Shown one piece after another: positions 1-41,086 of a stretch of DNA of 41,086 bases (the stretch's first letter is position 1; every line of letters starts with the position of its first letter). Under the pieces are notes generated by a model. It saw only the letters and a list, made by a program, of their open reading frames with translations, searched no databases and had not been told where the DNA came from. The translations under genes were made by a program, and so were the position numbers. This DNA comes from an uncultured Verrucomicrobiota bacterium (GTDB lineage: Bacteria > Verrucomicrobiota > Kiritimatiellia > Kiritimatiellales > Tichowtungiaceae): NCBI GenBank assembly GCA_964609345.1, contig CAZSSI010000001.1, forward strand, positions 1 through 41,086, in the 5' to 3' direction.

Positions 1-110
1 ATTCGCAAGAATCTAAAGGCTCGTTCTAGACTAGGACGTTGATAGGCTGGGTGTGAAAGCTCTGTGAGGAGTGAAGCTGACCAGTACTAATTAGCCGTGA
101 GGCTTAATCT
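1..110 (+). rRNA. rrl: 23S rRNA, 3' end (truncated by window start)
   Basis: GTTGATAGGCTGGGTGTGAAAGC...GCTGACCAGTACTAATTAGCCGTGAGGCTTAA matches the conserved 23S 3' terminus; it is followed by 5S. The end coordinate is approximate. Confidence 0.93.
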
Positions 111-272
111 TACTTTTATAACGGCACGCATGTGCGCAGTTCCCTAATCTATGCAGTTAATTTTTAATAAAAGTTATCTGTTCGCAGTTAAAAGGTCTCG
201 AAAGCTTCGGCTTCAACCTGACAACCAGTAACAGTGAACTGATAACTGATTGTGAAAGCAATCAACCACTTT

Positions 273-388
<116 letters not shown>

Positions 389-391
389 TAC

Positions 392-432
392 GAAGGCCGT
401 TCTGAGAAATCAGAACGGCCTTCACCTTTTTC
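392..432 (+). terminator. rrn terminator T1
   Basis: Perfect stem GAAGGCCGTTCTG / CAGAACGGCCTTC followed by CCTTTTT. Confidence 0.8.
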
Positions 433-433
433 A

Positions 434-468
434 GCCTGTGCGCATTTTTCCGTGCAGGTTTTTTTATT
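434..468 (+). terminator. rrn terminator T2
   Basis: CCTGTGCG / CGTGCAGG stem (with G-U pairs) followed by a T-run. Confidence 0.6.
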
Positions 469-474
469 CATCTC

Positions 475-505
475 AGATTAGTGCTGATTAGTGCTGATTA
501 GTGGT
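475..505. repeat. 10-bp tandem repeat (GATTAGTGCT) x3
   Basis: GATTAGTGCT GATTAGTGCT GATTAGTGGT, read directly from the sequence. Confidence 0.8.
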
Positions 506-522
506 TAAAATCTCTCACTCTT

Positions 523-1251
523 ATGCAAGAACGACTCTCAAAAATCATGGCGCAGCGCGGACTCTGTTCGCGCCGTGAAGCCGACCGCTACATCGAACGC
601 GGCCTCGTCGTCGTCGATGGCGTACGCATCAGCGAACTCGGCACCAAAATTTCGCCTGATGCGAAAATCGAACTCACGCAGGAGGGGCTCGCGCGGCAGA
701 AAACTCAGGTCACCATTCTGTTAAACAAACCCATTGGCTACGTTTCGGGCCAGCCGGAACCCGGCTACAAGCCCGCCGTTGCCTTGATCTCGTCCTCCAG
801 TCGCTGGCAACTCGATAAATCGCCCCTTAAATTTAACCCGAATCAGCTCAAAGGACTCGAACCCGCTGGCCGGCTCGACATTGATTCCACCGGACTGCTT
901 GTTTTAACGCAGGACGGACGTATCGCCCGCAAAATTATTGGCGAAAAATCGGAAGTGGATAAGGAATATTTGGTGCGCGTCACCGGTCAGCTTTCGCCCG
1001 ATGGATTGAAGCTTTTAAATCACGGACTCAGCCTCGACGATAAAGAATTAAAGCCCGCGCAGGTCAGCTGGCTCAATGAAGATCAGCTCAAATTTATCCT
1101 GCACGAAGGAAAAAAGCGGCAGATCCGCCGCATGTGTGAACGCGTTGGCCTTAAAGTAGTTGGTCTTAAACGAATCCGCATCGGCAAAGTCGTTCTCGGC
1201 AACCTTCCGCCCGGTCAGTGGCGCTACCTTCGCGACGACGAACAGTTCTGA
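523..1251 (+). CDS. rRNA pseudouridine synthase, RsuA family (RluF/RluB-like), with S4 domain
   Basis: N-terminal [19 protein letters not shown] (S4), LNKPIGY, catalytic [21 protein letters not shown]. Confidence 0.92.
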
Positions 1252-1356
1252 TTCTCTTGGGAAGGTCTAAACTTTTCGGGATGATAAAGACAACTGTTGA
1301 TATTTGTCTTTTACGGCATAGGCCGGCTGACTACCCTCTAAAAGTAGAATTCAGCC

Positions 1357-1385
1357 TGCAATAAACACTCACCTCCTTCGTTATA
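1357..1385 (+). promoter_or_regulatory. putative ECF-sigma (autoregulatory) promoter
   Basis: TGCAAT-N16-CGTTATA resembles the ECF consensus (AAC-N16/17-CGT), immediately upstream of the ECF sigma gene. Confidence 0.5.
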
Positions 1386-1419
1386 TGTCATGAAAACCGG
1401 TGGTACAGGAACTCACCTA

Positions 1420-2004
1420 ATGGATCAAGATGATGCAGAGCTTCTGGAGTCATACAGATCCGGCGATGTAGAGGCGCTGGGAAAGTTGGTAGAAAAGTAC
1501 AAAAGGCCCCTTTTCGGATTTATTCTCCGGTTTTCGGAAGGACGCGAAGATGCAGACGAGGTTTTTCAGGAAGTATGGGTGCGAGCGATTAAAAATATGA
1601 ACCGTTACCGTCAGAAAAGTTTGCTCAGCTGGTTGTTCCGCATCGCGCACAACCTGATGATTGATCGTATCCGTCGCCGTAAGCCGGGATTCTCTTTGGA
1701 TACCGCCGCGAATGAAGACGGAATCCCGTTAAGTGAGAAGTTGGCTTCGGCGCTTCTCGGCCCTGACGACGAGGTTGGCAGGCGGGAACTGGGGCTTCGA
1801 ATAGAAGCTGCCGCAGAACAACTGCCGCCCGAACAGCGCGAAGTTTTCTGGCTTCGCATGCAGGCCGACCTCAGTTTTAAGGAAATCGCTAAAATTCAAA
1901 AATGCTCCATCAACACCGCACTGGCTCGAATGCAGTATGCCGTTTCCAAGCTTCGGAAAGAACTGGCCTGTGAATATCGCGAGTTGCAGGAGTCAGGAAT
2001 ATGA
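1420..2004 (+). CDS. ECF RNA polymerase sigma-70 factor (alternative start 1390)
   Basis: Region 2 DADEVFQEVW...SWLFRIAHNLMID and region 4 LPPEQREVF...LSFKEIA. Confidence 0.93.
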   Translation: MDQDDAELLESYRSGDVEALGKLVEKYKRPLFGFILRFSEGREDADEVFQEVWVRAIKNMNRYRQKSLLSWLFRIAHNLMIDRIRRRKPGFSLDTAANEDGIPLSEKLASALLGPDDEVGRRELGLRIEAAAEQLPPEQREVFWLRMQADLSFKEIAKIQKCSINTALARMQYAVSKLRKELACEYRELQESGI

Positions 2005-2450
2005 AAACAAAGAAACTTGAAAAATGGCTGTTGCTCGAACAGTCCGGCGAACTTTCGCCCCGGCAACTTCGCCTCCTTAAGAGCGAACTGGACGTTTCGT
2101 CCGAGGCTCGTTCCATGAGGAAAGAGCTCGGGTTCTTAAGAGATTCAGTCGAAACGCCGGATGCTGAGCCCGCTCCGTGGGCTGTCGCAAAAATTACTGC
2201 CCGCTTGCGCGGAGAGCGCCGTCCGGATTTTGTTCCCAAAGTCTGGAAGTCAGCCCTTGCGCTGGCGGCCTGCCTGATGGCTGTTGTCGGAGCTTTTAAT
2301 TTCCATGACAAACGGGTTTCTTCAACTCCTGTTGCTGTTGTTGCGGCGGCGGGAGTGGACGTGTGGAACGATCCGATTGGAGAAGACCTGGGTAAGTTAG
2401 AGAACCTGATTGTGGCTTCAAGCGATTCCCTTGATGTCATGGAAATGTAA
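2001..2450 (+). CDS. putative membrane-anchored anti-sigma factor
   Basis: ATGA overlap with the ECF sigma gene; single central TM segment (ALALAACLMAVVGAF). Confidence 0.7.
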   Translation: MKTKKLEKWLLLEQSGELSPRQLRLLKSELDVSSEARSMRKELGFLRDSVETPDAEPAPWAVAKITARLRGERRPDFVPKVWKSALALAACLMAVVGAFNFHDKRVSSTPVAVVAAAGVDVWNDPIGEDLGKLENLIVASSDSLDVMEM

Positions 2451-2466
2451 CCAGAAGGAGAGAACG

Positions 2467-3057
2467 ATGAAAAAGTGGATGACAATGATACTCGTTGGCG
2501 TTTTCACAGCCGGTATGGCTGTAGCGGAGACGAACAGTGTTCCGTGGTATAAAAAAATATTCGGCAAAAGCTCGGATGAAAACACACAAGTAATTCCTCC
2601 AGCACCGGTAGCTCCGGTTGCGACTCCGGCAGCCGCTACTCCGCGGATGCAGGCTCGCGAAGGGATGGTAGAGCGTCGCGGTCAGGCCAACCCGGAACAG
2701 ATTGAAAAAATGAAAGCCCATCGTGATGCGCTCATGAAGCTTGGAGAAGCAGCTCGCAACGAAACCGATCCAGCCAAAAAAGAAGCGTTGATTGCTCAAA
2801 TCCGCGCCAAAGTGACTGAGGGCTTTGACATGATGCAGGCGGAGTCTAAGAAGCGGCTCGATCAGGCCGAAAAAGAAATGCCCAAGATCAAAGAAAAGAT
2901 GGCCGAATTCGAAAAGAATAAAGCAGCGCGCATCGAAGAACGGGTTCAACAGATCGTTGCTGGCGAGCCGATGAAAAGGCCTGAAGGCAAAGGACTCAAA
3001 CGTGACGAACTGACCGGTAAGCACAAGAAAGACACCAAGACACCAGCAGTTGAATAA
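2467..3057 (+). CDS. exported helical protein (third gene of the ECF operon; loosely Spy/CpxP-like)
   Basis: SD AAGGAG; signal peptide MKKWMTMILVGVFTAGMAVA; Pro/Ala linker followed by a charged helical region. Confidence 0.7.
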   Translation: MKKWMTMILVGVFTAGMAVAETNSVPWYKKIFGKSSDENTQVIPPAPVAPVATPAAATPRMQAREGMVERRGQANPEQIEKMKAHRDALMKLGEAARNETDPAKKEALIAQIRAKVTEGFDMMQAESKKRLDQAEKEMPKIKEKMAEFEKNKAARIEERVQQIVAGEPMKRPEGKGLKRDELTGKHKKDTKTPAVE

Positions 3058-3077
3058 TGGAGATATCTGGTCATTGC

Positions 3078-3103
3078 AAACCCCGCCGCTGGCGGGGTTT
3101 TTT
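3078..3103. terminator. bidirectional intrinsic terminator
   Basis: AAACCCCGCC-GCT-GGCGGGGTTTTTT between convergent genes. Confidence 0.85.
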
Positions 3104-3122
3104 GTTTCCAGCAACTGGGAAA

Positions 3123-3950
3123 CTACTTCAGTTTCAGTGCTTTGAGAATCGCCTGAAAGTCTTCCGGAACTGGTGCGCTGACGCGTAAGGCGGAGCCGCC
3201 CTGCGGGTCGGGAAGAATCAGTCGGCAGGCATGAAGCATTTGACGCGGCACGGCGCGGAAAATCGGGTTGCCACGCTGTTCACCGGCATATTCCTTGTCG
3301 CCCAGCACCGGGTGGCGCATGGCGGCAAGATGTTTGCGAATCTGATGGGTGCGGCCCGTGTGAATCCGAAGTTCCAGATAGCTCGCATCGCGATTCCGGT
3401 CAAGTACGCTCACCAGCGTCGTTGCCGAATCGCCGTCGATGTCGCGTGTGATCGTTTTGAGAGAGTCGGAAACGCGGCCGACCGCAATGGCGCGGTAAAT
3501 TTTCACGATCTTCTCTTCTTTAAATAGAGGAATCATCGTTTCCTTGGCCGCCGCGTTGGCGGCGAACATCACACAGCCTGACGTGTCGCGGTCGAGGCGG
3601 TGGACGGCGCAGAGTTGCGGATTATTCAGCTCATGTTGCAGGCGGACTTCCAGACTGCGGTCGCTCCCGTTGGTCACCATGCCGGACGGCTTGTTGACGA
3701 CGAGGATATCGCCTGACCGCTTCAGGATTTCGATTTTATGCGTCTTCGCCTCCGGGCGGACGGTCTCGATAATGTCTTTAATTTTGAGCGTATGTTTGGC
3801 CATCCAGACACGCTGGCCGTTTACGAAAACCTGCCGGGCGTCGAGCAGTACGCGCGCCTGCTTTTTCGAGCAGCGCAACCGGTCGGCGAGGACGTCGACC
3901 AGCGGCAGGCCGTCTTCGTGCGGGGTGATCTGAAAGGAGGCTCGGCTCAT
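3123..3950 (-). CDS. RluA-family pseudouridine synthase
   Basis: VNKPSG, HRLDRDTSG, TGRTHQIRKHL, HPVLGD, QMLHA motifs. Confidence 0.92.
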   Translation of the reverse strand: MSRASFQITPHEDGLPLVDVLADRLRCSKKQARVLLDARQVFVNGQRVWMAKHTLKIKDIIETVRPEAKTHKIEILKRSGDILVVNKPSGMVTNGSDRSLEVRLQHELNNPQLCAVHRLDRDTSGCVMFAANAAAKETMIPLFKEEKIVKIYRAIAVGRVSDSLKTITRDIDGDSATTLVSVLDRNRDASYLELRIHTGRTHQIRKHLAAMRHPVLGDKEYAGEQRGNPIFRAVPRQMLHACRLILPDPQGGSALRVSAPVPEDFQAILKALKLK

Positions 3951-5137
3951 TGTATTTTATCCAGTTCTGCACAGGCTTCTGTGATGAGCGCGGCGGCTTT
4001 TTCGATTTCTTTGGCGGTGACGTTGAGCGGCGGAAGCATCCGTAGCACCCGCACGGCGGTGGCGAGAGTCAGCAACCCCTTGTCCTGTAAAATTTTCTGG
4101 AGCGGTGCCGCATTATCTTTCAGCACGAGACCGACCATCAGGCCGCAACCCCGTGCGCCTTCGATCCAGTTGTACTGCGCGGCAATCGCCTGAAGTTTTT
4201 CGAGAAACAGCGCGCCCATCTTCTGAGCGTTTTCGAGCAGATGTTCTTTCTCGATTGTTTCGATAACAGCCAGCGCGGCGGCGCAGGCCAGCGGTGTTCC
4301 GCCGAACGTGGTCGCGTGGTTGCCGGGTTGAAAAACGTCGGAAACTTTTGGTGAGGCGACGACTGCGCCGATCGGAAATCCGTTGCCAAGTCCTTTGGCG
4401 AGCGAGAAGGCGTCCGGCTGTACGTCATAGTTCTGGAAGCCGAACCATTTTCCGGTCCGTCCAACGCCTGCCTGCACTTCGTCGAAAAACAGCAGAAGAT
4501 CTTTCTCATCGCAGAGTTTCCGCAGGCCATTGATGAACGCCGGATCGGCAGGAATAATGCCGCCTTCGCCCTGAACGGCTTCAACCAGAATGGCGGCGGT
4601 TTTATCCGTCACGGCAGCTTTGCACGATTCAAGGTTGTTGAATTCAGCGTATTTGAAACCTTCGGGCAGGGGATAGAAACCTTTTTGCACCTTTTCCTGA
4701 CCGGTGGCGGTTAAGGTCGCCAGTGTCCGGCCATGAAAGGAGTTCTTCATGGTGATCACTTCATATTTGCCCTTGGTTGAACCCCAAAGCCGCGCCAGTT
4801 TGATCAGCCCTTCATTGGCTTCCGCTCCGGAATTGCAGAAAAAGCACTTGCCGCCCAGCGACCGCTCGGAAAGGGCCTGCGCGAGCCGTGGCTGGTTCTC
4901 GTTGTAATAAAGGTTGGATGCATGTACCAGCTTCGCCGCCTGCTCCTGAATAGCCTTTACGACCGCCGGATGGCAGTGGCCGACGTTCAGCACGGCGATA
5001 CCGGCGAGAAAATCGAGATATTCCTTGCCGTCGGCATCCCAGACCTTGGAGCCATGACCTTTGACGAGCACGAGGCCCGGCGCATAGGTCGGCATCACGT
5101 ACTTCTTGTGCAAATCAATTGTTTCTTCTGTTTTCAT
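3947..5137 (-). CDS. argD: acetylornithine aminotransferase (alternative start 5146)
   Basis: Class III PLP motifs NSGAEANE, FHGRT, DEVQAGVGRTG, LAKGLGNG, TTFGG; next to argB/argJ. Confidence 0.92.
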   Translation of the reverse strand: MKTEETIDLHKKYVMPTYAPGLVLVKGHGSKVWDADGKEYLDFLAGIAVLNVGHCHPAVVKAIQEQAAKLVHASNLYYNENQPRLAQALSERSLGGKCFFCNSGAEANEGLIKLARLWGSTKGKYEVITMKNSFHGRTLATLTATGQEKVQKGFYPLPEGFKYAEFNNLESCKAAVTDKTAAILVEAVQGEGGIIPADPAFINGLRKLCDEKDLLLFFDEVQAGVGRTGKWFGFQNYDVQPDAFSLAKGLGNGFPIGAVVASPKVSDVFQPGNHATTFGGTPLACAAALAVIETIEKEHLLENAQKMGALFLEKLQAIAAQYNWIEGARGCGLMVGLVLKDNAAPLQKILQDKGLLTLATAVRVLRMLPPLNVTAKEIEKAAALITEACAELDKIQ

Positions 5138-5237
5138 GACTTCCATTCCCTAAAAGACGGGGGAATGTAACGCACGGTCACCGGAATTGCCAGTGGTTTA
5201 AGCGATAGAAGAGGGAGCGGGACGGCAAATAGTTATG

Positions 5238-5311
5238 GATGAACGTTAGCGCGCACCCTCCGAAGGCCCCGTCTGCGGGGCCGAAGGTAGAGGTGCCGTG
5301 CATTGTTCGGC
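5238..5311 (-). other. attC: attC site (integron cassette recombination site), 74 bp
   Basis: Minus strand reads GCCGAAC (R'') AATGC ACGGCACC (L'' with extra G) ... GGCCCCG-CAGA-CGGGGCC ... GGTGCGC (L') GCTAAC GTTCATC (R'). Confidence 0.85.
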
Positions 5312-5657
5312 TCTGTTTCTCTGTTTCCGATTCCGGTTCTGAGCGATTCTGTTGCCCGCAGCGGCCAAGATCGCGGCAACACACGCGACGACCGATGTTG
5401 GCCAGAACCCGCCCGCGAAACGTCGCATGGCGGTGGCTCCGTGGGTTGTGACCGAATCTGGTCCCATTCCATCTCTGAAAACCCATGACACCGTGGCGTT
5501 CAAGGCTATGAACCCGATCAGCCACAAGGTGAAAACACTGAGCCAGATGCTGCGAGCCTTGTCAGTTCTGGACAAAGGGATGGCGATAACGGTTGCGACG
5601 CCGAGGCCAAACAGCAACAGGACCGATATGATTGCATTCATCATCTTGTTTGCCGAA
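5244..5657 (-). mobile_element. solo integron gene cassette (414 bp)
   Basis: G|TTCGGC just upstream of the ATG is the exact complement of R'' GCCGAAC; promoterless ORF plus attC. Confidence 0.8.
5246..5644 (-). CDS. cassette-encoded small membrane protein (about 3 TM segments); C-terminus reads through attC
   Basis: Three hydrophobic stretches; the tail AEQCTAPLPSAPQTGPSEGAR is the translated attC. Confidence 0.75.
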   Translation of the reverse strand: MMNAIISVLLLFGLGVATVIAIPLSRTDKARSIWLSVFTLWLIGFIALNATVSWVFRDGMGPDSVTTHGATAMRRFAGGFWPTSVVACVAAILAAAGNRIAQNRNRKQRNRAEQCTAPLPSAPQTGPSEGAR

Positions 5658-5688
5658 CAGTGTTATTGAACGATTTTAATTTCGGTCT

Positions 5689-6561
5689 TTATTTCACAAT
5701 CTCGGTTCCGACGCCTTTGTCGGTGAAAAGTTCCAATAGGAGCGAGTGGGGCAGGGCGGAATCAATAATATGTGTTTTGCTGACGCCCGCTTTGAGCGCA
5801 TCGACCGCGCCACCGATCTTTGGAAGCATGCCGCCGGAAATAATGCCCCGCTCAATCAGATCTTCCACTTCTTTCAGGCTTAGCGTCGAAATCAGCGAAG
5901 TTGGATCGTTGATGTCGCGTAGCAGTCCCGGTACATCACTCAGGAAAACCAGTTTGCGCGCCTGCAGGGCGCAGGCGACGGCATTGGCGACGTCGTCGGC
6001 GTTTACGTTGTAAAGATGTCCGTCTTCGCCGCGTCCGAGCGGTGTGATAACCGGAATGATATCGGCTTTCAAAAATGCTTTGATCGGCTCGACGTCCACA
6101 TAGATCACCTTGCCGACGAAGCCCCAGTCAAGTTGTTCTCCGGTCTGTGGATCAACGCCTACATGTTTTTTCACCTTGATGATATCTTCGCCGTGAATGC
6201 CGTGTGCTTTGCCGCCGTAGTTTTTGATGATCTCTACCAGATGCGGATTCACTTCGTTGTTGAGAACGCTTTCCACCACGGTGATGGTCTTTTCATCCGT
6301 CACCCGCAGGCCCTGAACAAAGTTCGGCTGAATGTGCGCTTCCCGCATTTTTTTGGAAACTGACTTGCCGCCGCCGTGCACAATCACCGGCTGAAGGCCG
6401 ACACATTCCATGAAGGCGACATCCTTGAGGATATTCCGGTAGCCAATTTCGCTCTCCATGATACTGCCGCCGAACTTAACGACAACGGTATCGCCCCGGA
6501 ACTTCTGGATATAGGGCAGGGCTTCAATCAGTACCGACGCTTTTTCGATCATCTGTTGCAT
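5689..6561 (-). CDS. argB: acetylglutamate kinase
   Basis: LIEALPYIQKF, VVKFGGS, VHGGG, GLRVTD, YNVNAD, GGMLPK. Confidence 0.96.
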   Translation of the reverse strand: MQQMIEKASVLIEALPYIQKFRGDTVVVKFGGSIMESEIGYRNILKDVAFMECVGLQPVIVHGGGKSVSKKMREAHIQPNFVQGLRVTDEKTITVVESVLNNEVNPHLVEIIKNYGGKAHGIHGEDIIKVKKHVGVDPQTGEQLDWGFVGKVIYVDVEPIKAFLKADIIPVITPLGRGEDGHLYNVNADDVANAVACALQARKLVFLSDVPGLLRDINDPTSLISTLSLKEVEDLIERGIISGGMLPKIGGAVDALKAGVSKTHIIDSALPHSLLLELFTDKGVGTEIVK

Positions 6562-6576
6562 GGCAAAATTCCTATT

Positions 6577-7758
6577 CTATTCCACGTTGATTCGCACATA
6601 ATCTTCGGTGCAGTTACAGGTGTAAACAACGGTGCTTCCGCTGCCGAGATTCAAATTAATGTTAATGGTGAACGCTTCTTTAGAAACGGCGGCGACCAGT
6701 TCTGCCTCCGGCGTTCCGGCGGCCATGCCGTTGCGCACGGCGGGCACATCGTCGTAATCAATGTCGACTTTGTTTTCCTGCACCTGAGCATAGGAATATC
6801 CGATGGCGTCCATAATCCGGCCCCAGTTAGGCCGCTTCCCCGCCCAGGCGGTTTTGTTGAGCATGGAGTTCGCTACGGCCCGCGCGGCTTCCTCGGCTTC
6901 GCCGCCCGAAGCGGCGCCGTTGACCCGTACCGTGATGACCCGCGTGGCGCCTTCGCCGTCTTTGACGATCATCATCGAGAGATCGAAGAGAACTTTCTCC
7001 AGCGTGTGGTAAAACGTCTTCCAATGTTTGGAATCCTGCGAAAGAACCTCGTTGCCGGCCTGTCCGTTGGCCAGGCAGATGACGGTGTCGTTGGTGCTCC
7101 GGTCGCCGTCCACGGTAATCCGGTTGAAGCTCATGTCGGCGGCGGCCCGCAGCGCACATTGTAGTGTATGTTTTTCGACGGTCGCATCCGTCAAGATGAA
7201 GGCCAGCATCGTGGCCATATTCGGTTCGATCATGCCGGAACCTTTGGCCAGCCCGGTGATCCGTATCGGTTTTCCGTCGAGGTCAATTTCCACAGTAACT
7301 GTTTTGCTGACGAGGTCGGTAGTCATCATCGCTTCCGCCGCGTCCATACCGCCGTCCGGCGAAACGGCGTCAAACAGAAGCTCGATTCCTCCGGCGATTT
7401 TATCCATCGGTAGCGGCTTGCCGATTGTGCCGGTGGAGCAGACAAAAACATTCAGCGCCTGAACGCCCAGTTTTCCGGCGGCGAGGGCGGCCATGGCTTC
7501 AGTATCGGCCATACCTTGTGCGCCGGTGCAGGCGTTGGCATTGCCGCTGTTCATGACAATGGCTCGAGCCTCGTTTTGTTCGACCACTTTAAGATCCCAT
7601 TTCACCGGCGCGGCCTTAACCTGATTGGTTGTGAAGACCGCCGCGCTGACCGCCGGAATGTCCGAGACGATCAGAGCCATATCTTTTTTGTGTTTTTTAA
7701 TTCCGGCCTGAATTCCAGTCGCGGAAAAGCCTTTCGGCAGAAGCAGTGATTTCTTCAT
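6577..7758 (-). CDS. argJ: ornithine acetyltransferase / N-acetylglutamate synthase
   Basis: NSGNANACTG, AMMTTD, AKGSGMIEPNMATML, DGDRSTND, DGEGAT, NWGRI. Confidence 0.96.
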   Translation of the reverse strand: MKKSLLLPKGFSATGIQAGIKKHKKDMALIVSDIPAVSAAVFTTNQVKAAPVKWDLKVVEQNEARAIVMNSGNANACTGAQGMADTEAMAALAAGKLGVQALNVFVCSTGTIGKPLPMDKIAGGIELLFDAVSPDGGMDAAEAMMTTDLVSKTVTVEIDLDGKPIRITGLAKGSGMIEPNMATMLAFILTDATVEKHTLQCALRAAADMSFNRITVDGDRSTNDTVICLANGQAGNEVLSQDSKHWKTFYHTLEKVLFDLSMMIVKDGEGATRVITVRVNGAASGGEAEEAARAVANSMLNKTAWAGKRPNWGRIMDAIGYSYAQVQENKVDIDYDDVPAVRNGMAAGTPEAELVAAVSKEAFTININLNLGSGSTVVYTCNCTEDYVRINVE

Positions 7759-7811
7759 ATATTCTAATCTCCAGACGCAGGAGACTACACCCCTGCACAT
7801 GGTTTCGGAAC

Positions 7812-7847
7812 AAAAAAAGTCCCGGTCTCGTGAGAGCGCCGGGACTT
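7812..7847 (-). terminator. terminator after rplM-rpsI
   Basis: AAGTCCCGG...CCGGGACTT hairpin with a T-run on the minus strand. Confidence 0.75.
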
Positions 7848-7868
7848 CGCCGTAAGCCGCAAAATGGC

Positions 7869-8273
7869 TTAACGTTTCGAGAACTGGAAGCGTTTGCGAG
7901 CACCCGGCTGACCCGGCTTTTTACGCTCTTTCATACGTGCATCGCGGGTGAGGAAGCCGCCCTTTTTCAGAATGGGCTTCAGATCTTCTTCCGCTTTAAT
8001 CAAGGCGCGGGATGTACCGTGCGAAATGGCTCCGCACTGGCCGACTTTGCCGCCGCCGCTGACCTTGACGATCATATCATACTGATCGACACGGCCGGTT
8101 AGCACCAGCGGACGAACCACGGTGTCGAGCATGTCTTTGGTGTCAAAATAATCCTGAGCGGTTTTGCCGTTCACGGTGATAATGCCGGAGCCTTTGACGA
8201 GGGTTACCCGCGCTACCGATGTTTTGCGCCGGCCTGTTGCGGCAATCTGATCAACTTTTTTCGCTGCTACCAC
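7869..8273 (-). CDS. rpsI: 30S ribosomal protein S9
   Basis: TGRRKTSVARV, GGGKVGQ, LTRDARMKERKKPG...ARKRFQFSKR. Confidence 0.98.
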   Translation of the reverse strand: MVAAKKVDQIAATGRRKTSVARVTLVKGSGIITVNGKTAQDYFDTKDMLDTVVRPLVLTGRVDQYDMIVKVSGGGKVGQCGAISHGTSRALIKAEEDLKPILKKGGFLTRDARMKERKKPGQPGARKRFQFSKR

Positions 8274-8287
8274 GTTGTACTCCTTGC

Positions 8288-8722
8288 TTAGCCTTTAAAT
8301 TCGAGTGTTTGAACCTTCTGCGCGGAATGGGGATGGTTCGGGCCGGTATAAACTTTCAGGCGGGTGATCGTCTTGCGCATCAGCCGGTTGCCGGGGAGCA
8401 TTCCCTCGACCGCCTGCATGATAATGCGCGTCGGATTCTTTTCACGGATGGTCTCGGCGGTACGTTCTTTCAGACCGCTCGGGAATCCGCTGTAGTCCTG
8501 ATAAATCTTCTTTGCTTCTTTATTGCCGGTCAGCTTCACCTTTTCGGCGTTGATGACTACTACAAAGGCACCGGTATCTACGTGCGGAGTGTAGGTTGGT
8601 TTGTTCCGGCCGCGCAGAAGGTCTGCGATAAACACAGCCAGACGTCCAGTGGACTTGTCGGCGGCATCCACCACATACCAGTCCCGTTTGATATCATTTT
8701 CGTTAGCTACAAATGTCTTCAT
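8288..8722 (-). CDS. rplM: 50S ribosomal protein L13
   Basis: MKTF...WYVVDA...GRLA...KPTYTPHVDTG...GMLP; start set at MKTF. Confidence 0.98.
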   Translation of the reverse strand: MKTFVANENDIKRDWYVVDAADKSTGRLAVFIADLLRGRNKPTYTPHVDTGAFVVVINAEKVKLTGNKEAKKIYQDYSGFPSGLKERTAETIREKNPTRIIMQAVEGMLPGNRLMRKTITRLKVYTGPNHPHSAQKVQTLEFKG

Positions 8723-8856
8723 TACAAATCTTTCCAGTTCAAATGCAAGGCGGGGAAAATATACGAGGGGGTACCCCGTGTCAACACCTCTGCCCAAAGT
8801 TTTACACAAAAAGATAGGAATTGTTCTGAGCCGGTTGAAAGGCTATACCCGTTCGC

Positions 8857-9507
8857 GTGAAACTTTTCCGCAAAAAAGAGGTTTGGATTCCAACTTGGCA
8901 GGGCGTGACCTTGTTTTTGTTACTGGCTGGCGGTCTTCTTTATGGCGCAGTGCGGCATCTCTATCCATTTCTGGCGCAGAATCATCCGGTGCCGAACGCC
9001 GAGATGATTATCATCGAAGGCTGGCTGGCCGACGCCGAACTCAAGGATGCGGTCAAAGCCATTCGCCCTGGTCAGATTGTAGTAACCACTGGCGGGCCGG
9101 TTACATTCGGACAGAAAATACTCAACTACGAAAATTACGCTGAGATAGCCACCGCGCGTCTTATTGATTTGGGTGTTCCGGCAGAAACCATCATCACTAT
9201 TCCTGCGCCGGAAACCCTGCGCGACCGGACGTATGTCTCCGCGCAGGCAGCCCGCAAGCGGCTCGAAGAACTCGGTCTCTTCGGGAAATCCGCCAACCTC
9301 TACACCATCGGCGCGCATGCCCGCCGTTCCTATCTCATGTTTCGCTGTGTTTTTGGGCAAGACTATCCGCTTGGAGTCATCGCGATTAGTCCGCCATCCT
9401 ATAATTTAGATCATTGGTATCGTCACAGCGCCGGCTTCAAACACGTCACCGGAGAATTCATCTCCTGGATCTACGCACACCTTTTTCTGGTGTTTTATCA
9501 TGCCTGA
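8857..9507 (+). CDS. DUF218/YdcF(ElyC)-like membrane-anchored protein
   Basis: N-terminal TM, VVTTGG, DRTYVSA, HARRS motif, C-terminal E-x-x-x-W-x-Y. Confidence 0.65.
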   Translation: MKLFRKKEVWIPTWQGVTLFLLLAGGLLYGAVRHLYPFLAQNHPVPNAEMIIIEGWLADAELKDAVKAIRPGQIVVTTGGPVTFGQKILNYENYAEIATARLIDLGVPAETIITIPAPETLRDRTYVSAQAARKRLEELGLFGKSANLYTIGAHARRSYLMFRCVFGQDYPLGVIAISPPSYNLDHWYRHSAGFKHVTGEFISWIYAHLFLVFYHA

Positions 9508-9992
9508 CCGCCTCCAGTGCCGCCTCGCCGAGATCGGAGCGCCAGCCGATGTCTGGTGCGCTTGCTGTGGGAACTGGCTGAACAGGCCGTGCGCGACCCG
9601 CTTACCGGACTTTATAATCGCCGGTTCTTTGATGAAGCGCTCGCGCAGAATATTGAAGCGGCCCGCCGGTATGGCCGCGAATTGAGTCTGGTGCTTTTCG
9701 ATCTCGATAATTTTAACAGATCAACGACACCTGCGGGCATCAGGCAGGAGACGAGGTGCTGAAAAAATTTTCTCGGCGTTTGCAGGAAACTGCACGCAAA
9801 GCCAATGTCGTCTGCCGTATCGGCGGCGACGAGTTCGCCGTTATTCTTCCGGAGACTGAACTTTCCAATGTCCCGAACTTTTTAAATCGGTTGGGAAGCA
9901 ATAATGCGACCGCTGGAGCGGCCGCATCACCATCGAAAAACCTTTTTACCGATGAGGATGCCGTATTGCGCGCGGCCAAGCCGACGCGGTAA
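9500..9992 (+). pseudogene. frameshifted GGDEF diguanylate cyclase
   Basis: RDPLTGLYNRRFF...FDLDNF in one frame and INDTCGHQAGDEVL...RIGGDEFAV in the next; apparent 1-nt losses near 9552 and 9717. Confidence 0.8.
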
Positions 9993-10005
9993 CCGTCAAA
10001 AACGA

Positions 10006-10164
10006 TTAAAAATCTTTGTCCCAGAACCAGACAATTTTTGTGGAGGTATTGGCTTTGCCGGCAGCATCAGCGCCTTTTAATCCCGGCTCCTTGGTGAGGG
10101 TTCGGCTGACGCACGAACTGCAGAGCAACAGGATCGCAATCAGGCAGAATAGTTTATTGATCAT
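10006..10164 (-). CDS. 52-aa putative lipoprotein (not in the ORF track)
   Basis: SD AAGGAG 18 bp after the serA stop; MINKLFCLIAILLLCSSC|VSRT...KIVWFWDKDF*. Confidence 0.65.
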   Translation of the reverse strand: MINKLFCLIAILLLCSSCVSRTLTKEPGLKGADAAGKANTSTKIVWFWDKDF

Positions 10165-10181
10165 ATAGACTCTCCTTGTTC

Positions 10182-11759
10182 TTAGAACGACACTGTACAG
10201 AAGCTGATAGCCTCAATCTTTCCGGCAACTTTAGCGAGAACCTTCTCCGGAACCGGCTGGCTGACTTTCAAGATCGCAATGGAACGTTCGCCGCTCTTGT
10301 CGTGCGGATTGCGGACATCGTCAATGTTGATGCCTTCTTTGGCCATGGCGCCGGCAATCTCGCTGAGGACACCGGGGCGATCCATATAAGTGAAGAGGGC
10401 AATGTGTCCGCTCGGCTCGAAGTAAAGTTTATCGAAGCCGCCGATGCGCGAGATCATCATGACGCCTTCAGCCACCGTGCCGCGCACGCTGATGCGGCGC
10501 AGGTTATCTTTATCAACGCTGGCCATCAGATCGATGGTAATGGAGTTGCCGTAGCCTTTAGTTCCGTCGGGTTCGCGGACGGAATATTCGATCCCCATAT
10601 CCTTGAGAAACGCGATAGCAGCTTTCGGATCCATCGAGCGGTCGAACTCATCGCTGAGCGCGCAGACTACCGGAACCACCAGCCATTTTCCGAAACGCTG
10701 CAGGTCGCCGTAGAAGCTGGCTTCGATGCGGCTGAGCTTGGTATCGCTGCCGATCATGGCGCGAGCCAGCGTGGCAATGGTGTAGGTCAGGTCGGCGTAG
10801 GCTTCGTCGAGGCCTTCCGGAATGTCGCGGTTGACGATGTACGACGTGATGCCCTTGTTGTCGAAATCAATCAGCTGTTCCGCCGAGCGCTGAGCCGCGT
10901 TGAAGTTGGCTTCTTTGGTGGACGCGCCGAGGTGCGGCACCATAATGTCGGCGATATCGATGACACTCTTCGGCCCTTCGGCGTCCTTGGCGTAAACATC
11001 GTTTAGGAAGCGCAGGGATTTTTCGGCCTTAATGGCGCGCAGGTCGTTTTCGTTCACGACGCCGGAACGGGCACAGTTGACAAGCGTGGCCCCTTTTTTC
11101 ATGACGCTGAAGAGCTCTTTATTGATCAGACCTTTGGTGTGCTCGTTTTCAGGAATGTGGAGAGAGACGTAGTCGCTCTGCGCAAAAAGGTCTTTCAGCG
11201 AGACCAGTTTAGCGCCGATTCGTGCGGCAGCTTCTTCGGAAAGAATTGGATCGAAGGCCAGAATTTTGCACTCAAAACCGCTGAGACGTTTGGCGACCAG
11301 TTTGCCGATCGCGCCGAGTCCGACGATACCGACGGTTTTGCCGGTAACTTCCCGACCCATGAATTTGGTCTTTTCCCATTCGCCGCGGCGGGTGGAAGCG
11401 TCGGCGGCGATCAGGTGACGGGCGTCGGTCAGCATGAGAGCGATTACTTCTTCGGCGACGGCGTTGGCGTTGGCGCCGGGCGTATTCATTACATCAACTT
11501 TTTTGTGCCGGGCGTGCTTGGTGTCGATCGTGTTGTAACCGGCACCAGCGCGGATGACCACTTTCAGGGCGGGCAGGGCGTCGATGAGTTCCGCTGTCAC
11601 TTTTTCACTTCGGACGATCAGGGCGTACGTATCGGGATGCTGTGCGACGAGAGCGGACAGTTCTGTTTGGGCGTCCTGCACAACGGTGTAATTTCCGTTA
11701 GCTTCGAGCAGTTCTTTGGCAATCGAGTCGAGTTTGGTCGGGATCAGTACTTTTTTCAT
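10182..11759 (-). CDS. serA: D-3-phosphoglycerate dehydrogenase (with ASB/ACT domains)
   Basis: LIVRSE, NTPGANANAVAE, GLGAIG, NCARSG, PHLGAST-EA, C-terminal DRPGV ACT domain. Confidence 0.92.
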   Translation of the reverse strand: MKKVLIPTKLDSIAKELLEANGNYTVVQDAQTELSALVAQHPDTYALIVRSEKVTAELIDALPALKVVIRAGAGYNTIDTKHARHKKVDVMNTPGANANAVAEEVIALMLTDARHLIAADASTRRGEWEKTKFMGREVTGKTVGIVGLGAIGKLVAKRLSGFECKILAFDPILSEEAAARIGAKLVSLKDLFAQSDYVSLHIPENEHTKGLINKELFSVMKKGATLVNCARSGVVNENDLRAIKAEKSLRFLNDVYAKDAEGPKSVIDIADIMVPHLGASTKEANFNAAQRSAEQLIDFDNKGITSYIVNRDIPEGLDEAYADLTYTIATLARAMIGSDTKLSRIEASFYGDLQRFGKWLVVPVVCALSDEFDRSMDPKAAIAFLKDMGIEYSVREPDGTKGYGNSITIDLMASVDKDNLRRISVRGTVAEGVMMISRIGGFDKLYFEPSGHIALFTYMDRPGVLSEIAGAMAKEGINIDDVRNPHDKSGERSIAILKVSQPVPEKVLAKVAGKIEAISFCTVSF

Positions 11760-11882
11760 ATTTTTCTCCGCAGAAAGGGTGAATGGGCACCACGTTAATC
11801 GGCGGACTTCACCGAATCAAGTGCAGACGGTTTTGTTTTTCGCTTCTTGACCGTGAACAGGGCGCTCTTCTATGGTGTCGGC

Positions 11883-12386
11883 ATGAAATCTGTTAAAACT
11901 TTTCTGATTCCTGTTCTGGCTCTGATTCTTTCCGGCTGCGCGGGGTACCGCGTCGGCAGTACGCTTCCCAAGTCGGTTCAGTCGGTCAGTCTGGCGATTG
12001 TTAATAAAACGGATGAGCCATCCATTGAGGTGGCTGTGAAAAAAGCTTTGATTGCCGAGTTGCAGATGGACGGTCGTCTTGAAGTGCGTCCGTTGGAAGA
12101 AGCGGATGCCACGCTGACCGTGACGCTGACAAAATTCGATCTGGATGCACTGGCGTTCAACCGGTTGCAAGGTTCGCTGGCCGAAGAATACCGCATGACA
12201 CTGACAGCCAAAGCAGTGTTCAGCGATGCGCAGACCGGCGAAGTGATTCAGGAATCTCCGGTTGTGCGGGGTGAGTCGGAGTTTCCTTATGCCACCGACT
12301 TAACCACGACCAAGCGTGAAGCGTTGCCGAAGGCGGCAAACGACCTGGCGCGCAAAGTGGTCAGCACCGTGGTGACTGCCTGGTAA
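11883..12386 (+). CDS. lptE: LptE-like outer-membrane lipoprotein
   Basis: Lipobox LSGC followed by AGYR...LP; LptE-type fold pattern. Confidence 0.65.
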   Translation: MKSVKTFLIPVLALILSGCAGYRVGSTLPKSVQSVSLAIVNKTDEPSIEVAVKKALIAELQMDGRLEVRPLEEADATLTVTLTKFDLDALAFNRLQGSLAEEYRMTLTAKAVFSDAQTGEVIQESPVVRGESEFPYATDLTTTKREALPKAANDLARKVVSTVVTAW

Positions 12387-12392
12387 AGAAGA

Positions 12393-12494
12393 TTGGAATG
12401 ATGGAATAAGGGAGTGATGGATTGTTGGAAGAAGATCATGTTACTTCGAGGGTGCTTCTGATCTTTATTTTTTAGTGATCAATCCACTGTTCCA
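12393..12494. repeat. 8-bp period repeat (TGGAATGA-like) with an inverted partner
   Basis: TTGGAATGATGGAATAAGGGAGTGATGGATTGTTGGA ... AATCCACTGTTCCA. Confidence 0.6.
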
Positions 12495-12495
12495 T

Positions 12496-12528
12496 AAAAA
12501 AAGCCGTCCAGTGAAGGACGGCTTTTTT
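12496..12528. terminator. bidirectional terminator
   Basis: AAAAAAGCCGTCC-AGTGAA-GGACGGCTTTTTT. Confidence 0.88.
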
Positions 12529-12548
12529 GTTTTCCAGAATCCGGAAAA

Positions 12549-12815
12549 CTATTTTGCCAGCTTGCGCAGGGCGGCAACGGCCCGCTTTTTACGGCGGATC
12601 GCGGTGTTCTTCTTGATGACGCCGCGTTTGACGGCTTTATCAAGCACCGAGCTGTACTCGCGTACAGCCTGTTCAGACGTTGCAGCAACGCCGCCGGTCA
12701 GCACTTCGCGTGTTTTGCGGCGGACGGTTTTGACTTTCGTCTTAACCGTCATGTTGCCGACGCGCTGCTTTTCAGACGAGCGCATTCTTTTTTTGGCACT
12801 TTTAATATTCGGCAT
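12549..12815 (-). CDS. rpsT: 30S ribosomal protein S20
   Basis: MPNIKSAKKRMR...LDKAVKRGVIKKNTAIRRK. Confidence 0.97.
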   Translation of the reverse strand: MPNIKSAKKRMRSSEKQRVGNMTVKTKVKTVRRKTREVLTGGVAATSEQAVREYSSVLDKAVKRGVIKKNTAIRRKKRAVAALRKLAK

Positions 12816-13050
12816 TTTTGAACCTCGGTTTTATTGAGTCACTGCTACTGGGGGGGCGGCTGTCGCGCATAGCACGCGAACGGGCGCGAGCCTGTTTCTT
12901 GCGGCGTTTGTCGCCCGGCTTTTCAAAGCGGCGGCGTTCGCGCATGTCCTTCAGAATTCCTTCGCGGTCGAGCAGTTTTTTTAAACGGCGGAGACCCTTT
13001 TCGACAGGTTCGCCGCGGCGGAGTTTTACTTCACAAGATGTACTGGCCAT
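12802..13050 (-). CDS. rpsU: 30S ribosomal protein S21
   Basis: EPVEKGLRRLKK...EGIL...RRFEKP; the C-terminal tail overlaps rpsT by 14 bp. Confidence 0.93.
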   Translation of the reverse strand: MASTSCEVKLRRGEPVEKGLRRLKKLLDREGILKDMRERRRFEKPGDKRRKKQARARSRAMRDSRPPSSSDSIKPRFKNAEY

Positions 13051-13151
13051 AATTTTAACACCCCCTTAAGCGGGATAGGATTTTTCACAAAGGCGGAGAA
13101 GTTAGGTGATGGGCTTTGGTTTGTCAACCGATTATCTGGTGAAAAGGCTCG

Positions 13152-13373
13152 TCAGTCCCTGTGGCGGAACGAGATGCGTCCTTTGGTCAGGTCGTAGGGC
13201 GAGATTTCAACAGTTACCCGGTCGCCGATGGCGATTCGAATAAAGTTTTTACGCATTTTACCGGAGATGTGAGCAAGAACGCGGTGCCCGTTTACCAGCT
13301 TCACGTTATACATCGTGGCCGGCAGAACCTTTTCCACAACACCTTCGAGTTCAATTACTTCATCTTTGGCCAT
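13152..13373 (-). CDS. infA: translation initiation factor IF-1
   Basis: [11 protein letters not shown]...[14 protein letters not shown]...[10 protein letters not shown]. Confidence 0.98.
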
Positions 13374-13539
13374 GCATTCTCCAGTCCGGTTTCATTTTTG
13401 TCGCGCCGATGCTACACGCGCACCCCGCCATTGCAAGAAGGCATTTGAAAAGAGTTGGCGCGAAAACTTGAGTGAACGACTCTCTCAAGGCATATTTCGG
13501 CGCTCCAACCCCTAGAAATTTTTTAAAGAGGAAACGCAC

Positions 13540-15192
13540 ATGGAAGCATTGAAAAAATCGACTGTTTTTAAAGGACCGCAAGGGCCGGTAGTACTGGTTA
13601 TCATGGACGGCGTCGGTATCGGCAAGTATGCCGAAGGTGATTTTGTTCTTTCTTCAAACACGCCCAACCTCGACTGGCTGATGAAAAACGGGGTTTCTAC
13701 AAAGCTTCAGGCGCACGGTACCGCCGTCGGCCTGCCGAGCGACGAAGATATGGGCAACAGCGAAGTCGGCCATAACGCAATCGGCTGCGGTCGCGTATTT
13801 CATCAAGGCGCGGCGCTGGTCAGTGAGGCAATCGCCTCCGGCGCGATGTTTTCCGGTCAAACGTGGAAGGAACTCGTTGCCAATGTCAAAGCCAACGGCT
13901 TGACGATTCATTTTATCGGCCTCTTTTCCGATGGCAACGTCCACAGTCACATTGATCATCTCAAGGCGATGCTGAAACAGGCCAAGGCGGAAGGAATCAA
14001 GACGGCACGCGTTCATCCGCTGATCGACGGACGCGACGTTCCGCCGACGTCCGCGCTCGAATATGTCAAACCGTTCGAGGCGTTTCTGGCGGAGCTGAAT
14101 GCTGACGGAACCGTGGACTACGACATTGCTTCCGGCGGCGGACGCATGAACATTACCATGGATCGCTACAACGCGAACTGGGATATGGTTAAGCGCGGCT
14201 GGGACACGCACGTCAAAGGCGAAGGCCGCCTATTCGCCAGCATGACACAGGCGATTGAAACGTTCCGCGCTGAAAAGCCCGGCATTCTCGACCAGGACTT
14301 GCCGCCGTTCGTGATTGAACGCAACGGGAAAGCCATCGGTAAAGTCGTGGATGGCGACAGCGTTGTCTTTTTCAACTTTCGCGGCGACCGTGCGCTCGAA
14401 ATCACCAAAGCGTTCGAGGCCGACGATCTTAAAGAGTTTGCCCGCGGCCCAAAACCGAAGGTCTACTATGCCGGTATGATGCAGTACGATGGCGATCTGC
14501 GTATTCCGCGCAATTATCTGGTTACGCCGCCTGCCATCAACCGCACGATGGGCGAATATCTTGCCGCATCCGGTGTGCACCAGCTTGCGATCAGCGAAAC
14601 GCAGAAGTACGGCCACGTCACCTATTTCTTTAATGGCAACCGCGCCGACAAATTCAACGAGGCTCTTGAGGACTACGTCGAAATCAAGTCCGATGTTTGT
14701 CCGTTTGAGGAAAAGCCGCGCATGAAGGCTGTTGAAATCACGGATGCCGTGATTAAGGCGATCGAAAGCGGCAAGTATGAATTCATCCGCCTCAACTATC
14801 CCAACGGCGACATGGTCGGCCACACCGGCGTTTTTTCTGCCGTTACCATCGCGGTTGAAGCCGTGGATGAGGCGTTGGGTAAACTCAAAGTCGCCGTCGA
14901 AAAAGCTAGTGGAATTATGGTAATCAGCGCTGACCACGGCAATGCCGATGATATGTATGAGCACGACAAGACCGGCGCGGTGAAGCTCAATAAAGCCGGT
15001 CAGCCGCAAGCCAAGACGGCTCATTCGCTCAATCCGGTTCCGGCTATTGTTTACGATCCGTCCGGCGTTTCGAAAGCGCGGCTTTCGGCGGCGAAAGGTC
15101 TGGGAATCAGCAGTCTTGCGGGCACTTGCCTGAAACTGCTCGGCTATGTGCCGCCCGCCGATTACACGCCAAGTATCGTTGACGTTGGCTGA
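13540..15192 (+). CDS. gpmI: 2,3-bisphosphoglycerate-independent phosphoglycerate mutase
   Basis: IMDGVG, MGNSEVGH, SDGNVHSH, DGRDV, NFRGDR, SETQKYGHVT, DMVGHTG, ADHGNA. Confidence 0.96.
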   Translation: MEALKKSTVFKGPQGPVVLVIMDGVGIGKYAEGDFVLSSNTPNLDWLMKNGVSTKLQAHGTAVGLPSDEDMGNSEVGHNAIGCGRVFHQGAALVSEAIASGAMFSGQTWKELVANVKANGLTIHFIGLFSDGNVHSHIDHLKAMLKQAKAEGIKTARVHPLIDGRDVPPTSALEYVKPFEAFLAELNADGTVDYDIASGGGRMNITMDRYNANWDMVKRGWDTHVKGEGRLFASMTQAIETFRAEKPGILDQDLPPFVIERNGKAIGKVVDGDSVVFFNFRGDRALEITKAFEADDLKEFARGPKPKVYYAGMMQYDGDLRIPRNYLVTPPAINRTMGEYLAASGVHQLAISETQKYGHVTYFFNGNRADKFNEALEDYVEIKSDVCPFEEKPRMKAVEITDAVIKAIESGKYEFIRLNYPNGDMVGHTGVFSAVTIAVEAVDEALGKLKVAVEKASGIMVISADHGNADDMYEHDKTGAVKLNKAGQPQAKTAHSLNPVPAIVYDPSGVSKARLSAAKGLGISSLAGTCLKLLGYVPPADYTPSIVDVG

Positions 15193-15263
15193 AGCCGTTC
15201 AATGTTTGGAAAACGGGAGCTTCCCGCTCGACGACAGGCAGGTTGAAAAGGTATTTTCGAACC

Positions 15264-18200
15264 ATGTACAAATCTTTTTCCAAAGGTATCTTCGTACTTT
15301 GTTTCTTTTTAACGGCTCTTGTTGCGCTTTCTGCCCCGACCGTTGAGCTGACTGCGCAGGAGCAGGCTTGGCTGACCGAACATGGTGGAACGATTCGCGT
15401 GGCCTGTCACGGCAACTACATGCCGGTCTCTTTTGTCAGTCAATCCGGCCGAGCCGATGGGATCATGCCTGATCTGTTTCGTTGGATAGCAGAGCGGAAC
15501 GGATTCAATGTGGAGTTTATTCCCGCTACACGAAAGCAGAGTGAAGAAAACATCCTTTCGGGTAAATATGATGTAGCCGTCAGTGCTACAGAAAATAATG
15601 ACGATGCACGGCTGCTTTATACAGCGGATGTGATGGAGTTGCCGGTATTTCTGTTTGTGCCAAGTAAGAACTGGACGAAAATCCTCCCGTCTGGATTGAG
15701 GATCGCGTATGACAGCAATCCATCGCCGCTTGACCGGATGAAGGTCTCTTATCAAAAAGTTCCCTGTAACACGCTGAGTGAAACGGTGGATGCCGTACGC
15801 TCGGGCCGGGCGGATGCGTTGCTTTGCAGTGAACCGGTGTTTCTCTATTATTGCTATACGCAGAATCTGACTGATGAATTTAAAAAAGTCGGCCCCGCGT
15901 TGCAAACTAGTCATCTTTGCATGGTCGTTGCGCCGAGCAATGCTCCGTTATATACGCTGCTGTCTAAATCGTTAGAAAAGGCTAGGTCGGAAGGTGTAAT
16001 ACGCTGGATTGGCCGGGAATGGGTCGGGGGGGCGTATACCAAGATTGGTGCGCGGATTTTGCACTACAGTTTTTACGTTGTGCTCGGATTCGGTTTGCTG
16101 CTGGCGGCACTGCTGCTGTTCTGGTTGTGGGATATCCGGCTGTCGCGGCGCGTAGTCGAAAAGACCCGGCAGTTACGTAATAGCGAGGAACGGTTACGCA
16201 CCATTTTCCAGAATTCGCCGGATGCTATTTTGATTGAGGACGATCACGGCACCGTGTTGGACGCCAATCCGGTGGCGTGCGCTTTTCACGGCCTAAGCCA
16301 CGGTGAAATGATTGGAAGAAACGCGTTCGATATGGTTTCTGCCGCCTGCCGCAATGAAGTGGAGCGGGATTTCAATAAATGGTTTACCGGCGAATTAAAA
16401 CGCCACGAAACGCTTCTACAGTCCAGCGACGGCCGCGAAGTTCCGGTCGAAGTGATTGGTGCACCAATGCGGTTTGAAGGAAAGAACGCCGTCCTGTTGC
16501 TGGTGCGGGATATGACTCAGCGCAAGCATGTTGAGCAGGCCCTGGAAGAGAGCGAAATGCGCTACCGCGGACTGGTTGAAGCGCAGAGCAATTTCATTGT
16601 CCGCATTGATACAGGAGGTCTTTTCACATTCGTTAACGAAGCGTTCTGCCGGTTTGTGGGGCGTTCGCGCGGCGAGCTGGTTGGAACGGACTGCCGGTCA
16701 TTCATTTACTATGATGACCTTGCGATTCCCAACCAGACAATCGAAACGCTGGTGTCCCGCCGTGAAAGGGCCGTGACCGTTGAACACCGGATGCGTGCCC
16801 GCACCCGCACCGCCTGGGTGCAATGGGAAAACATCGCCGTTTTTGATGAATCCGGACGGGTGGTCGAAATTCAGAGTGTGGGTCAGGATATCACGGAGCG
16901 TCGCCGGATTTATGAAGCCTTGCAGGAAAGTGAAAAACGGCTCCGGTTTTTATTTGAAGAAATTCCTCACGTCGCTGTGCAAGGCTACAACACCGCTCGC
17001 GAGGTCATCTTCTGGAACCATGCCAGCGAAGAACTCTATAAATACTCCAAAAAAGATGTCCTTGGCCGGAAAATGGAAGACATTGTACTAACCACTGACC
17101 GGCGGGAGGAGATGGTGGCCGCGTTCGATAACTGGGTCAAAACCGGCGTGCCGATTCCTTCCGGCGAAGTGCTGAAGAGTACAGCCGACGGACGGCAGGT
17201 GGCGGTTTATTCCAGCCGTCTGGCCACGCGCAATCACCACGGCGAATGGGAGCTGTATGTAATCGACGTGGATCTTTCCGAGCTGAAACGCGCTAGCGAA
17301 GAGATCGTGAAGGCCAAGGAAGCTGCAGAACGAGCCAGCCGTGCCAAGAGCGAGTTTTTAGCCAACATGAGCCATGAAATACGCACGCCGATGAACGGCG
17401 TCATGGGAATGACCCATCTGCTACTCGAAACCCAGCTGACCGCGGATCAGCGCGACAGCGTTCAGACCATCATGGAATCAACTCAGGAACTGATGCGTAT
17501 CATCGATGAACTGCTCGACATTTCACGCATTGAGGCTGGCGAGGTGCGGTTGCACCCCGAACCGTTCTGTATGCGGGAAACAGTTGAAAAAGTGGTTTTT
17601 CTATTTGCCGATCGCGCCGGTAAAAAAGGCGTGGACATTTCGATCGCCATTCATGATAGCGTACCGAAACAAATGCTCGGCGATTCCGGACGCATTCGTC
17701 AGGTTTTGATCAATCTGGTCGGCAATGCGTTAAAGTTCACTCATGACGGCCACATTCAAATTCGCATGCAGGCCGAACGTGCCGAAGACGGCTGGAATCT
17801 GCTGGCAGATGTTAAAGATACCGGTATCGGCATGACATCCGAACTGCAGGAGCGCATCTTTGAAAAATTTACGCAAGGCGACACGTCGTCGAAGCGCCAG
17901 TACGGCGGAACCGGCCTCGGACTGGCTATTACCCGTCAGTTGGTCCGCCTGATGGGCGGCGAAATCAGCGTGAGCAGCGAAGTCAACAAGGGGTCTGCGT
18001 TCCGATTTAATCTCAAGCTCGGCAGTGCAGAAGCTAACGAGCCGGTTCCGGCTCCTGTCACACCGGCTTCGAACGAAGAGAAAAAGATTTCAGGGAATAT
18101 TCTGCTGGTCGAAGATAATCTGGTGAATCAGAAAGTGGCCGCGGCAATGATCAAAAAGATGGGATGCACTGTAACCGTTGTGCCGAACGGCGCCCGGGCG

Positions 18201-18455
18201 CTGGAGCAGATTGCTTTACGTAAATTTGATCTCATTTTTATGGACTGTCAGATGCCGATCATGGACGGGTTTGAAGCTACTTTAGCCATCCGGCAGATGG
18301 TCGGCGAAATTCGCGACATTCCGATCGTTGCCATGACCGCACACGCTCTCAAAGAAGACCGTCAGCACTGCCTGGATGCCGGCATGAACGACTACCTGTC
18401 CAAGCCGGTTCATATCGATGCTCTTGTCGCCGTCCTGCAGAAGTATTGCGGATAA
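15264..18455 (+). CDS. hybrid sensor histidine kinase (periplasmic SBP domain, 3 PAS, HisKA, HATPase, receiver)
   Basis: [43 protein letters not shown]...FMDCQMP...KP. Confidence 0.95.
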
Positions 18456-18479
18456 CTGCATCCGGCAATGGATGTGTGA

Positions 18480-18567
18480 TGGCGGAGGGGGAGGGATTCG
18501 AACCCCCGGAACCTTGCGGTTCTCCGGTTTTCAAGACCGGCGCGTTAAACCACTCTGCCACCCCTCC
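18480..18567 (-). tRNA. tRNA-Ser(TGA)
   Basis: GGAGGGGTGGCAGAGTGGTTTAACGCGCCGGTCTTGAAAACCGG, long variable arm, GGTTCGAATCC...CGCCA. Confidence 0.96.
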
Positions 18568-18615
18568 GGAAGATGAGCGCCAGATAATAGAGCTCGCCCC
18601 ATCAAAAACAAGTTC

Positions 18616-18798
18616 CTATTTGACGGGATTACAGACTTTTCCCATGAACAGGATCGCGCCGCTGGCGTTGTCGCGGATCAGGAACAGGAACAGGTGATCG
18701 GCGCGGAAGACTTTGGGTGGTGAGAGAATTGATGCGGCGTACACCATCACTCCGGTTGAAGCGGCGGCCTCGGTGCCTTTTTGATCCACCTGCACGAA
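18616..18798 (-). pseudogene. serpin C-terminal fragment (hinge/RCL plus signature)
   Basis: FVQVDQKGTEAAAST...FRADHLFLFLIRDNASGAILFMGKVCNP; the N-terminal ~300 aa are absent. Confidence 0.8.
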
Positions 18799-18919
18799 CG
18801 GTGTGTTATCTGCAATGATTATAGGAGGGTAAAATGTTTTGCCGCCGCCGCAAAAAGCTGATAGGTTGACCCCGGTTTGCAGGGCAATTCCCCTGATGAA
18901 TAAAAACGGGGACGCGGTT

Positions 18920-21757
18920 ATGAAAAGAATGCTGAGACTCATTGTTCCTTTACTCCTTTGGTCTGCTATGGCGCAGGCACAATCCCGTCCCGAAATGCTC
19001 TTACTGCCGGTTGAGACAAATTCATCTCAACGGGAGCTTCTCTGGTCAACCGATCCTGGAATCCGCTACGAGTTGCAGTCCTCCACCAATCTGGTGACCT
19101 GGACAACCGTTGCAGGATTTCCATCCAAAGCGGAAGCTCTGGCTCAACAGCAGATGATTGAATTGCAGGCGGCATCCAAACGTTTTTTCCGGGTGCTGGT
19201 TCTGGACGAACAACCGCCGGAAATCACATCCCGGATTCCCGCTGACGGATCGTTTGGCGTACGCCGTTTTTCTTCCATCGCAATTACGCTGGCGGATGCG
19301 ACCGGAATTAATCCGGCCTCCATCAATTTAACCGTAGGCGCTCGCGGCACATTTTCAACCGGATCAAGTCAGGTGACGTTTAACGGAAGCACACTGACGG
19401 TTTCTTTAGGCGGCGACACCGCGCTGGGCGGTTACGGCGAAACGGTGCAGACGACACTGACCGTTGCAGACACATTGGGCAACACCACCAACTATGTCTG
19501 GAGTTTTGAACTGGAGAAGGCTGTGGAAGCGGCGACCAACCTGTTCGTTTTCGGCTCTCCCGGAGCTCAGCGGGCCGGGCAGCAACTGTCCGGTGAAGCC
19601 GCCGTGCTGGCGGCACGTTATAGTGCGGGGCCGGTGCGTATGGGGAGTTCGAGTACGGACTGGACGATTGATTCCGTCACCACGAACACCATTGTGCTGG
19701 CTTACACCAGCCCGTCAGCTCCAGTTTTCACCGCCGGTCAATTGCTGGCCAATCTGGCTCCGGCGCGTATCAGTGAAATTTTCTACCGCCGGATTGATTC
19801 GCTGAGTGATGATTCCGGCGCTAAAAAACTCACGCTCTACACAACGGAAGTCACGTTGGCAGATGTGATGGTGAACGGCACGTTTACCCTCGGCAGCGAT
19901 GCGGTGTTTTTAGACTTCGATGCCAACGGCAATCTGATCCGGGCGTTGAGCGGAGACGCCACATTTTCACTGCCGGACATCGGGGCGGATTTTTCGGGCC
20001 AAACAATTTTTTCTGACAGCGTGCTGAACCTTTCATTGCAGGAAGGAAAATTTTTGTTCCATCCCAAACTGAAAGTCTCGGTGGAAACGGCGTGGACAAC
20101 GGTTTTACGCTTTGATGCGCAGGCATCTGGGGATATTGAAATTTCCTGTGTACCGCTTCTTACGGTAAGCGGTGCTTATACGAAAAACGTTGAAAAAGAA
20201 GTCTGGAGCAAAACCAAATGGATCGGGAGCGGATACGTTTATGTTGAATTAAAGGCTACCGTCACCGCCAAGGCGGCGATGAGCGCGGCGGCGGCCGCAG
20301 AAATGAAGGCAGGATTCCGGCAGAATGCCAACATGGGCGTTTCCGGCAAATATGTGCGCGACGCCGTACCTGCTGCGACTTGGGAGCGCTGGTTTACGGT
20401 GGAACCCTTCCAGCAGGTTCCGTTTACCTATACCGTGAGCGGAAACGGAAGTGCCACCGTGTCGCTGGTTCCGCAAATTGATGCGAGAGTGTACGGTCTG
20501 GGCGGGCTTTATGTGAACGCCGATTCCCGGCTGGAACTTTCCGGGTCGGCCACTCTGGTCAACGGGAATTTAACTCAGGCCGACTGGCTGTTGGGCGCTT
20601 ATGCCGATGTTTATGCCGGACTCAGCGTGATCGACTTTGACTCCGGTTCATTGCCGAGCCTGCCGCCGTTCCGGCTCTTTACCGCCGAATGGGGCAACCA
20701 TTACGAAACCGCGCCGTCGCCTGCCGCACCGCCGGTTATCACCCGTCAGCCGCTGTCACAGAATGCGAAAACAGGCGACCCGGTGGCCTTTTCTGTTGAA
20801 GCAACGGCGGCGGGATCTTTGTCTTACCAGTGGTATCAGAATGGAAAGCTTATTCCCGGCCAGACATTCAGGACACTTTCTTACAGCAGTGTCCAGAGCG
20901 GCCACCAAGGCAACTATCAGGTGCGCGTCAGCGCATCCGGTCTGGCGGTCAGTTCATCCATCGCCACTTTAAGCATCGTGACCAGCGGTGGTACCGGTTC
21001 GGCACCGTCCGGCATGGTGCGCATTCCCGGCGGAAGCAACAGCGGATCCAATCCCTTGGGCACCGGAGAATCTTATGATGGCACGTATTATCCGGCAACT
21101 TATTCGCTGACGGTCAGTGCATTTTATATGGATCGCACGGAGGTGACGAAGGCGCAGTGGGATACGGTTTATAACTGGGCCGTTTCCCACGGCTACAGTT
21201 TCGCCAACGCCGGATCGGGCAAGGCGGCCAACCATCCGGTGCAAACGGTTAGTTGGTACGACTGCGTGAAGTGGTGCAATGCCCGCAGTCAGATGGAGGG
21301 CAGAACGCCGTGCTACAACCTGAGTGATTGGAGCTGCAACTTTTCCGCCAACGGCTACCGCCTGCCGACGAATACGGAATGGGAATATGCTGCACGCGGC
21401 GGACTGAGCGGCAAGCGCTTCCCGTGGGGCGATACGATTACGCATAACCAAGCGAATTATAATAGTTACAGTGGCGATACGTATGACATCAGCCCCACAG
21501 GAGGCCATCATCCGTCGTATGCGACGGGTAGCTATCCATATACGAGTCCGGTGGGTAGTTTTTCGGCGAACGGGTATGGATTGTATGATATGGTAGGTAA
21601 TGTTTGGGAATGGTGTAATGACGCGTCGGGCTCGGGCCGGGACGTCCGGGGCGGGAGCTGGTTCAGCCTCGCGTACAGCGCTCGTTGCGGCAACGCGTAC
21701 TGGGGCAACCCGGTCAACGCGTGCAGCTACCTCGGGTTCCGCACCGTCTACCGTTAA
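18920..21757 (+). CDS. large secreted protein with Ig-like domains and a C-terminal FGE-sulfatase (CLec-fold) domain; probable DGR target
   Basis: Signal peptide; PVITRQP...YQWYQNG Ig domain; TEVT...HPV..VSWYD...YRLPTNTEWEYAARGG...GLYDMVGNVWEWC...RGGSW...GFR. Confidence 0.88.
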   Translation: MKRMLRLIVPLLLWSAMAQAQSRPEMLLLPVETNSSQRELLWSTDPGIRYELQSSTNLVTWTTVAGFPSKAEALAQQQMIELQAASKRFFRVLVLDEQPPEITSRIPADGSFGVRRFSSIAITLADATGINPASINLTVGARGTFSTGSSQVTFNGSTLTVSLGGDTALGGYGETVQTTLTVADTLGNTTNYVWSFELEKAVEAATNLFVFGSPGAQRAGQQLSGEAAVLAARYSAGPVRMGSSSTDWTIDSVTTNTIVLAYTSPSAPVFTAGQLLANLAPARISEIFYRRIDSLSDDSGAKKLTLYTTEVTLADVMVNGTFTLGSDAVFLDFDANGNLIRALSGDATFSLPDIGADFSGQTIFSDSVLNLSLQEGKFLFHPKLKVSVETAWTTVLRFDAQASGDIEISCVPLLTVSGAYTKNVEKEVWSKTKWIGSGYVYVELKATVTAKAAMSAAAAAEMKAGFRQNANMGVSGKYVRDAVPAATWERWFTVEPFQQVPFTYTVSGNGSATVSLVPQIDARVYGLGGLYVNADSRLELSGSATLVNGNLTQADWLLGAYADVYAGLSVIDFDSGSLPSLPPFRLFTAEWGNHYETAPSPAAPPVITRQPLSQNAKTGDPVAFSVEATAAGSLSYQWYQNGKLIPGQTFRTLSYSSVQSGHQGNYQVRVSASGLAVSSSIATLSIVTSGGTGSAPSGMVRIPGGSNSGSNPLGTGESYDGTYYPATYSLTVSAFYMDRTEVTKAQWDTVYNWAVSHGYSFANAGSGKAANHPVQTVSWYDCVKWCNARSQMEGRTPCYNLSDWSCNFSANGYRLPTNTEWEYAARGGLSGKRFPWGDTITHNQANYNSYSGDTYDISPTGGHHPSYATGSYPYTSPVGSFSANGYGLYDMVGNVWEWCNDASGSGRDVRGGSWFSLAYSARCGNAYWGNPVNACSYLGFRTVYR

Positions 21758-21794
21758 GGACCACCTGCGCTCCGGAAGAACACGCTCAAGCGTG
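21620..21794 (+). other. candidate DGR variable region (VR) with downstream hairpin
   Basis: Run of NNC codons at the typical variable positions; hairpin CACGC-TCAA-GCGTG at 21781-21794. Confidence 0.6.
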
Positions 21795-21849
21795 GACTAC
21801 GAACGGGAAAAGCACTTGCCTTTACATTTTAATAATGTAAAACACGATT

Positions 21850-23016
21850 ATGAATAACGATAAGCATTGTTATATTGATCGAGAGATCGAGCCTTTGGCG
21901 AGAGAGCGGCTGGCCAATAATCCGGCGTTGGCTCTGCTGGGGCCGCGTCAATGCGGCAAGTCAACACTGGCGCGACATCTCCTGAAAGATTTCCCGGATG
22001 CGGTTTATCTGGATGTGGAACTGCCGTCCGACCGCAATAAGTTGCGTGATCCGGAATCGTTTCTGAAGCTGTACCGTGGCCGACTGGTCTGCATTGATGA
22101 AATCCAGCGGGTTCCCGATCTGTTTGCCGTGTTGAGAAGTCTGATTGATCAAAGCGGGGCTAACGGGCAGTACCTGATTCTTGGATCGGCATCGCGTGAT
22201 TTGATCCGGCAGAGCTCGGAAACGCTGGCCGGACGCATTGCCTATCTTGAGCTTGCGCCGTTTTCCATCCGTGAAGTGCCGGATGCTCTGCAAAAGCTTT
22301 GGCTTCAGGGCGGGTTTCCCCGCAGTTTTTTTGCGGAAGAATCCGCCGGGTTTGCGTGGCGCGGCGATTTCATCCGGTCGTTTCTTGAACGGGATGTTCC
22401 GATGCTGAAAAGCACGATTCCGGCGGAGGCGGTCGGTCGGCTCTTAACCATGTGCGCTCATTATCACGGGCAGTTTTTGAATCTGGAAAAGCTGGCGGGA
22501 TCAATGGGGGTTCATGCGGGCACCATCCGGAATTATATGGATCTGCTTTGCGGCGCGTTTATGATGCGACGGTTGCCACCTTTCTTTTCCAATGTGAAGA
22601 AACGGCTGATCAAGTCACCAAAAATTTATATCCGCGATTCCGGTATTCTTCATGCGCTGTTAAATATCAAAACTGCTGACGACCTGTTTTCTCATCCGGT
22701 TTTCGGTGATTCCTGGGAAGGACTGGTGGTTGAAAACATTCTCTCCGCTGTTCCGGACGGGGTTTCCTGCGGGTATTACCGGACATCGAACGGCGCGGAA
22801 ATGGATTTGGTTCTGGAAAGAGGAACTTCCCGGATCGGGATTGAATGCAAGGCCTCATCTGCGCCGAAAGTCACGCGCGGTTTCTGGAGCGCAATGGATG
22901 ATCTGAAACTGAAAGAGGTTTTGATTGTTGCTCCGGTTAATTCTGCCTATCCGTACGGCGACGGCGTGACCGTTTGTTCTCTGAACGAGTGTTTGACCCG
23001 ATTAGAATCACTATGA
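21850..23016 (+). CDS. AAA+ ATPase (AAA_14 + DUF4143 family)
   Basis: GPRQCGKST, IDEIQ, LGSAS, ETLAGR, GGFP, KRLIKSPKIYIRDSG, YYRT..GAEMDL..IECK. Confidence 0.9.
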   Translation: MNNDKHCYIDREIEPLARERLANNPALALLGPRQCGKSTLARHLLKDFPDAVYLDVELPSDRNKLRDPESFLKLYRGRLVCIDEIQRVPDLFAVLRSLIDQSGANGQYLILGSASRDLIRQSSETLAGRIAYLELAPFSIREVPDALQKLWLQGGFPRSFFAEESAGFAWRGDFIRSFLERDVPMLKSTIPAEAVGRLLTMCAHYHGQFLNLEKLAGSMGVHAGTIRNYMDLLCGAFMMRRLPPFFSNVKKRLIKSPKIYIRDSGILHALLNIKTADDLFSHPVFGDSWEGLVVENILSAVPDGVSCGYYRTSNGAEMDLVLERGTSRIGIECKASSAPKVTRGFWSAMDDLKLKEVLIVAPVNSAYPYGDGVTVCSLNECLTRLESL

Positions 23017-23921
23017 GAACCAGACTTTCATTTTTCAGGGTCTTATCGGCTGTCGGAATGGCGGCTGCACTTTATGCGCCTTCAGCTCTCGCCATTCTGG
23101 CGGGCGGCGAGTTTGACTTGCCTGCAGACAGTCCGTCCAGCCGCCTCGATACCGCAGGTCTTTTCAATTTCGTCGGCGCGCTGGAGATTAACACCGGCAG
23201 TTCCGGCTACTACGGCTCCGCGACCGCGCTTTCTCCAAACTGGGTTCTATCTGCCGGGCATAATGTGGATTTCAACGATGATGGCAAAGCGGACGCCGGG
23301 CTGAACATCTCATTCAACCTTCCCGGCTACGGAAGTTATTCAGCCAGCAGTTACACGATCAATCCAAACTTCAGCGGCTTCGGCAATCCGTCCATTCACC
23401 ACGATCTTTCATTGCTCTACTTCGCCGATCCGTTGCCAAGCCTGCTTTTTCCAATCCTTGGAAACTCCCTTTCGATTGGCGACACCGCAACGCTCGTCGG
23501 TTATGGCCGTTCCGGTTACGGCAGTTACGGTTATACCACCTCCGCCTCGCCGATCGACCGGCGAGTCGGCTTTAACGTGATCGATGATTTTGAAATCTCC
23601 GGTTCAAGTATTCTCTTCCGCTACGACTTTGATAATCCGAACACCGGCGACGGATTGGGCAATAATCTGGAAACCATCATCGGCCCCGGAGATTCCGGCG
23701 GCACACTGCTAGTCGGAAATGCGCTGGTCGGCGTAAACACGTTTACCGAAGGATACGGTGGACGCTTCGGCGACAGCGGCGGCGGCGTTGCACTTAACAA
23801 CGAGTGGGGCTGGATTGCCTCAACTACCGGCTTGGCTGTGCCTGAACCCGGAACCTTTTTATTGTTCTTCTGCGGACTGGCGATACTTTTTGTAACTCGC
23901 CGGAACCGGAAAAACATTTAG
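23013..23921 (+). CDS. secreted trypsin-like serine protease with PEP-CTERM sorting signal
   Basis: WVLSAGH, HDLSL and GPGDSGG catalytic motifs; VPEPG + TM + RRNRK tail. Confidence 0.85.
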   Translation: MRTRLSFFRVLSAVGMAAALYAPSALAILAGGEFDLPADSPSSRLDTAGLFNFVGALEINTGSSGYYGSATALSPNWVLSAGHNVDFNDDGKADAGLNISFNLPGYGSYSASSYTINPNFSGFGNPSIHHDLSLLYFADPLPSLLFPILGNSLSIGDTATLVGYGRSGYGSYGYTTSASPIDRRVGFNVIDDFEISGSSILFRYDFDNPNTGDGLGNNLETIIGPGDSGGTLLVGNALVGVNTFTEGYGGRFGDSGGGVALNNEWGWIASTTGLAVPEPGTFLLFFCGLAILFVTRRNRKNI

Positions 23922-25087
23922 GGCTCGGTGGCAAGAACGGTTGCCAGTTTGCAGGCTTCGAGGTAACGCGGGATGTCCACATATTCATTCAGGTCGTGAG
24001 CGTGGAAATTTCCGGCATCGAAGGTGATGGTCGGAATTCCTTTTTCATTCAGAATGTTGGCGTCGAGTCCGGCGCTGATAATTTCAACATCCGCTTCGCG
24101 GCCCGCCAGCGGCGCGGCGCGCAGGAAACGCCGGACAACCGGTTCGCTTTTTTTGAGCCGGAAACTGCGGTAGTCGCTGGCGGTGATGAATTCAACCGAG
24201 CCGCATTCACCCTTGGCGTTTTTCAGTTCGCGCGCGGCTTTTTCAAACGCCGTTTTCCAGACGCCGGAAATTTTCCGGAGTGAGGCGGGTTTATGGCTGC
24301 GGCACTCGCCGGTGACTTTCACAAAGTCCATGACCTGATTGTCGGCCTCGCCGCCGTTGATGGAGCCGACGTTGGCCGTTCCGGTGCAGGAACCTTTACT
24401 GATCCGGCCGAACCAGCCGTTAGCTTTTAATTCAGCGATGGCGTTTGCGGCGATGACGGCGGCGGAAACGCCGCCTTCCGGGTTGACGGCGGCGTGAACG
24501 CTTTTGCCGTGAACGTTGGCAATCCAGCGGTTTGCGCCGAGTGCACCGATGACGCCGTTGCGCCGCCCGCTTCCGTCGAGATTGAAGCACATCGCCGGAT
24601 TGCCGCCGTCGGCCGGTTCGAAGGCTTTGGCTCCGTGCAGTCCGTTTTCTTCGCCGACAGTGAAAAGCAAGGTGATCGGCGGATGTGGTAGATTATTTTT
24701 CAGTACGGTTTCCGCCATCGTAACCACAGCGGCCACCGACGCGCGATTGTCGCCGCCGAGTCCGGTTTTACCTTTCGGAACAATCCGGTTTCCTTTGCGT
24801 ACCGGCACCGCGCCGCGACAGAGCGGTACGGTGTCGAGGTGAGCCGAAAACATAATGCGCGGGGCTTTAACCGTGCCGGGGATTTTTACGACCAGATTTC
24901 CGATGGTAAATCCTTTCGGCAGGTGCTTGAGTCCGGTTGAGCGAAACCATTCCGGCTGGCAGCCCGCCGCCAGCAGTTTTTGTTTCACCGCATCCGCCAC
25001 CGGTCCTTCGCCGCCGCTCGGCCCTTCGGTTGCGAGAAGATCCATTAGGTGCTGTATGGCCTTTTCTTTATTGATCGTGTTTTTCAT
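23918..25087 (-). CDS. M20 family metallopeptidase (peptidase T-like)
   Basis: SAHLDTV, LGGDNR, VGEENGL, GECRSH, HAHDLNE. Confidence 0.88.
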   Translation of the reverse strand: MKNTINKEKAIQHLMDLLATEGPSGGEGPVADAVKQKLLAAGCQPEWFRSTGLKHLPKGFTIGNLVVKIPGTVKAPRIMFSAHLDTVPLCRGAVPVRKGNRIVPKGKTGLGGDNRASVAAVVTMAETVLKNNLPHPPITLLFTVGEENGLHGAKAFEPADGGNPAMCFNLDGSGRRNGVIGALGANRWIANVHGKSVHAAVNPEGGVSAAVIAANAIAELKANGWFGRISKGSCTGTANVGSINGGEADNQVMDFVKVTGECRSHKPASLRKISGVWKTAFEKAARELKNAKGECGSVEFITASDYRSFRLKKSEPVVRRFLRAAPLAGREADVEIISAGLDANILNEKGIPTITFDAGNFHAHDLNEYVDIPRYLEACKLATVLATEP

Positions 25088-25168
25088 GCGGTGAACCATA
25101 GCGAACCGGGCCGGAGCAAGGCGAACCATTTCCAATGGGCCGGAACCTCGGAATTTACGTTGTCATGA

Positions 25169-26567
<1,399 letters not shown>

Positions 26568-26569
<2 letters not shown>

Positions 26570-26640
26570 AACCGCAGAACATCGAACAAGGAACTCTGAA
26601 CTTCGAAGTTCATTCTTCCTTGTTCGATATTCGATATTTC
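26568..26640. repeat. 7-bp period repeat (GAACNNN) with an inverted second half
   Basis: GAACCGCA GAACATC GAACAAG GAACTCT GAACTTC GAAGTT ... CCTTGTTC GATATTC GATATT. Confidence 0.65.
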
Positions 26641-26662
26641 GGCAGGCGGAAGCGGGAAACAA

Positions 26663-27706
26663 ATGTCAGCGGAATTCAAATCATCAATACACGGACTGCT
26701 CCCGGACGAAATCGAATCGTTTTGCCTGTCGGTTGGGCAGCCCGTCTTTCGCGCAAAACAGATATGGGACTGGCTTTACGTCAAACGTGTTTCCTCGTCC
26801 GATGAAATGCAAAATTTGCCCGCGCCGTTTCGGGCGCAACTTGCAGAAAAGTTCAGCTTTCAATGTCTGGAAAAAATTGAAATCAGCGGAGCACCCGGCG
26901 AGACACAGAAATTGCTGTTCAAACTCGCTGACGGCGAATTAATTGAAACGGTTGTCATTCCCGCGCCACGTCGGCAGACGAATACCGTCTGTGTTTCCAG
27001 TCAGGTTGGATGCCGCTTCGGGTGCGCCTTCTGCGCCAGCGGACAAAAGGGCATTATTCGCAACCTGACCGCCGGTGAGATTGTCGGCGAAGTGATGGAA
27101 GTGACGAAGCTGCTCGGCGGACGTCCCGACAACGTCGTTTTCATGGGAATCGGCGAGCCGTTCGACAATTACGACGAAGTACTCAAAGCCGTTCGTATTT
27201 TGAATCATCCGGACGGGCTGTGTATTGGTGCGCGGCGCATCACCATCAGCACCTGCGGTGTGGTTTCCGGCATTCAGCGATTAGCCGATGAAGGCTTGCA
27301 GGTGGAGCTGTCGGTTTCACTGCATGCGCCGGAAAACGAGCTTCGCTCCAGATTGATGCCGGTTAACGAAACCTGGCCGCTGGACGAACTGATTTCAGCG
27401 TGCGCGGATTACACCGCCAAGACGAACCGCATCATCACCTTCGAGTACACACTGATCAAGGACCTGAACGATTCGGCGGAACAGGCGCGTCAGCTCGTGA
27501 AACTGCTCAGAAAATTCTCCTGCCGCGTGAATCTTATTCCACTGAGTCCGGTCGAAGAATTTGACGGCGAGCGCCCCGATTCCGAAACGATGAAAGAATT
27601 TTTTCAGACCTTGGAAAATGCAGGTATCAACACGACCCTGCGCGACTCCAAAGGTTCTGCGCTTAAAGCCGCCTGCGGCCAGCTCCGCGCCCGCCGCCTT
27701 GGGTGA
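26663..27706 (+). CDS. rlmN: dual-specificity RNA methyltransferase (radical SAM)
   Basis: CVSSQVGCRFGCAFC, RNLTAGEI, MGIGEP, SLHAP, AACGQL. Confidence 0.95.
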   Translation: MSAEFKSSIHGLLPDEIESFCLSVGQPVFRAKQIWDWLYVKRVSSSDEMQNLPAPFRAQLAEKFSFQCLEKIEISGAPGETQKLLFKLADGELIETVVIPAPRRQTNTVCVSSQVGCRFGCAFCASGQKGIIRNLTAGEIVGEVMEVTKLLGGRPDNVVFMGIGEPFDNYDEVLKAVRILNHPDGLCIGARRITISTCGVVSGIQRLADEGLQVELSVSLHAPENELRSRLMPVNETWPLDELISACADYTAKTNRIITFEYTLIKDLNDSAEQARQLVKLLRKFSCRVNLIPLSPVEEFDGERPDSETMKEFFQTLENAGINTTLRDSKGSALKAACGQLRARRLG

Positions 27707-28185
27707 GAAAGTTTACCACGGATTACACGGTGCGGCAGAGCCGCAACCAAAGAATTCTTACAAAATCATTTTTCCGCCTCGAAGGTCTTCATGATTTTGT
27801 CATCAATGATTTTGTAAAAATATCTCCTGCTTATAGGAACAGATATAGGAAAATGGAAACAGTCGCTACCGCCTTCGGTTTCCTTTGCTGCCTTCTGTAA
27901 AAAAATCCCGATTTTTTAAACGGTGGAAGAAACGGCTCGACGGTCCGTTTCTGCGCGGCAGGATGCCGCATCCACACTGGAGGCAGCAAAGCGTCAAAAA
28001 TACAAATCTGGCGGAGGGACAAAAACCGGAATGGGCGGCCCAGATTTGTCCGATTTATTCGCCAAAGAATACAGGCGTGTAACATTGGTTGGTTCGGGCG
28101 GAGCGCCGGATCGTTGCAGGAAATAATTCTAATCCATTCACTGTCAGCGGCTAAAGCCTTGGCTGTGCGCTTCGTTTTTCTGTCG

Positions 28186-28201
28186 GGGCATAGAACGTGC
28201 T
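28186..28201 (+). promoter_or_regulatory. putative sigma-54 (-24/-12) promoter of amtB-glnK
   Basis: GGGCATAGAACGTGCT = GG-N10-GC, about 60 bp upstream of the amtB start. Confidence 0.55.
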
Positions 28202-28260
28202 TTTTTCACGTCTTTACTTTGCGCCGGAAAAAGCACGTTTACAAACGGAGGAAAACAAAG

Positions 28261-29547
28261 ATGTGGTTTAAAAAAAGATGGAGTCTGTTCTTACTTACGG
28301 TTTTGTCGGTCGGTCTGCTGGCCGCTACCGCGCAAGCGGCGGAAAGCGCGCCGAGCGAGCTGGCGCAGTCATCCAATACGCTTTTCATTCTGATCGGCGC
28401 GGTGATGATTCTGGCGATGCACGGCGGGTTCGCCTTTCTGGAAGTCGGCTCGGTGCGCCGGAAAAATCAGGTGAACGCGCTGAATAAGATCATCTGTGAG
28501 TGGGGCTTTTCCACGATTATTTATTTTCTGATCGGCTATCCGATCGCGCGCGGCGTTTCCTTCCTGGTGCCGGTCGAAACACTGACGGTTGACCACGGTT
28601 TCGCGTATGTAAAATTTTTCCTGCTGCTCGGTTTCGCGGCCTGCATTCCGGCGATTATCTCCGGCGGTGTGGCAGAGCGGTCGAAGTTCTGGACCAACGC
28701 GCTGGCGGGCGGCATGTTCGTCGGTTCGGTTTATCCGCTGATCGAAGGTTCGCTGTGGGGCCGTTTTTCCAACACGCTGGCGGGTGCGACCGGATGGCTG
28801 GCGACGACGTTCGGCGCGCCGTTCCATGACTACGCCGGTTCGGTGGTGGTGCATGCGGTCGGCGGCTGGCTGGCGCTTCCGGCGATTATACTGCTCGGCG
28901 CACGCCTGAAGCGCTACGAAACCAACTCGATCAAAGTCAGCAGTATTCCATTCCTTGCGATGGGAAGCTGGACGCTAATCGTCGGCTGGTTCGGCTTTAA
29001 CGTGATGAGCGCGGGATCCGTCGAAGCCATTTCCGGGCTGGTGGCGATCAACTCGCTGATGGCCATGGTCGGCGGCACGATGGCGGCGATGTTTATTTCC
29101 AAGAACGACGCCGGTTTCGTACATAACGGCGCGCTGGCCGGGCTGGTAGCGGTTTGCGCCGGGTCAGACCTTTATCATCCGGTAAGTGCCTTGGTGGTCG
29201 GCGCGGTGGCTGGAGGCATTTTTGTTTTCCTGTTTGAAACCGAAACCGTCAAGTGGAAGATCGATGACGTACTCGGCGTTTGGCCGTTGCACGGAGCCTG
29301 CGGCGCATGGGGCGGGATTGCCGCCGGAATTTTCGGCCAGAAAGCGCTCGGCGGCGTCGGCGGCGTTTCGTTCTTCTCGCAACTGCTGGTGACGCTGGCG
29401 GTGATTTTGTTCTGTCTGGTTGCCAGCACCATCGTTTACGGTCTGATGAAAATTACCGTTGGCATCCGGCTGAATCCGCACGAAGAGCTGATTGGTTCCG
29501 ACCTCGCGGTACACCGGATTGAAGCTCATCCTGAAGACGCGCTTTGA
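28261..29547 (+). CDS. amtB: ammonium transporter
   Basis: MHGGFAFLEVGSVRRKN, IISGGVAER, DYAGSVVVH, GWFGFN, NGALAGLVA, IDDVLGVWPLHG; SD GGAGG. Confidence 0.95.
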   Translation: MWFKKRWSLFLLTVLSVGLLAATAQAAESAPSELAQSSNTLFILIGAVMILAMHGGFAFLEVGSVRRKNQVNALNKIICEWGFSTIIYFLIGYPIARGVSFLVPVETLTVDHGFAYVKFFLLLGFAACIPAIISGGVAERSKFWTNALAGGMFVGSVYPLIEGSLWGRFSNTLAGATGWLATTFGAPFHDYAGSVVVHAVGGWLALPAIILLGARLKRYETNSIKVSSIPFLAMGSWTLIVGWFGFNVMSAGSVEAISGLVAINSLMAMVGGTMAAMFISKNDAGFVHNGALAGLVAVCAGSDLYHPVSALVVGAVAGGIFVFLFETETVKWKIDDVLGVWPLHGACGAWGGIAAGIFGQKALGGVGGVSFFSQLLVTLAVILFCLVASTIVYGLMKITVGIRLNPHEELIGSDLAVHRIEAHPEDAL

Positions 29548-29548
29548 G

Positions 29549-29579
29549 ACTGGAATGCTGGAATAATGGAATGTTGGAT
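29549..29579. repeat. 8-bp period repeat (TGGAATG/AN), same family as the one at 12393
   Basis: CTGGAATGCTGGAATAATGGAATGTTGGA; inverted ATTCCAACATTCC near 30071. Confidence 0.6.
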
Positions 29580-29596
29580 CGAAGGAGGATTTTGAT

Positions 29597-29938
29597 ATGA
29601 AAATGATTATTGCAATTATTCAGCCTGAAAAACTTGAAGACGTTAAAGCGGCGCTGTTCAACGCCGAGGTGCATAAAATGACCGTCAGCCGCGTGCGCGG
29701 CTGCGGACAGCAGATGGGTTTTACGGAGCACTACCGCGGACAGGTTCGCATGGTCAACCTGATTGAAAAGGTGCGGCTGGAAATCGCCGTGAACGACGAT
29801 TTCGTCGATCTCACCGTCAAAACGATCATCAAAGCGGCCAAGAGCGGAAAAATCGGCGACGGCAAGATTTTCGTCATGCCGCTGGAACAGTGCATCCGCA
29901 TCCGCACCGACGAAACCGGCTCGGTGGCCATTGGATAA
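29597..29938 (+). CDS. glnK: P-II nitrogen regulatory protein
   Basis: [40 protein letters not shown]; adjacent to amtB. Confidence 0.93.
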
Positions 29939-30149
29939 AATCATTTGGAGTGCTCCGGCAAACGAAAGTGCGACGGAGCTTTTCTTTATCGAGGGAACAG
30001 AGCAAACTCGCGCTTCCTCCTTCGCCAAGGCTACGGCAGACGAGTCGCTTGCGTCCGCACTCCAAAGAGAATTCCAACATTCCGTTTGCCCGCGCGGGGC
30101 TCGCCGTGCTAGATGTTGGCCGCAGTTTTAAACCGAAAGGAATGTCAAC

Positions 30150-31229
30150 ATGGCGCGTGCGTATAATTTCAGTGCGGGGCCGGCGATTCTGCCGACCGAA
30201 GTTCTTCAAGAGGCTCAGCGGGATCTGCTGGATTACAAAGGGACCGGCATGTCCATTATGGAAATGAGTCACCGAGGTAAGGAATACACCGCCGTGCACG
30301 AAGAGGCGATTACCAATCTCAAAACCCTGTTGAAAGTTCCGGACAACTACAGCATCCTGTTCATGACCGGCGGCGCGACCAGCCAGTTTTCGTTTGTTCC
30401 GATGAACCTGCTCGGTGCCGGACAGACGGCTGACTACATCAACGCCGGTTCGTGGGGCACAGGCGCGGTGAAGGCCGCCAAGAAGCTCGGTAAGATCAAC
30501 GTGATCGCCGACACCTCGAAAGAGATTCCGACCCGTATGCCGGAAAACAGCGAACTGAAGTTTACCGCTGACGCCGCTTACGTTCACATCACCTCCAACG
30601 AAACCATCGCCGGAACGCAGGTTAAGGAGTTTCCGAAAACCAAAGCGCCGCTGGTGGCCGATATGTCGTCCGACATTCTGTCGCGCCCAATCGACGTTTC
30701 GCAGTTCGGCCTCATCTATGCCGGCGCGCAGAAAAACCTCGCTCCGGCCGGCGTAACGCTGGTGATTATCCGTAACGATCTGGCCGAACGCGCGCCGGAA
30801 ACGCTGCCGGAACTGTTTCAGTACCGCGCCTTCATCGAAGAAAACTCGCTGAAGAACACGCCGCCGACGTTCCCGATCTACATCATCATGCTGGTCACTC
30901 GCTGGCTGATGGCCAGAGGCGGACTCGAAGGTATGCAGAAGATCAACGACGCCAAAGCGGCCAAGCTTTACGCGGCGATTGACGCCTCCAGCTTCTACAA
31001 AGGAACTGCGGTGAAGGAACACCGTTCACCGATGAACGTCACGTTCCGCCTGCCGACCGAAGAGCTGGAAGAGGCCTTCATCAAAGCGGCGTCTAAGCTG
31101 GGCATGACCAGCCTCAAGGGACACCGCTCGGTCGGCGGCGTTCGAGCTTCGATTTACAATGCTTTCCCGATGGAAGGTATCGATGCGCTGGTTGCCTTCA
31201 TGAAGGAATTCGAAGCCAAGAACAGCTAA
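30150..31229 (+). CDS. serC: phosphoserine aminotransferase
   Basis: NFSAGPAILP, EMSHRG, SNETI, DMSSD, YAGAQKN, NTPPTF, GHRSVGG.RASIYNA. Confidence 0.97.
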   Translation: MARAYNFSAGPAILPTEVLQEAQRDLLDYKGTGMSIMEMSHRGKEYTAVHEEAITNLKTLLKVPDNYSILFMTGGATSQFSFVPMNLLGAGQTADYINAGSWGTGAVKAAKKLGKINVIADTSKEIPTRMPENSELKFTADAAYVHITSNETIAGTQVKEFPKTKAPLVADMSSDILSRPIDVSQFGLIYAGAQKNLAPAGVTLVIIRNDLAERAPETLPELFQYRAFIEENSLKNTPPTFPIYIIMLVTRWLMARGGLEGMQKINDAKAAKLYAAIDASSFYKGTAVKEHRSPMNVTFRLPTEELEEAFIKAASKLGMTSLKGHRSVGGVRASIYNAFPMEGIDALVAFMKEFEAKNS

Positions 31230-31250
31230 GACCTGATCCCGGCTCGACCG

Positions 31251-31288
31251 AAAATCCGCCACTGCGTTCGCGCGGCGGCGGATTTTTT
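31251..31288. terminator. bidirectional terminator
   Basis: AAAATCCGCC...GGCGGATTTTTT between convergent genes. Confidence 0.8.
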
Positions 31289-32480
31289 ATTTGGCGGTCT
31301 TGACGGGAATGCGGATTTGCAACGCCGATACCAGATTGACAGCGGCCACGGCGGCACCGATCAGGAAGACGTATTGGTAGCCGAACTTTTGCCAGATGCA
31401 TCCGCACAGAATGGCGGTCGAAATGGAGAAGATATGGTCGATGCTGGTCGAGGCCGACAGCGCGGGCATGATGTGATCAGGCTCCAGCGCGATTTTTTTC
31501 AGGTAGGTGGCGCGAGCCATGCCGACCGATATCAGGATCTGGTCGGCGATATAGCATCCGCCGGTGACAAGCAGGGCGACGGACGTTGAAAACAGTTTTC
31601 CGGCGAAACCGTAGAGCAGGCAGACGCCGATCAGCACCAGCGCTTCACCGGCCAGTACAAACCGCTCGCCCTTGGTGTCGATCAGTCGTCCGAACATCGG
31701 CTGAAGGATGATGCCGAGAATTCCGCCAATGGTCATCAGGATGGCGATGTTCTGCACGGGCTGAGCAAAAACTTTAACCAGCACCCATGGCGCGAAGGTG
31801 AGGAAGATTTGTTTGCGGGTGCCGTAGAGAATTGAGAGCCAGTAAAACATCCGATACCGCTTGTGGAGCGTCAGGTGCATCGACGGCGGATGCGGACGGC
31901 TGACTTTCATCCGGTAAAGCATGATCGCTCCGCAGAGAAACCCCGCCGAGGCGGTCAGGAATGAATATGAAAAATTGAGGTGCAGCCAGTGAAATCCGGC
32001 GAAGACGAAGAAGGCTCCGCCGATTGCGCAGAAGTTGCGGATGGCGTTAATTTGGCCGAGCCGTCGTCCGTCCTGTCCTTCGCGAGCCAGCTCCATGCCG
32101 ATGCCGGACTGGAGCGGAATCATCAGGTGCTGGCCGGTGCTGTAAATAAAAAGGCAAGCTAGGGCGATAATCAGCGAATTCGAACTGAACGCGATCAGTG
32201 TCAGTCCGATGGAACACAGCGCCAGCGCGAACGCGGCCAGCCGCCGGTTGCACAGGAAGAAGAGCAGGGCGGAGAAAAACATCACCAGCAGGCCGGGTGT
32301 TTCGCGGGGAATTTCAATCAGCGTCCGGGTCAGACTGCTGACGGTGAATGTTTCATTCAGAAAATTATTAAAGACCGCCTCTAAGATGCTGCCGGAAAAA
32401 CTGGCGATGGCGACGGCCGTCAGAAAGCGGCGGACATCGCCGCCGGTATTTGCGAAACGTTCTTTCAGGTATTTGATCAT
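31287..32480 (-). CDS. MFS transporter
   Basis: About 12 hydrophobic segments; GRLIDTKGER MFS loop motif. Confidence 0.85.
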   Translation of the reverse strand: MIKYLKERFANTGGDVRRFLTAVAIASFSGSILEAVFNNFLNETFTVSSLTRTLIEIPRETPGLLVMFFSALLFFLCNRRLAAFALALCSIGLTLIAFSSNSLIIALACLFIYSTGQHLMIPLQSGIGMELAREGQDGRRLGQINAIRNFCAIGGAFFVFAGFHWLHLNFSYSFLTASAGFLCGAIMLYRMKVSRPHPPSMHLTLHKRYRMFYWLSILYGTRKQIFLTFAPWVLVKVFAQPVQNIAILMTIGGILGIILQPMFGRLIDTKGERFVLAGEALVLIGVCLLYGFAGKLFSTSVALLVTGGCYIADQILISVGMARATYLKKIALEPDHIMPALSASTSIDHIFSISTAILCGCIWQKFGYQYVFLIGAAVAAVNLVSALQIRIPVKTAK

Positions 32481-32493
32481 GACGAGCGAAAAT

Positions 32494-32739
32494 TTAAAAA
32501 TGACGTCTGGAGAATTCTCTTCCTGAACCGCTTTTCAGATACAGTTCAAAAGCTATGGCTTTCTCTTGGGAGTTGAAAGCAATCGCCGTTTCAATATTCC
32601 ACGGACGAAATTTTGCGGTATGGGGGCATCCGCCTTGATTATGTGTTTGCAGACGAGCCTGAAGATCTGTTGTGCGGCCGACATAGTGGTGCTCACCCAG
32701 TTCGCTCTTCAAAATATAAACGTAATAAGCGCCATTCAT
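32494..32739 (-). CDS. small stand-alone GIY-YIG nuclease
   Basis: YYVYILKS...HYVGRTTDLQARLQTHNQG...TAKFRPW...AIAFELYLKSGSGR. Confidence 0.88.
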   Translation of the reverse strand: MNGAYYVYILKSELGEHHYVGRTTDLQARLQTHNQGGCPHTAKFRPWNIETAIAFNSQEKAIAFELYLKSGSGREFSRRHF

Positions 32740-32800
32740 AAGAGGGCCTGCCAAGCCGTAGACGATGAGCCGAAAATATCCGACAACATTTTCTACACAA

Positions 32801-32865
32801 GTCCGCCTTCGCCAAAGCTCCGGCGTGACAGCCTTCGCGATTCGCCTTGCTCATCGCGAAGGCTG
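32801..32865. repeat. REP-like palindromic repeat plus hairpin abutting the tRNA 3' fragment
   Basis: CCTTCGCCAAAGCTCCGGC (similar copy CCTTCGCCAAGGCTACGGC at 30019); 13-bp stem CAGCCTTCGCGAT / ATCGCGAAGGCTG. Confidence 0.6.
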
Positions 32866-32907
32866 GTGCACCTGCCGGGAGTCGAACACAGATCACCGGC
32901 TTCGGAG
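32864..32907 (-). repeat. att direct repeat (displaced 3' part of tRNA-Arg(CCG))
   Basis: 42/44 identical to 41043-41086. Confidence 0.93.
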
Positions 32908-33050
32908 GCTAGTGCATAAATTAGAAAATACAGTGTTTTTTGACTTTATATTAGATAACTTTCCGTTTTCTTTCCAAATATGGCTTGTTTTGCTCAACTG
33001 ATTGTCTTATACACTCAGGCGTTATCAGAAAGCAAGTGAGCGGGGTTTAT

Positions 33051-34616
33051 ATGAGTTTGGTTTTGCGGAAAGAATCAAGATGGTGGTACGGCCGCTACTC
33101 GGTTGACGGCAAGGAATTCGTCAAAAACCTACAGGTTGAAGTCAGGGGTACCCGTCCGGCAAAACTGAAAGACACTGGAAGCGTTCACTTTGAAAATTCA
33201 CGGGGTGAGGCACAGTCCGCGCTTGATAAGCTGATTGATGAAGTCGAATCGGGGAAAAGCGAAGCGAAGCTGGCAGAAGCAGTTTATGAGGCCCGCGCCG
33301 GAAAGAAGCTGAAACGCTATCGGATTCAAGACCTTTCCCAAATCTGGCTCGACCATCCCCGCCGCCGCCCTCTGTCAGAGTTCCACCGGAAAATAACAGT
33401 TTCTAGACTGGATAGTTTCACTACCTATCTGCAAACCCATTATCCGAAACTGACGCGGATTGACCAGTTGAACCCGGTTCATGTTCAATCCTTCCTTGAT
33501 GGTCTGGAGCAAGACGGCGGAGTGACCGCCGAAACAAGAAACAAGTACCTCATCCCGATCAAGGCGGTTTTGAAAAGGGCGGGAGTTCCCGCCGCCAAAG
33601 AGATTTTAGCCAAAGACGTGGAAACCGTTTTTCGCAAGCCGTATACCATCGAAGAGTTGAACGCTATCCTTGAAGCGGCCCCTTCCGACCCGCTGATTTA
33701 TTCCTTGGTGGTAACGGCGGCATGTACGGCTATGCGCCGGAAAGATTGCTGTTTTCTGAGATGGGATTCTGTCGATTTTGAAGCTGGGTTTATCACCGTC
33801 AAAACCAGCAAAACGGGGCAGGTAGTCGATATTCCGATGTCCAATCTGCTACATGCTGAGATATTAAACCAGCGGGGCAACGGTTCGGACTATGTGTTCC
33901 CTGATGCGAAACTTTTGTACGAAGCCGATCCAACGGCGATTTCCCGCCGATTTCAAGCCGTCTTGCGTCGCGCCGGATTTGATGACGGACACGAGCCTCT
34001 GGCGGAGCGCAAAATTGATCTTTGCACAGATGAAGAGATTTATCGGGCGGCCTTAAAAAATTATACGGGTGAAAAACTTGTCCGCATTCAGGCGGTGCTA
34101 AAGGTCTATCTGGCGGGTAACTGTGTTGAGAAAAGCGCGAAGCTGGCTGGAGTCAGTCAAAGCACAGTCTCGCTATACCTGAACGAACTGGAAGGGCATC
34201 TAGGCAAAGCGTTCATTCGCGGCAAGTGCAGACCAGTTCACGGCGTTGCACTGCCGACACGCGGCAAAATCAGCGAAGAGCGGGCACAAGGAAAGAACCG
34301 GGCCTCTGTGCGAGACTTCCATTCATTCCGCACAACCTTTGTCACGCTGGCCCTGATGCGCGGCCTGCCGATCGACATCGTGCGGAAGATCACCGGACAC
34401 CAAACAGTTGACGTGGTAACGAAGCACTATTTTCGTCCGGAACGGGAGCAACTCAAAGCCGCCATGCAGAAGGCTCTGCCCGGACTGCTGACCAGCGCGG
34501 CCAAACCATTCACCCCTGCCGAACGCGCCGCCGAGGTCTTGCGCTCCGCCGGTTCTAAGGATTGGAAAAACAAAATCAGCGACGCATTGAAAATTTTAGA
34601 GGGGGATCTGACATGA
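33051..34616 (+). CDS. tyrosine recombinase/integrase with an HTH-like insertion
   Basis: TAMRRKD (R), KTSKT (K), DFHSFRTTF (HxxR), ITGH, KHY (Y); adjacent to att. Confidence 0.92.
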   Translation: MSLVLRKESRWWYGRYSVDGKEFVKNLQVEVRGTRPAKLKDTGSVHFENSRGEAQSALDKLIDEVESGKSEAKLAEAVYEARAGKKLKRYRIQDLSQIWLDHPRRRPLSEFHRKITVSRLDSFTTYLQTHYPKLTRIDQLNPVHVQSFLDGLEQDGGVTAETRNKYLIPIKAVLKRAGVPAAKEILAKDVETVFRKPYTIEELNAILEAAPSDPLIYSLVVTAACTAMRRKDCCFLRWDSVDFEAGFITVKTSKTGQVVDIPMSNLLHAEILNQRGNGSDYVFPDAKLLYEADPTAISRRFQAVLRRAGFDDGHEPLAERKIDLCTDEEIYRAALKNYTGEKLVRIQAVLKVYLAGNCVEKSAKLAGVSQSTVSLYLNELEGHLGKAFIRGKCRPVHGVALPTRGKISEERAQGKNRASVRDFHSFRTTFVTLALMRGLPIDIVRKITGHQTVDVVTKHYFRPEREQLKAAMQKALPGLLTSAAKPFTPAERAAEVLRSAGSKDWKNKISDALKILEGDLT

Positions 34617-34909
34617 CCGCTAAAGCCGAAGATATTGCCGCCGTATTCTCTGCCGCTTTGGAACATTTGAAAGACGGTGCTTTCGGGGTGTCAATTCGCA
34701 ACCTGCCGGACGGTGTTTTGATCGAGAGGGTTGATCCGTTGCTGAATGTCAGTGAGGTCGCAGAGATAATCCGGTTCACCCCCGCCACTGTTCGCGAGAT
34801 GGCCCGCAAGGGGCTTTTGCACCCGATCAAGAGCAAAGGATTTGGTGGAAGCCTGCGCTTCCGTAAAAGTCGCCTGGTGGCGGATATGAAGCGTATGGAA
34901 GATTTATAG
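34613..34909 (+). CDS. excisionase-like HTH (HTH_17/MerR-like) protein
   Basis: LLNVSEVAEIIRFTPATVREMARKGLL...LRFRKS; ATGA-coupled to the integrase. Confidence 0.8.
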   Translation: MTAKAEDIAAVFSAALEHLKDGAFGVSIRNLPDGVLIERVDPLLNVSEVAEIIRFTPATVREMARKGLLHPIKSKGFGGSLRFRKSRLVADMKRMEDL

Positions 34910-34999
34910 AATTTTCCGGCGGGTGCCGGAATAGAAGCGACCGCGCCGGGCGATGAGGCCCGGCACGGTCTAGACCACAACCAACGAAAGGCGAAGGTT

Positions 35000-35311
35000 A
35001 TGACCCAGAGAAAGCATAGCAAGAAAACGGCGGAGCAGAAAATCCAAATCACCCTGACGGCAGAGAACACGGAGAATCTACGCTTCGCGGCGAAGATGTC
35101 CGGGATTGAGCCGGAACGAATCGTGAACGAATGGCTTCTGCTGGATCTGCTGCGGGAAGTCCGCAACCCCGGCAGTGGCGCATTGCGCGACTTAATCGGC
35201 ATGACTGTTTATTACGATCCGGCGGAAGCCGAAGAGGTGAAACAGCGCGTTGCCGATTGGGAACGGGCGGCAGATCGTGACTTGGGGCCGGTGGAAGTTG
35301 CCGCCGCATAG
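35000..35311 (+). CDS. hypothetical protein with a possible ribbon-helix-helix N-terminus
   Basis: KIQITLTAENTENLRFAAKMSGIEPERIV resembles the CopG/RHH pattern; SD GAAGG. Confidence 0.55.
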   Translation: MTQRKHSKKTAEQKIQITLTAENTENLRFAAKMSGIEPERIVNEWLLLDLLREVRNPGSGALRDLIGMTVYYDPAEAEEVKQRVADWERAADRDLGPVEVAAA

Positions 35312-35386
35312 CACAACCGGAGCGACCGGCGGCAGGGTTTTCCCGCCGTCGGGACGTTTCCAAGGTTTGGAAAAAGGGGTTCGATT

Positions 35387-36091
35387 ATGGCGACTTATGC
35401 GATGGGAAAAAGCGCGGCTGAAATAAACGAGAGTCATAAAAACCGGCTCAGTGAAAAAACGCAAACAGCTATCTGCGAAACTTTGAAGAGCGCGGGCATA
35501 GACGGCGGGCAGGCCGCGTTATTCGCCGCGGCGATTGATGTGGCAGAGGTCGCTCGCTGTGGAAAATTTCCGATCCTATCGAATCCAGAAAAAGACCGCC
35601 GCCGCAAACAATACATGCAGCTTAAAAACGCACTCGATCGAATGGATGAATCTGCGGTGAAATGTTTGGAAGAGTTTCTTGCTTCGGCCATGTGGTCTAA
35701 AATGGACGATGATAAACGCATTCCCGAGCTACCTCGAATCACGCTAAAAAGTGCCCCGTATTTGACCGGCGAACTTAAACGCTCCGTCGCCATAGCTGTT
35801 GATGAAACCACGGCGAAAAAAGGAATACAAACACTGTCTGCACAGCCAGAAGTCTTGCGCCGCCGCTTAGCGCTACGGTGCATAATGGATGTTTGGAAAT
35901 GGTACATTAAGCACCCGGTAACGGCATCCGGTGAAGTAAAAAGTCCGTTTGAGCATGTGGCTCATGTGATTTTAGACAAGGCTAAACTCAACCCGCCGGA
36001 CGATCTTAAGCGGGATGTGAACGCGGCTAAAAAAATGCCAGAAAATAGGCCAATTTCATTCTCATTTTTTTTGGACGCCAATTTGCCGTAA
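35387..36091 (+). CDS. hypothetical protein
   Basis: 234-aa ORF co-oriented with the element genes, SD AGGGG; no motif recognised. Confidence 0.6.
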   Translation: MATYAMGKSAAEINESHKNRLSEKTQTAICETLKSAGIDGGQAALFAAAIDVAEVARCGKFPILSNPEKDRRRKQYMQLKNALDRMDESAVKCLEEFLASAMWSKMDDDKRIPELPRITLKSAPYLTGELKRSVAIAVDETTAKKGIQTLSAQPEVLRRRLALRCIMDVWKWYIKHPVTASGEVKSPFEHVAHVILDKAKLNPPDDLKRDVNAAKKMPENRPISFSFFLDANLP

Positions 36092-36173
36092 TCCGGCGAA
36101 ACTGTGTCCGCATCAAAAATTTGGAAAACCGCCGCGTCAGTCATAGTCTGTTGCCACGAGATAGGAGCAGATT

Positions 36174-36494
36174 ATGAACTCAATACAGCAATTAGAAGCA
36201 GAGGTTAAACAGGTGCCGGGCGCAATTCTTGCGGCAGGCGTTAGTCTATTCGCCCCATTTTGCCCCGGCCTCACTCCGGAACGGTTGCGTTCCGCGATCA
36301 CCTTTCAGCCAGAAGGCGGCAAGATCGAATCATTAATCACCCGCCGGAATACGGCGCAGGCTCTTGGTGTTTCTACCGTTAGCGTGGATAGGATGCTGCG
36401 GGACGGGCAGCTTCCGCGTCGCCGCATTCGTGGAAGAGTTCTCATACCTTCGAGCGCGATCGAGGCCATTATTTCCGGCGGAGGCTCTAAATGA
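36174..36494 (+). CDS. AlpA/Xis-like HTH DNA-binding protein
   Basis: LITRRNTAQALGVSTVSVDRMLRDGQL..RRIRGRVLIP; SD AGGAG. Confidence 0.8.
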   Translation: MNSIQQLEAEVKQVPGAILAAGVSLFAPFCPGLTPERLRSAITFQPEGGKIESLITRRNTAQALGVSTVSVDRMLRDGQLPRRRIRGRVLIPSSAIEAIISGGGSK

Positions 36495-36631
36495 AGCGAC
36501 TTTTTAAAAGCCTCTTTCGCGTTGCGCTGGCGTATGCGGCCGTTTTTGTTGCCGCCTGCCGGTGTATTTTCCCGGTTCTGCGCGTTCTGCGCGTCGCTCT
36601 AAAACTTAAAAAATCGGGAGTTATCCAATGA
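36491..36631 (+). CDS. 46-aa basic/hydrophobic peptide (not in the ORF track)
   Basis: MKRLFKSLFRVALAYAAVFVAACRCIFPVLRVLRVALKLKKSGVIQ*; ATGA overlaps with both neighbours. Confidence 0.6.
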   Translation: MKRLFKSLFRVALAYAAVFVAACRCIFPVLRVLRVALKLKKSGVIQ

Positions 36632-37710
36632 TCGGAAACAACGATATAAATCTAAAAATCGGCGCGACGGACGCCACCGGCACCGCCTTCAAATCTGCCG
36701 AACAAAAAATGAAATCCTTTGTAGGCATGGCAAAGGGTGCCATGGGTACGCTTGGTATCGGACTGGGGGTCGGTGCATCTGTTTCTATATTGAAAAACCT
36801 AGCAGGCGGAGCGCTGGCCTATGCGGACAGCATTTCGGACGCATCATCCGCCACGCAGACGTCGACCGACTCATTACAGGTTTTCCGCTATATGGCCGAA
36901 CGCTCTGGAGCCAAGGCCGAGCAGATGGACAAGGCGCTGATAAACATGAACGATTCTGCCGTGCAAGCCGCCGATGGTTTGGGCGCACAGGCTGACTCAC
37001 TGAGGACTCTGGGAATTAATTATAAAGCATTTTTTGCGATGAACAGCGAACAGCGTTTCGGTGCAATCGCCGCAGCGGTAAAAAATGCCGCCAATCAAAA
37101 CGTGGCGCTCTCCGCGGCGTCTGACCTTATGGGAGCAAAAAACGCTCCGAAACTCCTAGCGGCCATGCTCGAATATGGAGCAATCGGAATGGCTGCCGCC
37201 CTAGAATTAACCAAAAAAAACGGAGTATATCTCGATAAAGAAATGACCGCACAGCTTGATAGTGCGGATCGGAAAATAACGGACTTTAACAACCGCATGA
37301 AGTTAAAAATGGGCGCTCCTCTTGCCGTTTTTGGATCGGATATTTTGGGCGTTCCAGATATGTTCCGAAATGCCCCAAAGGGGTTTGGTGGTGAGTTGGT
37401 TAGTCAGTTTATAAACCCCGGAAAAGTTGGAGATGCTGCGTGGAAATACTGGGTTCGGGGAGATCGGTTCACTCCGACACCGGTCACTCCGACACCGGTC
37501 ACTCCGGCAGCGCCATCGCCGGCCGGAAGCGGCTTTATTCTCGAGCCCTCTACCGGGAAAAGCACCACGTTCGGCCCGAACGGTGAAGCCATGCTCGAGG
37601 CAGAAATCAAACGGCTGGGTGACTTAAATGTTTTTCTGGCCGAAACGCTGAAAAACACCAACGACAAAACCGAACGGTTGTCCAACCAGATAAAGACAGG
37701 CCGCAATTAA
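36628..37710 (+). CDS. short phage tail tape-measure-like protein (360 aa)
   Basis: INLKIGATDATGTAFKS N-terminus; Gly/Ala-rich amphipathic helices; ADSISDAS..TQTSTDSLQVFRYMAERSG...LRTLGI...EQRFGAIA pattern typical of TMPs. Confidence 0.7.
   Translation: MIGNNDINLKIGATDATGTAFKSAEQKMKSFVGMAKGAMGTLGIGLGVGASVSILKNLAGGALAYADSISDASSATQTSTDSLQVFRYMAERSGAKAEQMDKALINMNDSAVQAADGLGAQADSLRTLGINYKAFFAMNSEQRFGAIAAAVKNAANQNVALSAASDLMGAKNAPKLLAAMLEYGAIGMAAALELTKKNGVYLDKEMTAQLDSADRKITDFNNRMKLKMGAPLAVFGSDILGVPDMFRNAPKGFGGELVSQFINPGKVGDAAWKYWVRGDRFTPTPVTPTPVTPAAPSPAGSGFILEPSTGKSTTFGPNGEAMLEAEIKRLGDLNVFLAETLKNTNDKTERLSNQIKTGRN
37471..37506 (+). repeat. 15-bp coding tandem repeat (TPTPV) x2.4
   Basis: ACTCCGACACCGGTC ACTCCGACACCGGTC ACTCCG. 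Confidence 0.85.
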
Positions 37711-37988
37711 TGAACAAACCCCGCGAAATCCACCCCGATGAGACTGCGCTTTCCGCCCTGCTGTCGGAATTTGATCGTTACGTCTGTGAAGCGGGAAAGG
37801 TGAAGCAAAACCCGAATAACCCCTACGATGTTCCGCCGTTTCGTAATACCAGCATCAAACTGCTCGATATTCGGACGGCAGAAAAACGGCATGCCGACGC
37901 CGTTGCTGCGATATTGAATAAACGGCGGATGGATAAATACGGGGCTGAAAGTTGCCTAACGAGAGAGGATCAGCCGTATTATGAATGA
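37710..37988 (+). CDS. hypothetical protein
   Basis: TAATG overlap with the upstream gene and 8-bp overlap with the helicase gene. Confidence 0.65.
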   Translation: MNKPREIHPDETALSALLSEFDRYVCEAGKVKQNPNNPYDVPPFRNTSIKLLDIRTAEKRHADAVAAILNKRRMDKYGAESCLTREDQPYYE

Positions 37989-39363
37989 TTTACCGAAAGA
38001 AAATCCGGATGATGTAAGCGGCCCCGGCGGGCTCGACACCGCCGCCGAATCTCTGCTTTACGATCAGGGCGGGCGGCTGTACTGGTGGCAGAATGAGGCT
38101 GGCGAATGGGTAGGCCGTAACGAACAGCACTGCATAAGGATGCTGAAGCGCATCGGCCTGTACGGTGCTGCGACGAAAGAAGAGAAGCTTTCAGCGATTG
38201 AAATCCGCCTATCCGATGTTTCAGAAAATCGCTTCGTGACTTATGCGGGGCCGCTGGCTGGCTGGGCAAAGGGATTTTATAATCAGGACGGCAACCGATT
38301 TCTGGTAACGAAATCACCCGCCCCGGTCATTCCTGAAAAGGGAGAATTCCCGACGCTGGATCGGCTGTTTGATGTTCTGTTCACCGGATCAGAAGACCAC
38401 GAAGGCCCTGCTCCAACCGACCAGCGGCAATTCTTTTTCGCCTGGTGGCGGTATGCCTTCCAGTGCCTGCGCGAGTGCTACCCAGAGCGCGGTCTTTGCA
38501 TGGTGCTGGCTGGGGATGCTGGCTGCGGAAAGACGCTGGCAAAGGAAATGGTTCGGATGTCTTTCGGGGGCCGTGAGATCATGCCCTATGCCTACATGAT
38601 CGGGCGCGACAATTTCAATGCCGAGATGCTTTCGCATGAGCTTTGGACGGTTGACGATGAGCAGGCCGACACCTCCATGCTGGCTCGAATCAAATTCGGT
38701 GCAGAGATCAAAAAGGCAACGGCAAACTCTGCCATGCGCTTTCGCGGGATGATGCGAGAGGCTATCACTCTCACAACGTTCCGGAGGCTCTTTGTGTGCG
38801 TCAACCGGGAGCCCGACCGGCTTATGGTACTGCCGCCGCTCGACGACGATATTTCGGGCAAGATGTGCATCCTGCGGTGCTACAACAGCGAAATGATGCA
38901 GGCGGCAACCTCGCACGATACCACGGAAAGAAAAGCGTTCTGGGATACCCTACAGAAAGAACTTCCGCACTTCCTTTACTGGCTGATGAATGACTGGGAA
39001 ATGCCGAAAGAGCTGCACGGACGATTCGGAAGCAAACAGTATCACCATCCCGACATCGTCGCAGAGCTGTTTACCCTATCATCCGAGCAGGTGCTTTTGG
39101 AACAAATCAACCGAGGTCTTGCCGACCACTTCAAACTGAGTGCTGAATGGATCGGCTCGGCCCCTGCTTTGCGAAATATCCTAGCCGAAGACAACAGCCC
39201 CCTCTCTCGTTCCGAGATAAAAAATTTACCTGCACCCAACTGGCTGGGAAAGAAGCTGAGGAAGCTTTCAGAGATTCAGCCCGACCGGTTCATCGGGAAG
39301 CGTCGGGCTGCTGGAACCCAGTGGACAATCTTTCCACCAGCCCCAGAATCGGGTGACGAATGA
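37981..39363 (+). CDS. SF3/D5-like replicative helicase (primase-associated type, DUF5906-like)
   Basis: Walker A LAGDAGCGKT, DNFNAE, Walker B WTVDDE, motif C VCVN. Confidence 0.78.
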   Translation: MNDLPKENPDDVSGPGGLDTAAESLLYDQGGRLYWWQNEAGEWVGRNEQHCIRMLKRIGLYGAATKEEKLSAIEIRLSDVSENRFVTYAGPLAGWAKGFYNQDGNRFLVTKSPAPVIPEKGEFPTLDRLFDVLFTGSEDHEGPAPTDQRQFFFAWWRYAFQCLRECYPERGLCMVLAGDAGCGKTLAKEMVRMSFGGREIMPYAYMIGRDNFNAEMLSHELWTVDDEQADTSMLARIKFGAEIKKATANSAMRFRGMMREAITLTTFRRLFVCVNREPDRLMVLPPLDDDISGKMCILRCYNSEMMQAATSHDTTERKAFWDTLQKELPHFLYWLMNDWEMPKELHGRFGSKQYHHPDIVAELFTLSSEQVLLEQINRGLADHFKLSAEWIGSAPALRNILAEDNSPLSRSEIKNLPAPNWLGKKLRKLSEIQPDRFIGKRRAAGTQWTIFPPAPESGDE

Positions 39364-39390
39364 TCACCCTGCCTTTTTTTGCTCCGGATC

Positions 39391-39634
39391 GTGTAGGCAG
39401 TTGCAGAAGGCTTTTTTATACCTACACGTTTTCGCCCAATGTTTTCGGGCATAATGTAGGCAGTGAGGGCATTGCAGTAAATAGTGATATATACGCGCAC
39501 ACACACACGCACAGGAAAGGCTTTGGCAAATCTGCTATCACTGCTGTCATTCTCGAACGATGCGCCCGAATCCATTGGGCGGAAACGTGTAGGCATGGTG
39601 CCGATCTGCTCAAATCATACTGCAATGCCTACAC
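39391..39634. other. putative replication origin: nested inverted repeats with TGTAGGCA motifs
   Basis: 30-bp arms 39421-39450 / 39564-39593 (27/30); outer arms 39391-39406 / 39620-39634; directly after the helicase gene. Confidence 0.6.
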
Positions 39635-39777
39635 TCGACCGGCTGCGCTCCGATCCGGACGGATCCCCGGCCCCGGCGAATTCTCCAAGGTACTGTGGGA
39701 ACATTTTATTGAGGGTAATTCGCGACCTCGTTCCTTATGCGCGTGTCTAGCGGCTGGACTGACTAAACAACAAAGCC

Positions 39778-39871
39778 GCCGAAATTGTCTAGAAAGACGT
39801 CAAGTAAACAGCCCGAAGCGCCGAAAATGTCTAGAAAGACGTCAAGTAAACAGCCCGAAGCGCCGAAAATG
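39778..39871. repeat. 42-bp tandem repeat x2.2
   Basis: GCCGAAAWTGTCTAGAAAGACGTCAAGTAAACAGCCCGAAGC starting at 39778 and 39820, with a partial copy at 39862. Confidence 0.92.
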
Positions 39872-40024
39872 ACCTGAGTGCGAGCATATTGAAATTTACT
39901 CAGGTTTGATAGAGGGGGGCCTGCTGGAAAGCTGTAAAAGGGCTCGAAATCTGCACCGGCGATGTTAAACCGGATCACTCCGAACCCATTCCAACCAGCC
40001 GCAAACAAGTCGCGTATTAAAACA

Positions 40025-40052
40025 ACGTCGCATAATAGTAGTTATGTCTGGT
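40025..40052 (+). other. dif-like (XerCD) site
   Basis: ACGTCGCATAA-TAGTAG-TTATGTCTGGT versus E. coli dif GGTGCGCATAA-TGTATA-TTATGTTAAAT. Confidence 0.55.
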
Positions 40053-40127
40053 TGTAAAACGTTGATTTGTAGGCACTTAATTTTTTGCCCATAAAAACAA
40101 AGTTAAAATAGAGCGGCTTTTAATGGA

Positions 40128-40157
40128 TTGACAAGGGGGGTTTTACGAAGTAAAACC
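40128..40157 (+). promoter_or_regulatory. sigma-70 promoter with an operator palindrome over the -10
   Basis: TTGACA-N17-TAAAAC; inverted repeat GGTTTTAC-GAA-GTAAAACC. Confidence 0.6.
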
Positions 40158-40163
40158 GGCACC

Positions 40164-40433
40164 ATGAAGTTTGGGGAAAATATAGCACTCACCATCGAGC
40201 AGGCCGCAGAAGAGGCCGGGCTTTCAACCGTCGCCATTTATGGCTTCATTAAGGCCGGAAAACTGACCGCCATACACCAAGACGGGCGGACGCTTCTATC
40301 CAAAGCCGAACTGGGGAGCCTTCTCTCTGCCGTCTGCCCTCAATGCGGTGAAGGTTTTCGCAAAGGCAACCAGCGGCAACGATTCTGCTCGCAATCCTGC
40401 CGCCAAAAGGCGAACCGTTCCGGACGGTCTTAG
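40164..40433 (+). CDS. HTH (Xis-like) plus C4 zinc-ribbon protein
   Basis: LTIEQAAEEAGLSTVAIYGFIKAGKL; CPQC...RFCSQSCRQKANR. Confidence 0.75.
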   Translation: MKFGENIALTIEQAAEEAGLSTVAIYGFIKAGKLTAIHQDGRTLLSKAELGSLLSAVCPQCGEGFRKGNQRQRFCSQSCRQKANRSGRS

Positions 40434-40780
40434 TCCATCATTGCCAGTGCAAGCGCCTTCTTGCTGGCCGTGAGGGCGCGTTTTGCCGCGTCTGCTGCGG
40501 CTTCGGCTTTTCGGACATCATCCATAGCCCGATCTATGTCCGAACCGGGCAACCATGCTTGAACTGAGGGAATGTCGCTTTCGTTACCAGAAACAATCCC
40601 GTCGCTCTGGCCGGACAGAATTCCGAACCGATGCTTACAGTACATCCCATTTTGACCTGCGGGACAGGTGCAATAGGCGGATACGTTGCCGCCGCCTTTG
40701 TTTGTGAAGGTCACTCGGTACGGCTCCGGAGCCGATCCTTGAACCATGAAAACGATCTGACTGCGTGATTCTGCGTTCAT
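40430..40780 (-). CDS. SWIM zinc-finger protein
   Basis: VQGSAPEPYRV...YCTCPAGQNGMYCKH (CxC-x7-CxH) followed by a coiled coil. Confidence 0.8.
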   Translation of the reverse strand: MNAESRSQIVFMVQGSAPEPYRVTFTNKGGGNVSAYCTCPAGQNGMYCKHRFGILSGQSDGIVSGNESDIPSVQAWLPGSDIDRAMDDVRKAEAAADAAKRALTASKKALALAMMD

Positions 40781-41042
40781 GCCGGGACAATAGCGGGTTT
40801 AATTTTTCCGTCCATCGCTATTTTTTCGCCAGAGCGATGACGAATAGGCCGCAGCGCGCCTGAAAAATGATGATCGTCGGGCCTATTCGGTGGACTCGCT
40901 GAAAAACTTTCCGGTTTCTTTCCGGTTGTGCTCCGTTTTAATCACGAAGCATCACGCGCTATCAAAGCGGGCGGAAAAGGTGGTGGTATCAGCAAACCCC
41001 AATAAATAAAGGCTAAACCCGAATGAATAACCCCTGAAAAGA

Positions 41043-41086
41043 TGGTGCACCTGCCGGGAGTCGAACCCAGATCACCGGATTCGGAG
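41043..41086 (-). tRNA. tRNA-Arg(CCG), 3' half (5' half beyond the window); also the right att repeat
   Basis: Minus strand CT-CCG-AA TCCGG TGAT CTGGG TTCGACT CCCGG CAGGTGC ACCA. Confidence 0.85.

Follow-up and report, generated by a model that had tools for sequence, protein, structure and literature searches.

A tRNA-Arg-integrated, probably satellite-like element with a tape-measure gene and a helper-type cos site in a verrucomicrobial genome

The locus described here raises the question of what a phage tail tape-measure protein (TMP) is doing in an integrated island of about 8.2 kb. The analysed window, a stretch of 41,086 nt, is contig C1 of the assembly, and the island occupies its right end. 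A first-pass annotation had described att repeats 8179 bp apart, and the boundaries are borne out: a direct repeat (positions 32864–32907 and 41043–41086) with 42 of 44 nt identical and a spacing of 8,179 bp delimits an 8,179-bp island in a tRNA-Arg(CCG) gene. The left copy, attL (32864–32914), is the displaced 3' part of this gene, while attR (41043–41086, minus strand), recognized by its match to contig C150, is its 3' half and is cut by the end of C1. A search against Rfam returned nothing but the tRNA half.

C150, from the same assembly, opens with the left flank of the island followed by a complete tRNA-Arg(CCG) gene, and thus provides an empty site. It agrees with attL at 49 of 51 positions, the core running to 32914, and with attR at 43 of 44. 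In all four sequencing runs examined, which belong to one study, the loose ends at 32914 continue into the sequence of the empty site. Of the junctions proposed in the first-pass annotation, an empty attB is present on C150 and in 4/4 runs, and no attP junction is listed in the contigs of the runs, which drop rare forms. As attL differs from C150 at 32888, the empty site on C150 is unlikely to be the product of a recent excision.

The open reading frames of the island and the translational coupling of its operon were confirmed. A tyrosine integrase of 521 aa (33051–34616, plus strand; PF00589, E 4e-15; phrog_1, E 6e-42) has an HTH-like insertion inside its catalytic domain and catalytic-type motifs at 228, 251, 423, 447 and 458; its motifs, like those of the SF3-type helicase discussed below, are intact. 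It is 35–37% identical to the integrases at loci L054, L253 and L258, and 25% identical, in its N-terminal part, to that of a phage referred to here as G433. An HTH_17/MerR-type protein follows (34613–34909, plus; PF12728, E 3e-9; phrog_66) and is likely an excisionase or activator; in the regulator test for phage-inducible chromosomal islands (PICIs), which asks for a homologue of alpA, merR or stl, HTH_17 was strong, MerR_1 lay just above the cut-off, and Pfam gave no Phage_AlpA match. The next gene encodes a 103-aa protein (35000–35311, plus) of no Pfam or PHROG family, possibly of the ribbon-helix-helix type, a lead only, taken from the strand-helix-helix arrangement of a single-sequence model (pLDDT 51). 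A 234-aa hypothetical protein (35387–36091, plus) has no family and retrieves only itself in a protein search; it falls into unnamed ESM clusters at 0.95–0.96 with low recognition, and the ESM Atlas offered no named family for it or for the 92-aa protein of the operon.

The operon opens with a second HTH_17 protein (36174–36494, plus; PF12728, E 1e-6; 40% identity with an ORF of helicase locus L053), followed by a 46-aa peptide (36491–36631, plus) with start/stop overlaps on both sides and no family or relative found, the TMP gene, a 92-aa protein (37710–37988, plus) and the helicase gene; stop and start codons overlap at all four junctions. The 92-aa protein, which probably belongs to the backbone of the element, has one homologue (89% identical), and the first 21 nt of its gene are common to another contig in runs X1–X3. 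Towards attR lie a protein combining HTH_17 with a Cys finger (40164–40433, plus; Pfam and PHROG matches; 35% identity with the final gene of island L045) and a SWIM Zn-finger protein (40430–40780, minus; PF04434, E 7.5e-6), regarded as cargo, with a partial match to PDC-S62 (46 of 566 positions). PADLOC recognized no complete defence gene in the element, and a scan for promoters and terminators stayed at chance level.

The claim that capsid, portal, terminase, tail tube, lysis and relaxase genes cannot be recognized also held, with zero matches for capsid, portal, TerL, tail tube, lysis and relaxase in scans of all 12 ORFs against Pfam, PHROG and NCBIfam. In the packaging class, the sole match is a weak one of a terS profile to part of an HTH region (E 0.008); beyond it no small terminase was found, and no capsid morphogenesis gene appeared in the three databases, four ORFs carrying no assignment. 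Pfam and PHROG gave no family match for a tail-assembly chaperone or baseplate hub, and these databases together with motif inspection indicated no primase gene or domain. No remnants of other tail genes were found in six frames, and tblastn of the small ORFs against nine phage and island loci yielded nothing at E<0.4 except the HTH-finger gene.

The TMP-like gene (36628–37710, plus) proved to encode a real, short TMP of 360 aa, which by sequence comparison appears to be the only virion gene of the element. Six PHROG families match it with E values of 0.0002 or less (the lowest is 3.5e-13), and five of the six carry the name TMP. Its fold matches are mostly named TMPs; a fold search of the PDB gave nothing at E≤0.001. 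The protein consists of a phage-type N-terminal part of about 235 aa, a Pro-rich linker and a predicted C-terminal helix, the latter modelled with low confidence. Over its N-terminal 235 aa it shares 45% identity with the closest phage TMP, that of locus L056 in phage G433, and a tree places the protein within the TMPs of lambda-like phages, at the end of a long branch (1.02 vs 0.15–0.46). Absent are PF09718, the C-terminal domain of the lambda protein, and the C-terminal ~170 aa of the phage relatives; these losses, together with the long branch, would fit decay or interference too. The last ~70 aa are 44% identical (E 7e-16) to those of P0009, an independent short TMP whose N-terminus sits apart from that of the element in the tree. 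In lambda, a C-terminal TMP helix is described as plugging the tail tip (PMC10721106). Short TMPs of 426–466 aa with other C-termini also occur in ordinary prophage tail modules (L078, L080, L083). A scan of GTDB contigs with an alignment of close TMPs gave no relative, and one of viral contigs with P0009 gave no match. The TMP may be dispensable, because co-occurring contigs from the same runs match the element in its integrase, its cos region and its att arm but leave the TMP uncovered at 80% identity.

The helicase (37981–39363, plus; 460 aa, without a primase domain) could be confirmed as SF3-type: Walker A, Walker B and motif C are present, and the DUF5906 match (E 2.8e-5) is below Pfam's cut-off. 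Its closest viral counterpart, at 38% identity, is the helicase of locus L103 in phage G433. This match came from a scan of viral contigs with a helicase alignment; one with the single protein returned nothing. Behind the gene lie nested inverted repeats with five 8-mer iterons (39391–39635), detected by repeat search and fold score. The suspected origin-like palindrome is real, with 33-nt arms and a fold z of −6.8, and the iteron has five copies within 260 nt vs 33 in the whole 1.69-Mb assembly; from its position after the helicase, this region is likely the replication origin. The site at 40022–40049 (plus), which we take to resemble dif, was likewise upheld: it matches a site in island L045 at 25 of 28 positions, is the sole such match in the assembly, and has similar counterparts in L079 and several phage contigs.

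Between the putative origin and the dif-like site is a cos site (39688–39730, plus), composed of a cosQ-like heptamer (39688–39694) and a cosN-like dyad. This region matches, at 54 of 64 nt, the gap directly before terS of phage G433, a lambda-like, temperate phage of 33.2 kb whose sequence is 99% complete. The predicted 12-nt cohesive end (39714–39725) is the same as that predicted for G433. One phage contig thus carries the cos match, the closest phage TMP and the closest viral helicase, and has helicase, origin and cos in the same order as the element. Among viral loci with at least 1.5 kb of room, 48 of 55 have a gpA-type terL downstream of the motif, and shuffled sequences gave 0 matches in 100. 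Contigs end 2–4 nt behind the motif in 11 of 71 cases (0.04 expected; about 8–9 distinct sequences) and start one base before its core in 2 of 11; in viral contigs the motif marks physical genome ends. Its sequence and this genome-end proxy in other phages point to a cos of helper type. Two 42-nt tandem copies behind it (39777–39860, plus), found by repeat search, are possibly a cosB-like binding region, a guess from position. The cos site at 39688–39730 and the absence of a primase had both been overlooked in the first-pass annotation.

A cos query against GenBank phages gave only chance matches. In 401 genomes of the class the pattern occurred in the window and in genome G310, where it lies inside a host-like gene and was dismissed as a chance match. 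No matching helper cos or second cos motif exists elsewhere in the assembly. The resident prophage is not supported as a helper, its TMP being only 29% alike and a second cos motif lacking, though with its terS region unassembled it may still be one; its integrase and that of G433 share 56% identity.

The combination of integrase, TMP and SF3 helicase, for which a search had been suggested, did not recur: no TMP was present within the flanks examined in any of 180 loci with helicase relatives. The design that does recur uses different replicases. Among 400 genomes of the same class, two more att-bounded islands with integrase, replicase and TMP were found (L079 and L081), one clean and one ambiguous; neither has a cos motif of the element's type. 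In L081, which could be a deletion product, half a TerL is fused to the replicase. TMPs of separate lineages occur in islands comparable to this one, and a TMP-less relative, L045, holds an integrase, a helicase, a dif-like site and an HTH-finger gene between 72-bp repeats. Locus L100 was ruled out as a further satellite, having no integrase or att; it is a TMP-bearing remnant.

The cos match, the closest phage TMP, the helicase and the end-marking motif make the element a likely cos-packaged PICI-like satellite of a G433-type phage. The original satellite reading gains support and strength from the cos site, from the polymorphism of the empty site and from the two additional TMP islands. Its suggestion that the element acts on the tail instead of on packaging is not supported, as the cos would engage helper packaging. 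From what is established above, namely where the element ends, its empty site, its genes, the identity of its cos and the descent of its TMP, we infer a cycle. We lean towards an element that depends on a lambda-like temperate helper for packaging and contributes its own TMP to shorter, chimeric tails. The HTH proteins would be switched on by helper growth, the integrase would excise a circle, and the helicase with a borrowed primase would copy this circle, starting in the iteron region. Cutting at cos would then fall to the helper terminase and leave the same predicted 12-nt end as in G433. Concatemers would fill full-size heads, since no capsid-resizing gene is recognizable; four copies amount to 32.7 kb, vs 33.2 kb for the helper genome, a fit that is not evidence, as almost any head capacity lies near one or another multiple of 8.2 kb. 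The 360-aa TMP would use helper chaperones, tube and tip, giving tails of about 58 nm vs 85 nm. Consistent with such a role, the TMP frame is open, it is coupled by overlapping codons, and its C-terminal 70 aa recur in P0009; in PLEs, the TMP is built into shorter chimeric tails (PMC12987554). Counted against it is the lack of primase, tail-assembly chaperone, hub and TerS genes. It is tempting to go further, and we do so tentatively, in suggesting a satellite family with a one-gene tail hijack, in which a chimeric TMP joins an N-terminal domain from the lambda-like helper used to a satellite-specific C-terminal plug and, with the helper cos, would be enough for short-tailed satellite particles, with no gene for a chaperone, a hub, a terminase or a capsid being needed.

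Two alternatives retain the cos-packaged island and assign the TMP another part. It could be a poison of tail assembly, its N-terminal domain co-assembling with the helper TMP or soaking up chaperones while the foreign C-terminus would fail to complete the tail, lowering helper yield. The 45% identity of the N-terminal 235 aa to a phage TMP, the loss of the lambda C-terminal domain and the lack of an own chaperone or hub gene would suit such an agent, and satellite interference with tails is described for Rta and reported for Tai. Yet without tails the element itself could not spread, P0009 has the C-terminal helix as well, and ordinary prophage tail modules also contain short TMPs whose C-termini differ, which makes a poison rather doubtful. 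The TMP might otherwise be passive cargo with no present role, acquired when a plain cos-type PICI-like island recently captured a piece of a helper late region; PICI capture of late genes is described (PMC10111431). Its long branch, the frequency of TMP-less relatives such as L045 and the co-occurring contigs with the backbone and without this TMP agree with cargo. We consider it unlikely, given an intact frame coupled into the replication operon, a replaced C-terminus found again in P0009 and separate TMP lineages in comparable islands.

The whole element could instead be what is left of a lambda-like prophage after deletion of its head and tail genes. This would account for the concentration of the closest TMP, closest viral helicase and cos match on one phage contig with the same helicase-origin-cos order, L081 holds a TerL fragment, and L100 demonstrates that TMP-bearing remnants exist. 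The gene order is difficult to reconcile with it: in such a prophage the TMP lies beyond cos from the helicase, whereas the element has it ahead of the helicase, an order that cannot arise by one deletion. Only 3 of 11 ORFs resemble G433 (TMP, helicase and, at 25% in the N-terminal part, integrase), the integrase is nearer to those of L054, L253 and L258, six frames hold no further tail-gene remnant, and both att sites are kept. We therefore regard a remnant as very improbable.

Acting on the tail through a satellite TMP is known from PLEs, SUSP1 satellites and EPIPs, and some cf-PICIs carry a TMP as well. What is new is the TMP as the only virion gene and the probable PVC host, to which TMP-carrying satellites are hereby extended. 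A full-text literature search found no description of a TMP-carrying satellite in a PVC host; marine VEIMEs include Verrucomicrobia hosts, and 'tape measure' is absent from that text. The benefit of a satellite-encoded TMP is called open in the PLE paper (PMC12987554). The element offers a reduced test case: it has a single virion gene, its cos is defined, and its type of helper is known from an almost complete genome. Its predictions are exact: 12-nt ends at 39714–39725, tetramers in full-size heads, and tails of about 58 vs 85 nm. The cos motif can also serve to locate the ends of genomes across a broad range of lambda-like phages, and detection models that forbid tail genes would discard elements of this type.

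Among known systems, P4-like satellites have the capsid-hijacking genes Sid, Psu and delta, none of which was matched in the element in Pfam, PHROG or NCBIfam. The SatelliteFinder definition of a PICI (PMC10085698) includes an integrase, which the element has, and a primase-replicase module, in place of which it has an SF3-type helicase without primase; the definition forbids tail profiles, whereas the element carries a TMP. It also lists a capsid morphogenesis gene and a small terminase, neither found here, and EcCICFT073 likewise is without TerS. SUSP1 (F5) satellites of E. coli (10.64898/2026.10.15.759431) share with the element att flanks, the lack of a capsid or packaging marker and virion genes limited to the tail core; compared by description, they have a TMP plus a baseplate protein, whereas no baseplate gene is recognizable here, and their family is marked by a 13-bp attB and by recombinase similarity, while the element uses tRNA-Arg. 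EPIPs of Mycolicibacterium (about 11 kb; PMC12822802) are also satellites of a temperate phage with their own TMP and altered tail length, an effect predicted for the element. They have a serine integrase, TerS, head-tail adaptor, stopper and longer tails, in contrast to the tyrosine integrase found here and the other genes not detected. The PLEs of Vibrio cholerae (PMC12987554; 10.1101/2025.01.29.635557) have an own TMP shorter than that of the helper, shown there to build chimeric shorter tails, as is predicted here. All PLEs also have a tail-assembly chaperone and often a hub, besides a capsid scaffold, none detected in the element, and their helper is a lytic myovirus, whereas the probable helper here is a temperate cos siphovirus. 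With cos-packaged PICIs of Gram-negative bacteria of the EcCICFT073 type (PMC6092414), the element has in common an integrase, small DNA-binding regulators, a replication gene, a helper-type cos with cosQ and cosN, the lack of TerS and of a capsid-resizing gene, and concatemers predicted in full-size heads. It differs in having HTH_17/MerR instead of a Phage_AlpA match and in being without primase. Further differences are its helicase of SF3 type, its gene for a TMP, its dif-like site and its host, which is probably a PVC bacterium.

The att repeats placed at the two ends of the island by the first-pass annotation are real, with the copies 8,179 bp apart (attL, here taken to 32864–32914; attR, 41043–41086). 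The window, one contig of a fragmented assembly (1.69 Mb, 87.5% complete), ends within attR. Another contig of this assembly opens with the 31-nt left flank and continues into a complete tRNA-Arg(CCG) gene, and to this empty site attL is identical at 49 of 51 positions and attR at 43 of 44. As for the junctions that the same annotation proposed to look for, the empty site is read by loose ends at 32914 in 4 of 4 public runs (X1–X4, one freshwater study, with one run possibly from the source sample), and no attP joint is listed among the assembled contigs of the runs examined. Contig depth, a rough measure only, falls from the host flank to the inside of the island (44 to ~10 in X1, 42 to ~9 in X2, 26 to ~7 in X3), which together with the loose ends indicates that the island is polymorphic in the population. 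Because attL is mismatched to the empty site at 32888, the empty form appears, on sequence grounds, to represent a lineage free of the element, not the product of recent excision. A GIY-YIG gene sits immediately beyond attL (32494–32754, minus strand); since one X4 contig skips 32460–32735, the gene is an optional insertion. A tRNA-Ser(TGA) gene is found elsewhere in the window (18480–18567, minus strand).

Other contigs from X1–X4 overlap the island at the integrase (a second allele), the cos region, the HTH-finger gene and an att arm (spans 33100–34400, about 39680–39830, 40120–40295 and 40932–41086). They have different sequence before the tRNA end and do not cover the tape-measure protein (TMP) gene at 80% identity, and at least one further element probably uses the same tRNA-Arg site.

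Family scans of 12 ORFs recognized a tyrosine integrase, three HTH_17 proteins, the TMP (36628–37710), a DUF5906 helicase (37981–39363; below the cut-off) and a SWIM finger, with no family match for four ORFs. The integrase motifs and the Walker A, Walker B and C motifs of the helicase are all intact. The integrase (33051–34616) has an HTH-like insertion inside its catalytic domain (residues about 340–400) with weak LacI/LysR matches. No primase is present in the island, unlike many helicase relatives, where a primase adjoins or is fused to the helicase. Nested inverted repeats 3' of the helicase (39391–39635; z −6.8), with five copies of an 8-mer, represent a putative origin by their position, and a 170-aa ORF overlying them is probably spurious. 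Dif-like sites occur near the helicase or the last gene in other islands and phages of this group (L045, L079, L105–L107, L109, L110, L120/L256, L131, L225), where they might perhaps resolve dimers of circular forms via host Xer recombinases.

The cos site (39688–39730) is a new finding, absent from the first-pass annotation. Positions 39687–39750 match, at 54 of 64 nt, the sequence that separates a gpZ-like gene from terS in IMGVR_UViG_3300009694_000061 (G433), a temperate phage contig of 33,184 bp (CheckV 99%) with a gpA-type terminase and a lambda-type portal; the 12-mer at 39714–39725 is identical in both. A heptamer precedes the dyad by about 18 nt, an arrangement that parallels lambda cosQ–cosN. 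An 18-base two-block pattern derived from the island site was found in 71 viral contigs, with terL downstream in 48 of the 55 that have at least 1.5 kb of room. Eleven of the 71 (about 8–9 distinct sequences) end 2–4 nt behind the pattern, compared to 0.04 expected, and a twelfth continues into what we take to be adapter sequence. Of 11 contigs carrying a second pattern, 2 begin one base before the core. Left and right contig ends overlap by 12 nt, consistent with filled-in 5' cohesive ends. Shuffling the window 100 times gave no match to the two-block pattern, and 400 other genomes gave one, located within a gene. The motif marks genome ends in many lambda-like phages (L264–L334), where it usually separates a gpZ-like gene from terS–terL; in L285, L322 and L327 it instead directly precedes an 800–834-aa primase-like ORF.

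Among phage TMPs, that of G433 is closest to the island protein (45%), and the G433 helicase ranks first among viral matches to the island helicase (38%). The G433 integrase shares 56% identity with the integrase of the prophage resident in the window genome, suggesting a related host. Of 80 titled records for this helicase family, 65 are named as Verrucomicrobiota or Lentisphaerae, and the lineage of this mobile gene points to a PVC host, probably of Kiritimatiellia. A resident lambda-like prophage is assembled in pieces (C13, C24, C133, C135), its terS and cos unassembled; C133 and C135 are both head modules and share 96% identity. The pieces hold only a TMP distant from that of the island, the assembly contains no second copy of the island cos motif, and no helper was identified in the window genome.

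The nearest TMP relatives of known context are full TMPs of 511–634 aa in siphovirus tail modules (L056–L058). In a tree of 33 rows over the first 240 residues, the island TMP nests among lambda-like phage TMPs of this type, as sister to three 385–387-aa forms; its branch is longer (1.02). Confidence in the fold model is limited to residues 60–220, and TMPs make up most of the named top viral matches in the fold search. PF09718 is found in the phage TMPs L056 and P0008 and is absent from the island TMP, P0009 and P0006. Over its last ~70 residues the island TMP resembles the C-terminus of P0009 (44%, E 7e-16), so that the TMP end is not random frameshift sequence; among 153 other C-termini compared, P0021 and P0017 also match weakly.

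Recurrence of the gene set, which the first-pass annotation proposed to check, was seen in part: two other att-bounded TMP islands exist, and no TMP was found near helicase relatives in 180 loci (some duplicated; flanks up to 10 kb; no positive control in the set). The TMP profile matched 20 of 400 same-class genomes. Of the 23 TMP loci retrieved, 15 adjoin head, terminase or other tail genes, two are the att-bounded islands, one is a remnant without integrase and five were not classed. One island (L079; 10.3 kb, 60-bp att at tRNA-Thr) carries an integrase, HTH, primase, AAA_25 helicase, 615-aa TMP and dif-like site. The other (L081; 10.5 kb, 39-bp att at tRNA-Ser) has a 413-aa TMP and, at 11589–13982, a DnaB-N/AAA_25 replicase fused in frame with the C-terminal half of TerL. 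This half is 41% identical to TerL of prophage L080, whose TMP is the tree sister of the L081 TMP, and L081 may be a capture or deletion product. The three island TMPs form no common group, and the island cos motif is absent from L079 and L081. Several of the first 20 helicase-relative loci are small integrase–helicase islands at tRNAs (e.g., L045). Small integrase–HTH–primase–helicase islands (L035–L054, L182–L261; most without mapped limits) seem to be common among these bacteria, and several lie at tRNA genes.

We consider the element very likely to be a cos-packaged satellite rather than a prophage relic. The order of the genes cannot be produced from a G433-like prophage by one deletion, and the resemblance of only 3 of 11 island ORFs to G433 further opposes the relic reading. 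We regard the element as a real and probably mobile satellite of a recently recognized kind. Since no capsid-resizing gene is recognizable, the heads would be of full size and filled with concatemers, as has been argued for EcCICFT073 (PMC6092414). For the TMP, we lean somewhat towards incorporation into short chimeric tails, because PLEs set a precedent, the coupled ORF is intact and the terminal helix is conserved; the end of the lambda TMP forms a plug of three helices in the tail tip (PMC10721106). At 1.6 Å per TMP residue, such tails would measure about 58 nm compared to 85 nm. Interference of the island TMP with helper tail assembly seems unlikely, and passive cargo slightly more so.

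Our literature search, covering sources partly available, found no description of TMP-carrying satellites in the PVC group. The island departs from the SatelliteFinder PICI definition (PMC10085698) in three respects (TerS, capsid morphogenesis and the tail-gene ban), from EPIPs (PMC12822802) in lacking their packaging genes, and from PLEs (PMC12987554) in lacking their chaperone. According to the legend of Extended Data Fig. 10 in the PLE paper, tmp genes also occur in PLE-like elements and cf-PICIs. The island would work like a cos-PICI that carries a PLE-like TMP.
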